Shown here: positions 1-64,000 of the stretch, one piece after another | How positions within the stretch are numbered: position 1 is the first letter of the stretch | How the letters are laid out: each line of letters starts with the position of its first letter | From: Candidatus Acidiferrales bacterium | Lineage (GTDB): Bacteria > Acidobacteriota > Terriglobia > Acidiferrales > UBA7541 | Assembly (NCBI GenBank): GCA_963836965.1 | Contig: CAWILQ010000023.1 | Span: 57,797 to 121,796 of the forward strand | Direction: 5' to 3' | Length of the DNA: 64,000 nt | The notes under the pieces: generated by a model | The model's database searches: none | Seen by the model: the letters and a program-made list of their open reading frames with translations, nothing else | What the model was told of the DNA's origin: nothing | Translations under genes and position numbers: made by a program

Positions 1-1110
1 GAAAAGCATTTCGGAACGGGGAAAAATCTGCAGCCGTCCGATCTTGGAGAGTTCCGTGATGATGTCTTCGGTCATACCGTCGCGAAAATACTCGTCTTCC
101 TTTGCGCCGCTCAGATTCTCGAAGTAAAGAACCGCCACGGTTTTCTTGGCTGCGGGAATGGACCCAGTTGTAGAGGCCACTGTGGCGCCGGAAGTTTGGC
201 TGCGGGCCGATTCCACACGGCCAGACGAATCGAGATCGCGCTTGAGACGCTTCAAGTCGCCACGCAGTTCCGCCGCGGTCTGATAACGCAGATCGCGGTC
301 CTTTTCCAGGGCCTTCTGGATGATGCGATCCAATTCCGGGGGAGCCTTGGGATTGGATTTGGCCACAGGAGCGGGCGTGCTGTTCAGAATGCCATCGAAG
401 ATGACGGCAGTCGTGAAGCCGGGGAAAGGCACTTTCCCCGTGGATAACTCATACAGGACGACGCCGAAGGAAAACAGATCCGTGCGGGTACAGAGTTCTT
501 CCCCACGCGCTTGTTCTGGGCTCATATAGGCGATCGTGCCAATCGAACTACCCGGGCTGGTCAGCCCGGCGTCGGTTATTCCCTGGGTTCTTCCGCGCCC
601 AGGCTCTTCATTCACTGTCTCTCCATCACCGCGATGAGGCGATTCGACCTTCGCCAATCCAAAATCGAGGACTTTCGCCTGGCCGCGGTCGGTGAGGAAG
701 ATATTCGCTGGTTTGATGTCGCGGTGCACGATGCCCTTGGCGTGAGCGGCGGCAAGTGCGTCGGCAACCTGTATGCCCAGTTCGAGGACCAGGCCAAGGT
801 CCACGGGTGCGCCACTGATGCGATGTTTCAGCGTTTGCCCTTCCAGCAATTCCATGGCGATGAAGGGCTGGTCCTCAGCTTCGCCCACATCATAAATCGT
901 GCAAATGTTTGGGTGATTGAGAGCCGACGCGGCACGAGCCTCGCGTTGAAAGCGGTCGAGCGCCTGACGATCTCCGGCCATGTCGGGAGGCAGGAATTTC
1001 AGCGCGACGTGGCGGCCCAGGCGGGAGTCCCGAGCCTTGTAGACGACGCCCATGCCGCCGCCGCCCAATTTTTCCAAGATGCGATAGTGCGAAATAGTCT
1101 TGCCAAGCAT
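1..1110 (-). CDS. Ser/Thr protein kinase (Hanks type) followed by TolB-like domain; 3' end runs off the window
   Basis: Not in ORF track. ATG at 1110 reads [55 protein letters not shown], later [35 protein letters not shown]; frame open to position 1. Confidence 0.92.
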
Positions 1111-1134
1111 GGGCTGAGTGAAACGTGCCGAGTC

Positions 1135-1163
1135 ATCTTAGAGGCGCGAAAGGTGGAAGTCAA
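1135..1163 (-). promoter_or_regulatory. sigma70-like promoter of the kinase gene
   Basis: TTGACT-17 nt-TAAGAT on minus strand, 24 nt upstream of ATG 1110. Confidence 0.5.
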
Positions 1164-1187
1164 ACTACGGTGCGACTACGGTGCGGG

Positions 1188-2837
1188 CTAACGTCCTTTT
1201 TGCGCTGTTGTGACTTTATTGGCGTTGGCGTGTTGGAATTCTTCGTAGGTGCCTTTGAAATCGTCTACTTTGCCGTCTTTGAAATGCCAGATGCGTGTGG
1301 CCACTTCGTCCAGAACGTCTTCATCGTGGGTCACGAGCAAGAGCGTGCCGTCATATTTTTGCAAGGCAATGTTCAGCGCGTTGATGGCTTCCAAGTCTAG
1401 GTTGTTGGTTGGCTCGTCGAGCACCAGGAAGTTCGGCTTCTGAATCATCAGGCGGCAGAAAATCAGGCGCGCCTGCTCCCCGCCGGAAAGTCCGGAGGTT
1501 GGTTTCAACGCATCATCGCCGCTGAAGAGCATCTGCCCGAGAAAACCGCGAATCTCTTCCTGCGTTGCGTCGAGCTTGAACTGCCACAGCCATTCGAGAG
1601 CGTTCACGCCCTTGCTCTTGTCGATGGTGTAGGAGAAATCCTGTGGGAAATAGCCGACGGAGACTTCGTGGCCCCAAGCGACCGTGCCAGAATCGATGGT
1701 GAATTCGCGCTCCGGATCGCCGATGAATTTGCCTGCGTTGTGGATCAGCGATTTCAACATGGTGGTTTTGCCGGCGCCGTTGCGGCCAGTGAGCGCGATG
1801 TTCTCGCCGCGGGTCACATGCGCGGAGAAATGATCGAAGACCTTCAAGTCGCCATACGATTTCGCAAGGCGTTTTATCTCCAACGGCACACGGCCTGAAG
1901 GAACTTCGGTCTGAAAGCGAATGTACGGCCGCTGAATGTTGGATTTCGCCAATTCGGAGGTCTGCAAACGCTCGACTTCCTTCTTGCGCGACGTGGCTTG
2001 TGCCGAACGCGTGCCGGCGGAGAAACGGGCGATAAAGTCGTTCAGCTGCGCGATCTTTTTCTCGCGGACCGCGTTATCCGCTTCCATGCGCGTACGGATC
2101 TGCGTCTTCGCCAGCACCATGTCGTCGTAGCCACCGGGATACATGATGATGGTTTGGTAGTCGATGTCAGCCGTGTGCGTGCAGACGCTGTTCAGAAAAT
2201 GGCGGTCGTGCGAGATGACGATAAGCACGCCGTGATATTCGCAGAGATATTCTTTCAGCCAGTGCACCGAATCGAGGTCGAGGTTGTTGGTAGGCTCGTC
2301 GAGCAGCAGCGCCGAAGGATTGCCAAACAGGGCTTGCGCCAGGAGCACGCGAACCTTTTGCCCGCCCTGCAGTTCACCCATTTTGCGCTCGTGCAATGCC
2401 GCGTCGATGCCCAGACCATCGAGAAGAACACCGGCGTCGGCTTCCGCGGTGTAGCCACCTTCTTCGCCAACGATGCCTTCGAGTTCGCCAAGCCGCATGC
2501 CATCTTCGTTGGTCAAGTCCTCGTGAGGTTTCGCGTAGAGTGCATCGCGCTCTTCCAGCGCCTTCCAGAGCGTGGCGTTGCCCATAATCACCGTGTCAAT
2601 GACGCGGAATTTGTCAAAGGCGAACTGGTCCTGGCGCAGAATCCCGATTCGCTTGGGCCGGTTGATGTTGCCGGTGGTGGGTTCCAGCTCGCCGGTCAAA
2701 ATCTTCATGAATGTGGATTTGCCGGCGCCATTGGGGCCGGAAATCGCATAGCGGCGCCCGGCCATGAAAGTGGTAGTGACCTCTTCAAAGAGGACACGCG
2801 AGCCGAAGCGCATAGTGACGTTATCGACAGAAATCAT
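1188..2837 (-). CDS. ybiT: ABC-F family ATPase (YbiT-like)
   Basis: Two ABC cassettes (GPNGAGKST/LQGGQ/LLLDEPTNNLD; GRNGAGKTT/LSGGEQ/LVLDEPTNNLD), linker, no TM segments. Confidence 0.85.
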   Translation of the reverse strand: MISVDNVTMRFGSRVLFEEVTTTFMAGRRYAISGPNGAGKSTFMKILTGELEPTTGNINRPKRIGILRQDQFAFDKFRVIDTVIMGNATLWKALEERDALYAKPHEDLTNEDGMRLGELEGIVGEEGGYTAEADAGVLLDGLGIDAALHERKMGELQGGQKVRVLLAQALFGNPSALLLDEPTNNLDLDSVHWLKEYLCEYHGVLIVISHDRHFLNSVCTHTADIDYQTIIMYPGGYDDMVLAKTQIRTRMEADNAVREKKIAQLNDFIARFSAGTRSAQATSRKKEVERLQTSELAKSNIQRPYIRFQTEVPSGRVPLEIKRLAKSYGDLKVFDHFSAHVTRGENIALTGRNGAGKTTMLKSLIHNAGKFIGDPEREFTIDSGTVAWGHEVSVGYFPQDFSYTIDKSKGVNALEWLWQFKLDATQEEIRGFLGQMLFSGDDALKPTSGLSGGEQARLIFCRLMIQKPNFLVLDEPTNNLDLEAINALNIALQKYDGTLLLVTHDEDVLDEVATRIWHFKDGKVDDFKGTYEEFQHANANKVTTAQKGR

Positions 2838-2938
2838 ATCCCTACAATTTTAGCGTAGTCGGCGCCATTCGCGTCAAAAGCTTACGACGAAAAATTTGCA
2901 CGCTAGGATTGGTTTCATGGTGGAACAAGCGACAAAAA

Positions 2939-4318
2939 TCAGGCCTCCAATGCGGTTTCCGTTGTGGGTTGCCGCAATTCACCTTCCCAGCGAGCGACTA
3001 CCGCGCTCGCCAGACAGTTTCCCGTTACATTGACGGAAGTGCGCGCCATATCGATCAGAGCGTCCACGCCAAGAATCAGGAAAATCGGCTCGGTCGGCAA
3101 ATCGAATGTCCCGGCGGTGGCGAGTAGCACGACGAGAACTGCGCGAGGCACACCCGCTACACCTTTGCTGGTGAGCATCAGGGTAAAAACCATGAACAGC
3201 TGCTGCGTCCAGGTCATGCGGATCCCAGCAGCCTGAGCCACAAAAATCGACGCGAGAGCCAGATACAGCGTGGAGCCGTCGAGATTGAAGCTGTAACCTG
3301 CGGGAATCACGAAGGCGACGATTTCGCGCGGAACGCCGAACGCCTCCATCGATTCCATCGCGCGTGGCAGTGCTGCCTCGGAAGAAGCGGTAGCGAACGC
3401 AAGGGTGGCGGGTTCAGCAACGGCTTGCAAGAAGCGCTGCACCGGCAGGCGTGCCAGGAGAGCGATTGGGAGCAAGACGCCAAATAAAAATACCAGCAGC
3501 GCACCATAAGCGGTAAGGACCAGTTTCCCGAGCGGCAGCAGAATGCTAATTCCGAGATGACCTACGGTGTAGGCCATGGCCGCGCCAACACCGATAGGGG
3601 CGTAATACATGACGATATTCGTGAAACGGAACATGGTTTGCGTCAGGGATTCCATGAAATTCAGCATCGGCAGGCGGGATTTCTCTGGCACTTGCGTGAG
3701 AGCGATTCCGAACAGAATGGCAAAAACAGCTACTTGCAGAATCTGATTTTCTCCGATGGCTTTGACGATGTTTTCCGGGAAAACGTGCAGCAGAAAATCG
3801 TCCCACCGTAGCGCCGGTACATTTTGCGGAACTTGCTCGGTGATGGTCGCGGGCATTGTCAGTCCCACACCGGCGCGCGTCAGATTGATCGCCGCTACGC
3901 CGAGGAAGAGCGCAATGGTCGTGACGGCTTCAAAGTAGAGCAGACTTTTCAGCCCGATCCGGCCGACTTTGCGGACATTGCCGTGTCCGGCAATGCCGGT
4001 GACTAAAGTTCCCAGAATCAAGGGAGCCACAATCAGCTTGATGAGCCTGAGGAAAATATCGCTGAAGATCCGAAGATGCGCCGCGAATTGCGGCCAGTCT
4101 AACCCAATTTCAAGGCCAAGGAGCATCGCAAAAAGGATCCAAAATGTTAGCGATTTTTTGCCAAATCCCACGTAGCCTAAGATCAACAGGCCTATCCAAC
4201 GCAGCGACGTGATCCAGAGACGGCCAGGCGGAAACGCCAGGAACAAAGCACCTGCCAAGAAAAATAGCAAACCGCAAATCAAGGGAAGGGAACTGTGCTT
4301 TGACGTATCGCTAGGCAA
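2939..4318 (-). CDS. dicarboxylate/amino acid:cation symporter (GltP/DctA family)
   Basis: FATASSEAALP, GYSFNLDGSTLY, SKGVAGVP, DMARTSVNVTGN motifs; start uncertain (TTG 4318 with GAGGA RBS chosen; track uses 4387). Confidence 0.88.
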   Translation of the reverse strand: MPSDTSKHSSLPLICGLLFFLAGALFLAFPPGRLWITSLRWIGLLILGYVGFGKKSLTFWILFAMLLGLEIGLDWPQFAAHLRIFSDIFLRLIKLIVAPLILGTLVTGIAGHGNVRKVGRIGLKSLLYFEAVTTIALFLGVAAINLTRAGVGLTMPATITEQVPQNVPALRWDDFLLHVFPENIVKAIGENQILQVAVFAILFGIALTQVPEKSRLPMLNFMESLTQTMFRFTNIVMYYAPIGVGAAMAYTVGHLGISILLPLGKLVLTAYGALLVFLFGVLLPIALLARLPVQRFLQAVAEPATLAFATASSEAALPRAMESMEAFGVPREIVAFVIPAGYSFNLDGSTLYLALASIFVAQAAGIRMTWTQQLFMVFTLMLTSKGVAGVPRAVLVVLLATAGTFDLPTEPIFLILGVDALIDMARTSVNVTGNCLASAVVARWEGELRQPTTETALEA

Positions 4319-4423
4319 AGTGTAATCCTCGACCGCATGTAGAGGCGGCGTTGCCGCGACATCATAGCGTGTCCTGCAAAGGCACAATAGCGCTTCTTAG
4401 AAGCGCCACAATCAGGGGCCAAC

Positions 4424-4453
4424 TTGCCGGCAGCTTCGCCGCGCTGCTATCTT
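4424..4453 (+). promoter_or_regulatory. sigma70-like promoter, probably leaderless thrC mRNA
   Basis: TTGCCG-18 nt-TATCTT with extended TG; -10 ends 6 nt before ATG 4460; no SD. Confidence 0.45.
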
Positions 4454-4459
4454 CGAACC

Positions 4460-5653
4460 ATGGCCAAAATTCTTTACTTCGAATGCTCCCGCTGCAACGC
4501 ACACGTCGCAACGGAATCGGCTAGAACGGTTTGCCCGCAATGCGCTGGATCGCTTTACGTTCGCTATAACCTGGCGTTATTGCATGGGCAAGCGCACCGC
4601 GATGAAATCGCCCGCACCGGTTCGGCCAAGCCTTGGGCGGGCATGTGGCGCTACGAATCCGTGCTTCCCGATGCGACACCGGTTTCGCTTGGCGAAGGGT
4701 GGACGCCCGTAGTGCAGAGCCGGCGGTATCCCAATGCGTTTCTGAAGGAGGAGGGCGCGAATCCCACCGGCAGCTTCAAGGCGCGCGGCATGGCCATGGC
4801 CGTGACGATGGCGCGAAGCTACGGGCTGAAGAAACTGGCGGCTCCTTCAGCGGGAAATGCCGCGGGCGCCCTTGCCGCATACGCCGCTGCGGCTGGAATA
4901 GAAGCGCACATCTTCATGCCAAAGGACGTCCCATTCGCGAATTATTTTGAGGCAGTTCTTTACGGCGCGAACGTCACGCTCGTCGATGGATTGATTTCCG
5001 ATTGCGGACGAATTGTTGCTGAGCGCAAACACGGGGAAGGCTGGTTCGACATTTCCACGTTGAAAGAACCGTTCCGCGTGGAAGGCAAGAAAACCATGGG
5101 ATACGAGCTAGTCGAGCAGCTCGGCTGGGAATATCCCGCAGCGGTTTTTTATCCCACGGGAGGTGGCGTCGGCTTGATTGGCATGTGGAAAGCGTTTGCG
5201 GAACTGGAGGAGTTGGGCTGGGTGCAGCCGGGCAAGCGGCCGCGGATGATCGCGGTGCAGTCGTCCGGATGTGCGCCCGTGGTACGTGCGTTCGAGCAGC
5301 ATGAGAAAGCCAGTGAGATGTGGAAGGATGCAGCGACCTTCGCCGCGGGGCTGCGCGTACCGAAGCCGTATGGCGATTACATCATGCTCGAGATTTTGCG
5401 GGAGTCGAAAGGTGTGGCCGTCGCGCTACCGGATGAGCAGATTCTCGCCTCGCTCAAGGATTGGGCGCGGCATGAGGGGATTCTTCTATCTCCGGAGGGC
5501 GCAGCGGCTACGGCGGCTTACGATCATTTGCTGAGCACGGGTTTTCTGAAGCCCGAGGATCGAGTCGTTATTTTCAACACCGGAGCGGGACTGAAGTATA
5601 CCGACATTACAGCGGAGGCTGCTGAGATTCGTCGACCGAAGGTGAAACATTGA
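4460..5653 (+). CDS. thrC: threonine synthase (PLP-dependent)
   Basis: N-terminal CxxC..CxxC, LGEGWTP, NPTGSFKARG (PLP Lys), SAGNAA, PTGGGVG. Confidence 0.88.
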   Translation: MAKILYFECSRCNAHVATESARTVCPQCAGSLYVRYNLALLHGQAHRDEIARTGSAKPWAGMWRYESVLPDATPVSLGEGWTPVVQSRRYPNAFLKEEGANPTGSFKARGMAMAVTMARSYGLKKLAAPSAGNAAGALAAYAAAAGIEAHIFMPKDVPFANYFEAVLYGANVTLVDGLISDCGRIVAERKHGEGWFDISTLKEPFRVEGKKTMGYELVEQLGWEYPAAVFYPTGGGVGLIGMWKAFAELEELGWVQPGKRPRMIAVQSSGCAPVVRAFEQHEKASEMWKDAATFAAGLRVPKPYGDYIMLEILRESKGVAVALPDEQILASLKDWARHEGILLSPEGAAATAAYDHLLSTGFLKPEDRVVIFNTGAGLKYTDITAEAAEIRRPKVKH

Positions 5654-5712
5654 CAGGGGGGCAGGGGAATTGGAAACTACTTGGGTAACGTCCGCAACGA
5701 AAAGAGGAACTC

Positions 5713-6087
5713 GTGCCATCCCTCCCGGTATTAGCGAACAACGGCGCCATGAACCAGTTTATTGGCGCTTTCGATGTGGCATCCAAGCTTAGCGGCCACG
5801 TCTACGATTGCCGATTCTCGCATATCTGGAACGCTATCGCCACGCGGCACAGCGACACCATCGACGCGAAATTTGAAGTGGATGGAGAGGGACTGATAGT
5901 CGGCCTGGCGCATACAGCGTTCGTGGAGTTTCGCGACAAGACCGGACGCGACCTGACAGATCGCGAAGCGAGTTTTGTAGCGGCTGAATACCTTCGCTCG
6001 CGGCTGGAAGAAGACGACGTTCGGCCGCTTTACGACGTGACGCACGACGAAGTTACCCGCCTCATCGCCCTCACCGGGATCAAGTAA
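5713..6087 (+). CDS. hypothetical protein
   Basis: AGAGGA RBS before GTG 5713 (alternative ATG 5749); protein-like composition; fills gap between thrC and MFS gene. Confidence 0.65.
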   Translation: MPSLPVLANNGAMNQFIGAFDVASKLSGHVYDCRFSHIWNAIATRHSDTIDAKFEVDGEGLIVGLAHTAFVEFRDKTGRDLTDREASFVAAEYLRSRLEEDDVRPLYDVTHDEVTRLIALTGIK

Positions 6088-6099
6088 AGACAAACTGCA

Positions 6100-7377
6100 T
6101 CACAGAGTACCGGCGACCGCTTCCTGTTGCGCGGCAGCTTTTTCTTCCGCGCGGAACTGCGCCAAGCGTGGATGGTGCAGGCCATCGCGGCGGATGAAAT
6201 GAATCACGAGGAGCAACAAAAGCGCGCCGAAAACCATCACCGCCGTTGCCGCTTGCAATCCAATCTGCATATCGCTCATGTCTGAAATTTTGCCGATGAG
6301 AAGCGGGCCCAAGGCGCCGAGCAGTTGCGTCGCAAACATGTAGACTCCAATCGCCGTGGCGTGCGCGCGTTGCGGCGTCAAATCGTGGAGTACCGCCGTG
6401 GTCGGCCCGTGATACCAGGACATGAAATACATCGAGCCGAAGAAACCCGCCAGAACCATCCATTTCTCGTCGGCCTGAATCGCTACCAGCAAAAACGGTG
6501 CCGCAGCTAGAAATGCGATCGCGATTATGAGCACACGTCCATAGGCGAATTTTTTCTGGAGGCGGTCGGCGAGATAACCGGCGGAAAGCGCGCCGAACAC
6601 GGAGGAAAACAGGGCAATGATGGCAAGGGAAAGAGCGGCTTCCTTCGTACTGAAGTCCTTATAGGTTTTGGCGTAATCGATGCCCCAAGTGACGAATGAC
6701 ACGCTGGAAAAGGTGATGCAGATTCCTGCAACGATCATGGCCACGAACGCCGGGACACGGAGTAGTTGCATGACAGGGACAACTTCAGATCGCGGGCGGC
6801 GCGGTGGTTCCTTCAGCTTGAGCGCGGACAAGCCAGGAATTACCCCAAGAATACCTACGACGAAGAAGGCGTGTTGCCAACCGTGCCGGTCTCCCATGAT
6901 TCCGCCGAGCGCGAGTCCGGAAACCCCGCCGAGTATCATTCCCGCAGCGAAGATGGACTGCGCCATCGCGCGGTTGTCCGGGGAAAAGGAATCGGAGATC
7001 AGCGATTGTGCCGCTGGGGCGTAGGCCGCCTCGCCTATCCCGACCAGACCGCGCGCCACAAACAAGAAGGCAAAGGTGGGCGCGAGACCGCTGGCGATGG
7101 CCGCGATGCTCCAGAAAAGAACCCCGGCGGAAATGATCTTCGGCTCGTTGAAGCGGTCCGCCAGATATCCGGAGGGAATGCTGGCCGCGGCCAACACCAC
7201 CAGGAGAACCCACTGCAACGAGCCGAGTTGCGTGTCGGTCACCCCAAAATGCAGCCGCAAAAGCGGGACCAGGGGATTAAGGACCTGACGATCGGCAAAG
7301 TTGACAAAATTGATCAAAGCAAGTACAGCAAGTAGGCGTGCCTGCTCGTAATTGAATGGGATTTTCGACGAGGGCAT
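6100..7377 (-). CDS. MFS transporter (spinster-like)
   Basis: About 12 hydrophobic segments; VNFADRQ, GYLADR, ARGLVGIGEAAYAPAA; ATG 7377 preferred over track start 7407. Confidence 0.88.
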   Translation of the reverse strand: MPSSKIPFNYEQARLLAVLALINFVNFADRQVLNPLVPLLRLHFGVTDTQLGSLQWVLLVVLAAASIPSGYLADRFNEPKIISAGVLFWSIAAIASGLAPTFAFLFVARGLVGIGEAAYAPAAQSLISDSFSPDNRAMAQSIFAAGMILGGVSGLALGGIMGDRHGWQHAFFVVGILGVIPGLSALKLKEPPRRPRSEVVPVMQLLRVPAFVAMIVAGICITFSSVSFVTWGIDYAKTYKDFSTKEAALSLAIIALFSSVFGALSAGYLADRLQKKFAYGRVLIIAIAFLAAAPFLLVAIQADEKWMVLAGFFGSMYFMSWYHGPTTAVLHDLTPQRAHATAIGVYMFATQLLGALGPLLIGKISDMSDMQIGLQAATAVMVFGALLLLLVIHFIRRDGLHHPRLAQFRAEEKAAAQQEAVAGTL

Positions 7378-7468
7378 GGATTCGTGCTTCCCTTGGGCAG
7401 ACCGCATAACGTTCCACGGGGCGGCAACGTGCCCCTGGCGCCTGGACGGGATGAATTATATAACGCGA

Positions 7469-8539
7469 ATGACGCAAGCCAACCGAAACACCACAACCAG
7501 TGACAGATTAACCACGGTTCTTTCCTACGGGGCGCTGCTGCTGCTCGGTTACCTGGTGTTCCTCATCACGGAGCCATTTCTGATTCCGCTCGCGTGGTCG
7601 GCGGTGCTGGTTATCTTTTTTTATCCGGTGTACACATATCTCGGGCAACGGTTTTCACCGACCTGGGCGGCACTGCTCTGCACTTTGGGCGTGACGTTTC
7701 TTCTGATCGTGCCGGTGCTGCTGGTCATGTTGTATGCAGCACGAGAGGCGATTGAAGCCAGTTCGGGCATTCGCGAAACACTCAGCACCAATGGGACGGG
7801 AACGGCGCGAGATTTCCTCGAAACGATTCGTCGCCATCTGCCAGATTCGATGCAGAATTTAGACTTGGTTGGCGGGCTTCGTCAGGGTGCCGAGAAAATC
7901 GCCTCGTTTGTGGCGTCCAGCCTTGGCTCGCTGCTCAAAAACCTGTTCTCCTTTCTAGTGAACTTGTTCATCTTGCTCTTCGCACTGTTTTTTGTCTTTC
8001 GAGATGGAGAAAAATTGTTGCGCGCGGTCCGGCACCTGATTCCGTTTGAGCGGGAAATTCAGGACGATATGCTGAAGGAATCACGAGACCTCATTTTCGC
8101 CAGCGTGGCGGTAGCGTTGCTGATCGCGGCGATCCAAGGCGCGTTAGGCGGGTTGGCGTTTGAGTGGACGGGGCTTCCGGGACCGGTGTTTTTGGGAGTG
8201 CTAGTGGCTTTTTTCTCCATCGTTCCCGTCGTGGGATCTTCCTTGATCTGGTTTCCGGCTGCGGTGTGGCTTGTTTTTAACGGACATTGGGGAAAGGCGA
8301 TCGTGGTCCTCGCGATTTGCGGTGGAGTGGCAGGACTCGCGGACAATATCGTACGTCCGTTGCTGTTGCGGAATCGCACCCGACTCAACGATTTGTTGCT
8401 CTTCGTGAGCATCTTGGGGGGGCTCAACGTGTTCGGTTTGTTGGGGCTGGTGGTCGGTCCGACAGTCGTGGCCGCGGCGCTCGGAATTCTGCGCGTATAT
8501 ATGGACCACCAGGAAGAGCTGGAACGGGAGGCTGCGTAA
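7469..8539 (+). CDS. AI-2E family transporter
   Basis: PFLIPLAWS, FFVFRDG, IPVVGS-like, DNIVRPLL, FGLLGLVVGP motifs; ATG 7469 preferred. Confidence 0.88.
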   Translation: MTQANRNTTTSDRLTTVLSYGALLLLGYLVFLITEPFLIPLAWSAVLVIFFYPVYTYLGQRFSPTWAALLCTLGVTFLLIVPVLLVMLYAAREAIEASSGIRETLSTNGTGTARDFLETIRRHLPDSMQNLDLVGGLRQGAEKIASFVASSLGSLLKNLFSFLVNLFILLFALFFVFRDGEKLLRAVRHLIPFEREIQDDMLKESRDLIFASVAVALLIAAIQGALGGLAFEWTGLPGPVFLGVLVAFFSIVPVVGSSLIWFPAAVWLVFNGHWGKAIVVLAICGGVAGLADNIVRPLLLRNRTRLNDLLLFVSILGGLNVFGLLGLVVGPTVVAAALGILRVYMDHQEELEREAA

Positions 8540-8607
8540 CTTCTAGCCTAACTCGGCGGGTAATTTGACAGCCGCTGAGTTTTCTGTGTGCTACAGTACG
8601 GCTTCGC

Positions 8608-11067
8608 ATGGTTATCAAGACGGAAAAACCGGAATTGACAGTGACGGAACTCGGCCCCGAAAAACTGCGGTGGCGCTGCGAGCTTTCGCGCATTCCCTTC
8701 GAAACTACCGCGCAAGCGCAAAAACGCGAAGGTTTCGTCGGGCAGGAACGTGCGCTACGCGCGCTGAAGATGGGTGTGGAGCTCTCCGCGCCGGGATACA
8801 ACGTGTTCGTGTGCGGCTTGGCGGGAACGAGCCGCGGAGGCACGATCGCGCAGATGATCGAGGATCTTCATCCCGCCACAAAACCTTCTCTTGACCGGTG
8901 CTATGTCCACAATTTCAAGCTGCCGGACCGGCCGCGCTTGCTGATCCTTGCGCGCGGCTCCGCCAATAATTTTAGAAAGGACATGCAGGCGGGCATTGAC
9001 TTCTTGCGGAGGCGCATTCCGCAGGTGTTTGAAGGCGAACCGTTTCAACGGCAAAAAGGGCGGATCGTAGAGCGATTTTCCGTACGTGAAAAGGATCTAA
9101 TGGACGATTTCACGCGGCGCATCGCCCGAGATCAATTTGCGTTGGGGCACATGCAGGTGGGCGCGGTGGCACTGCCGGAAATTTTCCCGGTGCTCGAAGG
9201 ACAGATGGTGCCGATTGAAGACATCACGAAGATGGTACACGAAGGCAAACTGGAATCCGGCGTGGCGGAGGAAATCGAGCGGAAGTACGAGCAGTTTCGC
9301 CAGGAGTTCACGGTTGTGTACCGCAAGACGCTCACGCTGTCGCGTGAACTGGCGAGCGAGCTCAGCTACCTGGAGCAGGAAGCGGCATCGGTCCTGGTCG
9401 ATGGCGTCATCGAAGAGCTGAAGGAAAAGTATCCCGGGCAAAGCGTGACCGAATATCTGGAAGAAGTGCGGCACCACCTCTTGGACAATCTCGGGCCTTT
9501 TAAGGAACGCGAAGGCGAAGAAGAGCACGCGCAAGATGCGCCGCCCGAAGTCATGCAAAAGGGTCCGACACCGGAACGCGATCCGTTTCGTGTATACGGT
9601 GTCAATGTCCTTCTCGCCCACAATCACGAAGATGCGTCGCCGGTGATTTTTGAAACCACCCCCTCGTATACGAATCTGTTCGGCACCATTCAGCGGGCGT
9701 ACGATGCGCGCGGCGGGTGGACCAGCGATTTCATGGACCTGCGCGCTGGCTCGTTGCTGCGGGCCGATGGCGGTTTTTTGATTATGTATTCGATTGAAGC
9801 ACTTTCCGAGCCGGGCGTGTGGCGAGCTCTGAAGCGCACGCTGAACCACAATCGGGTGGAGATTCAGCCATTCGAGACCTTTTACCCGTTTACGACGACA
9901 GCTCTGAAGCCGGAGCCGATTGATATCAACGTGAAAGTGATTCTGATCGGCGACCGCAATCTCTACGAACTCCTTTACGAATATGAGGAAGACTTCCGCA
10001 AGATTTTCAAAGTGCGGGTGGAGTTTGACGAAGAAATGGCGATGAGTGACGGCGTGATCGAAGAGTATGCCGGACGGATACGGACCCTCAGCGAAAAGGA
10101 GAACTTGTTTCCATTTGATCGGGGCGCGTTTGCGGCGATTCTGGAGTACGGCGTGCGCAAAGCCGGCAGGCGCAACAAGGTCACGGCTCGCTTCATTGAT
10201 ATTGCCGATCTGGCTCGCGAGGCGCATTACGCCGCTGCCGCAGCTGGGGAAAATGTGGTACGCGCGGCGCATGTGCGCGCAGCGCTTGCGTCAAAAGTCG
10301 AGCGGCACAACCTGATCGAAACGCGGATCCGCGAAATGATGGAAGAGGGCACTCTATTGGTGAACCTCAGCGGCTCGCACCTTGGGCAGGTCAACGGCCT
10401 AAGTGTTTTGGAAATTGGCGGCTACGCTTTCGGGAAGCCAGTGCGAATCACAGCCAGCGTGGGCCTCGGCAAAGCAGGGCTCATTAACATTGAGCGCGAG
10501 TCGAATTTGAGCGGGCGGTTCCACGACAAAGGGGTCCACATCATCACTGGATATCTCCGCACCTCCTTCGCTCAGGATAAGCCGCTTTCTTTAACAGCGA
10601 GCATCTGTTTCGAGCAGTCTTATTCGGGAGTCGACGGCGACAGCGCGAGCTCCACGGAGATTTACGCGCTGCTCTCCGCGCTCTCCGAGTTGCCGCTGCG
10701 GCAGGACATCGCCGTGACGGGTTCCATGAACCAGCGCGGCGACATACAGGCCATCGGCGGAGTAAACGAAAAGATCGAAGGATTTTTTGACACCTGCCGG
10801 ATCGACGGGCTGAGCGGCACGCAAGGCGTGATGATTCCGCAAGCGAACGTCGATGATCTGATGCTGCGAGAAGATGTTTTGGACGCAGTGGCAACCGGCA
10901 AATTTCATATCTGGCCGATTGCGCGCGTGGAGCAGGGCGTGGAACTGCTGACGGGAACGCCCGCTGGTAGACGGAACGGCGCCGGCAGGTTCGAACCAGA
11001 CACGGTGTTCTCGCGGGTTGACGAAAGGCTGCGAGATATGGCGCGGGTGATGAAGGATTTCGAGTGA
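8608..11067 (+). CDS. Lon-family protease, LonC-like
   Basis: FVGQERA, NLFG, LRAGSLLRADGG, GQVNGL, FEQSYSGVDGDSAS (catalytic Ser), GGVNEKIEGFF (catalytic Lys). Confidence 0.88.
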   Translation: MVIKTEKPELTVTELGPEKLRWRCELSRIPFETTAQAQKREGFVGQERALRALKMGVELSAPGYNVFVCGLAGTSRGGTIAQMIEDLHPATKPSLDRCYVHNFKLPDRPRLLILARGSANNFRKDMQAGIDFLRRRIPQVFEGEPFQRQKGRIVERFSVREKDLMDDFTRRIARDQFALGHMQVGAVALPEIFPVLEGQMVPIEDITKMVHEGKLESGVAEEIERKYEQFRQEFTVVYRKTLTLSRELASELSYLEQEAASVLVDGVIEELKEKYPGQSVTEYLEEVRHHLLDNLGPFKEREGEEEHAQDAPPEVMQKGPTPERDPFRVYGVNVLLAHNHEDASPVIFETTPSYTNLFGTIQRAYDARGGWTSDFMDLRAGSLLRADGGFLIMYSIEALSEPGVWRALKRTLNHNRVEIQPFETFYPFTTTALKPEPIDINVKVILIGDRNLYELLYEYEEDFRKIFKVRVEFDEEMAMSDGVIEEYAGRIRTLSEKENLFPFDRGAFAAILEYGVRKAGRRNKVTARFIDIADLAREAHYAAAAAGENVVRAAHVRAALASKVERHNLIETRIREMMEEGTLLVNLSGSHLGQVNGLSVLEIGGYAFGKPVRITASVGLGKAGLINIERESNLSGRFHDKGVHIITGYLRTSFAQDKPLSLTASICFEQSYSGVDGDSASSTEIYALLSALSELPLRQDIAVTGSMNQRGDIQAIGGVNEKIEGFFDTCRIDGLSGTQGVMIPQANVDDLMLREDVLDAVATGKFHIWPIARVEQGVELLTGTPAGRRNGAGRFEPDTVFSRVDERLRDMARVMKDFE

Positions 11068-11085
11068 AGCCGCAACAGTGACTCA

Positions 11086-12138
11086 TTACTCTGGCGGCTT
11101 TGGCGCGATGTAACCTCTGCGGTGATCTACGCGATAGTCCGGCGCTCCATTTTTTTCCTTCTCGGTGCCTGAAACTACCTTCACATCAATTGAGTGCGTG
11201 GCCCCATCCGCTTTCGGAGGAACAAAGGCTAGGCTGTATTCGTGGCGCACCAATTGCGCGACCTGATGATAGGTTTCCTGGAAGGCTTTGGCGCTTTCTG
11301 GAAAGTAGGCGCGTCCACCGGATCGATCCGCTAAGGCTTTTAGCCACGCGTCGGCTTGCTCGAAGGCCTTTTGCGTTTGCAGAATCTGCTGCGTCGTTCC
11401 TTTCTTGCCGTGACGCAGAGGGCCGCTCATGGAGATGGCAAAGATGCGTACGTCGCTGGTCTCGAGGCGGGGAAGCAAAGTTTGCATATTCGCAGCCGGC
11501 GATGTGTCTACGCCAGATGAGATCAGCACGACCGATTTCTTGCCGGGCACACGTGCGAGCCAATCGAGAACAGTGCTTAGGCTGTTGGCGAGGTTCAGGT
11601 TGCCGAAACCCAGGTTGAATTGAATACTGTCGAGCGCATTTTCCACGACGCGTTTATCCGCGGTGTAGTCGAGGATCGGCGTCGGAGCGTCATTGTAAGC
11701 GGCGATGGCCATGCGGTCGCCCGGCGAAAGTCCACTCAGCAGCGCACTCGCCACAAATAGATGAGAGTCTTGGAGGAGATAGACTGCCGGGCCAGCCTCG
11801 AGCAGCAGAAGAACTTGGGCCGGCGAATCCACCGAGGCAAAGTCCGTGATGGGCTGGATAGCGGTACTTTCGAGAATCTGAAAGTCGTCGCGCTGAAGCC
11901 CTTCCACAAAATTGCCTTTGGAATCTGTGACAATTACGCCGACGTTAACGCGATCTACTTCAACGCGAATGCTTTTGCCGGTGTCAGGCGTTTGCTCCTG
12001 GGCCAGCACTGAAATTCCGAGAAGTGAAAGCCAGGAGAAAAACACACCGCGATACAACGTCCGGCGCGGTGCTCGACTGCGGGTGTCAGTCCAGCCACTC
12101 GTCAAAATGCACTCCCTTCGCATCCTTCCACGAAGCAC
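11086..12138 (-). CDS. exported VWA-domain protein (VWFA-related acidobacterial type)
   Basis: IRVEVDRVNVGVIVTDSKGNFVEGL, KKSVVLISSG, LADRSGGRAYFP, EYSLAF; true start probably downstream of 12086. Confidence 0.8.
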   Translation of the reverse strand: MLRGRMRRECILTSGWTDTRSRAPRRTLYRGVFFSWLSLLGISVLAQEQTPDTGKSIRVEVDRVNVGVIVTDSKGNFVEGLQRDDFQILESTAIQPITDFASVDSPAQVLLLLEAGPAVYLLQDSHLFVASALLSGLSPGDRMAIAAYNDAPTPILDYTADKRVVENALDSIQFNLGFGNLNLANSLSTVLDWLARVPGKKSVVLISSGVDTSPAANMQTLLPRLETSDVRIFAISMSGPLRHGKKGTTQQILQTQKAFEQADAWLKALADRSGGRAYFPESAKAFQETYHQVAQLVRHEYSLAFVPPKADGATHSIDVKVVSGTEKEKNGAPDYRVDHRRGYIAPKPPE

Positions 12139-13840
12139 CCGTCATGCTATGAAGATGCCGTGAAAAAACGTCAGGGTTAACCTGGACCAGCCAATCCGCC
12201 AATTTCTTGTCCGTCTGAGTTGCGTCGGTACTCTTCGCTGTCTGGGCCGCCTTGTTGGCATCGGCAATCCATTTCGCTTTCAATCCCGGCCAATCTACCT
12301 TCTGAAAATCGAAATAGGAGAAACCATTGAGCTTTTCGGGGAATTGCGCGCGGGCAGCCAGCAGGCTTTTGAGCTGCGTAGCGTCGGGCGTTGCTGGCGT
12401 CTGCCGAACATATTGGTGCAGCACATCGCTCTTCGACGAACCGAATAGCAGCGTCGGAGTCATAGCCAAATAGTAGAAATTCCACTGCGCTACGCCGACA
12501 GAGGTTTGTCCTCCCTGGAGGGAAACTTTCAGATAGGTCGTATTACCTTCGGAACGCTCGGATGTGATTCGGTCGCCCATTAAGCTCCTCGTCAACTTCA
12601 ATGCGTCCGGCTTGTTCTTGATTCCGAGAAGATACACTTTCTGGGCGTCATCCAACGTGGGATTGTTTTGGATCCAGGCGACTTCGCCCGTGATCAGACC
12701 AAGCGCGTCCGGCAGGGGCATGCCCAGGCGTGTTTCCACCATTTTCTCAAGTTGATTTGTCGTTTGCGCGGAGCCGGCGGCCCCTTGCCCGGAAAAGGCC
12801 CGCTTCAACGTGTTGTAAATGCCAAGAAGATTGAATTGCGTCTCGCCGTAATAGACGGTATCGGGGGATAGATAACCCATGGAGACCGGGCTGACCTGGC
12901 CGTCGGCCCAGATGTCGAAAAGGCCGCCAGGAGTCGTGTCGCCGAGGACTGCGCCGGTGACGCGGGTTTTGGGACCCTCCAACGAAATATGCCCTGCGAG
13001 AGAATGAAGGGTGTCCAGTTTTAGCGCGGATAGCAGCAAACGTACTTGCGCCGTAGCGCTATCCGGCGAATTCAGGGCGATTTGCTCCGCACTGGGAACA
13101 CCGAGGAAAAATTCCAGGATTCCGCCATTGAGGAGCGGCTTTGCTTCCTGGTAGGCGGCTGATTGAGACAGCACGCTATTTCCCGGCTTGCCATTCACTA
13201 CATTCAGAACTTCTTCGAACACCGGCATTTCATTGGCACTGACCGCATATTTGCCGAACTCTGCCCAATAAGCGATTCCGCTCTTGCGTTCGATCTTCAG
13301 GGATGGAACGCCTGCGACGGTCACGTTCGTTAGCTTCGGAATCTCCCCTTCCGCGCCGCGCAATTGCATTACGGCCTTGGACAACAACTCTTCCTTTCCG
13401 GAGCGGTCGTAGATGAAGAACGAACCATTCCATGCCGGCGGAGCCGTCGCTTTTGAAGCTGGAGTTTTCGCTGCCGTATGCAATTCGGGTTGTCGCTGAT
13501 AGCCGAACAGAAACGGATTGTCCAGAAGTGTCGCGTACTGCTCAAGCTCTTCCCGCGTTATTTTGGGCTTTCCCTTTTGGTTGGTTGGATTGTTGAGAAA
13601 CGAATCCAGCAAGGAGTCGCGCGCCGGAGCGAATTGTGGATCGTCCCATAGCGCAAAGAATGAATTGGCTTTGCGAACCTCTCCGGAGGGCGTGCCTCGC
13701 CACTGCAGGTACAAAAGTGTGCGGCCGGACAATTTACCGGGATCCAGCGCTGACTGTGCGACAGCACCAGAGGAATAGGCCAGGGCTAGCAAGAACACCA
13801 ACAAAACGCCAAGACAGCGTAACGAGCGGGCATGGGACAT
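12086..13840 (-). CDS. exported hypothetical protein (DUF3352-like)
   Basis: Signal peptide (..SSGAVA-Q), 584 aa open frame; family call is tentative. Confidence 0.7.
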   Translation of the reverse strand: MSHARSLRCLGVLLVFLLALAYSSGAVAQSALDPGKLSGRTLLYLQWRGTPSGEVRKANSFFALWDDPQFAPARDSLLDSFLNNPTNQKGKPKITREELEQYATLLDNPFLFGYQRQPELHTAAKTPASKATAPPAWNGSFFIYDRSGKEELLSKAVMQLRGAEGEIPKLTNVTVAGVPSLKIERKSGIAYWAEFGKYAVSANEMPVFEEVLNVVNGKPGNSVLSQSAAYQEAKPLLNGGILEFFLGVPSAEQIALNSPDSATAQVRLLLSALKLDTLHSLAGHISLEGPKTRVTGAVLGDTTPGGLFDIWADGQVSPVSMGYLSPDTVYYGETQFNLLGIYNTLKRAFSGQGAAGSAQTTNQLEKMVETRLGMPLPDALGLITGEVAWIQNNPTLDDAQKVYLLGIKNKPDALKLTRSLMGDRITSERSEGNTTYLKVSLQGGQTSVGVAQWNFYYLAMTPTLLFGSSKSDVLHQYVRQTPATPDATQLKSLLAARAQFPEKLNGFSYFDFQKVDWPGLKAKWIADANKAAQTAKSTDATQTDKKLADWLVQVNPDVFSRHLHSMTGASWKDAKGVHFDEWLD

Positions 13841-13903
13841 GGGTTAGAATCCTCCGTCGGGTTGGGTGTACATAAAATGCTAGCGTTCCCCGCAGAAACA
13901 CAG

Positions 13904-13947
13904 AAGCCCTGTCCCCCGCAGAGTTTCCAGAACAGGGAACAGGGCTT
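13904..13947 (-). terminator. stem-loop (terminator/attenuator-like)
   Basis: AAGCCCTGTTCCC...GGGGACAGGGCTT 13-bp stem on minus strand (one G-U) followed by CTGTGTTTCT. Confidence 0.35.
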
Positions 13948-13994
13948 TGAGATTTGTGCGCGCCGGGAACGGACCCGGCGATGAACGTCAAGAA

Positions 13995-14858
13995 TTACTT
14001 GGCCGGAGCAGGGGTGGCGTTCTCTTTCGGCGTGGACAGATACCCGGTTATCTGGTTCTTGTTTACGTCAAAAACCACGATTTCATAAGGAGTCAGCCGC
14101 GCACTGCCTTTTACATAGAACTGGACAGGCTCGCCGGAGGTTTTGTCTTTCTTCTCAATGGATTTGTCGTCCGCCAAAACCGTGATGGTGTACTTATTCT
14201 TCTTCTGGTCGGTCTTATTAAGGGCAATCTGCACGGGACCCACCTTCTGAGCGTTCTTGGACTTCTGGATGGTGAATTCGTAGTAGTTGCGGTCGCCCTT
14301 GCGCCTCAATTCTTCGACATCGTCGTGATTGCGGGCAATCAGCCCGCTCATGACACCCATGTCGCCTGCGGCGCGCTCCAGCTTGGTCTTGGTCGCTTCC
14401 AGGTCAGTGCGGGTCGCGTCGATGTCCTTTTTTGCTCCGCTAACGTCCGTGGCAACGGCGCCAATCTTTTCATCGCTCGCCTTTTGCGCGGCGGAAAGCT
14501 GTTCGGTCAGTTTCTGGTCGGAAGCCACCTGCTGCTTACGAATGGACTCAGCACGGCTTCTGGCTTCCGCCAATTCGGCCTGCGTCATGCCGACTTTCTG
14601 CGAGGTCACATCCACTTGCCCCTTTAAATCGGCGATGCGGGTATTCGCTTGCTCGAGTTGCGCGGTGAGAATTTTGTTCTGTTCCTCGTTCTTGGAGAGT
14701 TCCTGTTCCAACCGCGTTTGCACCGAATGCCCGGCGTAGCCGATAAGCGCTAAGCCGGCGATCAGCAATCCGAACAGCACCGCGATCCAGCGCGGGGTTC
14801 CCGTATTTTCATACTGGTAGGACTCTTGGGGACTGGGGACGTTTGGGGAAATGCTCAT
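13995..14858 (-). CDS. single-TM coiled-coil hypothetical protein
   Basis: N-terminal TM (WIAVLFGLLIAGLALIGYA), long heptad-rich region, beta-rich C-terminus; GAGGAG RBS. Confidence 0.75.
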   Translation of the reverse strand: MSISPNVPSPQESYQYENTGTPRWIAVLFGLLIAGLALIGYAGHSVQTRLEQELSKNEEQNKILTAQLEQANTRIADLKGQVDVTSQKVGMTQAELAEARSRAESIRKQQVASDQKLTEQLSAAQKASDEKIGAVATDVSGAKKDIDATRTDLEATKTKLERAAGDMGVMSGLIARNHDDVEELRRKGDRNYYEFTIQKSKNAQKVGPVQIALNKTDQKKNKYTITVLADDKSIEKKDKTSGEPVQFYVKGSARLTPYEIVVFDVNKNQITGYLSTPKENATPAPAK

Positions 14859-14957
14859 GTTCCTCGCTCCTCGGATGAACAGGAAAGGATGTTATCTTCC
14901 AACCCCAGAATTATCCAACGGGCGGGGCTGCAAGTCCAATGGCGAGTGGCGGTTCGG

Positions 14958-15368
14958 TTACTTACGTCCGGAGCGACGGCCGGCGGAGCGCTCCGGCCAC
15001 CGTGCGAAAATGGTGGTGTGCAAACCGCCACGAGGCGTGAACTCCCCCTTGATGACGCACCATTTCGGCCGGACCGCCTCGACAATGTCATGAAGCATCT
15101 TGTTGACGGCGTTTTCATAGAAAATGCCCAGGCTTCGGTAAGCCAGCAGGTACATTTTCAGGGATTTCAGCTCGATGCAGGACTTTCGGGGCTTATATTG
15201 AATAGTAATCGTGCCGTAGTCCGGTAGGCCGGTTTTGGGGCAGACCGAAGTGTATTCGGGATAGCGTGTAGTGATCACGTACCCCGAGTACCGGTTCGGC
15301 CAGACTTCCAGCTTCGGCAGCTTGGCAGCGATGCCCGCCATCGCGTGATCTTCGGTATACTCCGGCAT
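14958..15368 (-). CDS. queF: NADPH-dependent 7-cyano-7-deazaguanine reductase (short QueF)
   Basis: PEYTSVCPKTGLPDYG, IELKSLKMYL, FTPRGG; ATG 15368 with GAGGAG RBS (track start 15611 over-extended). Confidence 0.92.
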   Translation of the reverse strand: MPEYTEDHAMAGIAAKLPKLEVWPNRYSGYVITTRYPEYTSVCPKTGLPDYGTITIQYKPRKSCIELKSLKMYLLAYRSLGIFYENAVNKMLHDIVEAVRPKWCVIKGEFTPRGGLHTTIFARWPERSAGRRSGRK

Positions 15369-15507
15369 ACCACTCCTCTCGGCAAGGAAGAACGTCTTCC
15401 AGTAGCAATATTGTACATTCGAAAACTGACAGCGGCGTGGGGCTTGCGTGCGCCGCCGCCTTGCCCTATATTTTGTCACAGTTAGTTGAGAGCTTCCCAA
15501 GACCCGG

Positions 15508-15861
15508 ATGAATTGCCCCGTCTGCAAAAGTAAGGACGCCCGCCGTTCGCGCCGGCAAGGCACGGCGGACCTTTTGTTCAGCGCATTGGCGCTATATCCT
15601 TGGCGCTGCAAAAAGTGTGAAGCCCGTTTCTATGCTCGACGGATGTCCCTCAGCGATTCGCTCCATGCGCATTGTCCCATCTGCGGAAATCACGAGGTCA
15701 AACGCGTCTCTCCGGAGCTGGTCAACTCTCCTCTTGGCTTCTTGTGGCGGCGCCTGCCGATTCCTGCTTATCGCTGTGATCCGTGCCGGCACAAGTATTT
15801 TTCCATCCGGCCGCAACGAAACAGCGAGAGAGAAATGGCGCGGATGACTCCGGCCGACTGA
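15508..15861 (+). CDS. small protein with four CxxC motifs (tandem zinc-ribbon units)
   Basis: CPVC..RCKKC and CPIC..RCDPC, two similar halves. Confidence 0.7.
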   Translation: MNCPVCKSKDARRSRRQGTADLLFSALALYPWRCKKCEARFYARRMSLSDSLHAHCPICGNHEVKRVSPELVNSPLGFLWRRLPIPAYRCDPCRHKYFSIRPQRNSEREMARMTPAD

Positions 15862-15906
15862 CTGGTTCCGCGCAGACATTCCGGTTGTTGCGCTGAGGTT
15901 TGGGTT

Positions 15907-16371
15907 TCACGAGGGACAGTCAACCGACTTTCCCTGGCGGACGATTCCGCGTTCGTCGCTCATCACCGCATAACCACATTTCGGATCGGTCACGTCTTCC
16001 AGAGACAAGTCGTAAGCGCTTCCGTCTTTCGAAACAGTCAGCCGAAGCTTCCATCCGGGCACGATTTCCGGTCCACTGCCGTACATGGCGTGCGCCACCG
16101 TCGGGTACGATTCGGAAGACCATTTCGTTCCAGTATCGGTGAAGTCGCCATTGCTGAAGAGCATGCCCCAGGTGGCGTAAGATCCATGAGTTTTCTTATA
16201 GTTCGCCTCCGCCGCGTTAATGGCGCGCACCATGTTGATGGCCAGGCTGCGCTGCTCTCTTTGACGATCCTGAAGGGTGGGAGAATTCTTTTTCTGCGCC
16301 TCGGCGCCCGGCAGCGCCAGCAAGCTTCCAGCGAACAGAGCGATCACCGCGACTTTCCTGTTTGCGAGCAT
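15907..16371 (-). CDS. exported hypothetical protein with pilin-like helix
   Basis: Signal peptide (..PGAEA-Q), SLAINMVRAINAAEANYKKTHGSYA, Cys pair near C-terminus. Confidence 0.65.
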   Translation of the reverse strand: MLANRKVAVIALFAGSLLALPGAEAQKKNSPTLQDRQREQRSLAINMVRAINAAEANYKKTHGSYATWGMLFSNGDFTDTGTKWSSESYPTVAHAMYGSGPEIVPGWKLRLTVSKDGSAYDLSLEDVTDPKCGYAVMSDERGIVRQGKSVDCPS

Positions 16372-16466
16372 GATTTGCACCAATCCCCGTCGCGCGATTT
16401 AGCACCCTCTACGCGCGTCGATTGGATGATCCCACTCGCAAAGCCGTTATTCCAATCGAAGCAGTG

Positions 16467-19115
16467 TTATTCGTAGCGCAAGGCGACCATGGGATCGACG
16501 CGAGATGCCCTCCATGCGGGCAGGAACGTTGCAAGCAAAGTGACTAAGAGTAAAAGAACCGGGACTAGCGCGTAGACGGCGGGATCCCAGGCTTGTACGC
16601 CGTAAAAAAGGCTGGAGAGGAATTGAGCGAGAATAAACCCTGTGACGAGGCCGACCGCGCCGCCTATCGCCACCAACGACACGCCTAATTTAACCACCAT
16701 CGCAAGGACCAGGCTGGCGCGAGCGCCGAGCGCCATGCGAATTCCGATCTCGCGACGCCGTTCGGCAACCGAGTAGGCGACGAGGCCGTAAATGCCAGCG
16801 GCGGAAAGCACGATTGCAACCAGACCGAAGAGGCCCATCAGGGCGGCGACGAATTGCAGGGCGCTGGCCTGTTCGTTGATTTTTTCTGTCATGGTCATGA
16901 ACGTTATGACCGGTTGGGTGGGATCCATCTCCGCGACGGCGGAGCGGACTGTGCCGACCATCGCATGAGGATCGCTCGAGGTACGAAGCGCGAAGTCCAT
17001 TGAGGAACCCGTGGCTTGGGTCAACGGCCTGTAGAAAATGGAACGGAACGAACGATCGTACACTTCGTGCCGGGTATTACCGACGACGCCGACGACCGTG
17101 ATCCAGTCGTTGGGAGTATTGCCGCCTGGGATTTTCAACCGGCGGCCAACGGGCTGCGGCGCGCCCGGCCACAACCGCTGAGCCATGCTCTCGCTGATGA
17201 TCGCGACCGCCGCAGTTCCGGAACCGTCGCGTTGATCGAACAATCTGCCTTCGAGGAGAGGAAGTCGCAGCACCCGGAAGTAGTCATCAGAGACGGCTTC
17301 TTCCATGACAGTGGGCAGGTCGGCTTCGGATGCGCCGCGCGTTTCATCGTTAAGAGCCTTCTGCTCGTTTTCGTAAAAGCTGAATGGCAAACCACTCACA
17401 ACGGACGCGGCCTCCACTCCCGGAATGCTGCGTATACGGTCCAGAATCTCAGCGTAGAAAGCTTGTTGCAGCTGGGGCGTAGCATAGTGGTTTGCAGAAA
17501 GATTGATGTGAAACGTAAGGAGCGTCTGCGGATTCATGGCCGTTTGGCGAGTCGCAAGCAGATAAAAGCCCTTCACCATCAGCCCCGCGCCGATCAGCAA
17601 GACCACGGCGAGAATGACTTCAGATACAACGAAGACCCTGCGCAAGCGTTGGCCTCCACTTGCCACTCTTGCGCCGCCCGTCTCCAAGGAATCACGCAGA
17701 TTCACCTTTGAACTGCGGAATGCCGGAATCGCACCGGACAATAGGCCTGCAGCAATGGCGGCAAAGAGCGTAAACAGAAACGCGCGCAGGTCCACACGCA
17801 TGCCGGAGACCTCACAGATTTCGCGGACCTGAGCAGGCATTTTCGCGCGCATCAAAGCGACGCCCCAGAAGGCGAGTAGCAGACCACCGCCACCTCCGAC
17901 AGCCGCGAGGAACAGACTTTCGGTAAACAGTTGGCGCACGATGCGCTTGCGTTCCGCACCGAGCGCCGCACGGATGGAGAGCTCTCTCTCTCGGCTGGCA
18001 GCGCGAGCAAGTTGCAGATTGGCCACGTTGACGCACGCGATTAAAAGAACAAAGGCCGCGACGCAGAGAAAAAGTCGAGCGAATTGGCGGCTGTCCTGAT
18101 CGACTAAACGCTCGCCAAGACGCAACACCGAGAGTTTCCACTGGCGGTTCGCATCGGGGTAGCGCTGCCGCAACTGACTCCACAGTGTGTCAAGTTCGGC
18201 TCGCGCTTGCTCCAGCGTGGTCGAGGCTTTCAGGCGGCCTATGCCAGCAAGCGTTCCATGAACACGGTCGTTCGCTTGCGTGTCGTCGAAGGCCAGAGGA
18301 ACCCAAAATTGCGCGCTACCGGGAGGGAACCGGAAGTTTGCAGACATCACGCCGACAATGGTGTAGTTCTGCTCATCGAGCCACAGAGTCTTGTCCGTGA
18401 CTCGTGGATCACCGGCAAATTCACGCTGCCAAAAGGCGTAGCTAAGAACCGCGACGTGGTTCTGTCCGGGGCGATGTTCATCCGGGAAAAACGTTCGTCC
18501 CAGGAGCGGCTTTGCTTCGAGAGTGGCGAAGAAATCTTCCCCGGCGCGAATTCCTCGGCACTCCTCGGCGCCGCTGCTTCCCCGAAGGCTTGCAGACCAC
18601 TCCTGATAGCTGGCGAAGCTTTCCAGGCTCTGCGTTTCCGTGCGCAGATCGCGGAAATCCGCGGAGGAGAGAGGCATTTCCTCGCCGTCGGCTCTGATTC
18701 GGTCCACGGACACCAAACGATTCAAATGTTGCAGCGACACAGGATGATTCAAGAGCAGATCCACAAAACTGAAAATGGCAGTATTCCCTCCGATCCCGAC
18801 GGTCAGCGTAATGAGGGAGACCACAGTAAAGGCGGGAGATTTGCGGAGCTGGCGGAACGCGAAGCGGCAATCCGAGACAACCGAATGGAGCCAGCTGCCG
18901 ATGCGTTCTTCGCGCACCTGTTCTTTGACTTGCTCGATGCCGCCGAGATCGATACGAGCGGCGCGCTGCGCTTCGTCGGCCGACATGCCTTCGCGAATCT
19001 TCTCGTCTCTAACCATTTCGAGGTGGGACTGGACCTCCTGGTCCAGGTCCTTCTCCACGCGACGGGAGGAAAACAGGTTCTGCACAAGACTTCGGAGCTT
19101 CAGAAGGATCGGCAT
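16467..19115 (-). CDS. ADOP-type duplicated orphan ABC permease (MacB/FtsX)
   Basis: N-terminal permease prefix (DLDQE..HLEM..AQRAAR..LGG), two MacB periplasmic + FtsX repeats, REIGIRMALGA, ends VDPMVALRYE. Confidence 0.92.
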   Translation of the reverse strand: MPILLKLRSLVQNLFSSRRVEKDLDQEVQSHLEMVRDEKIREGMSADEAQRAARIDLGGIEQVKEQVREERIGSWLHSVVSDCRFAFRQLRKSPAFTVVSLITLTVGIGGNTAIFSFVDLLLNHPVSLQHLNRLVSVDRIRADGEEMPLSSADFRDLRTETQSLESFASYQEWSASLRGSSGAEECRGIRAGEDFFATLEAKPLLGRTFFPDEHRPGQNHVAVLSYAFWQREFAGDPRVTDKTLWLDEQNYTIVGVMSANFRFPPGSAQFWVPLAFDDTQANDRVHGTLAGIGRLKASTTLEQARAELDTLWSQLRQRYPDANRQWKLSVLRLGERLVDQDSRQFARLFLCVAAFVLLIACVNVANLQLARAASRERELSIRAALGAERKRIVRQLFTESLFLAAVGGGGGLLLAFWGVALMRAKMPAQVREICEVSGMRVDLRAFLFTLFAAIAAGLLSGAIPAFRSSKVNLRDSLETGGARVASGGQRLRRVFVVSEVILAVVLLIGAGLMVKGFYLLATRQTAMNPQTLLTFHINLSANHYATPQLQQAFYAEILDRIRSIPGVEAASVVSGLPFSFYENEQKALNDETRGASEADLPTVMEEAVSDDYFRVLRLPLLEGRLFDQRDGSGTAAVAIISESMAQRLWPGAPQPVGRRLKIPGGNTPNDWITVVGVVGNTRHEVYDRSFRSIFYRPLTQATGSSMDFALRTSSDPHAMVGTVRSAVAEMDPTQPVITFMTMTEKINEQASALQFVAALMGLFGLVAIVLSAAGIYGLVAYSVAERRREIGIRMALGARASLVLAMVVKLGVSLVAIGGAVGLVTGFILAQFLSSLFYGVQAWDPAVYALVPVLLLLVTLLATFLPAWRASRVDPMVALRYE

Positions 19116-19127
19116 GATGAGGGTCTC

Positions 19128-21950
19128 CTATTCGTAGCGCAGCGCCACCGTGGGATCGACGCGAGCGGCGCGGCGGGCGGGAATGTAACTTGCCAGTACA
19201 GCGACCAGCATGAGTAGAGCGGGAACGGCTACAAAGGTTAGAGGATCGATTGGGCGAACGCCGTAAAGGAGACTTGCCAGATACTGCGTCAGTTCGGATG
19301 CGGTCACAATGCCAATGGCTATGCCGACGGCAGCAAGCACCACGCCCCGTCTGACAAGAAACCAGAGAACATCGTGGGAGCGCGCCCCCAACGCCATGCG
19401 AATGCCGATCTCACTTGTGCGCCGTACAACTTCGTAGGAGAGCAGACCATAGACGCCGATACAGGAAAGAGTCAGCGAGAGGCTGGCAAAGAAGCCCGAC
19501 AAGCGCGCGATCAACTTCTCCTGAAAGAGCGATCGTTCAATCTGCTCGGATTGCGTCTTGACACCAAAAATGGGGAGATTGCCGTCGAGTTGTGCCACGG
19601 CATCCCGAATTGCCGGAATGAGTGCGGTTGGGTCGGCGAGGCTGCGAACTTCGAAGGTTGTACTTCCTTCCTTCTGCGGAACGTACACTGTTGCGGTGAC
19701 GTCCCTCCGCAAACCTTGGTTCCTCGCATCGCCAACGATTCCAACGATCTCGGAATCCGTTTCCTCGCTCTTCAACCCGCGCAAATGGCGGCCAAGCGGG
19801 TTTTCGTTCGTGAAGTTCTGGCGAATGAATGCTTGATTGACGATCACCGGTGTAACCGTAGCGGTATCGTCCGATGTGCAGTCGGCCGGTGTGAAGGTGC
19901 GCCCAGCAAGTAGCGGAATATGTACAGTCTCAAAGAATCTTGGGCCAACCAGGAACGCGTCGGTTTGTCCGCGCCTGTCGATGCCTCCGCCCATCACCTG
20001 GAAGCTTGTGCTCCATAGATTGCCGCTGAGCAAAGGATCGAACGAATAGCTTACAGACAGAACACCAGGCATCGCGGCGAGCCGGTTCTGCAGTTCGGAA
20101 TAAAGTGTGCGTGTCTGCGTGTCCCTATAGCCATTCAGCGCGGGATCGATTCCGAATAGCAGCAAGTTACGTGTGTTGAAGCCCGGATCGATGCTCTCTA
20201 GGTTGCCGATGGTGCGAACCAGAAGACCCGCGCCGACGAGGACCAAAATGGATAGCGCGACTTGTGCAACTACCAGGATGTTCCCGAGGTTCAGCCATCT
20301 CCCAGGTAGGATCCCGCTGCGAAACACCCAGGTGTTTTCTTTGAGCGCTGCATTCAAATCCACGCGAGTTGACCGCAAAATGGGCGCAAGGCCGAGAAGC
20401 ATACCCGCAAAGATCGAAGCGGCGGCAGTAAAGACGAGAATGCGCAGGTCCAACTGAGCTACCAGGTGAGAGGGCCAAAAACCCCTGGCAGACATCAGGA
20501 CAACCAGCGCGTGAACCGTCCAATTGGCGAGGAGAACGCCAACTGCGCCGCCAATCATGGCGAGGAGTAGGCTTTCCGTCAGCAATTGGCGCGCGAGCCG
20601 CCCCCTTCCCGCTCCTAACGCCATACGCACCGCAAATTCCCTTCGGCGCGCCGCCGAGCGGACAAGCATCAGCCCTGCAACGTTGGCGCAAGCAATGAGC
20701 AAAACCATGCATACGGAGAACATCAAAAACATGAGTGTTCTGGAGTATCGATCGTGGGTTTCGACGACAGCGTCGGGAGCTGCCATCAAGGTGAGCTGAG
20801 GAGTATCTGTGCTCTTAAAAAGCGCCAACGATCCCGTCGCTGGAAGAACGTCATTCCGGAACAAAACATCGGCGGCCGCCTGCGCCTGCGGCTGCTCTAC
20901 CCCGGGCGCGAGCCGGGCAACGACGTAAAGCCACCAAATGTCATCGCCGGAATCCATTGTGGGATGATTTCCACGGCTTGCGCTAAACAAGCGTTTGATT
21001 TGCAACGTTGATTGCAGAGAAACGGGCAGCCACATGGCCCGCTCTGTCCCAGGATCTAAGCTCGGGAATTGTTGCGGGGCGACACCGATAATTGTGACGG
21101 GTACTTCATTTAGAACTATCGCCCGGCCGACTACGCCGGGGTCTCCACCGAAACTCCTCTGCCAAAAACCGTAACCGAGCACCGCAACCGGCGCCGATTC
21201 AAGCAGGTTGTCGGAAGGCTCGAAGACACGACCCAAGGCCGGCGCAACGCCGAGAGTCTCAAAGAATTCGCCAGTGACGAGTTCTGCTCGCACGATGGTG
21301 GCGCGGCCGTTGTGAATCATATTCAGTTGCGTGACGCCACCGAGAGCAGTGATCTTGGGAAACATTTGTCGAAGCGAACTGAACTTCTCAAACATTGGAT
21401 AGGAAAACGCGCAGCCGTGCTCGCCACCTTTCTCGGGTGTCGATGCCGTGCGCGGCGTCAATGCTCCGACCTGCGTTGGAGGGCAAGCCATGTAGCTGGA
21501 ATATCCCTTCGTCTTTGGAGAATCGTGGGCGTTCCACTTGAAAACGACGAGGCGCTGAGGATCGCGAACGGGAAGTGAGCGGAGGAGAATTGTATCAACC
21601 AGGCTGAAGATCGCAGTGTTTGCGCCGATGCCGAGAGCGAGGGTGAGGATGGCGACCGACGTGAAGGCAGGGGACTTGCGAAATTGCCGGAGAGCGAAGC
21701 GGCAATCCGCGAGAACAGCATGGAGCCAGTTGCCGATGCGTACTTCGCGCACCTGCTCTTTGATTTGCTCCATGCCCCCGAGCTCGATGCGGGCGGCGCG
21801 TTGCGCTTCGTCGGCCGACATGCCGTCGCGAATCTTTTCTTCTTTGAGCATTTCGAAGTGGGAGCGAACCTCGTGGTCCAAATCCGCCTCCACGCGACGG
21901 GACGAAAAGAGGTTTTGCAGGAAGCTTCGGGCTCTAGCGAAAAGTGGCAT
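19128..21950 (-). CDS. ADOP-type duplicated orphan ABC permease
   Basis: Same architecture; EIGIRMALGA, VDPTVALRYE. Confidence 0.92.
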   Translation of the reverse strand: MPLFARARSFLQNLFSSRRVEADLDHEVRSHFEMLKEEKIRDGMSADEAQRAARIELGGMEQIKEQVREVRIGNWLHAVLADCRFALRQFRKSPAFTSVAILTLALGIGANTAIFSLVDTILLRSLPVRDPQRLVVFKWNAHDSPKTKGYSSYMACPPTQVGALTPRTASTPEKGGEHGCAFSYPMFEKFSSLRQMFPKITALGGVTQLNMIHNGRATIVRAELVTGEFFETLGVAPALGRVFEPSDNLLESAPVAVLGYGFWQRSFGGDPGVVGRAIVLNEVPVTIIGVAPQQFPSLDPGTERAMWLPVSLQSTLQIKRLFSASRGNHPTMDSGDDIWWLYVVARLAPGVEQPQAQAAADVLFRNDVLPATGSLALFKSTDTPQLTLMAAPDAVVETHDRYSRTLMFLMFSVCMVLLIACANVAGLMLVRSAARRREFAVRMALGAGRGRLARQLLTESLLLAMIGGAVGVLLANWTVHALVVLMSARGFWPSHLVAQLDLRILVFTAAASIFAGMLLGLAPILRSTRVDLNAALKENTWVFRSGILPGRWLNLGNILVVAQVALSILVLVGAGLLVRTIGNLESIDPGFNTRNLLLFGIDPALNGYRDTQTRTLYSELQNRLAAMPGVLSVSYSFDPLLSGNLWSTSFQVMGGGIDRRGQTDAFLVGPRFFETVHIPLLAGRTFTPADCTSDDTATVTPVIVNQAFIRQNFTNENPLGRHLRGLKSEETDSEIVGIVGDARNQGLRRDVTATVYVPQKEGSTTFEVRSLADPTALIPAIRDAVAQLDGNLPIFGVKTQSEQIERSLFQEKLIARLSGFFASLSLTLSCIGVYGLLSYEVVRRTSEIGIRMALGARSHDVLWFLVRRGVVLAAVGIAIGIVTASELTQYLASLLYGVRPIDPLTFVAVPALLMLVAVLASYIPARRAARVDPTVALRYE

Positions 21951-21956
21951 CTGAAC

Positions 21957-24629
21957 CTATTCGTAACGCAAAGCGACGATGGGATCGACGCGCGAGGCGC
22001 GGCGGGCAGGTACGCAGCAGGCCAAAAGAATGACGAGGAGCAAGCAAATGGCGGATGCCGCGATGGTGGCGGGATCGGTGGGGCGAACTCCGAACAGAAC
22101 GCTGGAAATGGCTTGATGCAGCGCGACGGCTCCGAGGATGCCGATGGCGACGCCGAACAGGGCGAGTCGGGCGGCCTCCCGAATGACAAGACGAAGGACC
22201 GAATAGGTGTCCGCGCCGAGGGCCATGCGAATACCGAATTCCTGAGTGCGCTGCGAGACGGAGAAGGAGATGACCCCGTAAATGCCGATCGCCGCCAGCA
22301 CGAGGGCGAGAATCGCAAAGACCGCGACAACCACCATCATAAAGCGTTGAATCGCGAGCGAGCGAGCCAGGACTTGGTCCATGGTGAGAGTGCGGCCAAC
22401 GGGAATCGTGGAGTCCGTTTCGCGGATGGCGGAGTTCACCACATTGGCGAAGAGGCGCGGATCGCCGGAAGTGCGGACGAGAATGTGCGTCGGGAACCAG
22501 ACGTCAAACGAAAGAATCAGGCCAAAGTCCGCTTGCGCGGCCGGGAGAAACATCGTGGGACCCTCGGGAAGATCGACGTAGGACTTCACGTCGGCGACGA
22601 CTCCAGCGATCCGGCGCGGTGCGTCTTTTTCGTTCTCCGTTTGAACGAATGAGGCGAAGGGGTCGGAGCCGTTGAGAAATCGGCGGACGAAGGCTTGATT
22701 GACGATGGCAACGGGCTCTCTGGTCGCGGAGTCGTCGAGGGAGAAATCGCGTCCTTGCTTAATGGCAACACGAAGGGTTTGGAAGTAATCCGCTGTGACT
22801 ACGCGGATGTCCATCGATCCTTTGGGGACGCCGTTCACCATCAGGCCGATATTCCCGCCGCGCTCCAAAGGCTGACCGACAGAGACGACCGCGGTTTGCT
22901 GCACGCCAGGCACTCGCTTCAACCGTTCGGCAAGATTGTCATAGAAGGCGTTGAGTTCCGCAGTGGAACGATAGCGCGAGCCGGTCAGCCAAATTTCCGC
23001 GGAAAGAACGCCGGAGGGTTCGAACCCGGGATTCACGCGCAACAGATTTAGAAAGGTTTGAGCGAGGAGAGAAGCCCCGATCAGGAGAATGATAGAGAGC
23101 GCGATCTCTACGACGACCAGCGCTCCCCGGAAAACGCCGCGGCGACGACTCGCCGAGGATTGCGTGGAGGATTCCTTGAGAATGGGGTGGACTTCCAGCT
23201 TGGCAGAGTGAAAAGAAGGAATCATTGCGGAAAAGGCTGCAGCAAAAATGGTTACGGCCAGGGAAAAGAGGAACGCCCAGCCGTCCACATGGATTTCATT
23301 TGCGCGGGGCAACTGAATAGGAGCAAAACGCAAGAGCCAGAAGAGAGAAAGCTTGGCGACGGCAAATCCGAACAGGCAGCCCAACGCCGACAGCACCAAG
23401 CTTTCGGAAAGGAATTGCCGGATGAGCCTGGCGCGGCTGGCGCCCATGGCGGCGCGCACGGCAACTTCCTTGGAGCGCGCCGCGCCTTGAGCGAGAAGAA
23501 GGTTCGAAACGTTGGAGCAAGCAATGAGAAGCAGAAAAGCGACAGCGGCGAGAAGAATCCAAAGATAGATGCTGACGTTTCCAGCCATGACTTGCTGGAC
23601 GGAAGAAAGCGCGACGGATTGAGCTTTCGCATCGCCTTCGAGATAGTTGTCGCGGAAGGATTGGTCCAGTGTGTCAAGTTGAGAGGAAGCCTGGATAAGA
23701 GTATGGGTGGGTTGGAGGCGCGCGACAACCGCGAGATTTTCACCGGATCCAACGGAGTCCGCGACCGGCGCGAGAGTGGTCCATAAATCGACGTGCTGAA
23801 GATCGCCAAATGCCGGAGGAACCCAATCGAGTTGGATGTCTGCCGACGCAGGAGGCATGATGCCGACCACAACATACGGAGCACCGTTCAAATGGATCGT
23901 CGCTCCGAGAATCAAGCGGTCAGCGGAGAAGTGTTGTTGCCAAAGGCTGTAGGACAGAATCACAACGCGCGCGCCAGGATCGCGGTCCTCCTCGGCTGTG
24001 AACTGGCGACCGAGAAACGGTGTGGCACCGAGAACGCGGAAATAATCAGAAGACACATGCACAGCGCTGACGCGCTCAGCGGCCGTGCCTGTGGACATGT
24101 TGAAGCCGACATGCGTGAATGCCGCAACCGCTCGCGACCACGGAGTATGATTCTGCAGAAAGCGAAACTCGTTGTAGGTGAAAGAGTCTTGCGAGACCTG
24201 GCCATGATATTTGAGGACGATTTGGACCACTTGCTGGGCGTCGGGAACCGCAAGAGGGCGAATCAGAACGCCGTAGATCACACTGAAAATCGCGGTCGTG
24301 GCACCAATGCCGAGCGCCAGGGTGAGCACCGCGATGCTCGTGAAAGCGGGGGATTTGCGGAGTTGACGGAACGAGAAGCGGCAATCGGAGAGGACGGAAT
24401 GCAGCCAGTGCCCTACACGCTGTTCACGGACTTGTTCTTTGACCTGCTCAATACCGCCGAGTTCGATGCGGGCAGCGCGTTGCGCTTCGTCGGGAGTCAT
24501 GCCTGCGCGCATCTTCTCTTCTTTAAGCATTTCGAGATGGGAGCGAACTTCCTCGTGGAGGTCCTGTTCGACATGACGAGTTCGAAAGAAGCTCTGTGCG
24601 AAGCTTCGGATTTTGATCAAGAGCGGCAT
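21957..24629 (-). CDS. ADOP-type duplicated orphan ABC permease
   Basis: Same architecture; EFGIRMALGA, VDPIVALRYE. Confidence 0.92.
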   Translation of the reverse strand: MPLLIKIRSFAQSFFRTRHVEQDLHEEVRSHLEMLKEEKMRAGMTPDEAQRAARIELGGIEQVKEQVREQRVGHWLHSVLSDCRFSFRQLRKSPAFTSIAVLTLALGIGATTAIFSVIYGVLIRPLAVPDAQQVVQIVLKYHGQVSQDSFTYNEFRFLQNHTPWSRAVAAFTHVGFNMSTGTAAERVSAVHVSSDYFRVLGATPFLGRQFTAEEDRDPGARVVILSYSLWQQHFSADRLILGATIHLNGAPYVVVGIMPPASADIQLDWVPPAFGDLQHVDLWTTLAPVADSVGSGENLAVVARLQPTHTLIQASSQLDTLDQSFRDNYLEGDAKAQSVALSSVQQVMAGNVSIYLWILLAAVAFLLLIACSNVSNLLLAQGAARSKEVAVRAAMGASRARLIRQFLSESLVLSALGCLFGFAVAKLSLFWLLRFAPIQLPRANEIHVDGWAFLFSLAVTIFAAAFSAMIPSFHSAKLEVHPILKESSTQSSASRRRGVFRGALVVVEIALSIILLIGASLLAQTFLNLLRVNPGFEPSGVLSAEIWLTGSRYRSTAELNAFYDNLAERLKRVPGVQQTAVVSVGQPLERGGNIGLMVNGVPKGSMDIRVVTADYFQTLRVAIKQGRDFSLDDSATREPVAIVNQAFVRRFLNGSDPFASFVQTENEKDAPRRIAGVVADVKSYVDLPEGPTMFLPAAQADFGLILSFDVWFPTHILVRTSGDPRLFANVVNSAIRETDSTIPVGRTLTMDQVLARSLAIQRFMMVVVAVFAILALVLAAIGIYGVISFSVSQRTQEFGIRMALGADTYSVLRLVIREAARLALFGVAIGILGAVALHQAISSVLFGVRPTDPATIAASAICLLLVILLACCVPARRASRVDPIVALRYE

Positions 24630-24641
24630 GGAGAAGCTCTC

Positions 24642-27305
24642 CTATTCATAACGCAGTGCGACTATGGGATCGACGCGGGAAGCGCGGCGGGCTGGGACGT
24701 AGCAAGCCAGAAGAATGATTGCTGGAAGGAGGAGGGAGACGGTGAAAAAAGTGGCCGGGTCGGAAGGTTCGACGTGGAACAGCAGGCTCGAAATGAGTTT
24801 GCCGAGAGCAAGCGAGGCGGCGATGCCGACAACCATGCCGAGAAGAGTGAGAAGGGCCGCCTGGCGAAGGATCAGAAACGAAATGTTGCGTGGCACGGCA
24901 CCGAGAGCCATGCGCAAGCCGAATTCGCGCGTGCGTTGGCTGACGGAGTAGACGGTGACGCCGTAGATGCCGAGGCAGGCGAGAAGAATGGCGAGGAAAG
25001 CGAAGGCGGAGAGAAGAAGGGAACTGAAGCGCTGCGATGCGGTTTGATCGTGCAGAAGATCCTGCAAGGTGAGGACGTCGTAGATGGGAATATTTTTGTC
25101 AAGAGTGGAGACGGTAGAACGCACTGGGGATAAGAGCGATTCGGGATTGCCGTTTGTGCGGAGGAGGAGAGTCAGTTCCGGGATGGTCATTTCGGGGAAC
25201 ATCTTCTTTGCGAAAGAGACGAAGACGCTGGGCGTGACGGGAGCGGCCAAGCCGAACTGTCTGGTGTCGGCGACAACACCAATAATTGTCCAACCTTCTT
25301 CTTTTCCAAGAACGACACGCCTGCCGATGGGATCCTGATCCGGAAAAAAACGTTGGACGAACGCTTGATTGACGACGAGCAGATTCGCGCCGTTTTGCGC
25401 GTTGTGAGGATCGAAGACGGTCCCGGAGAGAAGCGGGATGTGCAAGGCCTGGAAATAATCGGGCGAAATCAGGACCTCCTCCGCGGCGGGCGCGCGGCCG
25501 GGCAATTCGGGCGGGCGACCTTCGATTTCGACACTGGTCGAGCCGTTGGAACCTTGCAAAGGGAGAATGCTGGCGGCGGCCGCCGAGGTGACTCCAGGAA
25601 TTGTCGTGACTTGTTCAATAAGCCGCTGGAAAAAGGCGGCCTGCAGCTCGTGAGACGGATAGAGGTTGCGAGGAAGAGGGATGCGCGCAGTGAACACGCC
25701 GCTGGCCTCGAAGCCTGGTGGAATGGAAGCGAGACGGTGGAAACTCTTGAGGAGAAGCGCGGAGCCAGTGAGAAGGATGAGTGCAGCGGCGAACTCTGCG
25801 ACGACGAGCAGACGCTGAGAACCGGGAGCGAAGCGGCCTGCGCCGGATTGCGCGCCGGATTCCTTTAGCGTGTCGACCAAGTTGGGGCGAAGAGCGGCGA
25901 ACGCCGGAGCCAGGCCGAACAGGAGTCCAGCGAAGCTAGTGGCGGCGAGGGTGAAGCACAACACGCGAAGATCCAAGCGCGCCAGAGCAAGATGCGGCAC
26001 GTCACTGGGGGAAAGCTTTACGAGAATGCGGGTGAGCCAGGCGGAGAGCAGCAGTCCGCAGCAGCCACCGGCAAATGCGAGCAGGATGTTTTCTGTCAAA
26101 AGCTGGCGAAGGACTCGCCACTTTCCTGCTCCGAGGGAACTGCGGATGGCGATCTCTTTTTCGCGGGAGACAGCGCGAGCGAGTTGGAGGCTGGCGATAT
26201 TGGCACAAGCGATGAGAAGAACAAAACCAACGGCCCCGAACAGAGTGAGCAGAGCAGGACGTGATTTGCCAAGGAGGCGCTCGCGAAGGGGAATGATTTC
26301 GGCTTTGGCACCCTGAAACATGTGGGCGAAAGCAGGCGGATAGGCTGCGAAGAGGCGTTGGTTGATGGCGTCAAGATCGGCAGCGGCGAGAGATGGCGTG
26401 ATTCCGGGGCGAAGGCGTCCCACGATGCGAACGATATGCATCGCTTTTTGCTCACCGATTTCACGATTTTCGAGGGCGAACGGGGTGATGACGTCGGCCG
26501 GAGAATTGTCCAGAAATTCGAATGTTGCGGGAAGGACGCCGATGATGGTGTAGAGCTGGCTGTCAAGCTGGATGGACTGTCCGATGATGGAAGAATTGGA
26601 CGCGAAGTGCTCGCGCCAGAGCTTGTCGCTGACGAGGGCGACGCCAGGAGCGCCGAGACGATCTTCCTCTTCGCGGAAAGTGCGGCCGAGCTGCGGGGCG
26701 ATGCCGAGCACATCGAGAAAACTGAAGGTGGTGCGGGCGGCGCGGAGGCGCTGAGGTTCGCCGGCACCGGTAAGTGTGAACGTGTCATCAGGTTCGTAAG
26801 CAGACATTTCGGTGAAGACATGGTTTTGTGCGCGCCAGGCGTAGAAGTCGGATTCGAGAAGGATCGAGTTTTGCTGACGGGGCATGAAATCCGAGGCCCA
26901 CACCAGTTGTTCGGGCGCATGGTACGGGAGAGGGCGGAAAAGGACGGAATTCACGAGAGAAAATATGGCGGTGTTTGCGCCGATCCCGAGAGCAAGCGTG
27001 AGTATGGCGACGGCGGCGAAGGCGGGGGATTTGCGCAGTTGGCGGAAAGCGAAGTGGCAATCGGAGAGCACGGAATGAAGCCAGTTACCGACGCGTTGTT
27101 CGCGCACCTGCTCTTTGACTTGCTCGATGCCGCCGAGTTCGATGCGGGCGGCGCGCTGCGCTTCGTCGGCCGACATGCCCTGGCGAATGTTTTCCTCGAT
27201 CAGCATTTCGAGGTGCGAACGAATCTCCTGGTCGAGGTCCGCCTCCACACGATGGGAGGAGAAGAGGCTACGCAAAAAACTCCGGGCTCTCATAAAGAGC
27301 GGCAT
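24642..27305 (-). CDS. ADOP-type duplicated orphan ABC permease
   Basis: Same architecture; EFGLRMALGA, VDPIVALRYE. Confidence 0.92.
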   Translation of the reverse strand: MPLFMRARSFLRSLFSSHRVEADLDQEIRSHLEMLIEENIRQGMSADEAQRAARIELGGIEQVKEQVREQRVGNWLHSVLSDCHFAFRQLRKSPAFAAVAILTLALGIGANTAIFSLVNSVLFRPLPYHAPEQLVWASDFMPRQQNSILLESDFYAWRAQNHVFTEMSAYEPDDTFTLTGAGEPQRLRAARTTFSFLDVLGIAPQLGRTFREEEDRLGAPGVALVSDKLWREHFASNSSIIGQSIQLDSQLYTIIGVLPATFEFLDNSPADVITPFALENREIGEQKAMHIVRIVGRLRPGITPSLAAADLDAINQRLFAAYPPAFAHMFQGAKAEIIPLRERLLGKSRPALLTLFGAVGFVLLIACANIASLQLARAVSREKEIAIRSSLGAGKWRVLRQLLTENILLAFAGGCCGLLLSAWLTRILVKLSPSDVPHLALARLDLRVLCFTLAATSFAGLLFGLAPAFAALRPNLVDTLKESGAQSGAGRFAPGSQRLLVVAEFAAALILLTGSALLLKSFHRLASIPPGFEASGVFTARIPLPRNLYPSHELQAAFFQRLIEQVTTIPGVTSAAAASILPLQGSNGSTSVEIEGRPPELPGRAPAAEEVLISPDYFQALHIPLLSGTVFDPHNAQNGANLLVVNQAFVQRFFPDQDPIGRRVVLGKEEGWTIIGVVADTRQFGLAAPVTPSVFVSFAKKMFPEMTIPELTLLLRTNGNPESLLSPVRSTVSTLDKNIPIYDVLTLQDLLHDQTASQRFSSLLLSAFAFLAILLACLGIYGVTVYSVSQRTREFGLRMALGAVPRNISFLILRQAALLTLLGMVVGIAASLALGKLISSLLFHVEPSDPATFFTVSLLLPAIILLACYVPARRASRVDPIVALRYE

Positions 27306-27318
27306 GCGAAACTCCTCT

Positions 27319-27651
27319 CTACGAAGTCTCCAACGCTTGGCCGATGGCCCACGAAATGCGGCCCCAGCGTTTGGTTTCCGCTTCGAGTTGCTTCCGCCCC
27401 GGCTTCGTCAGCCGGTAGAATTTTGCGCGGCGATTGTTTTCGGAGTCGCCCCAGAAGGAGGAGATCCAGCCTTCCTCTTCCATGCGATGCAGCGCGGGAA
27501 AGAGCGAGCCGGGTTTCACGTGGAAAGTGCCGGAGGTGATAAGTTGGATCCGGCGCGAGATTCCCAAACCGTGCATTTCGCCAGCGACGAGGGACTTCAA
27601 GATCAACAGGTCCAACGTTCCTTGCAAAAGGGTGGTGGGTTCAGAGTTCAA
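27319..27651 (-). CDS. PadR family transcriptional regulator (acidobacterial type)
   Basis: LLQGTLDLLILKSL..MHGLGI..GSLFPALHRME..ENNRRAKFYRLT; TTG start with AGGAG RBS. Confidence 0.93.
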   Translation of the reverse strand: MNSEPTTLLQGTLDLLILKSLVAGEMHGLGISRRIQLITSGTFHVKPGSLFPALHRMEEEGWISSFWGDSENNRRAKFYRLTKPGRKQLEAETKRWGRISWAIGQALETS

Positions 27652-27659
27652 AAGGAGCT

Positions 27660-27712
27660 CCTATCGAGAATCGATAGGAATAATAGGACTGTACCTATAG
27701 AGTGTCAATAGG
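27660..27712 (-). promoter_or_regulatory. padR-ADOP promoter with two palindromic operator boxes
   Basis: TTGACA(27708-27703)-17 nt-TATTAT(27685-27680); CCTAT-N9-ATAGG at 27660-27678 and 27694-27712. Confidence 0.7.
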
Positions 27713-27818
27713 AAGTAGCGCGGTAGTCGCACGCGCTTCTGTTGCTTCGCGCCACCCTGGAGTATGATTGCCGCCCGGACCGTTCTGCCCCTGCGGCCGG
27801 GCCTTTCGGAGGTGCGTT

Positions 27819-28418
27819 ATGGCTGCCGCCACACCCGGCACTGAAGCAGCTCGTGTTGCAGCGCTGGACCGCTACGCCATTCTCGACACTGAACCCGAAC
27901 AATCGTTTGATGACCTGGTGGTCCTGGCCGCACATATTTGCCACACGCCCATGGCCATGCTTTCCCTGGTGGATGATCATCGACAGTGGTTTAAATCCAA
28001 ACTGGGCGTGCAGGCGCCGGAGACCCCGCGCGAAAGCTCCATCTGCGCGCATGCGATCCAACAGGGCGACCTCTTCGTTGTCCCCGACACGTTGCAAGAT
28101 CCGAGGTTCCGCGAGAACCCATTGGTAACCGGGGAACCGCACATTCGCTTTTACGCGGGCGCTCCGCTCATCAATGAGGATGGTTTTGCATTAGGCACGC
28201 TTTGCGTGCTGGACCGGGAACCGCGTCAACTCGACGCTGAACAGAAGGAAGCGGTCAACGCTCTCAGCCGGCTTGCCCTGCGACAGATGGAGTTGCGCAT
28301 GAATTTGCAGCTCCTGAAGGATGCGTTAAACGACAGGACGCGCGAAGAACACGCGCGCGAACTCGAGTTGAAGCGGCTGGAAGAAAAGCTTACGCGCGTT
28401 TTGGGGTTGAAGATCTAG
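27819..28418 (+). CDS. stand-alone GAF domain protein
   Basis: EAARVAALDRYAILDT.PEQSFDDL, RQWFKS, SICAHAI, IRFYAGAPL, LGTLCVLDREPR; C-terminal coiled coil, no output domain. Confidence 0.85.
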   Translation: MAAATPGTEAARVAALDRYAILDTEPEQSFDDLVVLAAHICHTPMAMLSLVDDHRQWFKSKLGVQAPETPRESSICAHAIQQGDLFVVPDTLQDPRFRENPLVTGEPHIRFYAGAPLINEDGFALGTLCVLDREPRQLDAEQKEAVNALSRLALRQMELRMNLQLLKDALNDRTREEHARELELKRLEEKLTRVLGLKI

Positions 28419-28477
28419 CACCAGGCGCGACTGAATAATTTTTAAACGGCGGCCTGACCGGATATCCTACTGCCGGG

Positions 28478-29392
28478 ATGATCCGAGCCTTTTTCCACAA
28501 ACCATTTTTGCTCTCAACCTGTTTGGGGCTGGCGATGAGCTTCACTCCCTCGCTGGCCAGTGCGCAAATTCGCAAGGTATGCGCGGAGGGCGTCACTCTG
28601 AAGGTAAATGCAGGCATCACCACGCAGGGATCTTTATTGACGGTAGAAGTGTTGTGGCCTCCAGCCCTGCCGAGTTTCACAAGCGAATGGGATGGCCAAG
28701 CCATGCCGCTATGGCGAGAAGAGGAAAAATCATCAACGCTGCACGGGTTGATCGGCGTAGACCTTGAAAAAGCCCCCGGGCGCTACGAATGGAAGGTGTC
28801 CTGGCCGGCCGCCAAAGGGAATGCCGAGTCCTGCTCTGTGACGATAACCGTGCGAGGAGGCAAATTTCCAACGGAGCATCTGAAAGTGGAGAAGCAATTT
28901 GTCACGCCGGACCCCGAGCAGCTAAAGCGAGCCGAAGAGGATCAGAAAAAGATGCGCGCCATCTACGACAGGGTGACGCCGGAGCGATTGTGGGAAGGGA
29001 AGTTCCGCCTGCCGTTGAAGGACGTGACCACGGGAGGAAATTTTGGGCGGCGCCGTGTTTTGAACGGCGAAGCACGCTCTCCTCACGCGGGTGTCGATTT
29101 TCCGGCGGCCGCGGGCACAGCAGTGTTCGCATCGCAGTCCGGGAAAGTTGTTCTAGCGGAAAATTTGTACTACTCCGGAAACACTGTGGTGATCGATCAC
29201 GGCTACGGGATCTACACGATGTATGCGCACCTCTCCGAAATCGGTGTGCGGCCGGGGGAAATGGTGAGGGTGGGCGGGGAAATAGGAAAAGTCGGCGCGA
29301 CCGGCCGCGTGACCGGGCCGCATCTGCACTGGGGATTGACTATCGACCATGCCCGCGTGAATGCCATGCAGATCGCGCAACGCGAGCTGTGA
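28478..29392 (+). CDS. M23 family metallopeptidase
   Basis: HAGVD, DHGYG..YAHL, TGPHLH; signal peptide. Confidence 0.9.
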   Translation: MIRAFFHKPFLLSTCLGLAMSFTPSLASAQIRKVCAEGVTLKVNAGITTQGSLLTVEVLWPPALPSFTSEWDGQAMPLWREEEKSSTLHGLIGVDLEKAPGRYEWKVSWPAAKGNAESCSVTITVRGGKFPTEHLKVEKQFVTPDPEQLKRAEEDQKKMRAIYDRVTPERLWEGKFRLPLKDVTTGGNFGRRRVLNGEARSPHAGVDFPAAAGTAVFASQSGKVVLAENLYYSGNTVVIDHGYGIYTMYAHLSEIGVRPGEMVRVGGEIGKVGATGRVTGPHLHWGLTIDHARVNAMQIAQREL

Positions 29393-29410
29393 CGCCAAGG
29401 CCCCCTCCCG

Positions 29411-29676
29411 TTACTTCAGGTACGTCCGCACAATCTCGATCAGGTCTTCGGCCGCCTCGGCGGAGGACTTGGTCTTACGCGGCATGTGGTTGAGGATGTG
29501 ATCCTCCATCAATTCGCCCATGAGGCTGTTAATGGCGCCCCGCGCTGCGGCCAGCCTCTGCAGGACATCGGCGCAATGGGCGTCCTCTTCGAGCGCGCGA
29601 AGGGTGGATTCCAGTTGTCCAATGACCTTCTTGGTGCGGGAAACAAGTTCGAGCTTTCGCGTGGTATATGTGACAC
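29411..29676 (-). pseudogene. rcnR: CsoR/RcnR/FrmR family repressor with one-base frameshift near codon 8
   Basis: GTG 29676 to TAA 29411 is 266 nt (not a multiple of 3). One extra A at 29655-29657 gives MSHIPREKLELVSRTKKVIGQLE..HCADVLQRLAAARGAINSLMGELMEDHILNH..VRTYLK. Could be an assembly error. Confidence 0.8.
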
Positions 29677-29679
29677 CGC

Positions 29680-29728
29680 TTGACTACCCTAGGGGGGTAT
29701 GGTATTAAAAAAGTGCCCCGGTCGTCAA
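29680..29728. promoter_or_regulatory. divergent promoters with CsoR/RcnR-type operator
   Basis: TACCC-TAGGG-GGGTA at 29685-29699; plus strand TTGACT-17-TATTAA with extended TG; minus strand TTGACG-18-TACCAT. Confidence 0.7.
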
Positions 29729-29792
29729 GCGAGGCGGTACCCGAGTAGGGCCGATGCGGCTCTGAGAGAAAGCCGGAAAGGAAGATGGCGCG

Positions 29793-30017
29793 ATGTTACA
29801 GGCCATTCATCAAAAAAAGACTGTGCCTCGGGCATCCTCCATTTACTGCCGTTGGATATGCGAAAACTGGAGAGAAGGAGCGCGCCTCTTAGCCGAGTGG
29901 TGGATCGACAACGAAATGGGCTGTTTTGAGCGGGAGCTTGTGGAGAATTCCGAAGGCGAAGCTACACGGCAGGATGCGCTGGAAGAGCCGGGTCGCCTGG
30001 CATTCTTGAAATCCTAG
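29793..30017 (+). CDS. small hypothetical protein (74 aa)
   Basis: Lies between the promoter and the porin gene; YCRWIC..LAEWWIDNEMGCFE; no independent homology evidence. Confidence 0.45.
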   Translation: MLQAIHQKKTVPRASSIYCRWICENWREGARLLAEWWIDNEMGCFERELVENSEGEATRQDALEEPGRLAFLKS

Positions 30018-30051
30018 GGGCGGACTTTCCAGCAAAACGAAAGTAACGGCG

Positions 30052-31506
30052 ATGAAGGTCAGCACTTCAAAAACAGGCGTGGTAGGGCGTAGTGCCCCGC
30101 TTTTTTTGCGACTGTGCATGGCCTTGTTCTCGTGCTTTTCCTGTGGAGTGGCAGTGGTTGGCCAGGACGCTCCCGCAGCGGACTCCCAGCCCGACGTAAA
30201 GGAAAATGATGCAGTCGGCGACGACATCCTGACGACCCTGTTTCCCCACGCCGAGTGGGACCGCATCTGGCTATCCGGGCAGGCAAATTTCATTTCACAA
30301 TGGCATCCGGCGTTTCACTCGCCTTACCAGGGGAAAAACAGTCTCTCTCCGCAAGCGCAAGATGCAACCTCTCGCGTGTTGACTCTGTTCACCGGACTGC
30401 GGCTCACGGCCTCGACAGAATTTTTGTGCGACGTGCAGGAAACCGGTGGGAACGGGCTCGGGCAAGCGCTCGGAGTCGCAGGCTTTTTTAATCTGGATGT
30501 AGTGCGCAACCCCAGCCTCAGCAAGGCTCCTTACATAGCTCGATTGATGTGGCACCAGATCATTCCACTCGGCAGCCAGAAAGAGGTCTCGGAGCGCACT
30601 CCGTTTGCCTTGTTTCGTGAATTGCCGGAACGTCGGCTGGAACTGCGTTTCGGAAAACTGAGCCTGGCGGACTTTTTCGACGTCAACACCTACGGTACCG
30701 ACAGCAATTTTCAATTCATGAACTGGACCGTCGACAACAACGGGGCCTTCGACTACGCCGCGGATACCCGAGGCTTTACCTTCGCGGCCATGTTGGAGTA
30801 TCACGACCGCAACTATGTCATCCGCTTTGCGGAAGCGCTGATGCCTAAGGTCGCCAATGGGATTAACCTGGACGCCGACCTGGGCCGGGCCCGGTCTGAA
30901 AACATCGAACTCGAGCTGCATGGACATGTGACCAAGAAACGCCAGAGTGTCTTACGCCTGTTGTCCTTCATCAACCACGCGAACATGGGCGACTATCAGC
31001 AGCAAATCAACGAATGGCTTGCCAATCCCACCACCCCGGTTCCCCAAATCACCAATCATCCTCTGCAAACCACTGTCAAATACGGCTTCGGTGTTAATTT
31101 CGAACAACCGTTAACCAACTGGATAGGGCTATTCGGCCGTTGGGGATGGAACGAAGGCCAGCATGAATCGTATGCGTACACGGAAGCGGACCAGACTTGG
31201 CAAATTGGTGTCGGCGGAGACGGTGGGCGCTGGGGCCGCCGCGCAGACCGCATGGGATTGGTCTTCGTGAGCGACGGTATAAGCCACGATCATGCCGAAT
31301 ACCTCGGCTATGGGGGACTTGGCTTTCTGCTTGGAGATGGGAAGCTAAATTATGGGCGGGAAAGCTTCATTGAGAGTTACTACACCTTGCACTTGTGGAG
31401 AGGGATTTATCCTTCCTTCGACTTGCAGTATATGGTGAATCCCGGATATAACCGCGACCGCGGTCCGGTAATCGTACCCAGCCTGCGATTACATCTGGAG
31501 TTTTGA
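30052..31506 (+). CDS. outer-membrane porin, OprB/MnoP-like
   Basis: Signal peptide; YIARL, GKLSLADFFD.N, FMNWTVDNNGAFDYAADTRG, YNRDRGPV; C-terminal Phe (LHLEF). Confidence 0.8.
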   Translation: MKVSTSKTGVVGRSAPLFLRLCMALFSCFSCGVAVVGQDAPAADSQPDVKENDAVGDDILTTLFPHAEWDRIWLSGQANFISQWHPAFHSPYQGKNSLSPQAQDATSRVLTLFTGLRLTASTEFLCDVQETGGNGLGQALGVAGFFNLDVVRNPSLSKAPYIARLMWHQIIPLGSQKEVSERTPFALFRELPERRLELRFGKLSLADFFDVNTYGTDSNFQFMNWTVDNNGAFDYAADTRGFTFAAMLEYHDRNYVIRFAEALMPKVANGINLDADLGRARSENIELELHGHVTKKRQSVLRLLSFINHANMGDYQQQINEWLANPTTPVPQITNHPLQTTVKYGFGVNFEQPLTNWIGLFGRWGWNEGQHESYAYTEADQTWQIGVGGDGGRWGRRADRMGLVFVSDGISHDHAEYLGYGGLGFLLGDGKLNYGRESFIESYYTLHLWRGIYPSFDLQYMVNPGYNRDRGPVIVPSLRLHLEF

Positions 31507-31525
31507 CGCTACCCGAACCATGCCT

Positions 31526-32212
31526 TCAATGAGTCTGCGCCAATTGTGCGCTAGCCTCTGCTAGCCGGGCGCGCGTGCTTCGAACGATGCCGGCAAAACG
31601 GCGCGTAAGTTCGCGGATGCGGTCCGGTTTGTGTAGCAGCATGGATTCGCGCGGAATGAGTTCCTTGCCCACGCTGAGAGCCGAGGCGCCGGCGAGCAAG
31701 TAATGCGCCGCGTTTTGCTGTGTCACTCCACCTCCGGGGATCAAGGGAATGTCAGGAAAGGGCCGCCGCAAGGCGCGAATGTAGTTGTCTCCGCCGACCA
31801 CTGAACACGGAAAAATCTTTACAAAATCGGCGCCCGCTTTCCAGGCTGTTAGAATCTCCGTAGGTGTCAGCGCACCGCTCATCATGCCCACATCGGGATT
31901 CTCGGCCACAAGTTGTACGGTAGGGATGTCAAGCGCGGGGTTGCTGATGAATTGCGCTCCAGCCTTGATGCAGTTCTGCGCGGTCAACGCGTCCAGCACG
32001 GTGCCCGCGCCAATGATAACGTTGGGAACCGTTTTTACTATCTCGCGAATCACCTCGATCGCTCCCGGAACAGTCATGGTGATTTCCACGATAGGGATTC
32101 CGCCATGAGCGACCTCTTCCACCGCGAAGCGGGCGTCCCCGGCGGACGAGGTACGAATCACCGGAACGATCCCGATTTCTTCCACACGGGCGCGCAACTG
32201 TTCTTTTTTCAT
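31526..32212 (-). CDS. eda: KDPG/KHG aldolase
   Basis: IVPVIR, VEITMT, IGAGTVLD, TPTEI, VKIFP, PGGGV. Confidence 0.88.
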   Translation of the reverse strand: MKKEQLRARVEEIGIVPVIRTSSAGDARFAVEEVAHGGIPIVEITMTVPGAIEVIREIVKTVPNVIIGAGTVLDALTAQNCIKAGAQFISNPALDIPTVQLVAENPDVGMMSGALTPTEILTAWKAGADFVKIFPCSVVGGDNYIRALRRPFPDIPLIPGGGVTQQNAAHYLLAGASALSVGKELIPRESMLLHKPDRIRELTRRFAGIVRSTRARLAEASAQLAQTH

Positions 32213-32347
32213 GGCGGACGGGCTCCCTGGGCTCTTACCTCGCTGCTCGCAGCATTATAGTGCCGGGGTCAATAATTGCCAGCGCTGGACCCGGAATGAC
32301 GCGTTAGGGCGTGCAAGTGGTAAACTTTGTCGGGGAAGGTTGATTTT

Positions 32348-32764
32348 ATGGCCACGAAAAAAACGAAACGAAGGAAAGCGACGTCGCATAAGAGCGGAAA
32401 AAGCAAAAATGCAAAGCGCAAACTCGTTGTCAAGAAAAAGACGACGAAGAAGCCCGGGACAAAGTCCAAGCCAAAACGAGCTCGCAGCAAACCGCGCGGC
32501 CACGCCGATACGACGGACCTCGTTTCCTACGGACGGCGCGGCCTGGGCGCACGTTCTGGTGGTCAGTCTGGAGATACTCAGGGTATTTCCGCGGGCGCCG
32601 ATGTGGATTCGGAAAGCGTCGAAGAATTGTTGGAAGAAGGGCAATCGTATGAGGCCGAGGTGGTTGAAGGCGTCGAGAATGCCCCGGACCCCGATCAGGG
32701 CGCAGTCCGAACTCGCGAAGTGGAAGAAGACGACGTACCGGAGGAATACCGCGACAAGGACTAG
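32348..32764 (+). CDS. hypothetical protein, Lys/Arg-rich N-terminus and acidic C-terminus
   Basis: MATKKTKRRKATSHKSGK..KKKTTKKP then GGQSGDTQG..SESVEELLEEGQ..EDDVPEEY. Confidence 0.75.
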   Translation: MATKKTKRRKATSHKSGKSKNAKRKLVVKKKTTKKPGTKSKPKRARSKPRGHADTTDLVSYGRRGLGARSGGQSGDTQGISAGADVDSESVEELLEEGQSYEAEVVEGVENAPDPDQGAVRTREVEEDDVPEEYRDKD

Positions 32765-32802
32765 CGTTTCCGTCGTATTTCGCGACCAGCGGAATCAAGC
32801 GT

Positions 32803-33261
32803 ATGTTGGTTGGAATCATTTCTGATACGCACGGCCTTTTACGCCTGGAAGCCGAGCGCGCGCTACAAGGCGCAGATCTGATTATCCACGCCGGCGACGT
32901 GGGTGATTCTGAGATCTTACCCAAACTAAAGCGCATCGCGCCGGTGTTCGCAGTGCGCGGAAATGTGGACACTGCCGCGTGGGCCAGGGAACTGCCCGTC
33001 ACGACCGCAGTGGAAGCGAACGGGGCGAATTTTTACGTTCTGCACAATCTGCAGGAATTGGATTTGCGGCCGGACGGGGGCAGATTTGACTTCGTCATCA
33101 GCGGTCACACGCATCGACCGGAGCAAACTGAGAAAAACGGTGTGGTTTACGTCAACCCTGGAAGCGCTGGGCCGAAGCGCTTTCACCTGCCCGTCAGCTT
33201 GGCCATACTGAATTTGACGAAGCGCCCGTGGAAAGCCGAGTTTGTGGAGCTTGTCCGCTGA
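32803..33261 (+). CDS. metallophosphoesterase (YfcE/MJ0936 family)
   Basis: ISDTHG, HAGDVG, VRGNVD, SGHTHRP, NPGSAGP. Confidence 0.9.
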   Translation: MLVGIISDTHGLLRLEAERALQGADLIIHAGDVGDSEILPKLKRIAPVFAVRGNVDTAAWARELPVTTAVEANGANFYVLHNLQELDLRPDGGRFDFVISGHTHRPEQTEKNGVVYVNPGSAGPKRFHLPVSLAILNLTKRPWKAEFVELVR

Positions 33262-33534
33262 GCGGCTTACGGGCAAGGAGGAGCACACCTTTTCTCCCTT
33301 GCAAAAATGCGCAACGCTCTCTCGGAAGTACTGGCGTACCGTGCCGGAAGGCGGTAGATTAGTACCGCTTAGCTATTGTCGGGAGTTGGCCTCCCGGTGA
33401 AAATAGTCCGTCGACCTGGTCGCATGTGAGCTGTCCCCGGCTCAAGGCGCCGCCCGCGCCTAAGCATGCGCTGCAGTAACGACCCCGGTAGGCAGTACAA
33501 GGCGGACCCTTGTATCGTTGAGGAGAAGGTCCCC

Positions 33535-33906
33535 ATGGGCGTTTTACACTTTCGATATCGGGAACGCCGTCGAACATTGCGTGTGGCAATGGCTCTGCCC
33601 ATCGTCGTGCACGGACAAAATGACGCGGGCGAGAAGTTCTGCGTGCGCGCCATCACCCGTTCCATCAACAAGCAAGGGGCATTGCTGACCATGGATGAAA
33701 TGGTCGAGCTTGGGCAACCGCTCCTGATCGTCAACGAGAACACCAGCCGGTCCACGGAAGCGCGTGTGGCCCATGTCCGGCGCGAGCGCGACGGCAAGCT
33801 TTTCGTCGGATTAGAATTTGTAAACCCCGAAGTGAATTTCTGGATGATGACTTTTCCGCTGCCGGGTGCAAGGCCGCTGCGGCGTGGAGCTGGCTCCAAG
33901 AGTTAG
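33535..33906 (+). CDS. PilZ domain protein
   Basis: ERRRTLRV (RxxxR), SINKQGALL, ARVAHV, FVGLEF; GAGGAG RBS. Confidence 0.8.
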   Translation: MGVLHFRYRERRRTLRVAMALPIVVHGQNDAGEKFCVRAITRSINKQGALLTMDEMVELGQPLLIVNENTSRSTEARVAHVRRERDGKLFVGLEFVNPEVNFWMMTFPLPGARPLRRGAGSKS

Positions 33907-33970
33907 CTTTTGGACCTCGACTCTTTCCGCCCGGCGTCCACCACGTTCTTCAAACATCCCTGGATATATC

Positions 33971-34012
33971 AAAGAAAATGGCGCCGTGACCATGGACACT
34001 GCGGCGCCATTT
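33971..34012. terminator. probable bidirectional intrinsic terminator
   Basis: AAATGGCGCCG/CGGCGCCATTT 11-bp stem (33976-33986/34002-34012), U-rich tail on minus strand, between convergent genes. Confidence 0.5.
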
Positions 34013-34298
34013 GAGATTTTGCTCCTGGCTAGGAGCGAGCTTCGACGAAGCGGATAGCCCCTTCAACCTCATGAATCGCTTTGCCGATATGGTCAAAGCC
34101 CGCAGCTGAAGGCCGTCGTGGGTTCTCCTTGAAGGATTTTGCAGTGGGCCGATTTTGTGCCGCCTGAAGGTCCTCGGAGCTCAATGCCTGCAGCGCTTAG
34201 ACAATTTAACCCGGTGATGCCGTGATAGTTGCGGACCCCTGGACCCGATCAGGAATCCGTTTCAAGTCCCGAGGGACAGGATCGCGGTGCGGAGACAG

Positions 34299-34703
34299 TC
34301 AGGACTGCTTTCTCTGTTTGGCGATTTTTTTCTTGCGAGTCTTGCGCGGCGCGAGCTTCGCAAACAAGGATTCGCGCACACGTCGCGGTAGTTTTGCGGC
34401 GACAAGTTCATAGGACTTTCGAACAAGCGCTTCCACTTCCGAGCCTGAGAGCACGTCTGGCGATTCGACAGCGATCCATTTTGCTCGAGCCAAGTAGGGT
34501 GCAGGGATGATTCCGAGACGCTCGGTTAAATCGGTGAACTCTTCCGGGTCTGCCTTGATGCAGAGCCAGAGGCGCGCGGGTTCCAGCGGCGTGATCGCGA
34601 ACATTTTGCCGCCGACTTTGAACAGCAGATCATCTTTCCATTGGATCTGTTCCGTGGCGCCGGGAAGGCTGAGGCAAAGTTTCCGAAGTTGGTCAATGTT
34701 CAT
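34299..34703 (-). CDS. MmcQ/YjbR family DNA-binding protein
   Basis: LPGATE..W..DLLFKVGGKMFA, PAPYLARAKW, SYELVAAKLP; ATG 34703 preferred. Confidence 0.88.
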   Translation of the reverse strand: MNIDQLRKLCLSLPGATEQIQWKDDLLFKVGGKMFAITPLEPARLWLCIKADPEEFTDLTERLGIIPAPYLARAKWIAVESPDVLSGSEVEALVRKSYELVAAKLPRRVRESLFAKLAPRKTRKKKIAKQRKQS

Positions 34704-35299
34704 GACGAAACGCGCTGCTCGTAAAACGGCGAACGCTAGTTTAGCGCGCATTTTGTCCATCGAAAGAGCTTAGCGGAGGATCATGGAAAGAAGACTCGGA
34801 ATGGCCCAATGACGATAATTACAAGGACGATTTGCGGAGTCTTTGTTTTCGGGATATTGCTTCCGTGCGTTGGCGGCCGGGAGGAGAATCATTGAAAAAG
34901 CCCCGCCCACAAGGTTGCAGCGAGCAGCGACCAGCTTCTGGCACGTGACGCCGTCCTCCGAAAAGCGGTCGTAGAATGGGTGGTGATCCTGCCGGGAGAT
35001 ACGAAAAACAGCATGTCGATAACCGGGCCGACCGGCCTCGGCTGCAGCTCGTTCGGCGCGGAAATCCAGGGCACACGTTTCATTCCAATAGGCGACCAGG
35101 TGCAATTTGTGGTTGAAATTCGCAAACGCTAAGATCGGAACCCTGAGTTTTGCCGGCCGCGAGACCGTCTCATCGAAAAAGACAAAAGAAGTTCTCTACG
35201 TACTTTGCGACTGAGGGCCGGTGCCATATTGGACGTGCCCGCCAGTCATTTCGTCGTGGGATAATGTGTTTGCGCGGGAATGTAGGAGGCTCAAACACC

Positions 35300-35677
35300 G
35301 TGAGCGACACGCACTGCTTTCCTTATGAAACCCGGTTGAATGTTTTTTATAAGCCTTTGGAGATTGTCGAAGAAAAGAAGCTCGCCGATGAGTGCGCGTT
35401 TCAGTGGTACAACCAGACGTTGTGTCAGGTGAACGGCTCCGTGGTGCGACTGGGCGTTTTTCTCGGTGAATACCATTGGCACAAGCACGAAGAAGATGAC
35501 GAGTTTTTCTATGTGATCGAGGGGCAACTTTTGATCGATCTCGAAGGCCGCACCGTAAGCCTGAATCCGAGGCAGGGTTTTGTCGTTCCGAAAGCCGTTA
35601 TGCATCGCACGCGCGCTCCGGAGCGCACCGTGGTTCTCATGGTGGAAAATGCAGGGATCATTCCTACGGGCAGCTGA
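35300..35677 (+). CDS. cupin domain protein
   Basis: GEYHWHKHEEDDEFFYVIEG, VVPKAVMHRT; AGGAGG RBS before GTG. Confidence 0.88.
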   Translation: MSDTHCFPYETRLNVFYKPLEIVEEKKLADECAFQWYNQTLCQVNGSVVRLGVFLGEYHWHKHEEDDEFFYVIEGQLLIDLEGRTVSLNPRQGFVVPKAVMHRTRAPERTVVLMVENAGIIPTGS

Positions 35678-35849
35678 GATTTTCGCACGTTATTGTTTGG
35701 CGTAGCGGCGGGAGAAGGAGCTGATTGTCTGCGAGTGGCTGTGGAGCGCCAGAGCGAAGGTGAAGCAGACCAGAGTGGCCGAACGGCAAGGCGAAGTTTT
35801 ATTGGAGCGCTCCCTTAGGCGAGAGTTGAGGTCCGTTATCCTACAACGC

Positions 35850-36335
35850 CTAGCTGCCGCTGGCGCCTTTGTCGTAAGGCAAGCCCTTGCCAACCCAATC
35901 CACCGCAAAGCTGTCGGGAAGAATCAGGAGGCGCAAGCTTGTGAAGCCCATCTCGCGCAGCGCGATGAACGCCGGACGGATATTCGGACAGTTTTCCATC
36001 GGGCAACAACCACAGTAGATGACCAAGTTCGTCGAGCGGGGAAGCGAGTTGGCCCATTTCTTGATTTCCGCCAGACCCCCGGCGTTGCCTCCGGTCCCGT
36101 GATATTCCGCGCCTTTAATGTGTCCTGCGGCGTACAAGCGCTGAAAGCCGACGAACAAAACGGTGGGCGCGGATTTTTCAGCCATTTCCTTCGCGAGGTC
36201 TGCTGGCTGAACGCTCTGCGGCACCGTCCAAGGCTCCGTGGAAGTTGGCGATTGAGCAAGAACGAGAAGCGGTAGACCAACGAGAAATAGCGAGGACGCT
36301 GCAAGCAAAGCGCGAATCGGACGGCGCGACGACAT
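35850..36335 (-). CDS. exported rhodanese-like domain protein
   Basis: Signal peptide; YAAGHIKGA, LVIYCGCCPMENCPN, W..KGLP. Confidence 0.8.
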   Translation of the reverse strand: MSSRRPIRALLAASSLFLVGLPLLVLAQSPTSTEPWTVPQSVQPADLAKEMAEKSAPTVLFVGFQRLYAAGHIKGAEYHGTGGNAGGLAEIKKWANSLPRSTNLVIYCGCCPMENCPNIRPAFIALREMGFTSLRLLILPDSFAVDWVGKGLPYDKGASGS

Positions 36336-36384
36336 TATCAAACCTCCGAGAAAACCCTGACGCTTATTGTAGTCCCCCAAAGGT

Positions 36385-36822
36385 TCACCGCTGGCCGGAA
36401 GGGGCGCGAGTGAAGCGCAGCGGCTTATCGAACCCCTCCGAATAAATAAGAAGGTACGGATCTTGGTAAGCGTAGCTGACGGCGGCGCCCAATGCCTTGA
36501 GGTAGGTGTCTTCCTGCTTGCTTACGTCGCCATCCACGCACGCCATGCGTGTCGACGCCAATGGCCCCATCTTCAGAGCGTCACTGGTAATCACCACCGT
36601 TCCGGTAAAACGATTGCACGAACCATTCCCCGCCACTCTGCCGGCATCGGTGAACACCAGGGTTGCCTTGCCGCCGGGAAGGGCGGGAGTTCCGGCAAGA
36701 TCAACAAGCATCCATTCGGTTCCCGGCAGAGATAAGGGTAAGGAAACAGCTTTAGGAGGATTTATGGTTTGCTTGTTCGACGAGGCACAAGAACAAAGGA
36801 GAAGAACGATTAAACCAAGCAT
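36385..36822 (-). CDS. META domain (HslJ-like) lipoprotein
   Basis: Lipobox LCSC; W.L..L.G, GNGSCNRF, PLASTRMAC. Confidence 0.85.
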   Translation of the reverse strand: MLGLIVLLLCSCASSNKQTINPPKAVSLPLSLPGTEWMLVDLAGTPALPGGKATLVFTDAGRVAGNGSCNRFTGTVVITSDALKMGPLASTRMACVDGDVSKQEDTYLKALGAAVSYAYQDPYLLIYSEGFDKPLRFTRAPSGQR

Positions 36823-36869
36823 TAGAGCGGAGCACGATTTCACGGAGATTCCTTGAGCAAGAGAGAAAT

Positions 36870-37127
36870 TCAAGCGGGCTTCCTACGGATAAACATTCGG
36901 TAGAGAAACAACAGCAGGATCGCGTCTAACACCGACATGATGAATCCCGGCGATCGTCCTTCCCGATACCAGCCGATCATGCGACCAAGATAGCTGGCGA
37001 TAAACGAGCCCGCGAGCCCGAGGAGTGTAGTTACGATCCAGCCGCCGGGATCCTTTCCTGGCATAAGGAGCTTGGCGACCGCGCCGACGGTTAAACCGAC
37101 CAAGGCGGTCCAAAGAAGACTGAACAT
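36870..37127 (-). CDS. GlsB/YeaQ/YmgE family membrane protein
   Basis: GAVAKLLMPGKDPGG..TTLLGLAGS; AGGAG RBS. Confidence 0.9.
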   Translation of the reverse strand: MFSLLWTALVGLTVGAVAKLLMPGKDPGGWIVTTLLGLAGSFIASYLGRMIGWYREGRSPGFIMSVLDAILLLFLYRMFIRRKPA

Positions 37128-37254
37128 AAGCAAACTCCTTCACGAAATCTGTTCACGACCTGAAGTTTGAACGGTTCCGGCAACGGAAGGGCGGAAATAC
37201 TTCAATTACGGGAGTGACTATATTCCAGTTCGAGCGGCAAACGCAATGACAGGC

Positions 37255-38229
37255 TTATTGCTTCTGCGCGGCGCGGGTGCGAACCAGTTTAGCGGCGGTG
37301 GTGCGCAGGGTTTCCGGGACATTCTTGTTCATAGAGAGTTTCTTCAGGTCCGCGGCGTTCAGCATGGGCAACATATGCAGAGTCACATCCAGCGGGCATT
37401 TGGGATTGTTCATCAGATTTCGCACGACGACATAGTTCTTGCGGAAATTGCGATTGCCGGCCATCAGGCGAAGAATTTCATCCGTAAGATTAGCCATTGC
37501 CGCAAACGATTCGACTTCCTGATCGGTGAGGCGCGGAGATTGCAGCACCGCCCGCTGGACCACTTTGTTGGAGTCTCGAATCAGAGTGCGGCGCGCGTCG
37601 GAGGCGCCCTTCATGGCAAACTGGACCCGTTGCGCGACCGTCATTTTAGCGATCTGTTGAAGGAGGGTTTGCCTTTTCTGCACATCGGGTTCCGCTTCCG
37701 CGGCGGCGTCGGCGAGATGTTTAAGGTCATCAGGAACCGAAGTGCCGCCCAATTCACGAAGGGTGTTTTTCTGATCCGCAGTCAGATTTGTGGAATGTTC
37801 GAGGGTTGCGGCGAGTGTGTGCGAGGCGGAAACACGATCGAGTTCGTCCATCAGCCCTTGAACCTGTGCGGCCGATAAAAGCGGTACGATTGGCACCAGG
37901 TGTTCTCCGGCGCAATTGCGATTCGCCAGCATGGCTTCGACGACTGCGGCATTCTTTCCGAGATTCTTTCCGGCATAGGCAAACAGGGCTGGCAAGGCAT
38001 TTTCGCGATTCAGCGCCCTTACAAAAACCTCCGGTGCAGTGGACAGCAGAGCCTGTTCCGCGCGTTCCGCGATCATTTCATCGTGATCGTGAGTCAATAC
38101 GGCGAGAATCTCGACGCGTTCAGAGAGAGGAATGTGCGCGCCGCCCGAACCGCATACGGCAAGTTTGCGCTCGCGCGGAGCGCGGCCGTGCCGCAAATCT
38201 TCCATGACTTCAACGCTGAGAGTTTCCAC
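37255..38229 (-). CDS. conserved hypothetical alpha-helical protein
   Basis: 324 aa frame; C-terminal ARRTLIRDSNKVV..AVLQSPRLT..EV..NP..P repeat-like region. Confidence 0.75.
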   Translation of the reverse strand: METLSVEVMEDLRHGRAPRERKLAVCGSGGAHIPLSERVEILAVLTHDHDEMIAERAEQALLSTAPEVFVRALNRENALPALFAYAGKNLGKNAAVVEAMLANRNCAGEHLVPIVPLLSAAQVQGLMDELDRVSASHTLAATLEHSTNLTADQKNTLRELGGTSVPDDLKHLADAAAEAEPDVQKRQTLLQQIAKMTVAQRVQFAMKGASDARRTLIRDSNKVVQRAVLQSPRLTDQEVESFAAMANLTDEILRLMAGNRNFRKNYVVVRNLMNNPKCPLDVTLHMLPMLNAADLKKLSMNKNVPETLRTTAAKLVRTRAAQKQ

Positions 38230-38288
38230 CGGAGACCTGCCTTCAAATCATCTTCATTCATCCTCATTGTACCGGACGAACACCGCGT

Positions 38289-38801
38289 CTATGCGAAAGC
38301 GTGATTTGCCCGTTCAATTCCAGCAATAGGCGGGTGAATGCGAACCGTCGGCGGTGCGTGCCGGTTTTGCGACAGGAGGGAACTGGCCGTCGGCGCCTGC
38401 TGAGCCTTCCGCGGCGAAGCAAAGTGCCTCCAGGTGAAAAACGCTCCGACGATGATCACAAGAAGCAAGAGAAGGGCGCCGAGGATAAACCATACGGGTT
38501 TCCACCTCGGAGACGATAAGGACATTTCCGCTTCCGGGTGGACATCGGCGGGGGGAACCTGTGTACCATGGGCGACGTCGTACTCTCCGAGCAGCGCTTC
38601 CTCATTCAAACCGAGATAGCGCGCAATGGCACGCACGAAACCTCGATTGAATACGCCGCCCGGCAGCTTTTCCCAATCCTCATTTTCGAGGGCTTCCAGA
38701 AAACGAGGCCCGATGCGAGTGGCGGAGGTGATCTCCTCCAACGTCACCTCTCGCAATTCCCGTTCACGTTTGAGGCGTACCCCGAAATTTCCCTTGGCCA
38801 T
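38289..38801 (-). CDS. RodZ-like helix-turn-helix membrane protein
   Basis: FGVRLKRERE, LEALENE.W..LPGGVFNRGFVRAIA.YLGL, single TM. Confidence 0.85.
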   Translation of the reverse strand: MAKGNFGVRLKRERELREVTLEEITSATRIGPRFLEALENEDWEKLPGGVFNRGFVRAIARYLGLNEEALLGEYDVAHGTQVPPADVHPEAEMSLSSPRWKPVWFILGALLLLLVIIVGAFFTWRHFASPRKAQQAPTASSLLSQNRHAPPTVRIHPPIAGIERANHAFA

Positions 38802-38905
38802 GCCCTCTGCTCACACGAAACCCAGTGTATCAGCACTGGCCGGAATTGGGCGTGCCGGTGCGCTCTTGCCCAATGCGGATGCAAATCCATTTTAGGTGCT
38901 TGCCG

Positions 38906-41143
38906 CTAACGCGATGCAGCGGCCTCGGGGTATAACCGCTCGAATTCCGGGTCGCCGTGGAGGAGCGAAAGGTCCGGATCTCGGCGAGCCCAGATGGAAT
39001 CCTTGAAGCCAGCTTCCCAAGCCTTTCGCAATGCGTCCAAAGCCTCGGCCTTTGTTTTCAGGAGGCAATAATTACAAGCGGCGTTGTAGAGAATTGAAGC
39101 CTCGTTTGCGCGCAGAGTCATCGCCAGATTCGTTTCCCGCATGGCGTCTTCGACGCGATTCAATTCCGCGTAATCTCCGCCGAGAAGAATGCGGGCCCGG
39201 GCGTCCTCCGGCACTTGCTTCAAATGGTTCTCCAGAGCTGCCACGCGTCGCAACATAACGTTGCGCCTTACTTCTTGTTTGCCGAGCGCACCGAGCGCGT
39301 TCATTACCGGCACGTACACGTTGTAATCTTCACCGCTGGCCTCGAGCGCGGTCTCAAAAATGTCCAAAACTTCCTGATATCGCCCTGCCGAAAAGAGCGC
39401 GCGACACAACAGATAGTAAGCGCCCTCGCAATCCTTCTTGCGCTCGATGGCTTTTTGCACCATTCGGACGGCTTCGTCATGCAAATCGGTGGCGTACAGC
39501 ACCCAGGCCTGGCTGACCTGTACTTCCGGCAAATCCCACCGCAAGGCCACCGCCCTCCCGGATGCGTTGCGGGCCCGCTCTACCCAGACCACATCCCGGC
39601 TGTAATTGCAATAAAACATGGCGCACGCGTTAGCGCAGGCGGCATACGCGAGCGCGAAGCTCGGGTCCATGGCCACCGCGTTTTCGAACATCTGTAGCGC
39701 AAACTCCAGATCCTGGCGAGTCTGCCGCCGGGCGTAGCGCTTTCCGCGAAGGTACAAATCGTACGCCTGCAAATTCTCCGTCGGTTTAATGGCCAGCGCT
39801 TCGAGTTCTTGTGGAGAAAGTGTCACACGCAAAGCTTCGGCGATTTTGCGCGCAATCTCGTCCTGGACCTCGAAGACATCCTTCATTTCGCGATCGTAGC
39901 GTTCGCTCCACAGCGGAAAATCCGTGCTGGTGTCCACGAGTTGCGTGGTGATGCGCAGACGGTTGCCCGAACGGCGCAAACTGCCTGTCAAAGCATAGGC
40001 CGCCTTCAACTGCTGGCCGACTTGCGCGGGAGTCACTTGCTTGTCGCGGAACGCCAGCACCGTCGGCCGCGAAAAGGTGTTCAGGCCTCGAATCTTGGAG
40101 AGCTCAGTGATGATGTCCTCGGTGATGCCGTCCCGAAGATATTCGTCCTCGCGAACGCCGCTCAGGTTTTCGAAATAGAGCACCGCCACGGATTTGGTGT
40201 TTGACTTGGTGAGTGTAGATTTTGTGTCCGTCAGTTCCGCGGCGCGCTTGCTGCCGGATTCCAAATCCCGTTTCAGGCGGGTGAGGTCGGTCTTGAGTTC
40301 GGTCGCCGACTGACACCGAAGCGTCCGGTCCTTCTCCAGGAGCTTCGACAAGATTCGGCCAAAGTCCGGCGGCAGTAGGGGATTCAGTTCCAAAACTGGG
40401 GCAGGTTCACGATTCAGAATTGCGTCAAACACCATTGCGGAAGTCTCACCGCGGAAGGGGAGCATGCCACCGGCCATTTGATAGAGCACCGTGCCCAGAG
40501 AAAACAGGTCCGTTCGGGCGTCTACAAGCTGTCCTCGTGTCTGCTCCGGCGACATATAGGAGACCGTGCCCATGGCCGAGCCGGGCGAAGTCAAATCCGC
40601 GCCAATCATGGTGTCCATCTTCGAGGGAGTCGAGCCCGACTCTGGAATTTCCGCTTGCTCAATCTTGGCGAGCCCAAAATCGAGCACCTTGACCTGGCCG
40701 CGGTCCGTCAAAAAAAGATTGGCCGGCTTGATATCGCGATGGACAATACCTTTCGCGTGAGCCGATTCCAACGCGTCCGCGATCTGGATGCCGATCGGCA
40801 ACAGTTTGTCCATCACAAATGGCTGGCGCGTCATTAGTTGACTCAACGTCTGTCCTTCCAGAAGCTCCATCACCAGGAAGTTCCGGTTTCCAAGTTGCTC
40901 TATCGCGTGAATGGTGCAGATATTCGGATGATTCAGCGCCGAAGCGGCGCGCGCTTCTCTCTGGAAGCGCTCAATCAGCTGGCTGTCCTGGGCCATGGCG
41001 TCGGGTAGAAATTTGAGCGCTACACGACGCCCGAGGCGGGAGTCTTCGGCCTCATACACCACACCCATGCCACCGCTTCCCAGCTTTCGTGTGACCTTGT
41101 AATGCGTAATGGTTTGTCCGACCAGAGAATCCGAACCGGCCAT
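38906..41143 (-). CDS. Ser/Thr protein kinase with TolB-like and TPR domains
   Basis: [29 protein letters not shown]; [11 protein letters not shown]; TPRs; C-terminal YNAACNY..D.D...L. Confidence 0.92.
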
Positions 41144-41152
41144 GGCCGTTTG

Positions 41153-41181
41153 ATACTAGACTGCGCCTCCGCAACGGTCAA
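41153..41181 (-). promoter_or_regulatory. sigma70-like promoter of the kinase gene
   Basis: TTGACC-17 nt-TAGTAT, 9 nt upstream of ATG 41143. Confidence 0.5.
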
Positions 41182-41352
41182 GGCGCTCCCGGACCGATGG
41201 CAAGAACGTTACGCCTGTACCACGTCTGGGTTGCGCAGGATTTTCGGAGGCGCCTATACTGACGGAACTGGCAGGGACGGGTGTGTACGTTCAGAAGCGG
41301 GAATATTTGTGCAGGACTTTGAGTTTGTCATCATCCGGAGGAACGTGCTCTC

Positions 41353-42489
41353 GTGAGCCTTGACGAAATCAAACAGTTTCCGACGGTAGAACGCCGCCGG
41401 AACGTGGGTGTGCCAGGGGAACGACGCGAAGCTGGGGAAATAGCGGTCTTCCAGGAATTGGGGAAGGCACTGACCTCATCGCTGCAGCTCGATCAGGTGC
41501 TGCGGACGATCATGGAAAAAATCGACGAGTTTTTGCGACCCGACAACTGGTCGCTGCTGCTGCTGGACGAAGCCAAGCAGGAATTGTACTTCGAACTGGC
41601 AGTGGGAAAGGCCTCGCAGGCTTTGAAAGATGTCCGGATCAAACTGGGGCAGGGGATTGCCGGCTGGGTTGCGCAACATGGCGAAGTGGTGATCGTGCCG
41701 GACACCGCCAAGGACACGCGTTTCTTCGGCAAAGTCGACGAAAAAACAAAAATGGAGACGCGGTCCATTGTGGCTGTACCGGTAAAGTTTCGCGATACCT
41801 GCCTTGGGGTCATTGAGCTGATCAACTGCGTCGGCATCGAAGGGTTCGATCCGCGTGATTTGAAACTGCTTGAAGCCCTTTCGGACTTTGCCGCGATCGC
41901 CTTGGAAAATGCGCGGCACGTGAAGCGCATTCACGAATTGACCATTAAAGACGACTGCACTTCGCTTTATAACGCGCGCCACATGGGCTTTATTCTCGAT
42001 ACGGAAATCTACCGGTCGCAGCGGTACAACTACGAATTTTCGATTGTTTTCATCGATCTCGATCACTTCAAGCAAGTAAACGACACGCATGGCCACCTGG
42101 TCGGATCGCGGCTCCTGGGGGAAATGGGCGAGGCGCTGAAAGGCAATTGCCGGTTGATCGATTTTGCGTTTCGCTATGGCGGCGACGAATTCGTCATTCT
42201 GCTGCCGCAAACGTCGAAAGACAATGCCATCAACGTGGCACGCCGGTTGCACAAATTGATTCGCGAGACGGTGTGGTTGAAAAACGAAGGGCTGAACATC
42301 CAGATCACGCCAAGCATGGGCTTGGCCGCCTACCCGGTGGACTCCAAGACAAAAGAGGGTTTATTGCACCTGGCAGATGAAGCCATGTATCTGGTAAAGA
42401 ACACCAATCGCGACAATGTAGCCGCAGCGAACATCGGCATTCTACCGGTCATGACCGCCGCAGAAGCCGCCGGTGAAGCCGCAGGCTGA
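41353..42489 (+). CDS. GAF-GGDEF diguanylate cyclase
   Basis: GAF (GIAGWVA, LGVIELIN) + DLDHFKQVNDTHGHLVG, RYGGDEF. Confidence 0.92.
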   Translation: MSLDEIKQFPTVERRRNVGVPGERREAGEIAVFQELGKALTSSLQLDQVLRTIMEKIDEFLRPDNWSLLLLDEAKQELYFELAVGKASQALKDVRIKLGQGIAGWVAQHGEVVIVPDTAKDTRFFGKVDEKTKMETRSIVAVPVKFRDTCLGVIELINCVGIEGFDPRDLKLLEALSDFAAIALENARHVKRIHELTIKDDCTSLYNARHMGFILDTEIYRSQRYNYEFSIVFIDLDHFKQVNDTHGHLVGSRLLGEMGEALKGNCRLIDFAFRYGGDEFVILLPQTSKDNAINVARRLHKLIRETVWLKNEGLNIQITPSMGLAAYPVDSKTKEGLLHLADEAMYLVKNTNRDNVAAANIGILPVMTAAEAAGEAAG

Positions 42490-42537
42490 CGAGTGCGCAG
42501 TGTGTACACCCGCCGGGAATTCTGATTAACTAAAAAT

Positions 42538-44865
42538 ATGAAGCGAAGTGAAGCCGCGCGTTACGCGAGCTGGTCTGCGCTAGCAGCCTTATTGCTTGCG
42601 TCGATCACCGGCGGAATTTACTTGCGCCGCCAATGGGTCGCGCATGTCGAGCGGAAGAAAGCCCCGCCGCCGCTAGCCGAAAATCAAGAGCGCCAATCGA
42701 TTGGATTGACGGTGTCCAAAGGCGAAGGCGATCGCACTGTATTTACGGTGCAGGCGTCGAAATCGACAGACCTCAAAGGGGCGGATATCAGCCTGTTGGA
42801 AGATGTGAAAGTGACGGTTTTCGGCAAGCAGGGCGACCGGCATGACGTGATCCACACCCAGAGTTGCCGATATGCCAAAGGGAACGGCGGGATCGAATGC
42901 AGCGGCGATGTGCAGTTCGACTTGGAAAGTGCCGCCGATGCGGCGCGAGCACAACTGGAAGGCGGCAAGCCGAATCTGATCCATGTCGAGACTAGCGGGG
43001 TGACGTTCAATGCCAAATCCGGCAAGGCCGCAACTCCGCAGCCCGTGGAATTTCAGATGCCAAACGGGGATGGTGAAGGTGTGGGTGCGACCTATCTTTC
43101 CGAAGACGGCATCCTGCGACTGGAAAAAGATGTGCGCGTGACACTGCGCGAGACTGGCGCTCTTGCTGTGGGGAAGAAGCAGGGCGCCCCTGCGAATGTC
43201 GTGCTGCGCGGTACGAGTATGGAAATGGGCAAGCAATCGAGGAAAGTGGTGCTTGCCGGACCGGCGACGGCAACGACTCCCACACAGGAGCTGAGCGCAG
43301 GGCAGTTGACGGTGCTGCTCGATGACGAGAATCGCGCGCAGACGCTCGTAGCTGAGCCCGGAAAATTGAATCAAACGCCGCAACTCGTGGCTCACGGCGG
43401 AAAAGGGCCAACCGGCGAAGGAAAACTGAGCGCGGACTTGATGACCGCGCAACTGGCCCCCGCAGGTTGGGTTCGCACGGTCGACGCCAAGGGTAATGTA
43501 CGAGGAAAATCGGAAAGCGGCGAGATGCAGGCGGACACCGCGAATGTGGAGATGTGGCCTGCGGTGGACCAGGCAAAACTTTTAACGCTGCGTGGCAATG
43601 TGCGCGTGAATCAGCGTGACCCGAAGACGCAAACGGAAAGGAGTCTGGTCACAAGCGTGCTGCAAATGAACTTTGCAGGCGGGAAACCCGGAGAGCCGAA
43701 CCCTGCGCAGCACGCGGAAACGCTAGCGCGGGGAACTATGGAGTGGAGCGACACACCCACTTCCCAATCCAAGCTGAGCGCGGACAAACTTGCCGTCGAT
43801 TTCGGCGCCGCTGGAAAAGCGAAGGACTTGATCGCAACCGGAAATGTTGAGACGCAACGGAAGATGGAACGAAAGCCGACGCAGATGGCAACCTCCACGA
43901 ACGGAGACGCGCTTCTGGACCCGGGAGGCGCTTGGACGCAGATGACCCTGCGTGGGAACGTTCATATGAAGGAAGGTGACCGTAGCGCCGAGGCGCATCA
44001 GGCGGTTTTTGAGCGTGTAGCACAGACGACGGTGTTAACCGGGCAAGCGGTGGTGCGCGATGAAAGCAGTGAGACTCGCGCTACGAAGATTACATTTCAT
44101 CAGGAGACAGGAGACATAGAGGCCGAAGGCAAGGTGCGGTCGACGGATCTTGGTACAAAACAAGGCGCCATCCAATTGAGTGCGGCGCCATCCAACGTGA
44201 CCGCCGAGCACATGATCGGTAATTCCAAGGTCGGTAGGGCTCTATACACGGGATACGCGCGATTGTGGCAAGGGCCATCGGTTCTGGAGGGCGACTCGAT
44301 CGAACTGCTGAGAGACACGCGGGTGCTGAACGCGAAAGGAAACGTGCGCGCCGTGTTTCCCAAGCAGGGGAACGACAGCAATGCCGGCAAGAGCAGTGAG
44401 GTCAACCACACGAAAGACAACAAAGATGTCGTGGTGTGGCACATCTCGTCGGGAACGCTTACCTATTGGGATTTGGAAAATCGCGCGCACCTCGAAAAGA
44501 ACGTTGTGGTGCAATCGCAAACGGAGCGAATGAGAGGGCCGGTGCTCGATTTGTACTTCACGCGCGAGCCGGACGGAAAAAACGTCAGCCAAGGAACATC
44601 CCAAGGGACATCGAAAATCAGCCGGGCGGTCGGAACTGGCGGAGTGGAAGTAGAGCAGGGCGACCGGCGAGGAACGGCAGATCAGGGTGTGTACACCGCG
44701 GCCGACGATAAATTCGTGCTGAGCGGCGGGACGCCCACACTTTATGATGAAAACGAAGGCAAAACGACGGGGCGTGAATTGACCTTCAATATTGCGGATG
44801 ATACGATCATCGTGGATTCAGGCTCTGGAAGGCGCACCTTGACCAGACATCGAGTCCAAAGATGA
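42538..44865 (+). CDS. LptC/LptA-like fused LPS transport protein
   Basis: N-terminal TM anchor, repeated beta-jellyroll segments (A.GNV, G.A.V, TGRELTF), directly upstream of lptB. Confidence 0.75.
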   Translation: MKRSEAARYASWSALAALLLASITGGIYLRRQWVAHVERKKAPPPLAENQERQSIGLTVSKGEGDRTVFTVQASKSTDLKGADISLLEDVKVTVFGKQGDRHDVIHTQSCRYAKGNGGIECSGDVQFDLESAADAARAQLEGGKPNLIHVETSGVTFNAKSGKAATPQPVEFQMPNGDGEGVGATYLSEDGILRLEKDVRVTLRETGALAVGKKQGAPANVVLRGTSMEMGKQSRKVVLAGPATATTPTQELSAGQLTVLLDDENRAQTLVAEPGKLNQTPQLVAHGGKGPTGEGKLSADLMTAQLAPAGWVRTVDAKGNVRGKSESGEMQADTANVEMWPAVDQAKLLTLRGNVRVNQRDPKTQTERSLVTSVLQMNFAGGKPGEPNPAQHAETLARGTMEWSDTPTSQSKLSADKLAVDFGAAGKAKDLIATGNVETQRKMERKPTQMATSTNGDALLDPGGAWTQMTLRGNVHMKEGDRSAEAHQAVFERVAQTTVLTGQAVVRDESSETRATKITFHQETGDIEAEGKVRSTDLGTKQGAIQLSAAPSNVTAEHMIGNSKVGRALYTGYARLWQGPSVLEGDSIELLRDTRVLNAKGNVRAVFPKQGNDSNAGKSSEVNHTKDNKDVVVWHISSGTLTYWDLENRAHLEKNVVVQSQTERMRGPVLDLYFTREPDGKNVSQGTSQGTSKISRAVGTGGVEVEQGDRRGTADQGVYTAADDKFVLSGGTPTLYDENEGKTTGRELTFNIADDTIIVDSGSGRRTLTRHRVQR

Positions 44866-44902
44866 TCCAGGGGACCGCCGCAGCGATCCCGCGTGAAGCG
44901 GA

Positions 44903-45628
44903 ATGCCCACACTCCAAGGCGTCGATCTCAGCAAGTCCTACCGGGGACGCAAAGTAGTAGATAACGTTGAAGTAGAAATTGGCCAGGGCGAAGTCGTAGG
45001 ACTGCTAGGTCCGAATGGCGCCGGCAAGACCACCACATTCTATATGATCGTCGGATTGGCGCGGCCGGATTCCGGGCGCGTCTTGTTGAATGGAGAAGAA
45101 ATTACCGACCTGCCGATGTATCTGCGAGCGAGAAGCGGAATCAGCTACTTGCCGCAGGAACCTTCCGTTTTCCGTCAACTGACCGGCGAGGAAAATCTTT
45201 TGGCGGTTCTGGAGACGTTACCACTGACGCCGGAACAGCAACGGGATCGGCTGGAAGAATTGTTGACGCAAATGGGCCTCGAAACCGTGCGGCACAGCAA
45301 GGCTTATATGCTTTCGGGTGGCGAACGACGAAGGCTGGAGATCGCGCGTTCACTCACACTACAGCCGTCATTCATCCTTCTGGACGAGCCGTTCTCGGGA
45401 ATTGACCCGTTGACGGTGAAGGATTTACAGGACCTCATCCGGGAATTGAGCCGTTCCGGCATTGGCGTTTTGATCACCGATCATAACGTCAGGGAAACAC
45501 TGAGCGTAACGGATCGCGCGTACATCGTAAATCGTGGGAAAATCATGAAGAAGGGCACGCCTCAGGAATTGAGCGGCGATGCCGAAGTGAGACGGATCTA
45601 TCTCGGAGATAACTTCCGGCTCAATTAG
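44903..45628 (+). CDS. lptB: LPS export ABC ATPase LptB
   Basis: [45 protein letters not shown]. Confidence 0.95.
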
Positions 45629-45657
45629 GTCTATCCTAAGGCTTGGACGAACAGGCG

Positions 45658-47100
45658 ATGGCTTGGCAGGGACTCAAACTTAACCTCCGTGTGGCGCAGA
45701 AGCAGATTCTGACGCCGGGACTCGTGCAGATGGTCAGCGTGCTGGCGCTGAATCGTCTGGAATTGCGCGAAATGATCAACCAGGAGATGATCGCCAACCC
45801 GGTCCTTGAAGAATTGAGCGAAGAACCTACCGCGACCGACAATTACAGCGACGAAACATTTTTGAAAGCGGAGACAGAGAAAGTTCCCGAGAAGGAAGCG
45901 TCGAACCCCTTCGATGAATTCGACGTCGGAACCTTTTTCAACCAGTACCTGGACACGGGAGGAGATGGCGGAAAATCGCAGGAACGTGAAATTTCCGAGC
46001 GGCCGTCGTTCGAAAAGTTTTTGTCGTCGCCAGCAGGTTTGACCGACCATCTCGCCTGGCAATTGAGCGTAACCATCTGCTCCGATCCAGTGAAGGAAAT
46101 TGCGGAAAACATCATCGGCAACCTGGATGAGAACGGGTACCTGACAGCTTCTAGCGAAGAGCTCTCGCAGAACGGAAAATATTCGCAGGACGACTTGGAA
46201 GATGCGATCGCAGTCGTGCAGGACTTCGACCCCATCGGAGTGGGCGCCCGGGATCTCAGCGAGTGCCTTCTGCTGCAGCTGAAAGCTTTCGATCCGCAAA
46301 ACTCTCTGGCGCAACAGATCGTGGCCGATCACCTGAAACAGGTCCAGGCCAACCAGTTGAAAGAAATTGCCCGCGCGCTGAACCGGCCGATGGACATCGT
46401 GAAGCATGCCATCGACGCTATCAAGAAGCTCGATCCGCGGCCAGGGCTGCGCTACAACAAGACCGAGCCGCGGCTGGTTGAGCCGGATGTCTACTTTCGC
46501 AAAGTGGATGATCAGTGGCAGGTTTTCCTGAACGAAGACGATATGCCGCAATTGCGGCTGAGCCCAACTTACCGTCGGCTGCTGGTCCGGGACGCCGCGG
46601 ACAAGGATGTGCGGAACTACGTGAAAGAGCGTTTCACCGCCGCGATCCAGTTGATGAAGAACATCGAGCAGAGAAAACACACCATTTTGCGCGTCTGCCA
46701 ATCGATTATCGCGAGGCAAGGAGAATTTCTGGATCATGGACCGGACACGCTGAAGCCTATGATGATCAAGGAAGTGGCCGAAGAAGTTGGAGTGCATCCG
46801 TCCACGGTCAGTCGCGCGGTGGCGAGCAAATACGCGCACACACCGCAGGGCGTGATCGAACTACGATCATTCTTCAGCGAAGCGGTCAACGGCCCGGAAG
46901 GCGGCGGAATGTCGCTGCAGACGCTCAAGCGTCTGGTGAAGAAAATGATCGACGAGGAAGACACCTCCAAGCCGCTCACCGACGAACAAATCGCCAAGAA
47001 ACTGGAAGAGAACGGGATTCATGTCACACGGCGCACCGTGGCCAAATACCGCGAAGACATGAGAATTCCGAGCACGCACCAGCGCCGCGTCAAGACCTGA
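45658..47100 (+). CDS. rpoN: RNA polymerase sigma-54
   Basis: Gln-rich N-terminus, HPSTVSRAV, ARRTVAKYR-like RpoN box (TRRTVAKYRE). Confidence 0.96.
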   Translation: MAWQGLKLNLRVAQKQILTPGLVQMVSVLALNRLELREMINQEMIANPVLEELSEEPTATDNYSDETFLKAETEKVPEKEASNPFDEFDVGTFFNQYLDTGGDGGKSQEREISERPSFEKFLSSPAGLTDHLAWQLSVTICSDPVKEIAENIIGNLDENGYLTASSEELSQNGKYSQDDLEDAIAVVQDFDPIGVGARDLSECLLLQLKAFDPQNSLAQQIVADHLKQVQANQLKEIARALNRPMDIVKHAIDAIKKLDPRPGLRYNKTEPRLVEPDVYFRKVDDQWQVFLNEDDMPQLRLSPTYRRLLVRDAADKDVRNYVKERFTAAIQLMKNIEQRKHTILRVCQSIIARQGEFLDHGPDTLKPMMIKEVAEEVGVHPSTVSRAVASKYAHTPQGVIELRSFFSEAVNGPEGGGMSLQTLKRLVKKMIDEEDTSKPLTDEQIAKKLEENGIHVTRRTVAKYREDMRIPSTHQRRVKT

Positions 47101-47113
47101 GCCCCCCGAACCC

Positions 47114-48007
47114 GTGAAGCGCGCCAGAAGCAATTCACGAACCTCTCGAAATCCAGGCCGGCAACTTGTTATCCTCACTGGGCTGTCCGGGTCGGGAAAG
47201 AGCACGGTCCTCAAAGCGTTTGAGGACATGGGCTACTACTGCGTCGACAATTTGCCGGTAGAATTGATGCCGATTTTTGCTGAGCTGCATGCCGGGGGCG
47301 AAGGTGACTTGCAGCGAGCGGCGTTGCTGGTGGATGCGCGAGAAGGTCTGCAACTCGAAAAATTGCCTGGCTTGCTGAAACATTTACGGCGCGACCACCC
47401 TATCATTTTGGTGTATATCGAAGCGCAGGAAGACGCTTTGCTGCGCCGTTACAGCGAGACGCGGCGGCCGCATCCGCTGGGCAAGGATTTCTCCGTTCGG
47501 GAGAGCCTTCACCACGAAGAGGCTTTAATGGAGCCGATCCGCAAGCTTGCGGATGTGGTGATCGACACGACGCAGTTCAACGTCCACGAATTGCGCCATT
47601 TCGTGAACGAGCGTTTTAAAGATGAGAGCAAGCGGCCGCTGCTGGTTTCGCTCGTCAGCTTCGGCTACAAGTTCGGCGTGCCGACCGACGCCGACCTGAT
47701 GTTCGACGTGCGATTTCTGCCGAATCCGCACTTTGTGCCTAAATTGCAGCGGTATACCGGCAAAGATCCCAAGGTAAGAGGCTACATCCAATCGTTTCCA
47801 CAGACGGGAGAATTTCTGAAGCGGATGCAAGCGCTGCTGACCTACCTGATTCCGCACTATATCGAAGAGGGGAAGAGTTACCTGACCATCGCCTTCGGGT
47901 GCACCGGGGGAAAGCACCGGTCGGTCATGATGGCGGAATGGATGAAACGTGCGATGGACAAAAAAGGATTTGCAACGCGCGTGTTGCATCGGGATATCGA
48001 TAAGTAG
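47114..48007 (+). CDS. rapZ: RNase adapter RapZ
   Basis: TGLSGSGKS, DNLP, SFGYKFGVP, DVRFLPNP, GCTGGKHRSV. Confidence 0.93.
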   Translation: MKRARSNSRTSRNPGRQLVILTGLSGSGKSTVLKAFEDMGYYCVDNLPVELMPIFAELHAGGEGDLQRAALLVDAREGLQLEKLPGLLKHLRRDHPIILVYIEAQEDALLRRYSETRRPHPLGKDFSVRESLHHEEALMEPIRKLADVVIDTTQFNVHELRHFVNERFKDESKRPLLVSLVSFGYKFGVPTDADLMFDVRFLPNPHFVPKLQRYTGKDPKVRGYIQSFPQTGEFLKRMQALLTYLIPHYIEEGKSYLTIAFGCTGGKHRSVMMAEWMKRAMDKKGFATRVLHRDIDK

Positions 48008-48153
48008 TTTACTGCGTGAATTGAGACTGCCTGGCGTGGGCGCTAAGGAACCAGGCATGGGGAGTTCGTGACAAGCCGGCCAACCGATTTGACACGGCGT
48101 AATCGGGCGCTTAGCGTAAGAGCAGGGGAGAAGGAACTGTCCGAGGGCCGGGA

Positions 48154-50037
48154 GTGGGTCAACTCATTTCGCCACAATTAAAGAGGCTGCTGGCCTACGC
48201 AAAGCCGTACGGCCTGCGGATGATTTTCGGCATTGTGCTCGTTGCGTTGGTCGCCGCCGCGGAAGGAACGCTCGCCTTCATGGTCAAAGCGGCAGTCGAT
48301 TCCGTGCTCCATCCGGAGAAATTCATTTCGCAACTGCCTTTGCTGACACTGCCGTGGAACGGCAAGGTGATCTATCTCAATAAATTCTTTCCTTCCAGCA
48401 TCCACAACGTTTGGACGATTTTTTCCATCACGGTTCTCGTGTTGTATGTTAGCAAAGCGGTCGCCGAATACGTTGGAATGATGCAGCTTCAGTTTGCGGG
48501 CCTCGCTGCGATACGCGACCTCCGCAACGCGTTTTACGAAAAGGTGATTCGCCAGCCGATGGGCTTTTTTCAGCACAACCCCACCGGGCGCATCATTTCC
48601 GTGGCCACCAATGATATCGAAAGGGTGCGATTCGCGCTCAGCGATTACCTGGCCGATCTGTTCATGAAGAGCTTCACCTTTGTGGCTTTCGTGATCGTCA
48701 TGTTGATGCTCGATTGGAAGCTGGCGCTGTTGACAACACTTCTTCTCCCGGTAGTAGTTTTGCCCGTCAACAAACTCGGGAAAAAGATCCGGCTCTCAGC
48801 GGAAAAAAGCCAGACGCGGATGAGCGACCTCAGCCAGATCATCGAAGAAACCGTAAGCGGCAACCGCGTGGTGAAAGCCTTCGGCATGGAGGATTTTGAA
48901 GTCAGGAAATTCACCGAGGTATCGCGGCGACTGATCAGGGAAAACATGCGTTGGGCGCGCGCCGCGGTAATTACTTCTCCCCTCATGGACCTGATCGGAG
49001 CGGTGGTCATACCCCTGCTGCTTCTGTACGTTCGCAATCAGATTCAACATCAACAGATCACGGCGGGAGGTTTCATCGGCTTTTTGTATGCCATGTTCAA
49101 CGCCTATATGCCGCTAAAGCGCATGGGCTACGTGTATCAGCAATTTCAGGCTGCACAGGGCGCCAGCGTCCAAGTGTTTGCCTATCTAGACCGTGAAGAG
49201 GAAGACCTCGATCAGAAGGCCGGTAAGTTCCTCGAGGGATTCTCGCGAGAGATCGAGTTCGACAATCTCACATTCGCCTACGAGTCTAGCAGCGGACCGG
49301 TGCTGGAACGTGTAAGTTTTACGGCGGAGAAAGGCGAAATGATCGCGCTGGTGGGATCAAGCGGAGCGGGCAAGACGACGCTGGTGAATTTGCTTCCGCG
49401 ATTTCAAGAGGTGACTTCGGGAAGCATCAAAGTCGACGGCGTTGATATACGGGAGATGAACTTGCGATCGCTGCGAAACCAGATCGCCATGGTCACACAG
49501 GAGAACATCCTTTTTCATGACACGGTGCGAAATAATATTTGCTATGGAATGGGCGAAGTGCCGCAGCAGAGAATTGAAGCGGCAGCGCAGGCCGCGCTTG
49601 CGCACGACTTTATATTGGAATTGCCCAAGGGCTACGACACCGAGATCGGGGAGCGCGGCACGCGATTGAGCGGAGGACAGCGGCAGCGCATCGCCATTGC
49701 CCGAGCGATCCTGAAAAATTCGCCAATTTTGATTCTCGACGAAGCGACGTCTGAGTTGGACTCCGAATCGGAAAAATACGTACAGAAGGCGTTGAGCAAT
49801 TTGATGGTCGGACGGACGGCGTTCGTGATCGCGCACCGCTTGGGTACGGTGCGGAAAGCCGATAAAATTCTTGTGTTGGAAGATGGGCGCATCCGGGAAA
49901 GCGGCACTCACGCCGAGTTGCTGGCCAAGGGCGGAAGTTACGCCCGGCTTCACGACCTGCAATTTGCCGACGACGAAATACTTGCTCCCGCGGAAGCGCC
50001 GAATCCCAAAGCACTCAGGTTGGACGAGGTGGAATGA
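48154..50037 (+). CDS. msbA: MsbA-like ABC exporter
   Basis: TM domain + GSSGAGKTT, LSGGQRQR, LILDEATS; in lpt neighbourhood. Confidence 0.8.
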   Translation: MGQLISPQLKRLLAYAKPYGLRMIFGIVLVALVAAAEGTLAFMVKAAVDSVLHPEKFISQLPLLTLPWNGKVIYLNKFFPSSIHNVWTIFSITVLVLYVSKAVAEYVGMMQLQFAGLAAIRDLRNAFYEKVIRQPMGFFQHNPTGRIISVATNDIERVRFALSDYLADLFMKSFTFVAFVIVMLMLDWKLALLTTLLLPVVVLPVNKLGKKIRLSAEKSQTRMSDLSQIIEETVSGNRVVKAFGMEDFEVRKFTEVSRRLIRENMRWARAAVITSPLMDLIGAVVIPLLLLYVRNQIQHQQITAGGFIGFLYAMFNAYMPLKRMGYVYQQFQAAQGASVQVFAYLDREEEDLDQKAGKFLEGFSREIEFDNLTFAYESSSGPVLERVSFTAEKGEMIALVGSSGAGKTTLVNLLPRFQEVTSGSIKVDGVDIREMNLRSLRNQIAMVTQENILFHDTVRNNICYGMGEVPQQRIEAAAQAALAHDFILELPKGYDTEIGERGTRLSGGQRQRIAIARAILKNSPILILDEATSELDSESEKYVQKALSNLMVGRTAFVIAHRLGTVRKADKILVLEDGRIRESGTHAELLAKGGSYARLHDLQFADDEILAPAEAPNPKALRLDEVE

Positions 50038-50984
50038 CCACGATGAGTTCCAGCAAGGCAGGCCCGAGCAAAATCAGTCATGCGGAATGCCGGTCGATGA
50101 CCGGGTACGCGATGGCGCGCGGAGAGTTCGAGGGATGGACGATTCGCGTGAGCGTGAAGAGCGTCAACCACCGCTTCCTCGACGTGAAGTTGCGTATTCC
50201 GGATTCGCTCGAACCGTTCGAGCACCGCTTGCGGCAAGCGGTGCGCACGCGAATTCATCGCGGGCACATCGACGTAAACGTCAACGTGGAACCAGGCGAA
50301 GCGGCGCCGGTACATGTGAACCGGGAGTTGCTGAGGTCGTACGTGAACGCGGCGGAGGAGTTGCGCAAACAGACGGGCGGGAAAGAACTGGACACTGTGT
50401 CGCTGCTGCGTTTGCCGGGCGTGATTACCGGACTGGCGTCGGCATTGCCCGAAACGGAAGAGGACCAGGAAGCGCTGGGCAAGGTGTTGGAGAACTACCT
50501 TCTCGAAGCGCTGGAGCGAATGGATGAGATGCGCCGGAACGAGGGCGGCCACCTGACCGACGAGTTGCGCTCGCGAGTTGCAAAAATCGAAAACGAGACG
50601 GAGCAAGTGCGCGAACTGGTAAGTAGGCTGCGCCCGGCGTTTTCGCGGCGACTGGAAGCGCGCTTAAAGGAGCTGTTGAACGGCACGAATATCGAACCCG
50701 CGCGATTAGCGCAGGAGGCCGCGCTACTTGCGGAACGCAGCGATATCAGCGAAGAATTGGACCGTCTGCGAAGCCACCTGCAACAATTCACGAAATTGCT
50801 TGATGGCGCGGGTGAGCTGGGAAAGAAACTGGATTTTCTGTTGCAGGAAATGCACCGCGAAGCGAACACCATGCTCTCGAAGACGCCGGGGGTGGAAAGC
50901 GAAGCGCTGGCAATTACGGGCCTGTCTCTGGAAATAAAGTCGGAAATCGAAAAACTGCGGGAACAGGTTCAGAACCTCGAATGA
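50034..50984 (+). CDS. yicC: YicC/YloC family endoribonuclease
   Basis: SMTGY, KSVNHRFLD, DISEELDRL.SH, GKKLDFLLQEM.REANT..SK, EQVQNLE. Confidence 0.92.
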   Translation: MTTMSSSKAGPSKISHAECRSMTGYAMARGEFEGWTIRVSVKSVNHRFLDVKLRIPDSLEPFEHRLRQAVRTRIHRGHIDVNVNVEPGEAAPVHVNRELLRSYVNAAEELRKQTGGKELDTVSLLRLPGVITGLASALPETEEDQEALGKVLENYLLEALERMDEMRRNEGGHLTDELRSRVAKIENETEQVRELVSRLRPAFSRRLEARLKELLNGTNIEPARLAQEAALLAERSDISEELDRLRSHLQQFTKLLDGAGELGKKLDFLLQEMHREANTMLSKTPGVESEALAITGLSLEIKSEIEKLREQVQNLE

Positions 50985-51613
50985 GCGATGGCACAACGGT
51001 AGAGCCGCTGATCTTGATTGTCTCCGGACCCTCCGGGTCCGGGAAGAGCACGCTGGTGCAGAGAATATTGGAACTGCCGGGAACGATGCCTTCGGTATCG
51101 TGTACTACCAGGACGCGGCGGGGGACCGAATCCAGTGGAAAATGTTATGATTTTGTCACTGAGGCGGAATTCAAAGGCATGGTAGACCGGGGAGAGTTTC
51201 TGGAGTACGCCCGGGTTTTCGGCAAATATTCCTACGGGACGCCGAAGAAGTGGCTGGAGGAATCTCGCCGCAAGGGCCTGGACCTGGTGCTGGAGATCGA
51301 TGTACAAGGCGCCCGGCAGGTGAAGGAGAAGTTGCCGGAATCGGTGGCGATCTTTATACTGCCACCCTCGCGCGATGAACTCGAACGCCGGCTGCGTAGC
51401 AGGGGACAAGATGCCGACGAAGAGATTGCGCGGCGTCTGGCAAAGGCTCACGATGAGATCGTCGTGAGTGAGAAGTTTTACGATTTTTGTTTGTTTAACG
51501 ACGATGTGGAGCGTGCGGGAAAGGAAGCGCAGGCCATTGTAGTGGCGCTGCGATGCTCGAGCGTACGACGCCGCGATCGCGTTAAGAAAGTGCTGGCATC
51601 CTTTGGAGGGTAA
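50981..51613 (+). CDS. gmk: guanylate kinase
   Basis: SGPSGSGKST, SCTTR, YGTP, EIDVQGA, IFILPPS. Confidence 0.95.
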   Translation: MSDGTTVEPLILIVSGPSGSGKSTLVQRILELPGTMPSVSCTTRTRRGTESSGKCYDFVTEAEFKGMVDRGEFLEYARVFGKYSYGTPKKWLEESRRKGLDLVLEIDVQGARQVKEKLPESVAIFILPPSRDELERRLRSRGQDADEEIARRLAKAHDEIVVSEKFYDFCLFNDDVERAGKEAQAIVVALRCSSVRRRDRVKKVLASFGG

Positions 51614-51620
51614 GATACTC

Positions 51621-51845
51621 ATGACCGTGCAGACCAAAGCTCCCGAGAGCCAGTTTGCTTACGTTGTGTTGGCCGCACGACGAGCGCGCCAGATCATGGC
51701 CGGTGCGCCGCCCATGTTGGAGAGCGCGCGCACGCAAAAGGCCACGCGCATCGCCTGCGAAGAGGTGACCCACGGGCTGATTGAATACGACTTTTCCGAG
51801 GTGCCGGCGACGGAAGAGGAAAAGGAAGCCAAGCGGCGCAAGTAA
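51621..51845 (+). CDS. rpoZ: RNA polymerase omega subunit
   Basis: SQFAYVVLAARRARQI..K...IA..E; located between gmk and coaBC. Confidence 0.88.
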   Translation: MTVQTKAPESQFAYVVLAARRARQIMAGAPPMLESARTQKATRIACEEVTHGLIEYDFSEVPATEEEKEAKRRK

Positions 51846-51863
51846 CGCGCTGGCGAGGCGGCT

Positions 51864-53102
51864 ATGCGCATCACCCTAGGGGTCACGGGCGGTATTGCAG
51901 CGTATAAATCCGCGGAACTGGTGCGCCGCCTGCAAGACGAGGGGCACTCCATCCAAGTGGTTATGACGCGGGCAGCGCGCGAGTTCATCACACCTCTCAC
52001 CTTTGCGGCTCTCAGCGGACAACGGGTCATCACCGACTTATTCTCAAATCAGCCGGGCGGAGAAGGCAGCCTTGATTCCGCCATCGACCATATCGCGGTG
52101 GCGCAGCGCACGGACTTGCTATTGGTGGCGCCCGCGACTGCGGATGTTCTGGCCAAGTTCGCGGGCGGCATTGCCGACGATTTTCTGACGACACTATACC
52201 TCGCCTCCACCGCACCGGTGGTTGTGGCACCGGCCATGAACGTCAACATGTGGCAGCATGCGGCTACACAGGAAAGTGTGGCGACGCTGCACGCGCGTGG
52301 TGTGTGGATTGTTGAGCCGAGCGAAGGTTATCTGGCGTGCGGGATGACCGGCTCGGGCCGACTGGCGGAGCAAGAAGAAATCCTGAAGACGGTGCGCGAG
52401 GTTCTGCAAGGGAAGCAGGATTTGGCGGGCGAAACGATTCTGGTGACCGCGGGACCGACGTGCGAGGACCTCGATCCGGTTCGATTTTTGACCAACCGTT
52501 CCTCGGGCAAGATGGGCTACGCCGTGGCGGCTACGGCGGCGCGGCGAGGCGCGAAAGTCGCGCTGGTGAGTGGACCGACGGCGCTAGAAACGCCACAGGG
52601 AGTTGAACGGATCGACGTGCGAAGCACGGAAGAAATGCAGCGGGCCGTGCAATCGAAGTTCGTTGGCTGCACGATTGCGATTTTTGCGGCCGCGGTGGCC
52701 GATTACCGGCCTGCGGAAAAGTCTGGTCAGAAGATCAAGCATGGAGAAGCGGGGCTCACGCTGAGGCTGGAACCCAACCCAGACATTTTGGCGACCGTGG
52801 CCAAGGAAAAAGGCGAGCGCCTGGTTGTCGGGTTTGCGGCAGAGACCGAACATGTGGCGGAAAACGCCCGCAAGAAGCTGGGGCAGAAGAATGCCGACAT
52901 GATCGTAGCGAATGACGTGACCAAGGAAGGGGCGGGTTTCGATGGAGACACAAATATCGTCACTTTGTTTTCTCGTGACGGGCGCGATTTGCCGTTGCCG
53001 CGATTGAGCAAGCCTGAAGTGGCAGACCGAATTATCGATGAGGCCTTACGGCTGCGCGGTGCACTGAAGAGCAGGCCCGCGTCCCAAAGGGCGAGCGACT
53101 GA
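51864..53102 (+). CDS. coaBC: bifunctional CoaBC
   Basis: GVTGGIAAYK, APATA, PAMNVNM, TAGPT.E.LDPVRFLTNRSSGKMG, GFAAET. Confidence 0.95.
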   Translation: MRITLGVTGGIAAYKSAELVRRLQDEGHSIQVVMTRAAREFITPLTFAALSGQRVITDLFSNQPGGEGSLDSAIDHIAVAQRTDLLLVAPATADVLAKFAGGIADDFLTTLYLASTAPVVVAPAMNVNMWQHAATQESVATLHARGVWIVEPSEGYLACGMTGSGRLAEQEEILKTVREVLQGKQDLAGETILVTAGPTCEDLDPVRFLTNRSSGKMGYAVAATAARRGAKVALVSGPTALETPQGVERIDVRSTEEMQRAVQSKFVGCTIAIFAAAVADYRPAEKSGQKIKHGEAGLTLRLEPNPDILATVAKEKGERLVVGFAAETEHVAENARKKLGQKNADMIVANDVTKEGAGFDGDTNIVTLFSRDGRDLPLPRLSKPEVADRIIDEALRLRGALKSRPASQRASD

Positions 53103-53107
53103 CGATC

Positions 53108-53953
53108 ATGCCTGAATCGATTCCGCAGTCCCTGCAAAACAGAATTGAGGAACGCCTGCGGTATTACGAGGACCTGGGAATTCGTCTGTTCTACCGCGAT
53201 CGCACGCCCTCGTTGTTTGCGGAGGCTGAGCCGCCCAACAGTGCCATTTCAGAGGAGAGTTCCTTGCCTAGGCCGCCAAGCAAAGTGGCTATGCCCACCA
53301 GCGCTGAATCCTCCCCGCGTCCGTTGCCAATCAAACCTCCATCCGGTCCTTCCTTGTTCGAGGAAGTAGAAAAAGTGAAGGACGACACTCTGCCGAGGAT
53401 TCGCGAAGACCTCGGAGATTGCACCCGCTGTAAGCTGCACAAGGGCAGGCACCAACTTGTGTTTGGAGACGGCAGCGCGCTGGCGCCATTGGTTTTCGTC
53501 GGCGAAGGGCCAGGCGCGGATGAAGACGCGCAGGGCCTTCCGTTCGTGGGCCGCGCCGGGAAACTGCTCACGCAGATGATCGAGGCCATGGGTCTGCAGC
53601 GGAAAGACGTATATATCTGCAATGTGGTGAAATGCCGGCCGCCGCAGAACCGCGCTCCGGAGCCCGATGAAGTGGAAACGTGCTCGCCGTACCTGTTTCG
53701 CCAGATCGACGTGATCAATCCCAAGGTAGTTGTGTGTTTGGGAGCGGTCGCGGCGAAAACGTTGCTTGAAACCACGCGTGGTATTTCGCACTTCCGCGGA
53801 GAGTGGCAGGAGTGGCGCGGCCGAAAATTGATGGCCACCTATCATCCCGCGTATTTGCTGCGCAATCCGCCGGCCAAGGCTGACGTTTGGAAAGACCTGC
53901 AGAAAGTAATGGCCGAACTGGGCCTGGCCCTACCGAAGAAAAAATCCTCGTAG
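53108..53953 (+). CDS. udg: uracil-DNA glycosylase family 4
   Basis: CTRCKL, GEGPGADED, PFVGRAG, NVVKCRPP.NR, TYHPAYLLRNP. Confidence 0.92.
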   Translation: MPESIPQSLQNRIEERLRYYEDLGIRLFYRDRTPSLFAEAEPPNSAISEESSLPRPPSKVAMPTSAESSPRPLPIKPPSGPSLFEEVEKVKDDTLPRIREDLGDCTRCKLHKGRHQLVFGDGSALAPLVFVGEGPGADEDAQGLPFVGRAGKLLTQMIEAMGLQRKDVYICNVVKCRPPQNRAPEPDEVETCSPYLFRQIDVINPKVVVCLGAVAAKTLLETTRGISHFRGEWQEWRGRKLMATYHPAYLLRNPPAKADVWKDLQKVMAELGLALPKKKSS

Positions 53954-53960
53954 TTTGCGC

Positions 53961-54842
53961 ATGGGCATCCTTTTTGGTTTGCTGACCGCGCTGTCCTGGG
54001 GAAGCTCGGACCTGCTGGCGCGCTTTGCCACACGAAAAATTGGGACGTTTCGGGCGATGCTTTATATGCAGCTCACGGGACTGCTGTTGCTCACCCTGGC
54101 GCTGCATTGGATGGGCGGCTGGGGCCACCTCATCGGCTTCGGCTGGGAACCGTGGGCGTGGGGAATTTGCGCTGGAGTTTTGAATACCGCTGCGACTCTC
54201 GCGCTCTATCGATCTTTTGAAATTGGCAAAATGTCGATCGTGGCGCCCATTTCCGCGAGCTATCCAGGGTTGACTATGCTGCTTGCCGGGCTCACCGGCG
54301 AACGGCTGACTCCACTGCGACTCGCCGGCCTACTGCTGATCCTTTTAGGAGTCGCAATCGTGTCGAGAGGCGAAGAAATTCCTGGCGATAAAGAATCGAT
54401 GAATCCAAAAGCGCAGCCGGGCCAAAGGCATCTTGGAGTCGGATGGGCCTTGCTTTCGGCGCTGGGATTCGGCCTGCTGTTCTGGGTGTTAGGAACCCGA
54501 GCGGTGCCTCTGTTGGGAAGCGCGCAGACCGTCTGGCTGATTCGATTGACATGCGTTGTGCTGACTTTGCTGGTCATGCTGCTCCTGCGACAGCCTAAAG
54601 GTCTACCGCAAGCCGGAGCGAGCTGGACGGTACTCGGTATGGGCCTTCTAGATACCAGCGCGTACGTTCTCAACAACTACGGAATTCAACTGGAGCAAGT
54701 GTCCGTTGTGAGCGTGCTCGCCTCGCTTTATAGCGCGGTGACCGTGGCATTGGCCGCGACAATTCTGGGCGAGAAAGTTACGAGGATGCAGTGGACGGGA
54801 ATTGTCGCAGTATTCGCGGGAATTGTCCTCATCAGCCGGTGA
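53961..54842 (+). CDS. EamA/DMT family transporter
   Basis: About 10 TM segments in two repeats; SIVAPISASYP, VSVLASLYS. Confidence 0.88.
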   Translation: MGILFGLLTALSWGSSDLLARFATRKIGTFRAMLYMQLTGLLLLTLALHWMGGWGHLIGFGWEPWAWGICAGVLNTAATLALYRSFEIGKMSIVAPISASYPGLTMLLAGLTGERLTPLRLAGLLLILLGVAIVSRGEEIPGDKESMNPKAQPGQRHLGVGWALLSALGFGLLFWVLGTRAVPLLGSAQTVWLIRLTCVVLTLLVMLLLRQPKGLPQAGASWTVLGMGLLDTSAYVLNNYGIQLEQVSVVSVLASLYSAVTVALAATILGEKVTRMQWTGIVAVFAGIVLISR

Positions 54843-54947
54843 GGAGGGGCCGCGGACTTTTCTACAACTGATAGACTACTCGTCGCCCCAACGGGCGCCC
54901 GCCTCAGTTCGTGCCTCAGGGCAAGCAGAAGGCGGGCACTACACGAA

Positions 54948-57392
54948 ATGATGGAATTCTACTGCAACGTGGCATTGTCAGTGCCGTTGCGCACCGCGTT
55001 TACGTACGCCGTGCCGGAATCCCTGCGCGCCCAAATTCTGCCGGGAAGCCGCGTGGTGGTGCCGTTCCGGAAAAAAACGATGGTCGGTGTGGTCTTGGAA
55101 ATGACTACGACCGTCCCTGAAGGAACGCAGATTCGTGAAATTCAAAAAGCCTTGGATCTGATCCCGGCGCTAACGCCGAAGCTGCTGGAACTCGGCCAAT
55201 GGATTGCCGGCTACTACCTGGCTCCGATTGGCGAAGTCTTTCGCGCGATGCTTCCGCCGGTTACAGAAATATCGACAAGGCGAAAAATACTGCTCACGGA
55301 AGCCGGGAAAATCTTCGCAGAAAAATGGAAGGCGGGCGCGGCGCTGAGCGACCTCGCCGGAACAGAATCGGAATTTCTGCAAAAGCTTCTGGAGAAGAAA
55401 AGCGAATTGACGCTCGGACCCTCGAGCAAACTCGGAGTCGCGCCGGAAGCGCTGCAAAGGTTGCAGAAACGCGGCTACATCGAAATTCGAGAAACGGTGC
55501 AGGGTCGCAAGCGGAAGACCCAGCACGTCGTGGCGTGGAAAGCGACCGGTGCCGAGGAAGGAAGATCTGAGAAAGAAGAAAGGCTTCGCGCATTGTTAGA
55601 GACCGAGCGGGGCCCGTTGCCCATGCCCCAGCTTTTGAAACTGGCGCAGGTCTCACGCGCGCTAGTCGACCGCATGCTGCGCGATGGCTTGCTGGAAAGT
55701 TGGGAAGAACCAATCGACCCGGTGGAAGATCCGTTCGATACGGGCTACACACCTGCCGCGCACACATTAAACGAAACCCAGGAGCGTGCCTTTAATGCCA
55801 TTCGTGCACGGTTTGAGTTGGGCGAGTTCGGAGTGCAGTTGCTCCACGGAGTGACCGGCAGCGGAAAAACCGAAGTCTATCTGCGAAGCGTGCAGGACAC
55901 TCTGGCGCGAGGAAAAACCGCGATCATTCTGGTCCCGGAAATTGCGTTAACCCTTTGGATTGGGAGACAATGCCGGGCCTGGTTCGGCGCGCGATTTGAA
56001 GGCGTGGCGGTGTTGCACTCGGCTCTCAGCGATGTGGAGCGGGCACAAGAATGGTGGCGTGTAAGGACCGGCGCGGCGCGTGTCGTCGTGGGTACAAGGT
56101 CGGCAATTTTCGCGCCGGTCGAAAATTTGGGTTTGGTGATCGTCGATGAAGAGCAGGAAACAAGCTACAAGCAAGAGGAAACGCCACGCTATCACGGTCG
56201 CGACGTGGCTATCATGCGCGCGAAGCTGGAAAATACGCTGGCGCTCCTCGGATCGGCTACGCCCTCGCTTGAGACGTATCACCACGCGGTGAATGGCAAG
56301 TACGAACTACTAACAATGGGATCGCGGGTGGAAAATCGCAATCTGGCGGCGGTCGAAATTGTCGACTTGCGTGCGGACTTTCAGCAAACACACAAAACCA
56401 ATCCGATTTCACAAACGCTGCACACGGGCATCGGCGACTGCCTCACGTTTCACACCCAAGCGCTCGTGCTCATCAACCGCCGTGGGTACTCTTGGTCGGT
56501 GCTGTGCCGCAGTTGCGGTGCGTCGGTGAAGTGCGTCAATTGCAGCATCTCGATGACATATCACAAAAGCCGCAACCGCCTCGAGTGCCACTATTGCGGA
56601 TCGATCCAGCCGGTTCCGAAGGTTTGCCCAAAGTGCGAGTCGAAGTATGTGTATTTCTTCGGCGAAGGCTCCGAACATCTCGAAGAGCGCCTAAGGAAGG
56701 AATTTCCCGGCGCGCGGATCGCGCGACTTGATCGAGATACGGCACGAACGAAACGGCAATATCAGGAAACTCTCGGCGCGTTTGCCAGTGGCGCGCTTGA
56801 CATTCTGGTTGGCACGCAAATGCTGGCGAAGGGCCACGATTTTCAGCGGGTGACGCTGGTGGGCGTAATCTCGGCGGATTCCTCGTTGAGCCTGCCGGAT
56901 TTTCGCGCAGCCGAGCGCACGTTTCAGTTGCTGACGCAGGTGGCGGGCCGCGCTGGCCGAGGCGAATTGCCTGGGCGCGTCCTCATTCAGACGTACTATC
57001 CCGAGCATTATGCCGTGCAAGATGCGGTGAAACAGGACTACTTGTCGTTCTATGAGCGCGAGCTGCATTTCCGCCGCATGATGATGTATCCGCCGTTCAC
57101 TTCGCTGGCCAACGTGATTGTGAGAGACACAAATTTGGAAAAAGCGATCCGTTGGTCGCGCCGGCTCTCGGAATATTTTGCGCCGCACGATGAGAAGGGC
57201 GTGCGGATTCTGGGACCGGGGTCCGCGCCTTTAGCCAGGCTCAAAAAAGAGCACCGATATCAGTTCTTGTTGAAGTCGCCGAAGAAGTCGCTGCTGACTA
57301 GGATCTTAAGCGGCGCATTGTTATTCTGCGATGCGAACGAAATTCCGCAGACAGCCGTGTTGACGGACATGGATCCGTTGACGTTGCTGTGA
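54948..57392 (+). CDS. priA: primosomal protein N'
   Basis: GVTGSGKTEVY, LVPEIALT, VDEEQETSYKQ, 8-Cys region, GTQMLAKGHDF, QVAGRAGR. Confidence 0.96.
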   Translation: MMEFYCNVALSVPLRTAFTYAVPESLRAQILPGSRVVVPFRKKTMVGVVLEMTTTVPEGTQIREIQKALDLIPALTPKLLELGQWIAGYYLAPIGEVFRAMLPPVTEISTRRKILLTEAGKIFAEKWKAGAALSDLAGTESEFLQKLLEKKSELTLGPSSKLGVAPEALQRLQKRGYIEIRETVQGRKRKTQHVVAWKATGAEEGRSEKEERLRALLETERGPLPMPQLLKLAQVSRALVDRMLRDGLLESWEEPIDPVEDPFDTGYTPAAHTLNETQERAFNAIRARFELGEFGVQLLHGVTGSGKTEVYLRSVQDTLARGKTAIILVPEIALTLWIGRQCRAWFGARFEGVAVLHSALSDVERAQEWWRVRTGAARVVVGTRSAIFAPVENLGLVIVDEEQETSYKQEETPRYHGRDVAIMRAKLENTLALLGSATPSLETYHHAVNGKYELLTMGSRVENRNLAAVEIVDLRADFQQTHKTNPISQTLHTGIGDCLTFHTQALVLINRRGYSWSVLCRSCGASVKCVNCSISMTYHKSRNRLECHYCGSIQPVPKVCPKCESKYVYFFGEGSEHLEERLRKEFPGARIARLDRDTARTKRQYQETLGAFASGALDILVGTQMLAKGHDFQRVTLVGVISADSSLSLPDFRAAERTFQLLTQVAGRAGRGELPGRVLIQTYYPEHYAVQDAVKQDYLSFYERELHFRRMMMYPPFTSLANVIVRDTNLEKAIRWSRRLSEYFAPHDEKGVRILGPGSAPLARLKKEHRYQFLLKSPKKSLLTRILSGALLFCDANEIPQTAVLTDMDPLTLL

Positions 57393-57451
57393 CCGAAACG
57401 CGCTCGGAGCAAAGCCAGCGCTAGAAGAGAGAAGGAAAATGGTGTCGCGCG

Positions 57452-58450
57452 TCAGGTCGGTACCCAGAGGGGGCTAGCCATGAAGCAGAGGGTGAATACA
57501 ACCAGCGCAAGAAACGCGCCGAATCGGCGATTCGGATCAAGAGGAGTGGGATCGTAAATCGGCGCCATACGAAAAAAGCGCAACCCCAAAAGAATAACCG
57601 CCCAGATCAGCCAGCCTCTCCACAGAAAAATACCCAGCGGGACTAGCGCCAGCGGAAGAGCTAGCGAAATCCATCGGTGCGCGCGCGGGCTTACGGAGCG
57701 GACAATGTGTCCACCATCGAGCTGGCCGACAGGCAACAGATTCAACGCCGTGGCAAAGAGCCCAACCCAAGCCGCCCGGCCGACGGGATGAAGAAGCAAG
57801 TCCGAGGCGTGAGCATTCGGCTGGACGATCGCGGTCATCAGCTTGAGAACCAACGGCACTCCAAAAACGACATCTGCATTCGGGTCAAGAGAGAGCGCCG
57901 GAATTACTCGCGCGTGGAGAACTCCATAGGCTAGCGGCGGCAAAGCGAAAAGAAATCCGACGAGAGGACCTGAGGCGCCGACGTCAAAGAGCGCGCGAGA
58001 AGAGCGGATCGGAGAGCGAATCAAGATGAAAGCTCCGAAAGTGCCGATCAACGTCGGAGCAGGAATAAAGAACGGATAAGTCGCCCGAATGTGATGATGA
58101 CGGCACGCAAAATAGTGTCCGAGTTCGTGAGCAAGGAGGATGGTCAGAAGCGTGCACGCAAAGGGCAATCCGGAAAGAAGCAGTGAGGGATGATGATACG
58201 CGAGCGGAAAAAACTGAAATAAGGCGTCGAGCGACGCGGCCTGATTGCGCGCGTACGCCGCGGCGAAATGAGCGCCTGCTACGAGCGACGTGAGGAGTGT
58301 AAGGAAAAACAGGACACCGGCAATAAGCAGCGAACGAAGCGAAGGGTGACGGCGTGCTAACCGATAGAAGGTGGGAGCGCCCTGCTGATCGGACCATGAA
58401 GAAGAATGCACGAAAACGGGAGTGCGTTGCTCTGGTTCCGGGGAATTCAC
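57452..58450 (-). CDS. site-2 protease (M50)
   Basis: HELGH, GASGP, NLLPVGQLDGGH. Confidence 0.9.
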   Translation of the reverse strand: MNSPEPEQRTPVFVHSSSWSDQQGAPTFYRLARRHPSLRSLLIAGVLFFLTLLTSLVAGAHFAAAYARNQAASLDALFQFFPLAYHHPSLLLSGLPFACTLLTILLAHELGHYFACRHHHIRATYPFFIPAPTLIGTFGAFILIRSPIRSSRALFDVGASGPLVGFLFALPPLAYGVLHARVIPALSLDPNADVVFGVPLVLKLMTAIVQPNAHASDLLLHPVGRAAWVGLFATALNLLPVGQLDGGHIVRSVSPRAHRWISLALPLALVPLGIFLWRGWLIWAVILLGLRFFRMAPIYDPTPLDPNRRFGAFLALVVFTLCFMASPLWVPT

Positions 58451-58455
58451 AAAAT

Positions 58456-58749
58456 TTACTTGGTGGCTGTCGCGGTCGTGTCTTCCAATCCCTGAAGCTC
58501 TTTGCCGGGTTTGAATCGGACAGCTTTGCCTGGAGGTATGCTGACTTCCTCGCCGGTCCGCGGATTCCGGCCGATGCCGGTCTTGCGTGGCTTGACGCTG
58601 AAAACGCCGAACTTGCGGAGCTCGATACGCTGGCCCCGGCCGAGCGCGCCCTTCAGCGATTCGAAGACAGTCTCGACGGCCTGCTCCGCCTTCGTGCGGC
58701 TGATATTCGTCTTCGCCACCACTGCGTTTACGATGTCGAGCTTGATCAC
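58456..58749 (-). CDS. HU/IHF family DNA-binding protein
   Basis: IELRKFGVF, GRNPRTGE, FKPGKEL. Confidence 0.93.
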   Translation of the reverse strand: MIKLDIVNAVVAKTNISRTKAEQAVETVFESLKGALGRGQRIELRKFGVFSVKPRKTGIGRNPRTGEEVSIPPGKAVRFKPGKELQGLEDTTATATK

Positions 58750-58775
58750 GCCACCCTCCAGGAATCCGTGGCCCG

Positions 58776-58804
58776 ATGCTAGAGGCTGCGGCTTAGGTTG
58801 TCAA
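58776..58804 (-). promoter_or_regulatory. sigma70-like promoter of the HU gene
   Basis: TTGACA-17 nt-TAGCAT; GGAGG RBS downstream. Confidence 0.6.
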
Positions 58805-58876
58805 GACGTGGAGCCTCATCTACACTTGAACCTTTTGAGAGTACACGTTTTTCGCGACTTTTACAGGAGGGTGTGA

Positions 58877-59431
58877 ATGTCCGTCAAGCCAGATCACTGG
58901 ATTCGCCGCATGGCGCTCGAACACAAAATGATTGAACCGTTCACCGACCGGCAGGTCCGGGAAGGAGTGATCAGCTACGGCGTATCTTCCTATGGCTATG
59001 ACATCCGCGTGGCCGACGAATTCAAAATTTTCACGAACGTAAACACGACCATTGTGGATCCCAAGCATTTCGACGCGCGCTCATTGGTGGAATACAAGGG
59101 TGACGTGTGCCTGATTCCGCCGAATTCCTTCGCGCTGGCGCGTTCCATCGAATATTTCCGGATCCCGCGTAACGTGTTGACGATCTGTTTGGGAAAATCG
59201 ACTTACGCCCGGTGCGGAATCATCGTGAACGTGACTCCATTCGAGCCGGAATGGGAAGGCTTTGTGACGCTCGAGATCAGCAATACCACGCCGCTACCGG
59301 CGAAAATTTACGCGAATGAAGGTTTGTGCCAAGTGCTCTTCTTTGAAAGCGATGAGGCCTGCGAAGTCAGCTACAAGGACAAAAAAGGAAAGTATCAATC
59401 GCAGGGCGGAATCGTTCTGCCTCGGCTGTAA
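58877..59431 (+). CDS. dcd: dCTP deaminase
   Basis: [39 protein letters not shown]. Confidence 0.95.
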
Positions 59432-59508
59432 CCAGTCTATCTAATCGCACGAACGCCAGAGGATCCCAACTGAAAATCTTCCTCGACAAACGATTCACAC
59501 TAAACGAT

Positions 59509-60126
59509 CTAGCGTGACATCTTGCCGGCAATCTCCGCCACATGCTTGCCCTGATAACGAGCGACCTTCAGTTCGTTCTCGCTTGGTTGGCGCGAGCCAT
59601 CGGGACCGGCCAACGTAGTTGCGCCGTACGGGGTTCCGCCGCTGACGTCGGCCATGTGCGTTAAGCCGGATTCGCTGTAGGGCACGCCAACGATGACCAT
59701 GCCGTGATGGAGCAGCGTGGTATGAAAACTAGTGATTGTGGTTTCCTGACCGCCATGCTGAGTACCCGTGGAAGCGAACACACTTCCAACTTTACCGATC
59801 AACGCTCCTTTCATCCACAACGGCCCCGTTTGGTCCAGAAAATTGCGCATCTGGGCAGCCATATTGCCAAAGCGCGTAGGGGTGCCGAAGATAATAGCGT
59901 CGGCTTCGGGAAGCTGTTCGACTTTTGCGATGGGAATTTTTGCGAAGGAGGCTTTCGCGGCTTTCGCGCCGTACTTCTCTAAGACATCATCGGGCATGAG
60001 TTCCTGAACCTGGTAGAGAGAAACTTCCGCGCCGGTCACCTGTTTTGCGCCTTCGACAACCGCTTCAGCCATTCGATGGACATGACCGTACATGCTGTAA
60101 AAAATTACCTGAACTTTGATGCTCAT
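59509..60126 (-). CDS. wrbA: NAD(P)H:quinone oxidoreductase WrbA
   Basis: [32 protein letters not shown]; ATG 60126 with AAGGAG RBS (track start 60312 over-extended). Confidence 0.93.
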
Positions 60127-61115
60127 CGTTTTTCTTCTCCTTGAACTGCGATTCCCAAACTCGTCTCCTCGGCCTGCAACGAAGAAACCGTGACCATTGG
60201 ATAGCCTTTCTCGCGCCAGGCTTCGAGCCCACCTTGAAGGGGTCGAATATGCGCGACGCCTCGCCTTCGAAGAAGCAGCGCCACACGGGCGCTGGTGGCT
60301 TCGTTCGGTCAAGTGCAGTAAAGAACGATTTCCCGGTCGAGCGGCAGTAGCCCGTTTTTCTCTGCCAGATCCTTGGAATCGAGGCGTATGGCGCCGGGAA
60401 TGGTCTCGGGATCGGCCTCAAAATCGAGCGAGTGGCGGAGATCCACAATCGAAAGATTCTCTCCGGCATCGATTTTCCGCTTGAGCTCGTCCACGCTGAT
60501 CCGAGCGATGCGCAGATCTCTAAGAAACTTTTGGCGTATCGCGAATTTGTAGAGAATGTAGCCGATAAGGCCGAGCAAGAGAAAAAACACAAGCCAGCTG
60601 CCCATCGAAGCTGCATTGCGAGCGATCAACTCAATCTGGGCGGCGAAAATATAACCAAGTCCGATATACATGCTAAGCCAGAAGAGTGTGCCGAGCACGT
60701 CATACAGCAAGAATTTTCGCAGCCGCATCTGAAAGATTCCCGCCAGTGGCATAACAACCGCGTTGAGGCCGGGAACAAATTTCGTAAAGAGTAGAGTCTT
60801 TGCGCCTTGCTTTTCGAAGAGTCCCTCGGTGCGGCGAACGCAGGAATCCGGCTCGAGAGAGATGCGGCACAGCCACTGGACAACTTTGATTCCTTTACGG
60901 CGTCCCAATTCGTACCAAACAAAGTCGGCCAGAACGGTGGCAAAGGCGCACGAGAACAACGCCGCCGCGAAATTCATTCGACCGGTTCCCGCCAATGCGC
61001 CCGCGGCTAACAAAATCGGTAAAGAGGGAAGTGGCAGTCCAATTTGCTCCAGAAATACCCAGACCACCAGGAACAGGTAGCCGTGGCGGAAAAGGGTCTC
61101 GAGGAGGGAGGGCAT
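60123..61115 (-). CDS. DedA (VTT) + rhodanese fusion, probable selenoprotein (in-frame TGA at 60311-60309, codon 269)
   Basis: DedA motifs ([17 protein letters not shown]); rhodanese starts (IVDLRH, IPGAI, VLYCT), TGA, then [34 protein letters not shown] to TGA at 60125-60123. Confidence 0.85.
60268..60307 (-). promoter_or_regulatory. bacterial SECIS-like hairpin
   Basis: After UGA: CGAA-c-GAAG-ccac-CAGCGCC-[CGUGU]-GGCGCUG-CUUC-UUCG; apical loop starts 21 nt after UGA and has G then U at loop positions 2-3. Confidence 0.7.
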
Positions 61116-61136
61116 GCCGAGCGACCTTTCACTTTT

Positions 61137-61748
61137 TCAGGCTTGACCATTCAGGAACGAGGCAGGCTGGCCCCAATTTCCGGACATCACGAATTCGGCG
61201 AGTGGTTTGCGCGTGCGCGCGGCGAGTTCGCGCTCGCGAAGAGTTTCCGGCAGGGATTGGACTTCGCCCGGATAGCCGATGGCGAAGGCTGCAATGGGTT
61301 CCCAACCCGCCGGTATGGAAAAAACCTGGATCGCTTTTTGCGGATCAAATCCTGCCATTTGGTGAACAAAAAGGCCACGGGCGGTTGCCTCTGTCGTGAG
61401 GTGCGCCATTGCCGCGCCCGTGTCGTAGAACGCGTTGCGGTTGGGTTTGCCGGTGCGCGCGAAGGCAAGCTCGGAAACGGCGATGCCCAGAACGGGAGCG
61501 TGCTTGGCCCAAGACTGGTTCGCTTCTACTAGTGTGCTCAGCACTTTCCCGTGCGTGGCCGAATCTTCTTTCGTTGCCACGATGAAGGCCCAAGGTTGTT
61601 CATTGCTACTGGATGGCGCCCAGCGAGCGGCTTCAAATAGGCTTCGAAGCACCTCGGCAGGGACGACTTTGTCCGAGAAAGCGCGCGGGCTCCAGCGCTC
61701 GCGGATCAATTCGTGTACGGGATGATCGGTGGCAGCAGGTTTGTTCAT
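61137..61748 (-). CDS. nitroreductase family protein
   Basis: IRERWSPRAF, EAARWAPSSSNEQPW, YDTGAA, HQMAGFD, RTRKPL. Confidence 0.92.
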   Translation of the reverse strand: MNKPAATDHPVHELIRERWSPRAFSDKVVPAEVLRSLFEAARWAPSSSNEQPWAFIVATKEDSATHGKVLSTLVEANQSWAKHAPVLGIAVSELAFARTGKPNRNAFYDTGAAMAHLTTEATARGLFVHQMAGFDPQKAIQVFSIPAGWEPIAAFAIGYPGEVQSLPETLRERELAARTRKPLAEFVMSGNWGQPASFLNGQA

Positions 61749-61875
61749 GGTGAATCCCCCAATGTCGCTAGGTCATTAGTAAGCATTGTTTGAACGGCGG
61801 AAAGAAGTGAAATTGCCGGAACACTCCAAAGCATCTCTACCGGCTATAGCCTCCACGACTCGACGAAAATACCCT

Positions 61876-62391
61876 TCATGCCTGGTTCTCCTTTTTTGCC
61901 TTCGAGATCGTTTTGGATGCCTGAGCACTCTCGACGGGTTCACGCTGTTCCACTTCCATCAGCAATTCCGTCAACTGCTTCAAGCGGGCAGCCGGCATGT
62001 GGCGAAACTGATCTTTGTGTAGTTCATGTACCGGCAGGTCCAGTTTCTTCAATAACTTCAGGCCGTCCGGTGTGATACGGGTTTTGATAACCCTGCGGTC
62101 CTCTTTCTGACGTTCGCGGGTAATCAGCTGGTGAGCTTCCATGCGGTCAAGCAGCCGCGTGATATCCGGATCGCGCGAAATCATGCGCTCGCTGATGCCG
62201 CGGCAAAGGAGCCCATCCGGTTCCGCGCCTCGCAGAATGCGAAGCACATTGTATTGAGCAGGGGTAAGGCCCCCGGTTTTGATAAGCCGTTCGGCCTCTT
62301 GCGACAGGGAATCAGCCGTCTTCAGGATGGCGACAAACAAACGGTCCTCCAGGTGCGTCGTGGGACAGGAAGCATCTGCTCGCGAACTCAT
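61876..62391 (-). CDS. MarR family transcriptional regulator
   Basis: GLTPAQYNVLRILRG, PDITRLLDRME, EDRRV, ITPDG..LL; ATG 62391 preferred. Confidence 0.9.
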   Translation of the reverse strand: MSSRADASCPTTHLEDRLFVAILKTADSLSQEAERLIKTGGLTPAQYNVLRILRGAEPDGLLCRGISERMISRDPDITRLLDRMEAHQLITRERQKEDRRVIKTRITPDGLKLLKKLDLPVHELHKDQFRHMPAARLKQLTELLMEVEQREPVESAQASKTISKAKKENQA

Positions 62392-62397
62392 GGCAGC

Positions 62398-62426
62398 ATG
62401 ATAGCTGTTATAACGACTATTGTCAA
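62398..62426 (-). promoter_or_regulatory. leaderless marR promoter with palindromic operator in the spacer
   Basis: TTGACA-17 nt-TATCAT, 6 nt before ATG; ATAGctGTTATAACgaCTAT dyad at 62401-62420. Confidence 0.7.
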
Positions 62427-62461
62427 GAGGAAAGTATTTCCGCGGCCGCGACTGCTCCGCA

Positions 62462-63238
62462 TTACGGCTTCGCAACCGGCCGCAGGTGTACTTCGCTGAT
62501 GAAGCTTTGCGATCCTTGTAGAATCACCATCGCCACCGCGTGCGCCACGTCGTCCGCCCTCAACACTATCGTCGGGTCCTTCGATCCGCGTCCGGAGAAC
62601 TCCGTGGCAACGCTGCCGGGACAGATCACACTGACGCGGATGCCGTGAACGCGCAAGTCTTCCGCCATGCAGCCGCTCAATCCTTGCAGCCCCCATTTCG
62701 AGGTGCAATAGAGCCCACCACCGATGAAAGTGTTTTTACCCGCGAGTGAGCTGATATTGATGATGTCTCCGTTGCGCCGATGAATCATCAGCGGCGCAAC
62801 GGCTCGCGAGACCAGAAACACGCTCTTGAGATTGGTGTCGAGGACGGCGTCCCAGTCCGATTCACTTTTTTCCTGAATCGGACCAAATCCGGGATTCCCG
62901 ATTCCCGCATTATTGATGAGCACGGTAATCGGCCCAAGTTTCTCTTCCGTCGCTTGCACGAGCGCGGAAATCTCGGCTGCTTTTGTGACGTCTGCCTGAA
63001 ACTTCAGAACCCTCGAAGAGAATTGTTTTAGTTCGCCGGCCACCGATTCCAGCGCTTCCCTATCGCGTCCGCAGATGCTCACCGCCGAGCCGAGTTGCGC
63101 AAGTTTTATGGCAATTGCTTTACCAATTCCGCGGCTGCCGCCAGTGACTAGGGCAACGTGGCCGAATAGGGGCTTTTCAATGTGAGCACCCGGTTTTTCG
63201 ATTTGAGCTGCAGTATTTGCATTGCTTATATTTGCCAT
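62462..63238 (-). CDS. SDR family oxidoreductase
   Basis: TGGSRGIG, NNAG, NISS, YCTSK, ICPGSV. Confidence 0.9.
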   Translation of the reverse strand: MANISNANTAAQIEKPGAHIEKPLFGHVALVTGGSRGIGKAIAIKLAQLGSAVSICGRDREALESVAGELKQFSSRVLKFQADVTKAAEISALVQATEEKLGPITVLINNAGIGNPGFGPIQEKSESDWDAVLDTNLKSVFLVSRAVAPLMIHRRNGDIINISSLAGKNTFIGGGLYCTSKWGLQGLSGCMAEDLRVHGIRVSVICPGSVATEFSGRGSKDPTIVLRADDVAHAVAMVILQGSQSFISEVHLRPVAKP

Positions 63239-63403
63239 AGATTTTCTTCCTCACCGAAGTCACAAAGAATATGCGAAACTCATGATACTCCTAGGGATAC
63301 TGCCCGGCTTTGGATGCCTCCTAGCTGCGCAGAGTTAAGTGGATTTGTCAGAAGTCGTTGGTAAAACTGTACTCTCCGAGTACGTAAGCAGTTTAGCTGT
63401 GAC

Positions 63404-63433
63404 TTGCGAACAGGCGGGGGCAGCCCCTATAAT
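63404..63433 (+). promoter_or_regulatory. sigma70-like promoter
   Basis: TTGCGA-18 nt-TATAAT upstream of ORF 63557. Confidence 0.5.
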
Positions 63434-63556
63434 TCGTAGGTTTCCGAGAGAATCATTTTTCTTTGCTGGGATGAGCCGTAAGACTGGTCAGCGCCTCCGG
63501 TAGCTGCCAGATTGCGTTATGCTAAAGACGAGCGGTGAGAGCGAGGAGATAACGGA

Positions 63557-64000
63557 ATGAATGCAACACGACGGATGGCGAGCCTGGCGGTCTTTGCGGC
63601 GCTTTGTCTGCTTTGCCTGAACCTGATACCGGCGGCGGCACAGGATGCCGGTGCGGGCGCCGCGGGTCAGCAAAAGTACACCATGGCGGAGTACAACGCC
63701 TATACTGCAGCAGCCAACGAAAAGAATCCGGCGGCGCAACTGAAAGCGCTTGACGATTTTGTCGCGAAGTACCCGAATTCAAGTCTCTTGAACTACGTCT
63801 ACCCTCTCTATTACCAGAACTACGCCGCCCAGAAGAACTATCCGAAAGTGATCGAGTACGCCGACAAGGAATTGGCGCTTGGCGACAAGGCTTCGGCTAC
63901 GGAGCGCTATCAGGCCTACTCCGCGCGCGCGTTCGCATATAACAATATGCAGAATCCAGATGTTGCAACCTCGAAGGCAGCTTACCAAGCGGCACTAGAC
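63557..64000 (+). CDS. exported TPR-like protein, partial (runs off window)
   Basis: Not in ORF track. GAGGAG RBS; MNATRRMASLAVFAALCLLCLNLIPAAA-Q..EYNAY..LDDFVAKYPNS; open to the window end. Confidence 0.8.
   Translation, partial: MNATRRMASLAVFAALCLLCLNLIPAAAQDAGAGAAGQQKYTMAEYNAYTAAANEKNPAAQLKALDDFVAKYPNSSLLNYVYPLYYQNYAAQKNYPKVIEYADKELALGDKASATERYQAYSARAFAYNNMQNPDVATSKAAYQAALD

Follow-up and report, generated by a model that had tools for sequence, protein, structure and literature searches.

A DedA-rhodanese fusion gene with an in-frame TGA probably encodes a membrane selenoprotein in an uncultured Acidobacteriota bacterium

We analysed a 64,000-nucleotide window from a Candidatus Acidiferrales genome (contig CAWILQ010000023.1, positions 57,797 to 121,796; coordinates below are those of the window) and conclude, with a probability of about 0.9, that 61115-60123 on its minus strand is one genuine selenocysteine-encoding gene, in which the TGA at 60311-60309 would be decoded as selenocysteine (Sec). 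The predicted product is a single inner-membrane selenoprotein of 330 residues in which a positively charged linker would join an N-terminal DedA/VTT domain to a C-terminal rhodanese domain. The full gene comprises 330 codons, of which codon 269 is the predicted Sec codon, and a terminal TGA; a count of 331 includes the terminal stop. Read conventionally, the ORF (61115..60309) has 268 codons, covers DedA/VTT and rhodanese sequence, and ends at the TGA at 60311-60309. The first-pass annotation of this DNA had held that the ORF halts there in mid-domain, and our domain search bears this out, since the Pfam rhodanese match (PF00581, residues 207-302, 60210..60497, minus strand, 48.6 bits vs a cut-off of 22.2) spans the TGA. 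Beyond it, 61 further codons follow in frame before the true stop, the TGA at 60125-60123, which overlaps the wrbA start codon as ATGA, exactly as that annotation had described. Its expectation that pipelines would truncate the gene was also correct, as the public gene calls inspected end at residue 268.

Codon 269 alternates between TGA and cysteine codons across relatives. Among 110 orthologous loci it is TGA in 99, TGC in 6 and TGT in 5, with no other codon found, and this is the TGA/TGC/TGT alternation (99 vs 11) for which the first-pass annotation had suggested examining the column. The TGA is kept in loci spanning clades with protein identity down to ~55-60%, and the orthologues align over residues 1 to ~310, straight through the TGA, in at least 40 genomes. 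The L-Y-C-x-U/C motif is invariant across the DedA-rhodanese fusion family. Cys homologues had been said to carry YCxCPNE, and among the 120 database proteins listed, 76 do read LYCTCPNE, while 44 end in YCT at ~268 aa. The full-length Cys forms are 60-75% identical, and in the gene tree they are nested within the Sec forms, which requires at least 3-4 switches. Decay of the downstream frame in relatives had been raised as an objection to Sec decoding, but the frame is conserved instead: pN/pS is 0.22 (pS 0.50) for the 37 codons after the TGA, compared to 0.19 for the 13 codons before it. Purifying selection acts equally on the sequence before and after the TGA.

These data bear directly on two rival explanations. 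If the TGA were a real stop, as every gene caller reads it, the locus would encode a 268-aa DedA protein whose rhodanese part is a broken stub, whether as a pseudogene or as a deliberate truncation, and the last 61 codons would be untranslated; the 268-aa database entries, named for example 'VTT domain-containing protein', embody this reading. We consider it very improbable, because a stop at this point would interrupt the rhodanese fold halfway through the active-site loop, and because neither purifying selection on the 37 downstream codons at a synonymous divergence of ~0.5, nor persistence of the TGA in 99 loci, nor its replacement by Cys codons only, fits a genuine stop. The second explanation is an assembly or sequencing error in this genome, for which a single-base difference between TGA and TGC or TGT would suffice. 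It is excluded, save for a vanishingly small residual chance, by the occurrence of the same TGA in ~90 genomes that several projects assembled independently, where it is accompanied by a co-varying hairpin signature that is missing from the Cys forms.

Sec insertion would be directed by this hairpin, a 19-nt SECIS-type element (CAGCGCC-CGUGU-GGCGCUG, 60276..60294, minus strand) that starts 14 nt downstream of the TGA. The first-pass annotation had described a 7-bp GC stem with a CGUGU loop 21 nt downstream, and that structure was found: the stem pairs C60294-C60288 with G60282-G60276 (7 bp, of which 6 are G-C and one is A-U), and the apical loop, C60287-U60283, begins 21 nt after the UGA. Its location within coding sequence is that of bacterial SECIS elements. 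It folds by itself at -11.8 kcal/mol, and its 81-nt context at -30.6 kcal/mol (z = -2.0), with 8 of 200 shuffled sequences folding as well. The fold energy alone is only mildly unusual, and it is the comparative data that carry the weight. The third-codon positions within the hairpin (+20, +23, +26, +29 and +32) have an entropy of 0-0.16 bits in 88 unique TGA forms, compared to 0.47-1.57 bits for the same positions in 10 Cys forms and up to 1.1-1.9 bits for third positions flanking the hairpin. At +17/+35, 56 sequences have a C-G pair and 13 a G-C pair, and in the 6-bp core of the stem every single change is wobble-compatible. The hairpin is also retained, in the same register, by two diverged Sec paralogues that each share 36% identity with the query, and in one of them a G-C pair is replaced by A-U through a double change. 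Overall, 95.4% of pair cells are paired, compared to 19-69% once the partner column is shifted by 1-3 positions. Shuffle statistics are inflated here by the relatedness of the sequences. Covariation is thin (both sides change in 2 of the 7 pairs) because the stem is so conserved. The second loop position is G in all variants seen (CGUGU, CGGGU, AGGUU, AGUCU and CGUGC). Synonymous freezing in the TGA forms only, together with the compensatory changes, thus makes the hairpin SECIS-like and supports the view that it behaves as a SECIS element. Our claim concerns the 7-bp upper hairpin; an extended lower stem in the minimum free energy fold (CGAAG/CUUCG) was rejected, as it is not conserved and +41 varies freely opposite an invariant A.

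The bSECISearch criteria that Zhang and Gladyshev set out in 2005 reportedly place the apical loop ~16-37 nt from the UGA and ask for a G among the first loop bases. The present hairpin is a 3' stem-loop with its apical loop within that distance and with an early loop G, and we take its spacing, size and loop G to be features of bacterial SECIS elements under those criteria. An Rfam scan of 60100-60400, with E values up to 10, returned no SECIS family and only a chance sRNA match (15.7 bits). This says little, since bacterial SECIS elements are not known to be well represented by Rfam models. The arrangement resembles that of E. coli fdhF and fdnG, where an in-frame UGA is likewise followed by a short stem-loop in the coding sequence with an apical-loop G(U), in a genome with selABCD. 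The present element differs in having a CGUGU loop and a stem that lacks a bulged U, and its recognition by SelB is putative; the start of the loop, 21 nt after the UGA, is presumably about one codon further away than in fdhF. A GC-rich stem-loop within an operon could also be a transcription terminator or attenuator, or could simply reflect constraint on the encoded protein, but we judge either origin extremely unlikely. No T-tract follows the hairpin, a terminator scan makes no call there, and the bases downstream of it vary freely. As for coding constraint, the Cys orthologues encode a near-identical peptide (SAR/Q-V/L-A) with a degenerate hairpin, which indicates that the constraint acts on the nucleotides and is tied to the TGA, not to the protein.

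The genome encodes the machinery that Sec insertion would need, through which, on the comparative evidence, the SelB/tRNA-Sec pathway would decode the TGA. Each of selA, selB, selC and selD, whose presence the first-pass annotation had proposed to check, was found: a tRNA-SeC(tca), i.e., selC, was called by aragorn at C10:243800-243898, and selA (555 bits), selB (361 bits) and selD (343 bits) all score above their NCBIfam cut-offs. The same genome also has a formate dehydrogenase gene of the FdnG type, in which the classic site ARV-TGA-HGP is present (ENQARV-TGA-HGPTVSSLGPTFGRGAMTN). In a survey of 61 relatives, selA is present in all TGA-form genomes that are at least 90% complete and in 34 of 35 high-quality genomes, Cys-form ones included, and in G060, the only complete genome that lacks selA, the gene is of the Cys form. 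This co-occurrence is consistent with Sec decoding but only weakly informative, as selA is almost universal in the lineage and therefore discriminates little.

Full-length translation alone would account for the downstream conservation, and it could in principle be achieved through read-through by a near-cognate or suppressor tRNA (Trp, Cys or Arg), with the hairpin serving as a generic read-through stimulator or pausing element. We find this quite improbable. The column alternates with Cys only, the isostere of Sec; the hairpin is SECIS-like by the bSECISearch criteria and decays exactly when TGA changes to TGY; the genome combines complete Sec machinery with another Sec gene; and the nearest curated family is a CxU selenoprotein family. 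The original proposal that this UGA encodes Sec is thus supported, at the level of sequence comparison, by the sel machinery, the TGA/Cys alternation, the downstream conservation and the SECIS-like hairpin.

That curated family is NF041203, rhodanese_LYCAU ('rhodanese-related (seleno)protein', form 3 / COG0607 form 2, CxU), which was predicted first by Zhang & Gladyshev 2005 and is listed in PMC13188914 and PMC9312934. Of all NCBIfam models, this one matches the rhodanese domain best (85.4 bits, model positions 16-123 of 126, residues 199-307), though its equivalog cut-off of 115 bits is not reached either with the protein (85.4 bits) or in the genome search (80.9 bits). The active-site motif is likewise L-Y-C-x-U, LYCTU here and LYCAU in the name of the model. 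The word '(seleno)protein' in that name implies Sec/Cys alternation. NF041203 describes a stand-alone protein of ~126 aa, whereas here the domain forms the C-terminus of a 330-aa fusion whose DedA part contributes an additional, invariant CX8C loop. A database search with the rhodanese domain only, for stand-alone LYCAU relatives, yielded for the most part pieces of this same fusion at contig edges, none of them named as a selenoprotein, so that the relation to NF041203 is one of HMM score only.

At the active site, Sec269 most likely occupies the canonical position of the rhodanese catalytic Cys, with Cys267 two residues before it (CxU), as judged from alignments to known structures: Sec269 aligns gap-free with the catalytic Cys of the CGGGFRS loop in PDB 6mxv, whereas alignment to PDB 3tp9 puts Cys267 on the catalytic Cys at the cost of a 2-residue gap. 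The Cys267 codon (TGC, 60315..60317, minus strand), which specifies the partner cysteine of the C-x-U motif, is invariant in 98 of 98 unique sequences and in the protein alignment. An AF2 model (pLDDT 76.8, pTM 0.56, with pLDDT ~70 around the active-site loop) was compared to the PDB by Foldseek; its best matches were all rhodanese domains, which confirms the rhodanese fold, and no structural match was returned for the DedA part. One of these matches is E. coli YgaP (PDB 5hbo, 5hbl; E ~3e-4, target-normalised TM-score ~0.73), which similarly holds a cytoplasmic rhodanese domain at the inner membrane. The YgaP anchor is a C-terminal pair of helices and not an N-terminal DedA transporter-like domain. 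YgaP also differs in its catalytic residue, Cys63, and has neither Sec nor a CxC/CxU motif.

The DedA/VTT domain extends over residues 29-155 (60651..61031, minus strand; PF09335, 55.7 bits vs a cut-off of 33.9), and the AF2 model places helices up to residue 203. This domain (PF09335; NF052604, 57 bits) is shared with the DedA undecaprenyl-phosphate flippases UptA and YghB/YqjA, and Glu23 and Asp64 are conserved and match the acidic pair of the canonical DedA paralogue in the same genome. At 57 vs a cut-off of 250 bits, the protein does not belong to the UptA-type flippases as defined by NF052604/NF052605. The second re-entrant loop also departs from the R-x5-R pattern, as the canonical paralogue reads RFVPIVR and the fusion protein KFVPGLN, and the position equivalent to the second Arg varies across the fusion family. 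In YghB the conserved Arg pair of this loop is R130/R136 (PMC10127716), with which we equate the KFVPGLN positions by motif position and not by alignment to YghB. The fusion family is further set apart from flippase-type DedA proteins by a Cys83-x8-Cys92 loop within the DedA domain (60840..60869, minus strand). This pair is invariant in 46 of 46 aligned proteins, the strict CX8C pattern holds in 103 of 107 sequences, and diverged paralogues with 34-40% identity to the query also retain a CX8C, while the canonical DedA paralogue of this genome lacks it. The loop would lie on the cytoplasmic side, since it is flanked by Arg/Lys residues, and the rhodanese domain is presumably cytoplasmic as well.

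CxU rhodanese selenoproteins are already catalogued; for the DedA-fused Sec form we found no description. DedA is not mentioned in the reviews PMC13188914 or PMC9312934, no publication in the literature collection searched joins selenoprotein, DedA and rhodanese, and no NCBIfam model matches the DedA-rhodanese selenoprotein above its cut-off. DedA (COG0586)-rhodanese fusions were noted in PMC10127716, where the functional link between the two domains is called 'unclear' and Sec is not mentioned. The Cys DedA-rhodanese fusions (annotated by PGAP as 'DedA family protein/thiosulfate sulfurtransferase GlpE') have the same architecture and belong to the same sequence family, but they carry Cys at position 269 and no hairpin, in place of the Sec and hairpin found here. 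Nothing is overturned by this protein: its way of decoding was known, and so was the CxU type of rhodanese. Among uncultured soil Acidobacteriota, nearly all members of a large group (Candidatus Acidoferrales / Acidoferrum) carry the gene, and it would add to a selenoprotein catalogue with few integral-membrane entries, such as a putative MerT and a cation ATPase. A Sec-rhodanese/DedA fusion would also offer a handle on the reason for rhodanese-DedA fusions and on the role of CxU rhodanese selenoproteins. For SECIS evolution inside coding sequence, the orthologues form a good natural data set with a clean contrast: the Sec versions keep the hairpin frozen, and in the Cys versions it has decayed.

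From its sequence, we infer that the product may be a membrane-tethered selenol/thiol redox or sulfur-transfer enzyme; this enzymatic mechanism is much less certain than the Sec decoding. The selenolate would be the nucleophile of a membrane-held rhodanese-type active site, where it would accept sulfane sulfur, or else a substrate that is oxidised or electrophilic, before being resolved through a selenenylsulfide between Cys267 and Sec269. Cys83 and Cys92 in the DedA domain may act as a relay to the Cys267/Sec269 site, a role for the CX8C loop that is purely conjectural. Somewhat further out, and doubtful on present evidence, is the idea that the fusion family is a distinct membrane redox machine, in which Cys83/Cys92 and Cys267/Sec269 would form a relay on the cytoplasmic face that couples selenol chemistry to DedA-moved cargo. 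Such a relay might, for example, act alongside the nitroreductase and WrbA, with MarR in control, to reduce or traffic a chalcogen/metalloid species or a lipid-soluble electrophile. If so, this would be a membrane-integrated bacterial selenoenzyme unlike either soluble rhodanese sulfurtransferases or DedA proteins that flip UndP.

The genomic neighbourhood, a conserved MarR - nitroreductase - DedA/rhodanese (- WrbA) cluster, points to a role in redox, electrophile or chalcogen stress over one in housekeeping sulfur transfer. A nitroreductase-family gene (61137..61748, minus strand; PF00881, 82.1 bits) lies 21 nt upstream of the selenoprotein gene and is preceded by an ORF for a MarR-family regulator (61876..62475, minus strand; PF01047), which is found beside the selenoprotein gene in 76 of 80 related loci. 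The nitroreductase/MarR neighbourhood as such is conserved in about 75-76 of these 80 loci. On the downstream side, wrbA (59509..60126, minus strand; TIGR01755, 310.7 bits), coding for an NAD(P)H:quinone oxidoreductase, starts with the ATG at 60126-60124 and occupies the corresponding position in 28 of the 80 loci searched. Its ATGA overlap with the stop codon of the selenoprotein gene is an arrangement usual for translational coupling. The true start of the MarR ORF is probably downstream of the listed TTG, and a promoter-like sequence, TTGACA-17-TATCAT, is present at 62426-62398.

The predicted selenoprotein gene lies on the minus strand, where its reading frame begins with an ATG at 61115 and reaches, after 268 codons (...DREIVLYCT*), the TGA at 60311-60309. 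The first-pass annotation had described this as an ORF ending in mid-domain, and both the coordinates and the domain matches agree: the frame past the TGA stays open for 61 more codons, to a TGA (60125-60123) that shares ATGA with the start ATG of the downstream WrbA gene. The read-through product (P0242) has 330 aa; the version P0001 is one residue longer since the terminal stop was counted. The Pfam matches in this frame are VTT/DedA (55.7 bits, residues 29-155) and Rhodanese (48.6 bits, residues 207-302), the latter crossing the TGA, and the DedA-rhodanese fusion described at first is confirmed. The reading of UGA 269 as a Sec codon, served by a putative in-frame SECIS hairpin, is well supported by comparative evidence (codon alternation, downstream constraint and hairpin) together with the sel genes of the genome, and we put the probability of a genuine selenoprotein gene at roughly 90%.

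A six-frame search found the orthologue in 42 of 60 relatives' genomes, mostly with exactly one TGA within the match. The codon 269 column was taken from 30 of those loci and from 80 loci of named GTDB species genomes; across these 110 loci it holds TGA (99), TGC (6) or TGT (5) and no other codon, which is the alternation that a Sec position had been expected to display. Among the 120 database proteins listed, 76 are full-length and read LYCTCPNE, as earlier noted for Cys homologues (YCxCPNE), while 44 end in ...YCT at about 268 aa under the names 'VTT domain-containing protein' or 'membrane protein DedA', which bears out the predicted truncation by annotation pipelines. With the Sec/Cys column masked, a maximum-likelihood tree was built from 107 sequences; in it the Cys forms are nested within the Sec forms and at least four Sec/Cys switches are required, the starred branches forcing this count. 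Decay of the downstream frame would have spoken against recoding; the opposite was found. In the set of 90 unique TGA forms, pN/pS is 0.22 for the 37 codons that follow the TGA (pS 0.50, pN 0.11) and 0.19 for the 13 codons that precede it, and by this measure the stretch past the apparent stop evolves like coding sequence. Seven loci (L064, L068, L077, L078, L090, L117 and L125) lie on contigs labelled Eisenbacteria, Verrucomicrobiia, Saccharimonadales, Methylomirabilota, Cybelea or Limnocylindria. Their orthologues nest in Acidoferrales clades and the gene neighbourhood is the same; these are likely mis-binned or mislabelled MAG contigs and not cases of horizontal transfer.

The candidate SECIS, CAGCGCC-CGUGU-GGCGCUG, was found at 60294-60276 (minus strand) as first described, with the stem starting 14 nt and the loop 21 nt after the UGA. 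Folded alone it reaches -11.8 kcal/mol; a segment of 81 nt around it has an MFE of -30.6 kcal/mol (z = -2.0), with 8 of 200 shuffles equally stable, and the fold by itself is only mildly unusual. A terminator scan called none at the hairpin, and no Rfam family matches the region. The nucleotide constraint is far more telling. Third-codon positions +20, +23, +26, +29 and +32 (nt counted from the UGA) have entropies of 0.16, 0, 0.09, 0 and 0 bits in 88 unique TGA forms, whereas in the Cys forms (10 unique sequences) they have 0.47, 1.36, 1.57, 1.30 and 1.57 bits; in the TGA forms the third positions just 3' (+35 to +71) range over 1.0-1.9 bits. Likewise, pS is 0.23 in the hairpin codons versus 0.60 in the remaining downstream stretch. 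The stem is broken in most Cys forms (e.g., pair +19/+33 is G-A in 7 of 10). Among Sec forms, 56 sequences close the stem (+17/+35) with C-G and 13 with G-C, both changes falling at synonymous sites, and in the 6-bp core all seven single-side changes yield G-U wobbles. Four orthologues of another family in the same order keep the stem with a CGGGU loop. Two diverged Sec paralogues, each 36% identical to the query, carry the hairpin in exactly the same register: L138, from another family of the class, with a G-C to A-U double change in the stem, and L139, the second copy in a congener. Across an alignment of 34 sequences, pairing holds in 95.4% of pair cells and drops to 19-69% when the partners are slid by 1-3 columns, and 2 of the 7 pairs change on both sides. 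Loop position 2 is G in all variants seen (CGUGU, CGGGU, AGGUU, AGUCU and CGUGC). Directly 5' of the TGA, the last base of the Thr268 codon (60312, minus strand) is nearly fixed in the unique Sec forms, where 86 of 88 have T, and varies in the Cys forms (G 4, C 3, T 3), a pattern suggesting that the UGA is constrained in its 5' context. As far as these alignments go, the nucleotide constraint follows the TGA and not the encoded peptide, as would be expected of a bacterial SECIS, and this favours the original interpretation of the hairpin.

Two loci stand apart. L110 (DASXMB010000036.1) is a TGA form on the branch adjoining the main Cys clade, with the stem intact, the loop altered to AGUCU and the residues SASLA in place of SARVA; this locus may represent SECIS drift at an intermediate stage. 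L087 (CAWAFN010000001.1) is a lone Cys form (TGT) within a Sec clade that still encodes SARVA and mostly keeps the hairpin (AGCGCGCGTGTGGCACTG), and looks like a recent Sec-to-Cys replacement in which SECIS decay is just beginning.

All four genes whose presence the Sec reading calls for were found in the genome (6.58 Mb, 29 contigs): a single tRNA-SeC(tca) at C10:243800-243898 (aragorn), selA (555.5 bits, cut-off 267.9), selB (360.9 bits, cut-off 242.25, covering model positions 1-578 of 581) and selD (343.3 bits, cut-off 125). The window is C23:57797-121796 of this genome, and by its named relatives the genome belongs to the Acidobacteriota, with soil MAGs of Candidatus Acidoferrales / Acidoferrum. 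Outside the window, a molybdopterin oxidoreductase gene (C8:305829-307385, minus strand) has a single in-frame TGA in ENQARV-TGA-HGPTVSSLGPTFGRGAMTN, which we take to be the classical FdnG/FdoG selenocysteine site. This FdnG-type formate dehydrogenase alpha subunit gene, which also has a stem-loop 3' of its TGA, is a second, classical selenoprotein gene, and the Sec trait is in use. All TGA-form genomes that are at least 90% complete have selA, and those without a selA match are 62-81% complete; the sole complete genome without selA (G060) carries the Cys form VVLFCTCPSE. Because selA is present in 34 of 35 high-quality relatives, this co-occurrence discriminates little.

A phmmer alignment to PDB 6mxv matches residue 269, without gaps, to the Cys in the active-site loop CGGGFRS, and the distance from residue 269 to the conserved glycines (Gly286, Gly295-Gly296) is as expected for a canonical loop of six residues. 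The alignment to PDB 3tp9 instead places Cys267 on the catalytic position, at the cost of a 2-residue gap. On balance, Sec269 is most likely the nucleophile of catalysis, paired with Cys267 in a C-x-U motif, although the assignment is not beyond doubt. An AF2 model from a 46-sequence alignment (pLDDT 76.8) has helices to residue 203 followed by an alpha/beta domain, and its best Foldseek PDB matches are all rhodanese domains, among them YgaP, which is membrane-anchored, and PRF, CoADR-RHD and Npsr, fusions that handle persulfides. Since the linker past the last membrane helix is strongly basic, the positive-inside rule would place the rhodanese domain in the cytoplasm.

The DedA domain holds a Cys83-x8-Cys92 loop (60840-60869, minus strand) that is invariant in 46 of 46 aligned proteins. 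The four diverged relatives examined, at listed identities of 34-40% to the query, keep it as a CX8C, and the genome's canonical DedA paralogue lacks it. Flanked by Arg/Lys, the loop is probably cytoplasmic as well. It could provide another site for redox chemistry or metal binding, opposite the CxU loop of the rhodanese domain. In the mechanism proposed, the membrane-tethered selenolate would attack, on the cytoplasmic side, either sulfane sulfur or a substrate that is oxidised or electrophilic, followed by resolution via a Cys267-Sec269 selenenylsulfide and possibly a relay onward to Cys83/Cys92. Relative to the canonical paralogue, Glu23 and Asp64 are kept and the second re-entrant loop reads KFVPGLN in place of RFVPIVR, its second position varying across the fusion family. 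The corresponding Arg pair of YghB has been assigned the binding of the phosphate of undecaprenyl phosphate (PMC10127716). Given this loop change and a score of 57 bits against the 250-bit cut-off of the UptA equivalog models, UndP flipping is not assumed here. A second, diverged DedA-rhodanese paralogue family (L138 in G053, L139 in G033:C20, L141 and L142 in G005 and G036), about 34-36% identical to the query with the motif IYLYCT-U/C-[PR][RN][DE]ATS, occurs in some congeners with its own Sec/Cys alternation and in-register candidate SECIS hairpin; a search of the present genome gave no copy at E <= 1e-20.

Five rhodanese selenoprotein forms are described in the selenoproteome reviews of 2022 and 2026, of which 'form 3' has the CxU motif and corresponds to NCBIfam NF041203 (PMC9312934, PMC13188914). 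DedA, VTT and SNARE-associated domains are absent from both reviews; DedA-rhodanese fusions have been reported, with their rationale unclear (PMC10127716), and our literature search found no paper joining selenoprotein, DedA and rhodanese. The top NCBIfam match is NF041203 (rhodanese_LYCAU, 126 positions), and the fusion would work in the manner of such a CxU selenoprotein, but it scores 85.4 bits, under the 115-bit cut-off, and differs in architecture. We therefore file it as a new subfamily beside the known CxU rhodanese selenoproteins, set apart by its fusion to DedA and the additional CX8C motif.

The gene sits in a close-packed, same-strand group with an SDR gene (62462-63238), an overlapping MarR gene (61876-62475), a nitroreductase-family gene (61137-61748) that ends 21 nt before it, and wrbA (NAD(P)H:quinone oxidoreductase; TIGR01755, 310.7 bits) directly 3', the ATGA overlap with wrbA being present as had been pointed out; a terminator-like hairpin follows wrbA (59517-59495, minus strand) and dcd is convergent on the opposite strand. 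Of 80 related loci, about 74-77 have SDR, MarR, nitroreductase and dcd beside the gene, and 28 have wrbA there. The selenoprotein may act jointly with MarR-regulated flavin reductases. A sigma-70-like candidate, TTGACA-17-TATCAT (62426-62398, minus strand; 11 of 12 consensus), may be the promoter of the marR-nitroreductase-dedA/rhodanese-wrbA cluster. As listed, the MarR ORF starts with TTG and contains this site in its 5' part, so the true MarR start is probably an internal ATG (MSSRADAS...).

Follow-up and report, generated by a model that had tools for sequence, protein, structure and literature searches.

A MarR-led gene cluster with a DedA-rhodanese selenoprotein and its putative regulon in one family of Candidatus Acidiferrales

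The window, a 64,000-nucleotide stretch of DNA from a Candidatus Acidiferrales bacterium, carries on its minus strand four co-directional genes which the ORF calls place in the order marR, nitroreductase, DedA-rhodanese, wrbA. The spacings of 127, 21 and -4 nt given in the preliminary description agree with the ORF coordinates, and its gene identities (MarR, Nitroreductase, VTT(DedA) plus Rhodanese, WrbA) are backed by Pfam and NCBIfam. In the order of transcription, the features of the locus are as follows.

62462-63238, minus strand: gene for an SDR oxidoreductase, a syntenic neighbour 5' of the operator-bearing promoter
62398-62426, minus strand: sigma-70-type promoter (TTGACA at 62426-62421, a 17-nt spacer and TATCAT at 62403-62398)
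62402-62419, no strand assigned: putative MarR operator, the imperfect 18-bp palindrome TAGTCGTTATAACAGCTA, which occupies the -35/-10 spacer
62391-61876, minus strand: marR, 171 aa, Pfam MarR/MarR_2
61748-61137, minus strand: nitroreductase gene, 203 aa, after a 127-nt gap from marR
61115-60123, minus strand: DedA-rhodanese fusion gene, 330 aa, after a 21-nt gap from the nitroreductase gene
60309-60311, minus strand: in-frame TGA, almost certainly selenocysteine (Sec, U269), opposite TGC/TGT (Cys) in full-length homologues
60276-60294, minus strand: bSECIS-like hairpin (CAGCGCC-CGUGU-GGCGCUG), whose stem begins 14 nt past the UGA
60126-59509, minus strand: wrbA, 205 aa, with an ATGA start/stop overlap (-4 nt) with the fusion gene
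59495-59517, minus strand: weak hairpin resembling a terminator where wrbA ends, opposite the convergent dcd gene

The strong promoter reported earlier ahead of marR matches the sigma-70 consensus at 11 of 12 positions. Promoter-like sites number six in this region (1.7 expected), and the match is not a chance one, because it is conserved 5' of marR in ~70 related loci. A promoter/terminator scan of the region revealed no terminator or second promoter between the four genes, and a search 5' of the nitroreductase gene found neither an internal promoter nor a second operator. The 127-nt gap between marR and the nitroreductase gene has less structure than shuffled sequence, with no terminator-like fold and no remnant of yceI. 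The hairpin at the wrbA stop is a weak terminator candidate, since it has no T-run and a z of ~0. As judged from this layout, the four genes appear to form one MarR-led unit with a single strong promoter, from which they would be co-transcribed. The SDR gene, considered in the preliminary description as a possible further member, falls outside the regulated unit because it stands upstream of the operator-bearing promoter, with both promoter and operator lying between the SDR stop and marR.

The marR start codon, an ATG, is found 6 nt past the -10 hexamer, and an ATG or GTG occurs at 6-7 nt in nearly all orthologous loci; the marR mRNA is probably leaderless. An alternative marR start at TTG codon 18, which is preceded by a GGAGGA Shine-Dalgarno sequence, was dropped, as codon 18 is not a start codon in the orthologues and the conserved start is the ATG/GTG 6-7 nt past the -10 hexamer.

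The palindrome in the spacer, a putative MarR operator overlapping marR's own promoter, is new to this study; at 18 bp its length agrees with the 16-20 bp (pseudo)palindromes expected of autoregulated MarR-family repressors. Its consensus in the family, TAGTCGTTATAACGACTA, is conserved in ~70 related species, and the copy in the window, TAGTCGTTATAACAGCTA, has two mismatches to this consensus, both in one half-site. Exactly one copy per locus is present in the gap between the SDR gene and marR in 68 of 80 loci, and the GT..AC core is invariant among 58 unique sequences. Only three symmetric double changes were seen, so that the case for an operator rests on conservation and not on covariation. 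The marR product scores above the cut-offs of PF01047 and PF12802 (winged-helix MarR domain) and matches the MarR structure 3u2r in the PDB with 95 bits. Its scores with the NCBIfam models for HpaR (52 bits) and OhrR (34 bits) are both far below cut-off and reflect generic MarR similarity. Cys63 of this protein is >90% conserved.

We propose that a dimeric MarR-type repressor binds the palindrome that occupies its own promoter's -35/-10 spacer, and that its release would allow joint transcription of marR and the nitroreductase, DedA-rhodanese and wrbA genes from a start at or beside the marR start codon. The inducer would probably be a phenolic compound, a flavonoid or a quinone, acting either as a bound ligand or through modification of Cys63. 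In Bacillus subtilis and Staphylococcus aureus, the MhqR and YodB/QsrR quinone regulons offer a precedent for such an arrangement: there a 9-9 bp inverted repeat stands ahead of nitroreductases, NAD(P)H quinone reductases and ring-cleaving dioxygenases (PMC6798810). The likeness extends to a MarR-type repressor with an inverted repeat at its own promoter (autoregulation being predicted in our case), to the nitroreductase and WrbA in the unit and to a quercetinase-type pirin behind the same operator. However, the marR product of the window is only weakly similar to characterised MarR proteins, the operator sequence is a different one, the known regulons have no counterpart of the DedA-rhodanese selenoprotein, and the Acidiferrales regulon adds YceI.

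Gene-neighbourhood conservation across Acidobacteriota, the check proposed in the preliminary description, was found within one Candidatus Acidiferrales family, in varying combinations of genes, but the gene order is not kept across the phylum. The operator and marR stand ahead of the DedA-rhodanese gene in 21 of the 48 genomes of this family, with no gene between marR and the fusion gene in six of these loci, yceI in four, the nitroreductase gene in one, yceI and the nitroreductase gene in nine, and yceI and a pirin gene in one. In another 18 of the 48, the fusion gene is found without any of these partners. In 19 loci wrbA is the 3'-terminal gene, and in four it is found between yceI and the nitroreductase gene; the form seen in the window, with wrbA present and yceI absent, is a rare derived variant. 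The operator is also found in the pirin promoters of six genomes, including this one (C18:24526, on another contig), and both pirin and yceI occur at further loci with the operator. Outside the family, tblastn of the window proteins against 20 DedA-rhodanese loci of other acidobacterial families and a Pfam tally of 75 flanking ORFs revealed no MarR, nitroreductase, WrbA or YceI neighbour, and the same was true of the annotated neighbours of the proteobacterial loci examined (Ralstonia, Paraburkholderia, Comamonadaceae). No recurrent neighbour of any kind accompanied the fusion gene in these acidobacterial and proteobacterial contexts. By gene content, operator-marR and the DedA-rhodanese gene are the persistent pair and the flavoenzymes are variable accessories.

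Our preferred interpretation, which we regard as reasonably probable, is that of a family-specific MarR regulon directed against redox-active aromatic xenobiotics, with DedA-rhodanese as its most persistent target. This regulon would be limited to a single family of Candidatus Acidiferrales (Terriglobia), would comprise YceI, nitroreductase, a YhhW-type pirin, WrbA and DedA-rhodanese, and in this genome would extend to the pirin gene on the other contig. It is also conceivable, although rather unlikely, that the arrangement is inherited synteny and nothing else, with MarR controlling itself or some other gene and the nitroreductase, DedA-rhodanese and WrbA being functionally unrelated. Every close relative has the whole 10-kb block from purC to priA in the same order, with its housekeeping genes (purC and dcd and those for HU and an M50 protease), so that much of the conservation is merely inherited; the absence of the association outside the family and the solitary fusion genes in 18 family genomes also fit that explanation. 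It does not account for the single operator-bearing promoter per locus with no second promoter or terminator, the tight spacing (21 nt and the -4 overlap), the reshuffling of a small set of genes behind the same operator, including the loci where marR is directly followed by the fusion gene, or the presence of the operator at separate pirin and yceI loci.

The likely targets of this regulon point to its role. The nitroreductase is an FMN-dependent oxidoreductase of the nitroreductase family (PF00881, 82 bits) with no Cys among its 203 residues; its nearest solved structures are 2fre and, in the Prx-NTR protein from Thermotoga (4eo3), the nitroreductase domain, and no NCBIfam equivalog reaches its cut-off with this protein. 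The wrbA product is assigned by equivalog models as an NAD(P)H:quinone oxidoreductase type IV (NF002999, 328.5 bits with a cut-off of 141; TIGR01755, 310.7 bits with a cut-off of 132.5). Pirin matches the Escherichia coli quercetin 2,3-dioxygenase YhhW with 257 bits, and YceI matches the polyisoprenoid-binding protein TT1927b with 132 bits. In the proposed regulon, the nitroreductase and WrbA would carry out two-electron reduction of quinones and nitroaromatics, pirin would cleave flavonols and YceI, a periplasmic lipocalin, would capture hydrophobic molecules. The role would most likely be defence against redox-active hydrophobic aromatics of plant litter or peat, and the cluster itself probably serves defence against plant polyphenols and quinones. 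These data document a putative MarR regulon in uncultured Acidiferrales of peat and soil.

The preliminary description had envisaged an inducible detoxification module for quinones, sulfur and selenium. Its quinone part, widened to polyphenols, fits the nitroreductase, WrbA, YceI and the quercetinase-type pirin, whereas nothing was seen that would tie the cluster to sulfur or selenium detoxification in particular. A module of the latter kind, in which MarR would sense selenite, thiosulfate or persulfide stress, DedA would move an oxyanion in or out, the Sec-containing rhodanese would act as carrier of (per)selenide or persulfide and reducing power would come from the flavoenzymes, seems to us improbable. 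It is consistent with the position of Sec inside the rhodanese active-site loop, with the rhodanese fold, which matches such sulfurtransferases as YgaP, persulfide dioxygenase-rhodanese and CoADR-RHD, and with a link between a DedA protein and selenite resistance that is reported by citation (Ledgham 2005, ref. 18 in PMC10127716). However, neither the cluster nor its variants among the relatives contain a sulfur- or selenium-metabolism gene, every recurrent partner is of a type associated with quinones, flavonols or hydrophobic ligands, and selA, selB and selD are located on contigs other than that of the cluster.

The presence of Sec in the DedA-rhodanese protein, claimed in the preliminary description, withstood closer analysis, and the in-frame TGA almost certainly encodes this residue. 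Of 80 Acidiferrales species loci, 71 have TGA at the corresponding codon, as do many further acidobacterial families, and the frame past it is open and conserved at the protein level in 87 TGA-bearing loci, with identity down to ~40%. In the alignment of the bSECIS-like hairpin, 90% of cells are paired and 11 cells show double changes, a value reached by none of 500 shuffles. Six or seven of the seven pairs are kept in 74 of the 79 unique Sec-form sequences (three to six in the Cys forms), the mean MFE is -11.9 kcal/mol in Sec forms vs. -7.1 kcal/mol in Cys forms, and the third-position entropy is 0-0.5 bits vs. 1.2-1.6 bits, respectively; synonymous sites are thus frozen solely in the Sec forms. 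The hairpin energy of the window sequence taken alone is unremarkable (z = -1.08). The genome encodes the Sec machinery: the scores of selB (361 bits), selA (555 bits) and selD (343 bits) all exceed their cut-offs, and ARAGORN detected tRNA-Sec (selC). UGA-269 would be recoded as Sec via the hairpin 14 nt downstream. That the TGA is a true stop, leaving a 268-aa DedA protein with a truncated inactive rhodanese stub and a decaying remnant downstream, is very improbable given the open and conserved downstream frame, the hairpin and frozen sites limited to TGA forms and the complete Sec machinery, even though gene callers end the protein at 268 aa in many records. Public annotation, which often ends the fusion at this same codon, is in error: the Sec form is cut at the UGA. 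The placement of this selenoprotein in the regulon suggests that part of the Acidiferrales selenium requirement serves membrane stress defence.

DedA-rhodanese fusions are widespread: of 401 Acidobacteriota genomes sampled, 75 have one, and Proteobacteria carry them too, e.g. Ralstonia and, as PA1209, Pseudomonas aeruginosa. They are uncharacterised in the literature, where any relation they have with UndP, and likewise the link between the two domains, is described as unclear (PMC10127716, PMC12893004), and the fusion is absent from the selenoprotein catalogues consulted (PMC13188914, PMC9312934). PA1209 and the Ralstonia 'DedA family protein/thiosulfate sulfurtransferase GlpE' (PMC10127716, PMC12893004) share the two-domain architecture, the CxCPNE loop and the C-x8-C pair with the fusion of the window, but have Cys in place of Sec and, in the loci examined, no MarR, nitroreductase or WrbA neighbours. 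The locus described here, with its conserved putative MarR operator and recurrent partners, provides the first regulatory context for this class of proteins. Since the partners handle quinones, flavonols and hydrophobic ligands, they offer pointers to inducers, to phenotypes and to residues C83, C92, C267, U269, K112 and N118. The link between DedA-rhodanese and quinones is one of guilt by association.

The DedA domain of the fusion (PF09335, 55.7 bits, cut-off 33.9) is of the VTT/DedA type, as in the UndP flippases UptA and YghB/YqjA and keeps their conserved acidic residues (E23, D64). It differs from them at the RFxPxxR site, the arginines of which (R130 and R136 in YghB) are held to bind the UndP phosphate (PMC10127716): the fusion has KFVPGLN, with K112 and N118 replacing the arginines, and distant DedA-rhodanese homologues likewise show K...(N/S/A), whereas a canonical DedA paralogue of the same genome has both arginines intact (ARFVPIVR). 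Scores with the NCBIfam UptA/DedA equivalogs are far below cut-off (57 vs. 250 bits and 55.6 vs. 236 bits). The DedA part also contains an invariant C83-x8-C92 pair. Together with the Cys-x-Sec centre of the rhodanese domain, which would be cytoplasmic and membrane-tethered, this pair may constitute a sulfur/selenium- or redox-transfer module at the membrane. A bolder version of this idea, to which we assign a small chance, is a membrane thiol/selenol redox relay built on four invariant chalcogen residues, C83-x8-C92 and C267-x-U269. Much like DsbB or VKOR, but on a DedA scaffold without the UndP-binding arginines, it would shuttle electrons or sulfane sulfur between donors in the cytoplasm and an isoprenoid quinone, or a quinone adduct, in the membrane. 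If so, the MarR regulon, with YceI, WrbA, nitroreductase and quercetinase, would be dedicated to protecting or repairing the quinones of the membrane when polyphenols or quinones cause stress.

The best NCBIfam match of the rhodanese domain is NF041203 (rhodanese_LYCAU), which gives 85.4 bits when the protein is scored and 80.9 bits when the genome is scanned, both missing the cut-off of 115. This model represents 'form 3' of the rhodanese selenoproteins (CxU; PMC13188914, PMC9312934), which shares with the fusion the L-Y-C-x-U motif and a Sec two residues past the conserved Cys but is a stand-alone protein of ~126 aa; no stand-alone LYCAU rhodanese was found in this genome. Another comparable protein is TsoB, a rhodanese/DsbD fusion-like selenoprotein (NF045694; catalogued in PMC13188914), in which a Sec rhodanese domain is likewise attached to a membrane protein whose cysteines are redox-active. 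By its description, however, the DsbD-like membrane module of TsoB is not homologous to DedA and its motif is UxxxxU. Foldseek with the fusion returned matches to the rhodanese domain only and no solved DedA structure. The active loop reads LYC-T-U-PNEATS, with LYCTU at residues 265-269. An ungapped HMMER alignment to 6mxv places U269 on the catalytic Cys, and a gapped alignment to 3tp9 places C267 there. In the AlphaFold model, Y266 is the last residue of the strand and A273 the first of the helix; this favours the view that the rhodanese active loop starts with C267.

The cluster comprises four genes on the minus strand, and both the coordinates and the gene assignments of the preliminary description held when the families were checked with Pfam and NCBIfam:

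62391-61876, minus strand: marR, assigned by Pfam and NCBIfam at the family level only
61748-61137, minus strand: nitroreductase-family gene (NTR), likewise assigned by both at the family level only
61115-60123, minus strand: DedA(VTT)-rhodanese fusion (dedA/rhd), interrupted by a TGA at 60311-60309; family confirmed by Pfam and NCBIfam
60126-59509, minus strand: wrbA, scoring above the NCBIfam equivalog cut-offs

Gaps of 127 nt (marR to NTR) and 21 nt (NTR to the fusion) are followed by a 4-nt ATGA overlap between the fusion and wrbA. Downstream of the cluster (57452-59431 in the window) lie housekeeping genes that are syntenic in relatives: dcd (58877-59431, plus strand), convergent with wrbA, an HU-like gene (58749-58456, minus strand) and a gene for an M50-family membrane protease (58450-57452, minus strand).

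The promoter of marR (TTGACA-17-TATCAT, 62426-62398) matches 11 of 12 consensus positions and contains in its spacer an imperfect palindrome, TAGTCGTTATAACAGCTA (62419-62402), which we take as a putative MarR operator. Related loci carry TAGTCGTTATAACGACTA or close variants at the equivalent place, between TTGACA and a TAnnnT −10 hexamer. With up to three mismatches allowed, the palindrome was found in 68 of 80 species-representative loci, once per locus and always in the gap between marR and the upstream SDR gene (62462-63238, minus strand); its core positions G6, T7, A12 and C13 were invariant across 58 unique versions. All 80 loci come from Candidatus Acidiferrales or 'Acidoferrum' records, the organisms behind them being uncultured MAGs. 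Almost every orthologous locus has an ATG or GTG 6–7 nt past the −10 hexamer; in the window (62389-62403) the marR ATG is 6 nt past it and has no Shine-Dalgarno sequence. Since this conserved codon sits where transcription should start, marR is most likely leaderless. An alternative TTG start with GGAGGA was rejected, as it is not conserved. The encoded MarR has a cysteine, C63, in helix 3 of the winged helix that is conserved in >90% of cases. Between marR and wrbA we looked for promoter-like or terminator-like sites and saw none; the 127-nt gap has less structure than shuffled sequence does, and a weak hairpin facing dcd is all that was seen 3' of wrbA. We consider it quite probable that the four genes form an operon under MarR control. 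The SDR gene, earlier mentioned as a possible member, ends upstream of the −35 hexamer and therefore falls outside the operator-controlled unit.

Among close relatives (59–78% identity), the block purC-fis-like-TPR-SDR-marR-yceI-NTR-dedA/rhd-(wrbA)-dcd-HU-M50 is collinear throughout, so that conservation at this depth could reflect inherited synteny. The ancestral cluster had yceI between marR and NTR; the window and a few other loci (L028, L030, L085 and L092) are without it there. The wrbA gene follows the fusion in 19 loci and lies between yceI and NTR in four (L091, L097, L099 and L101); in L024 a different FMN_red gene (188 aa) occupies its position. A family-level survey covered 48 genomes having the fusion, and in 21 of them the operator and marR were upstream of it, with the following content in between:

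nothing: 6 genomes
yceI: 4 genomes, with NTR-pirin following downstream in 2
NTR: 1 genome
yceI-NTR: 9 genomes
yceI-pirin: 1 genome

Nine of the 48 genomes have the fusion in the SDR...dcd site without detectable marR, and 18 have it elsewhere, alone. In other acidobacterial families and Proteobacteria, MarR, NTR, WrbA and YceI neighbours of the fusion were sought and not found, and no Pfam family recurred among 75 flanking ORFs of the distant loci, for which ORF calls were crude. Thus, the idea of a conserved gene order fails at the scale of the phylum; within one family, a small gene set is reshuffled behind a common operator. Such reshuffling is better evidence of functional coupling than a fixed order would be, and we regard pure synteny as an unlikely explanation of the cluster.

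A genome-wide search for the palindrome revealed a one-mismatch copy, TACTCGTTATAACGACTA, on another contig of the same genome (C18:24526-24543; locus L126:4800-5498, minus strand). This site falls within a promoter, TTGACA-17-TAATAT, that immediately precedes a pirin gene; the pirin scores 257 bits against the E. coli quercetin 2,3-dioxygenase YhhW, and five more genomes of the family show the same operator-promoter-pirin arrangement. A further contig (C7:16724-17800; locus L127:2674-3802) carries a marR paralogue (52% identity), with a related palindrome, TATTCGTTGCAACGAATA, after it and yceI next in line; this marR-yceI module is the one lost from the window's own cluster. The cluster YceI of relatives has a signal peptide and scores 132 bits against the polyisoprenoid-binding lipocalin TT1927b.

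In the best supported mechanism, the MarR repressor would occlude its own promoter until released by an aromatic, quinone or electrophile signal, whereupon marR-NTR-dedA/rhd-wrbA would be transcribed as a single unit and pirin from elsewhere. The flavoenzymes would perform two-electron reduction of quinones and nitroaromatics, the quercetinase would cleave flavonols and YceI, in relatives, would bind hydrophobic molecules in the periplasm. Such a scheme would parallel two sets of quinone regulons in Firmicutes, MhqR and YodB/QsrR, in which nitroreductases, quinone reductases and dioxygenases act together with a repressor of the MarR type and a 9-9 bp inverted repeat (PMC6798810). We give a xenobiotic, quinone or polyphenol role close to an even chance.

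The closest NCBIfam family of the rhodanese domain is NF041203 ('rhodanese_LYCAU'), with a score below the family cut-off; rhodaneses of this type are listed as 'form 3, CxU' in selenoprotein catalogues (PMC13188914, PMC9312934). Whereas NF041203 proteins are free-standing, the rhodanese here is fused to DedA. In the AlphaFold model (mean pLDDT 78), helical DedA segments extend as far as residue 203 and are joined by a basic linker to a rhodanese fold, whose active-site region comprises a strand (262–266), a loop (267–272) and a helix (273–284). Foldseek matched the fusion only to rhodaneses, including membrane-anchored YgaP, persulfide dioxygenase-rhodanese and CoADR-RHD. The K/R-rich stretch past the last hydrophobic segment suggests, by the positive-inside rule, a cytoplasmic rhodanese domain. 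A C-x8-C pair in the membrane part (C83 and C92; 60840-60869) is invariant in the fusion subfamily, and every distant homologue examined has it, that of Ralstonia included. Across the range from Acidobacteria to Ralstonia, this motif is specific to DedA proteins fused to rhodanese; the canonical DedA paralogue of the same genome lacks it. UndP-flipping DedA proteins have two RFxPxxR arginines that are thought to bind phosphate (PMC10127716), whereas the fusion has K112 and N118 and its distant counterparts have K and N, S or A; because of this replacement we do not file the fusion as an UndP flippase. The membrane-tethered Cys-x-Sec centre, together with the Cys pair, suggests that the protein transfers sulfur or selenium at the membrane or acts there as a redox relay, any specific redox-relay chemistry being doubtful. 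The same centre would suit a sulfur/selenium-handling module, a reading that we find improbable for the cluster; the fusion appears in the company of quinone, flavonol and lipocalin genes. A single, anecdotal link to sulfur is seen on a Comamonadaceae plasmid (CP099607.1, locus L157), where a Cys-form DedA-rhodanese gene divergently adjoins a D-cysteine desulfhydrase-family gene.

With TGA read as selenocysteine, the fusion has 330 residues and the loop L-Y-C267-T-U269-P-N-E-A-T-S, in which either C267 or U269 may be the canonical catalytic position. Database homologues include 268-residue products ending exactly in ...LYCT (72–97% identity) and full-length proteins of 312–333 residues carrying LYCTCPNEATSA (59–75% identity); the DNA of the former has TGA directly after ...LYCT and then an open, conserved frame. 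The codon equivalent to 269 is TGA in 71 of the 80 species-representative loci (Sec forms) and TGC or TGT in nine (Cys forms). A hairpin, CAGCGCC-CGUGU-GGCGCUG, begins 14 nt past the UGA. Its 7-bp stem is complete in 57 of 79 unique Sec-form sequences and has six pairs in 17; in a set of 35 diverse sequences, pairing holds in 90% of cells and both sides have changed in 11, a value reached in 0 of 500 shuffles. Third-codon-position entropy over the five hairpin codons is 0–0.5 bits in Sec forms versus 1.2–1.6 bits in 14 Cys forms, and the mean folding energy is −11.9 versus −7.1 kcal/mol; the energy of the single-sequence hairpin is unremarkable (z = −1.08). The genome encodes a tRNA-Sec as well as selB, selA and selD, each of which scores above its cut-off. 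We are highly confident that the TGA is read as selenocysteine; a true stop, yielding the 268-residue products, is very improbable beside the conserved frame and hairpin. The fusion was present in 75 of 401 sampled Acidobacteriota genomes; most of these fusions, spread over many families at 40–55% identity, contain one in-frame TGA. Several distant homologues (e.g. in genomes G089, G364, G070 and G057) have two in the aligned frame, the second of which may be a stop or a recoding site.

MarR-controlled quinone-detoxification operons are already known, and predictions exist, separately, of CxU rhodanese selenoproteins and of DedA-rhodanese fusions; the combination of the three is new. Judging from the loci compared, the putative MarR operator, which is conserved and family-specific, has its most persistent target in the Sec-containing fusion, and the locus makes a protein class of unknown function open to direct experiments. 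In public records (P0002-P0120) the protein is cut at 268 residues wherever the TGA form occurs (60123-60311 in the window), and the truncated product is named 'VTT domain-containing protein' or 'membrane protein DedA'.
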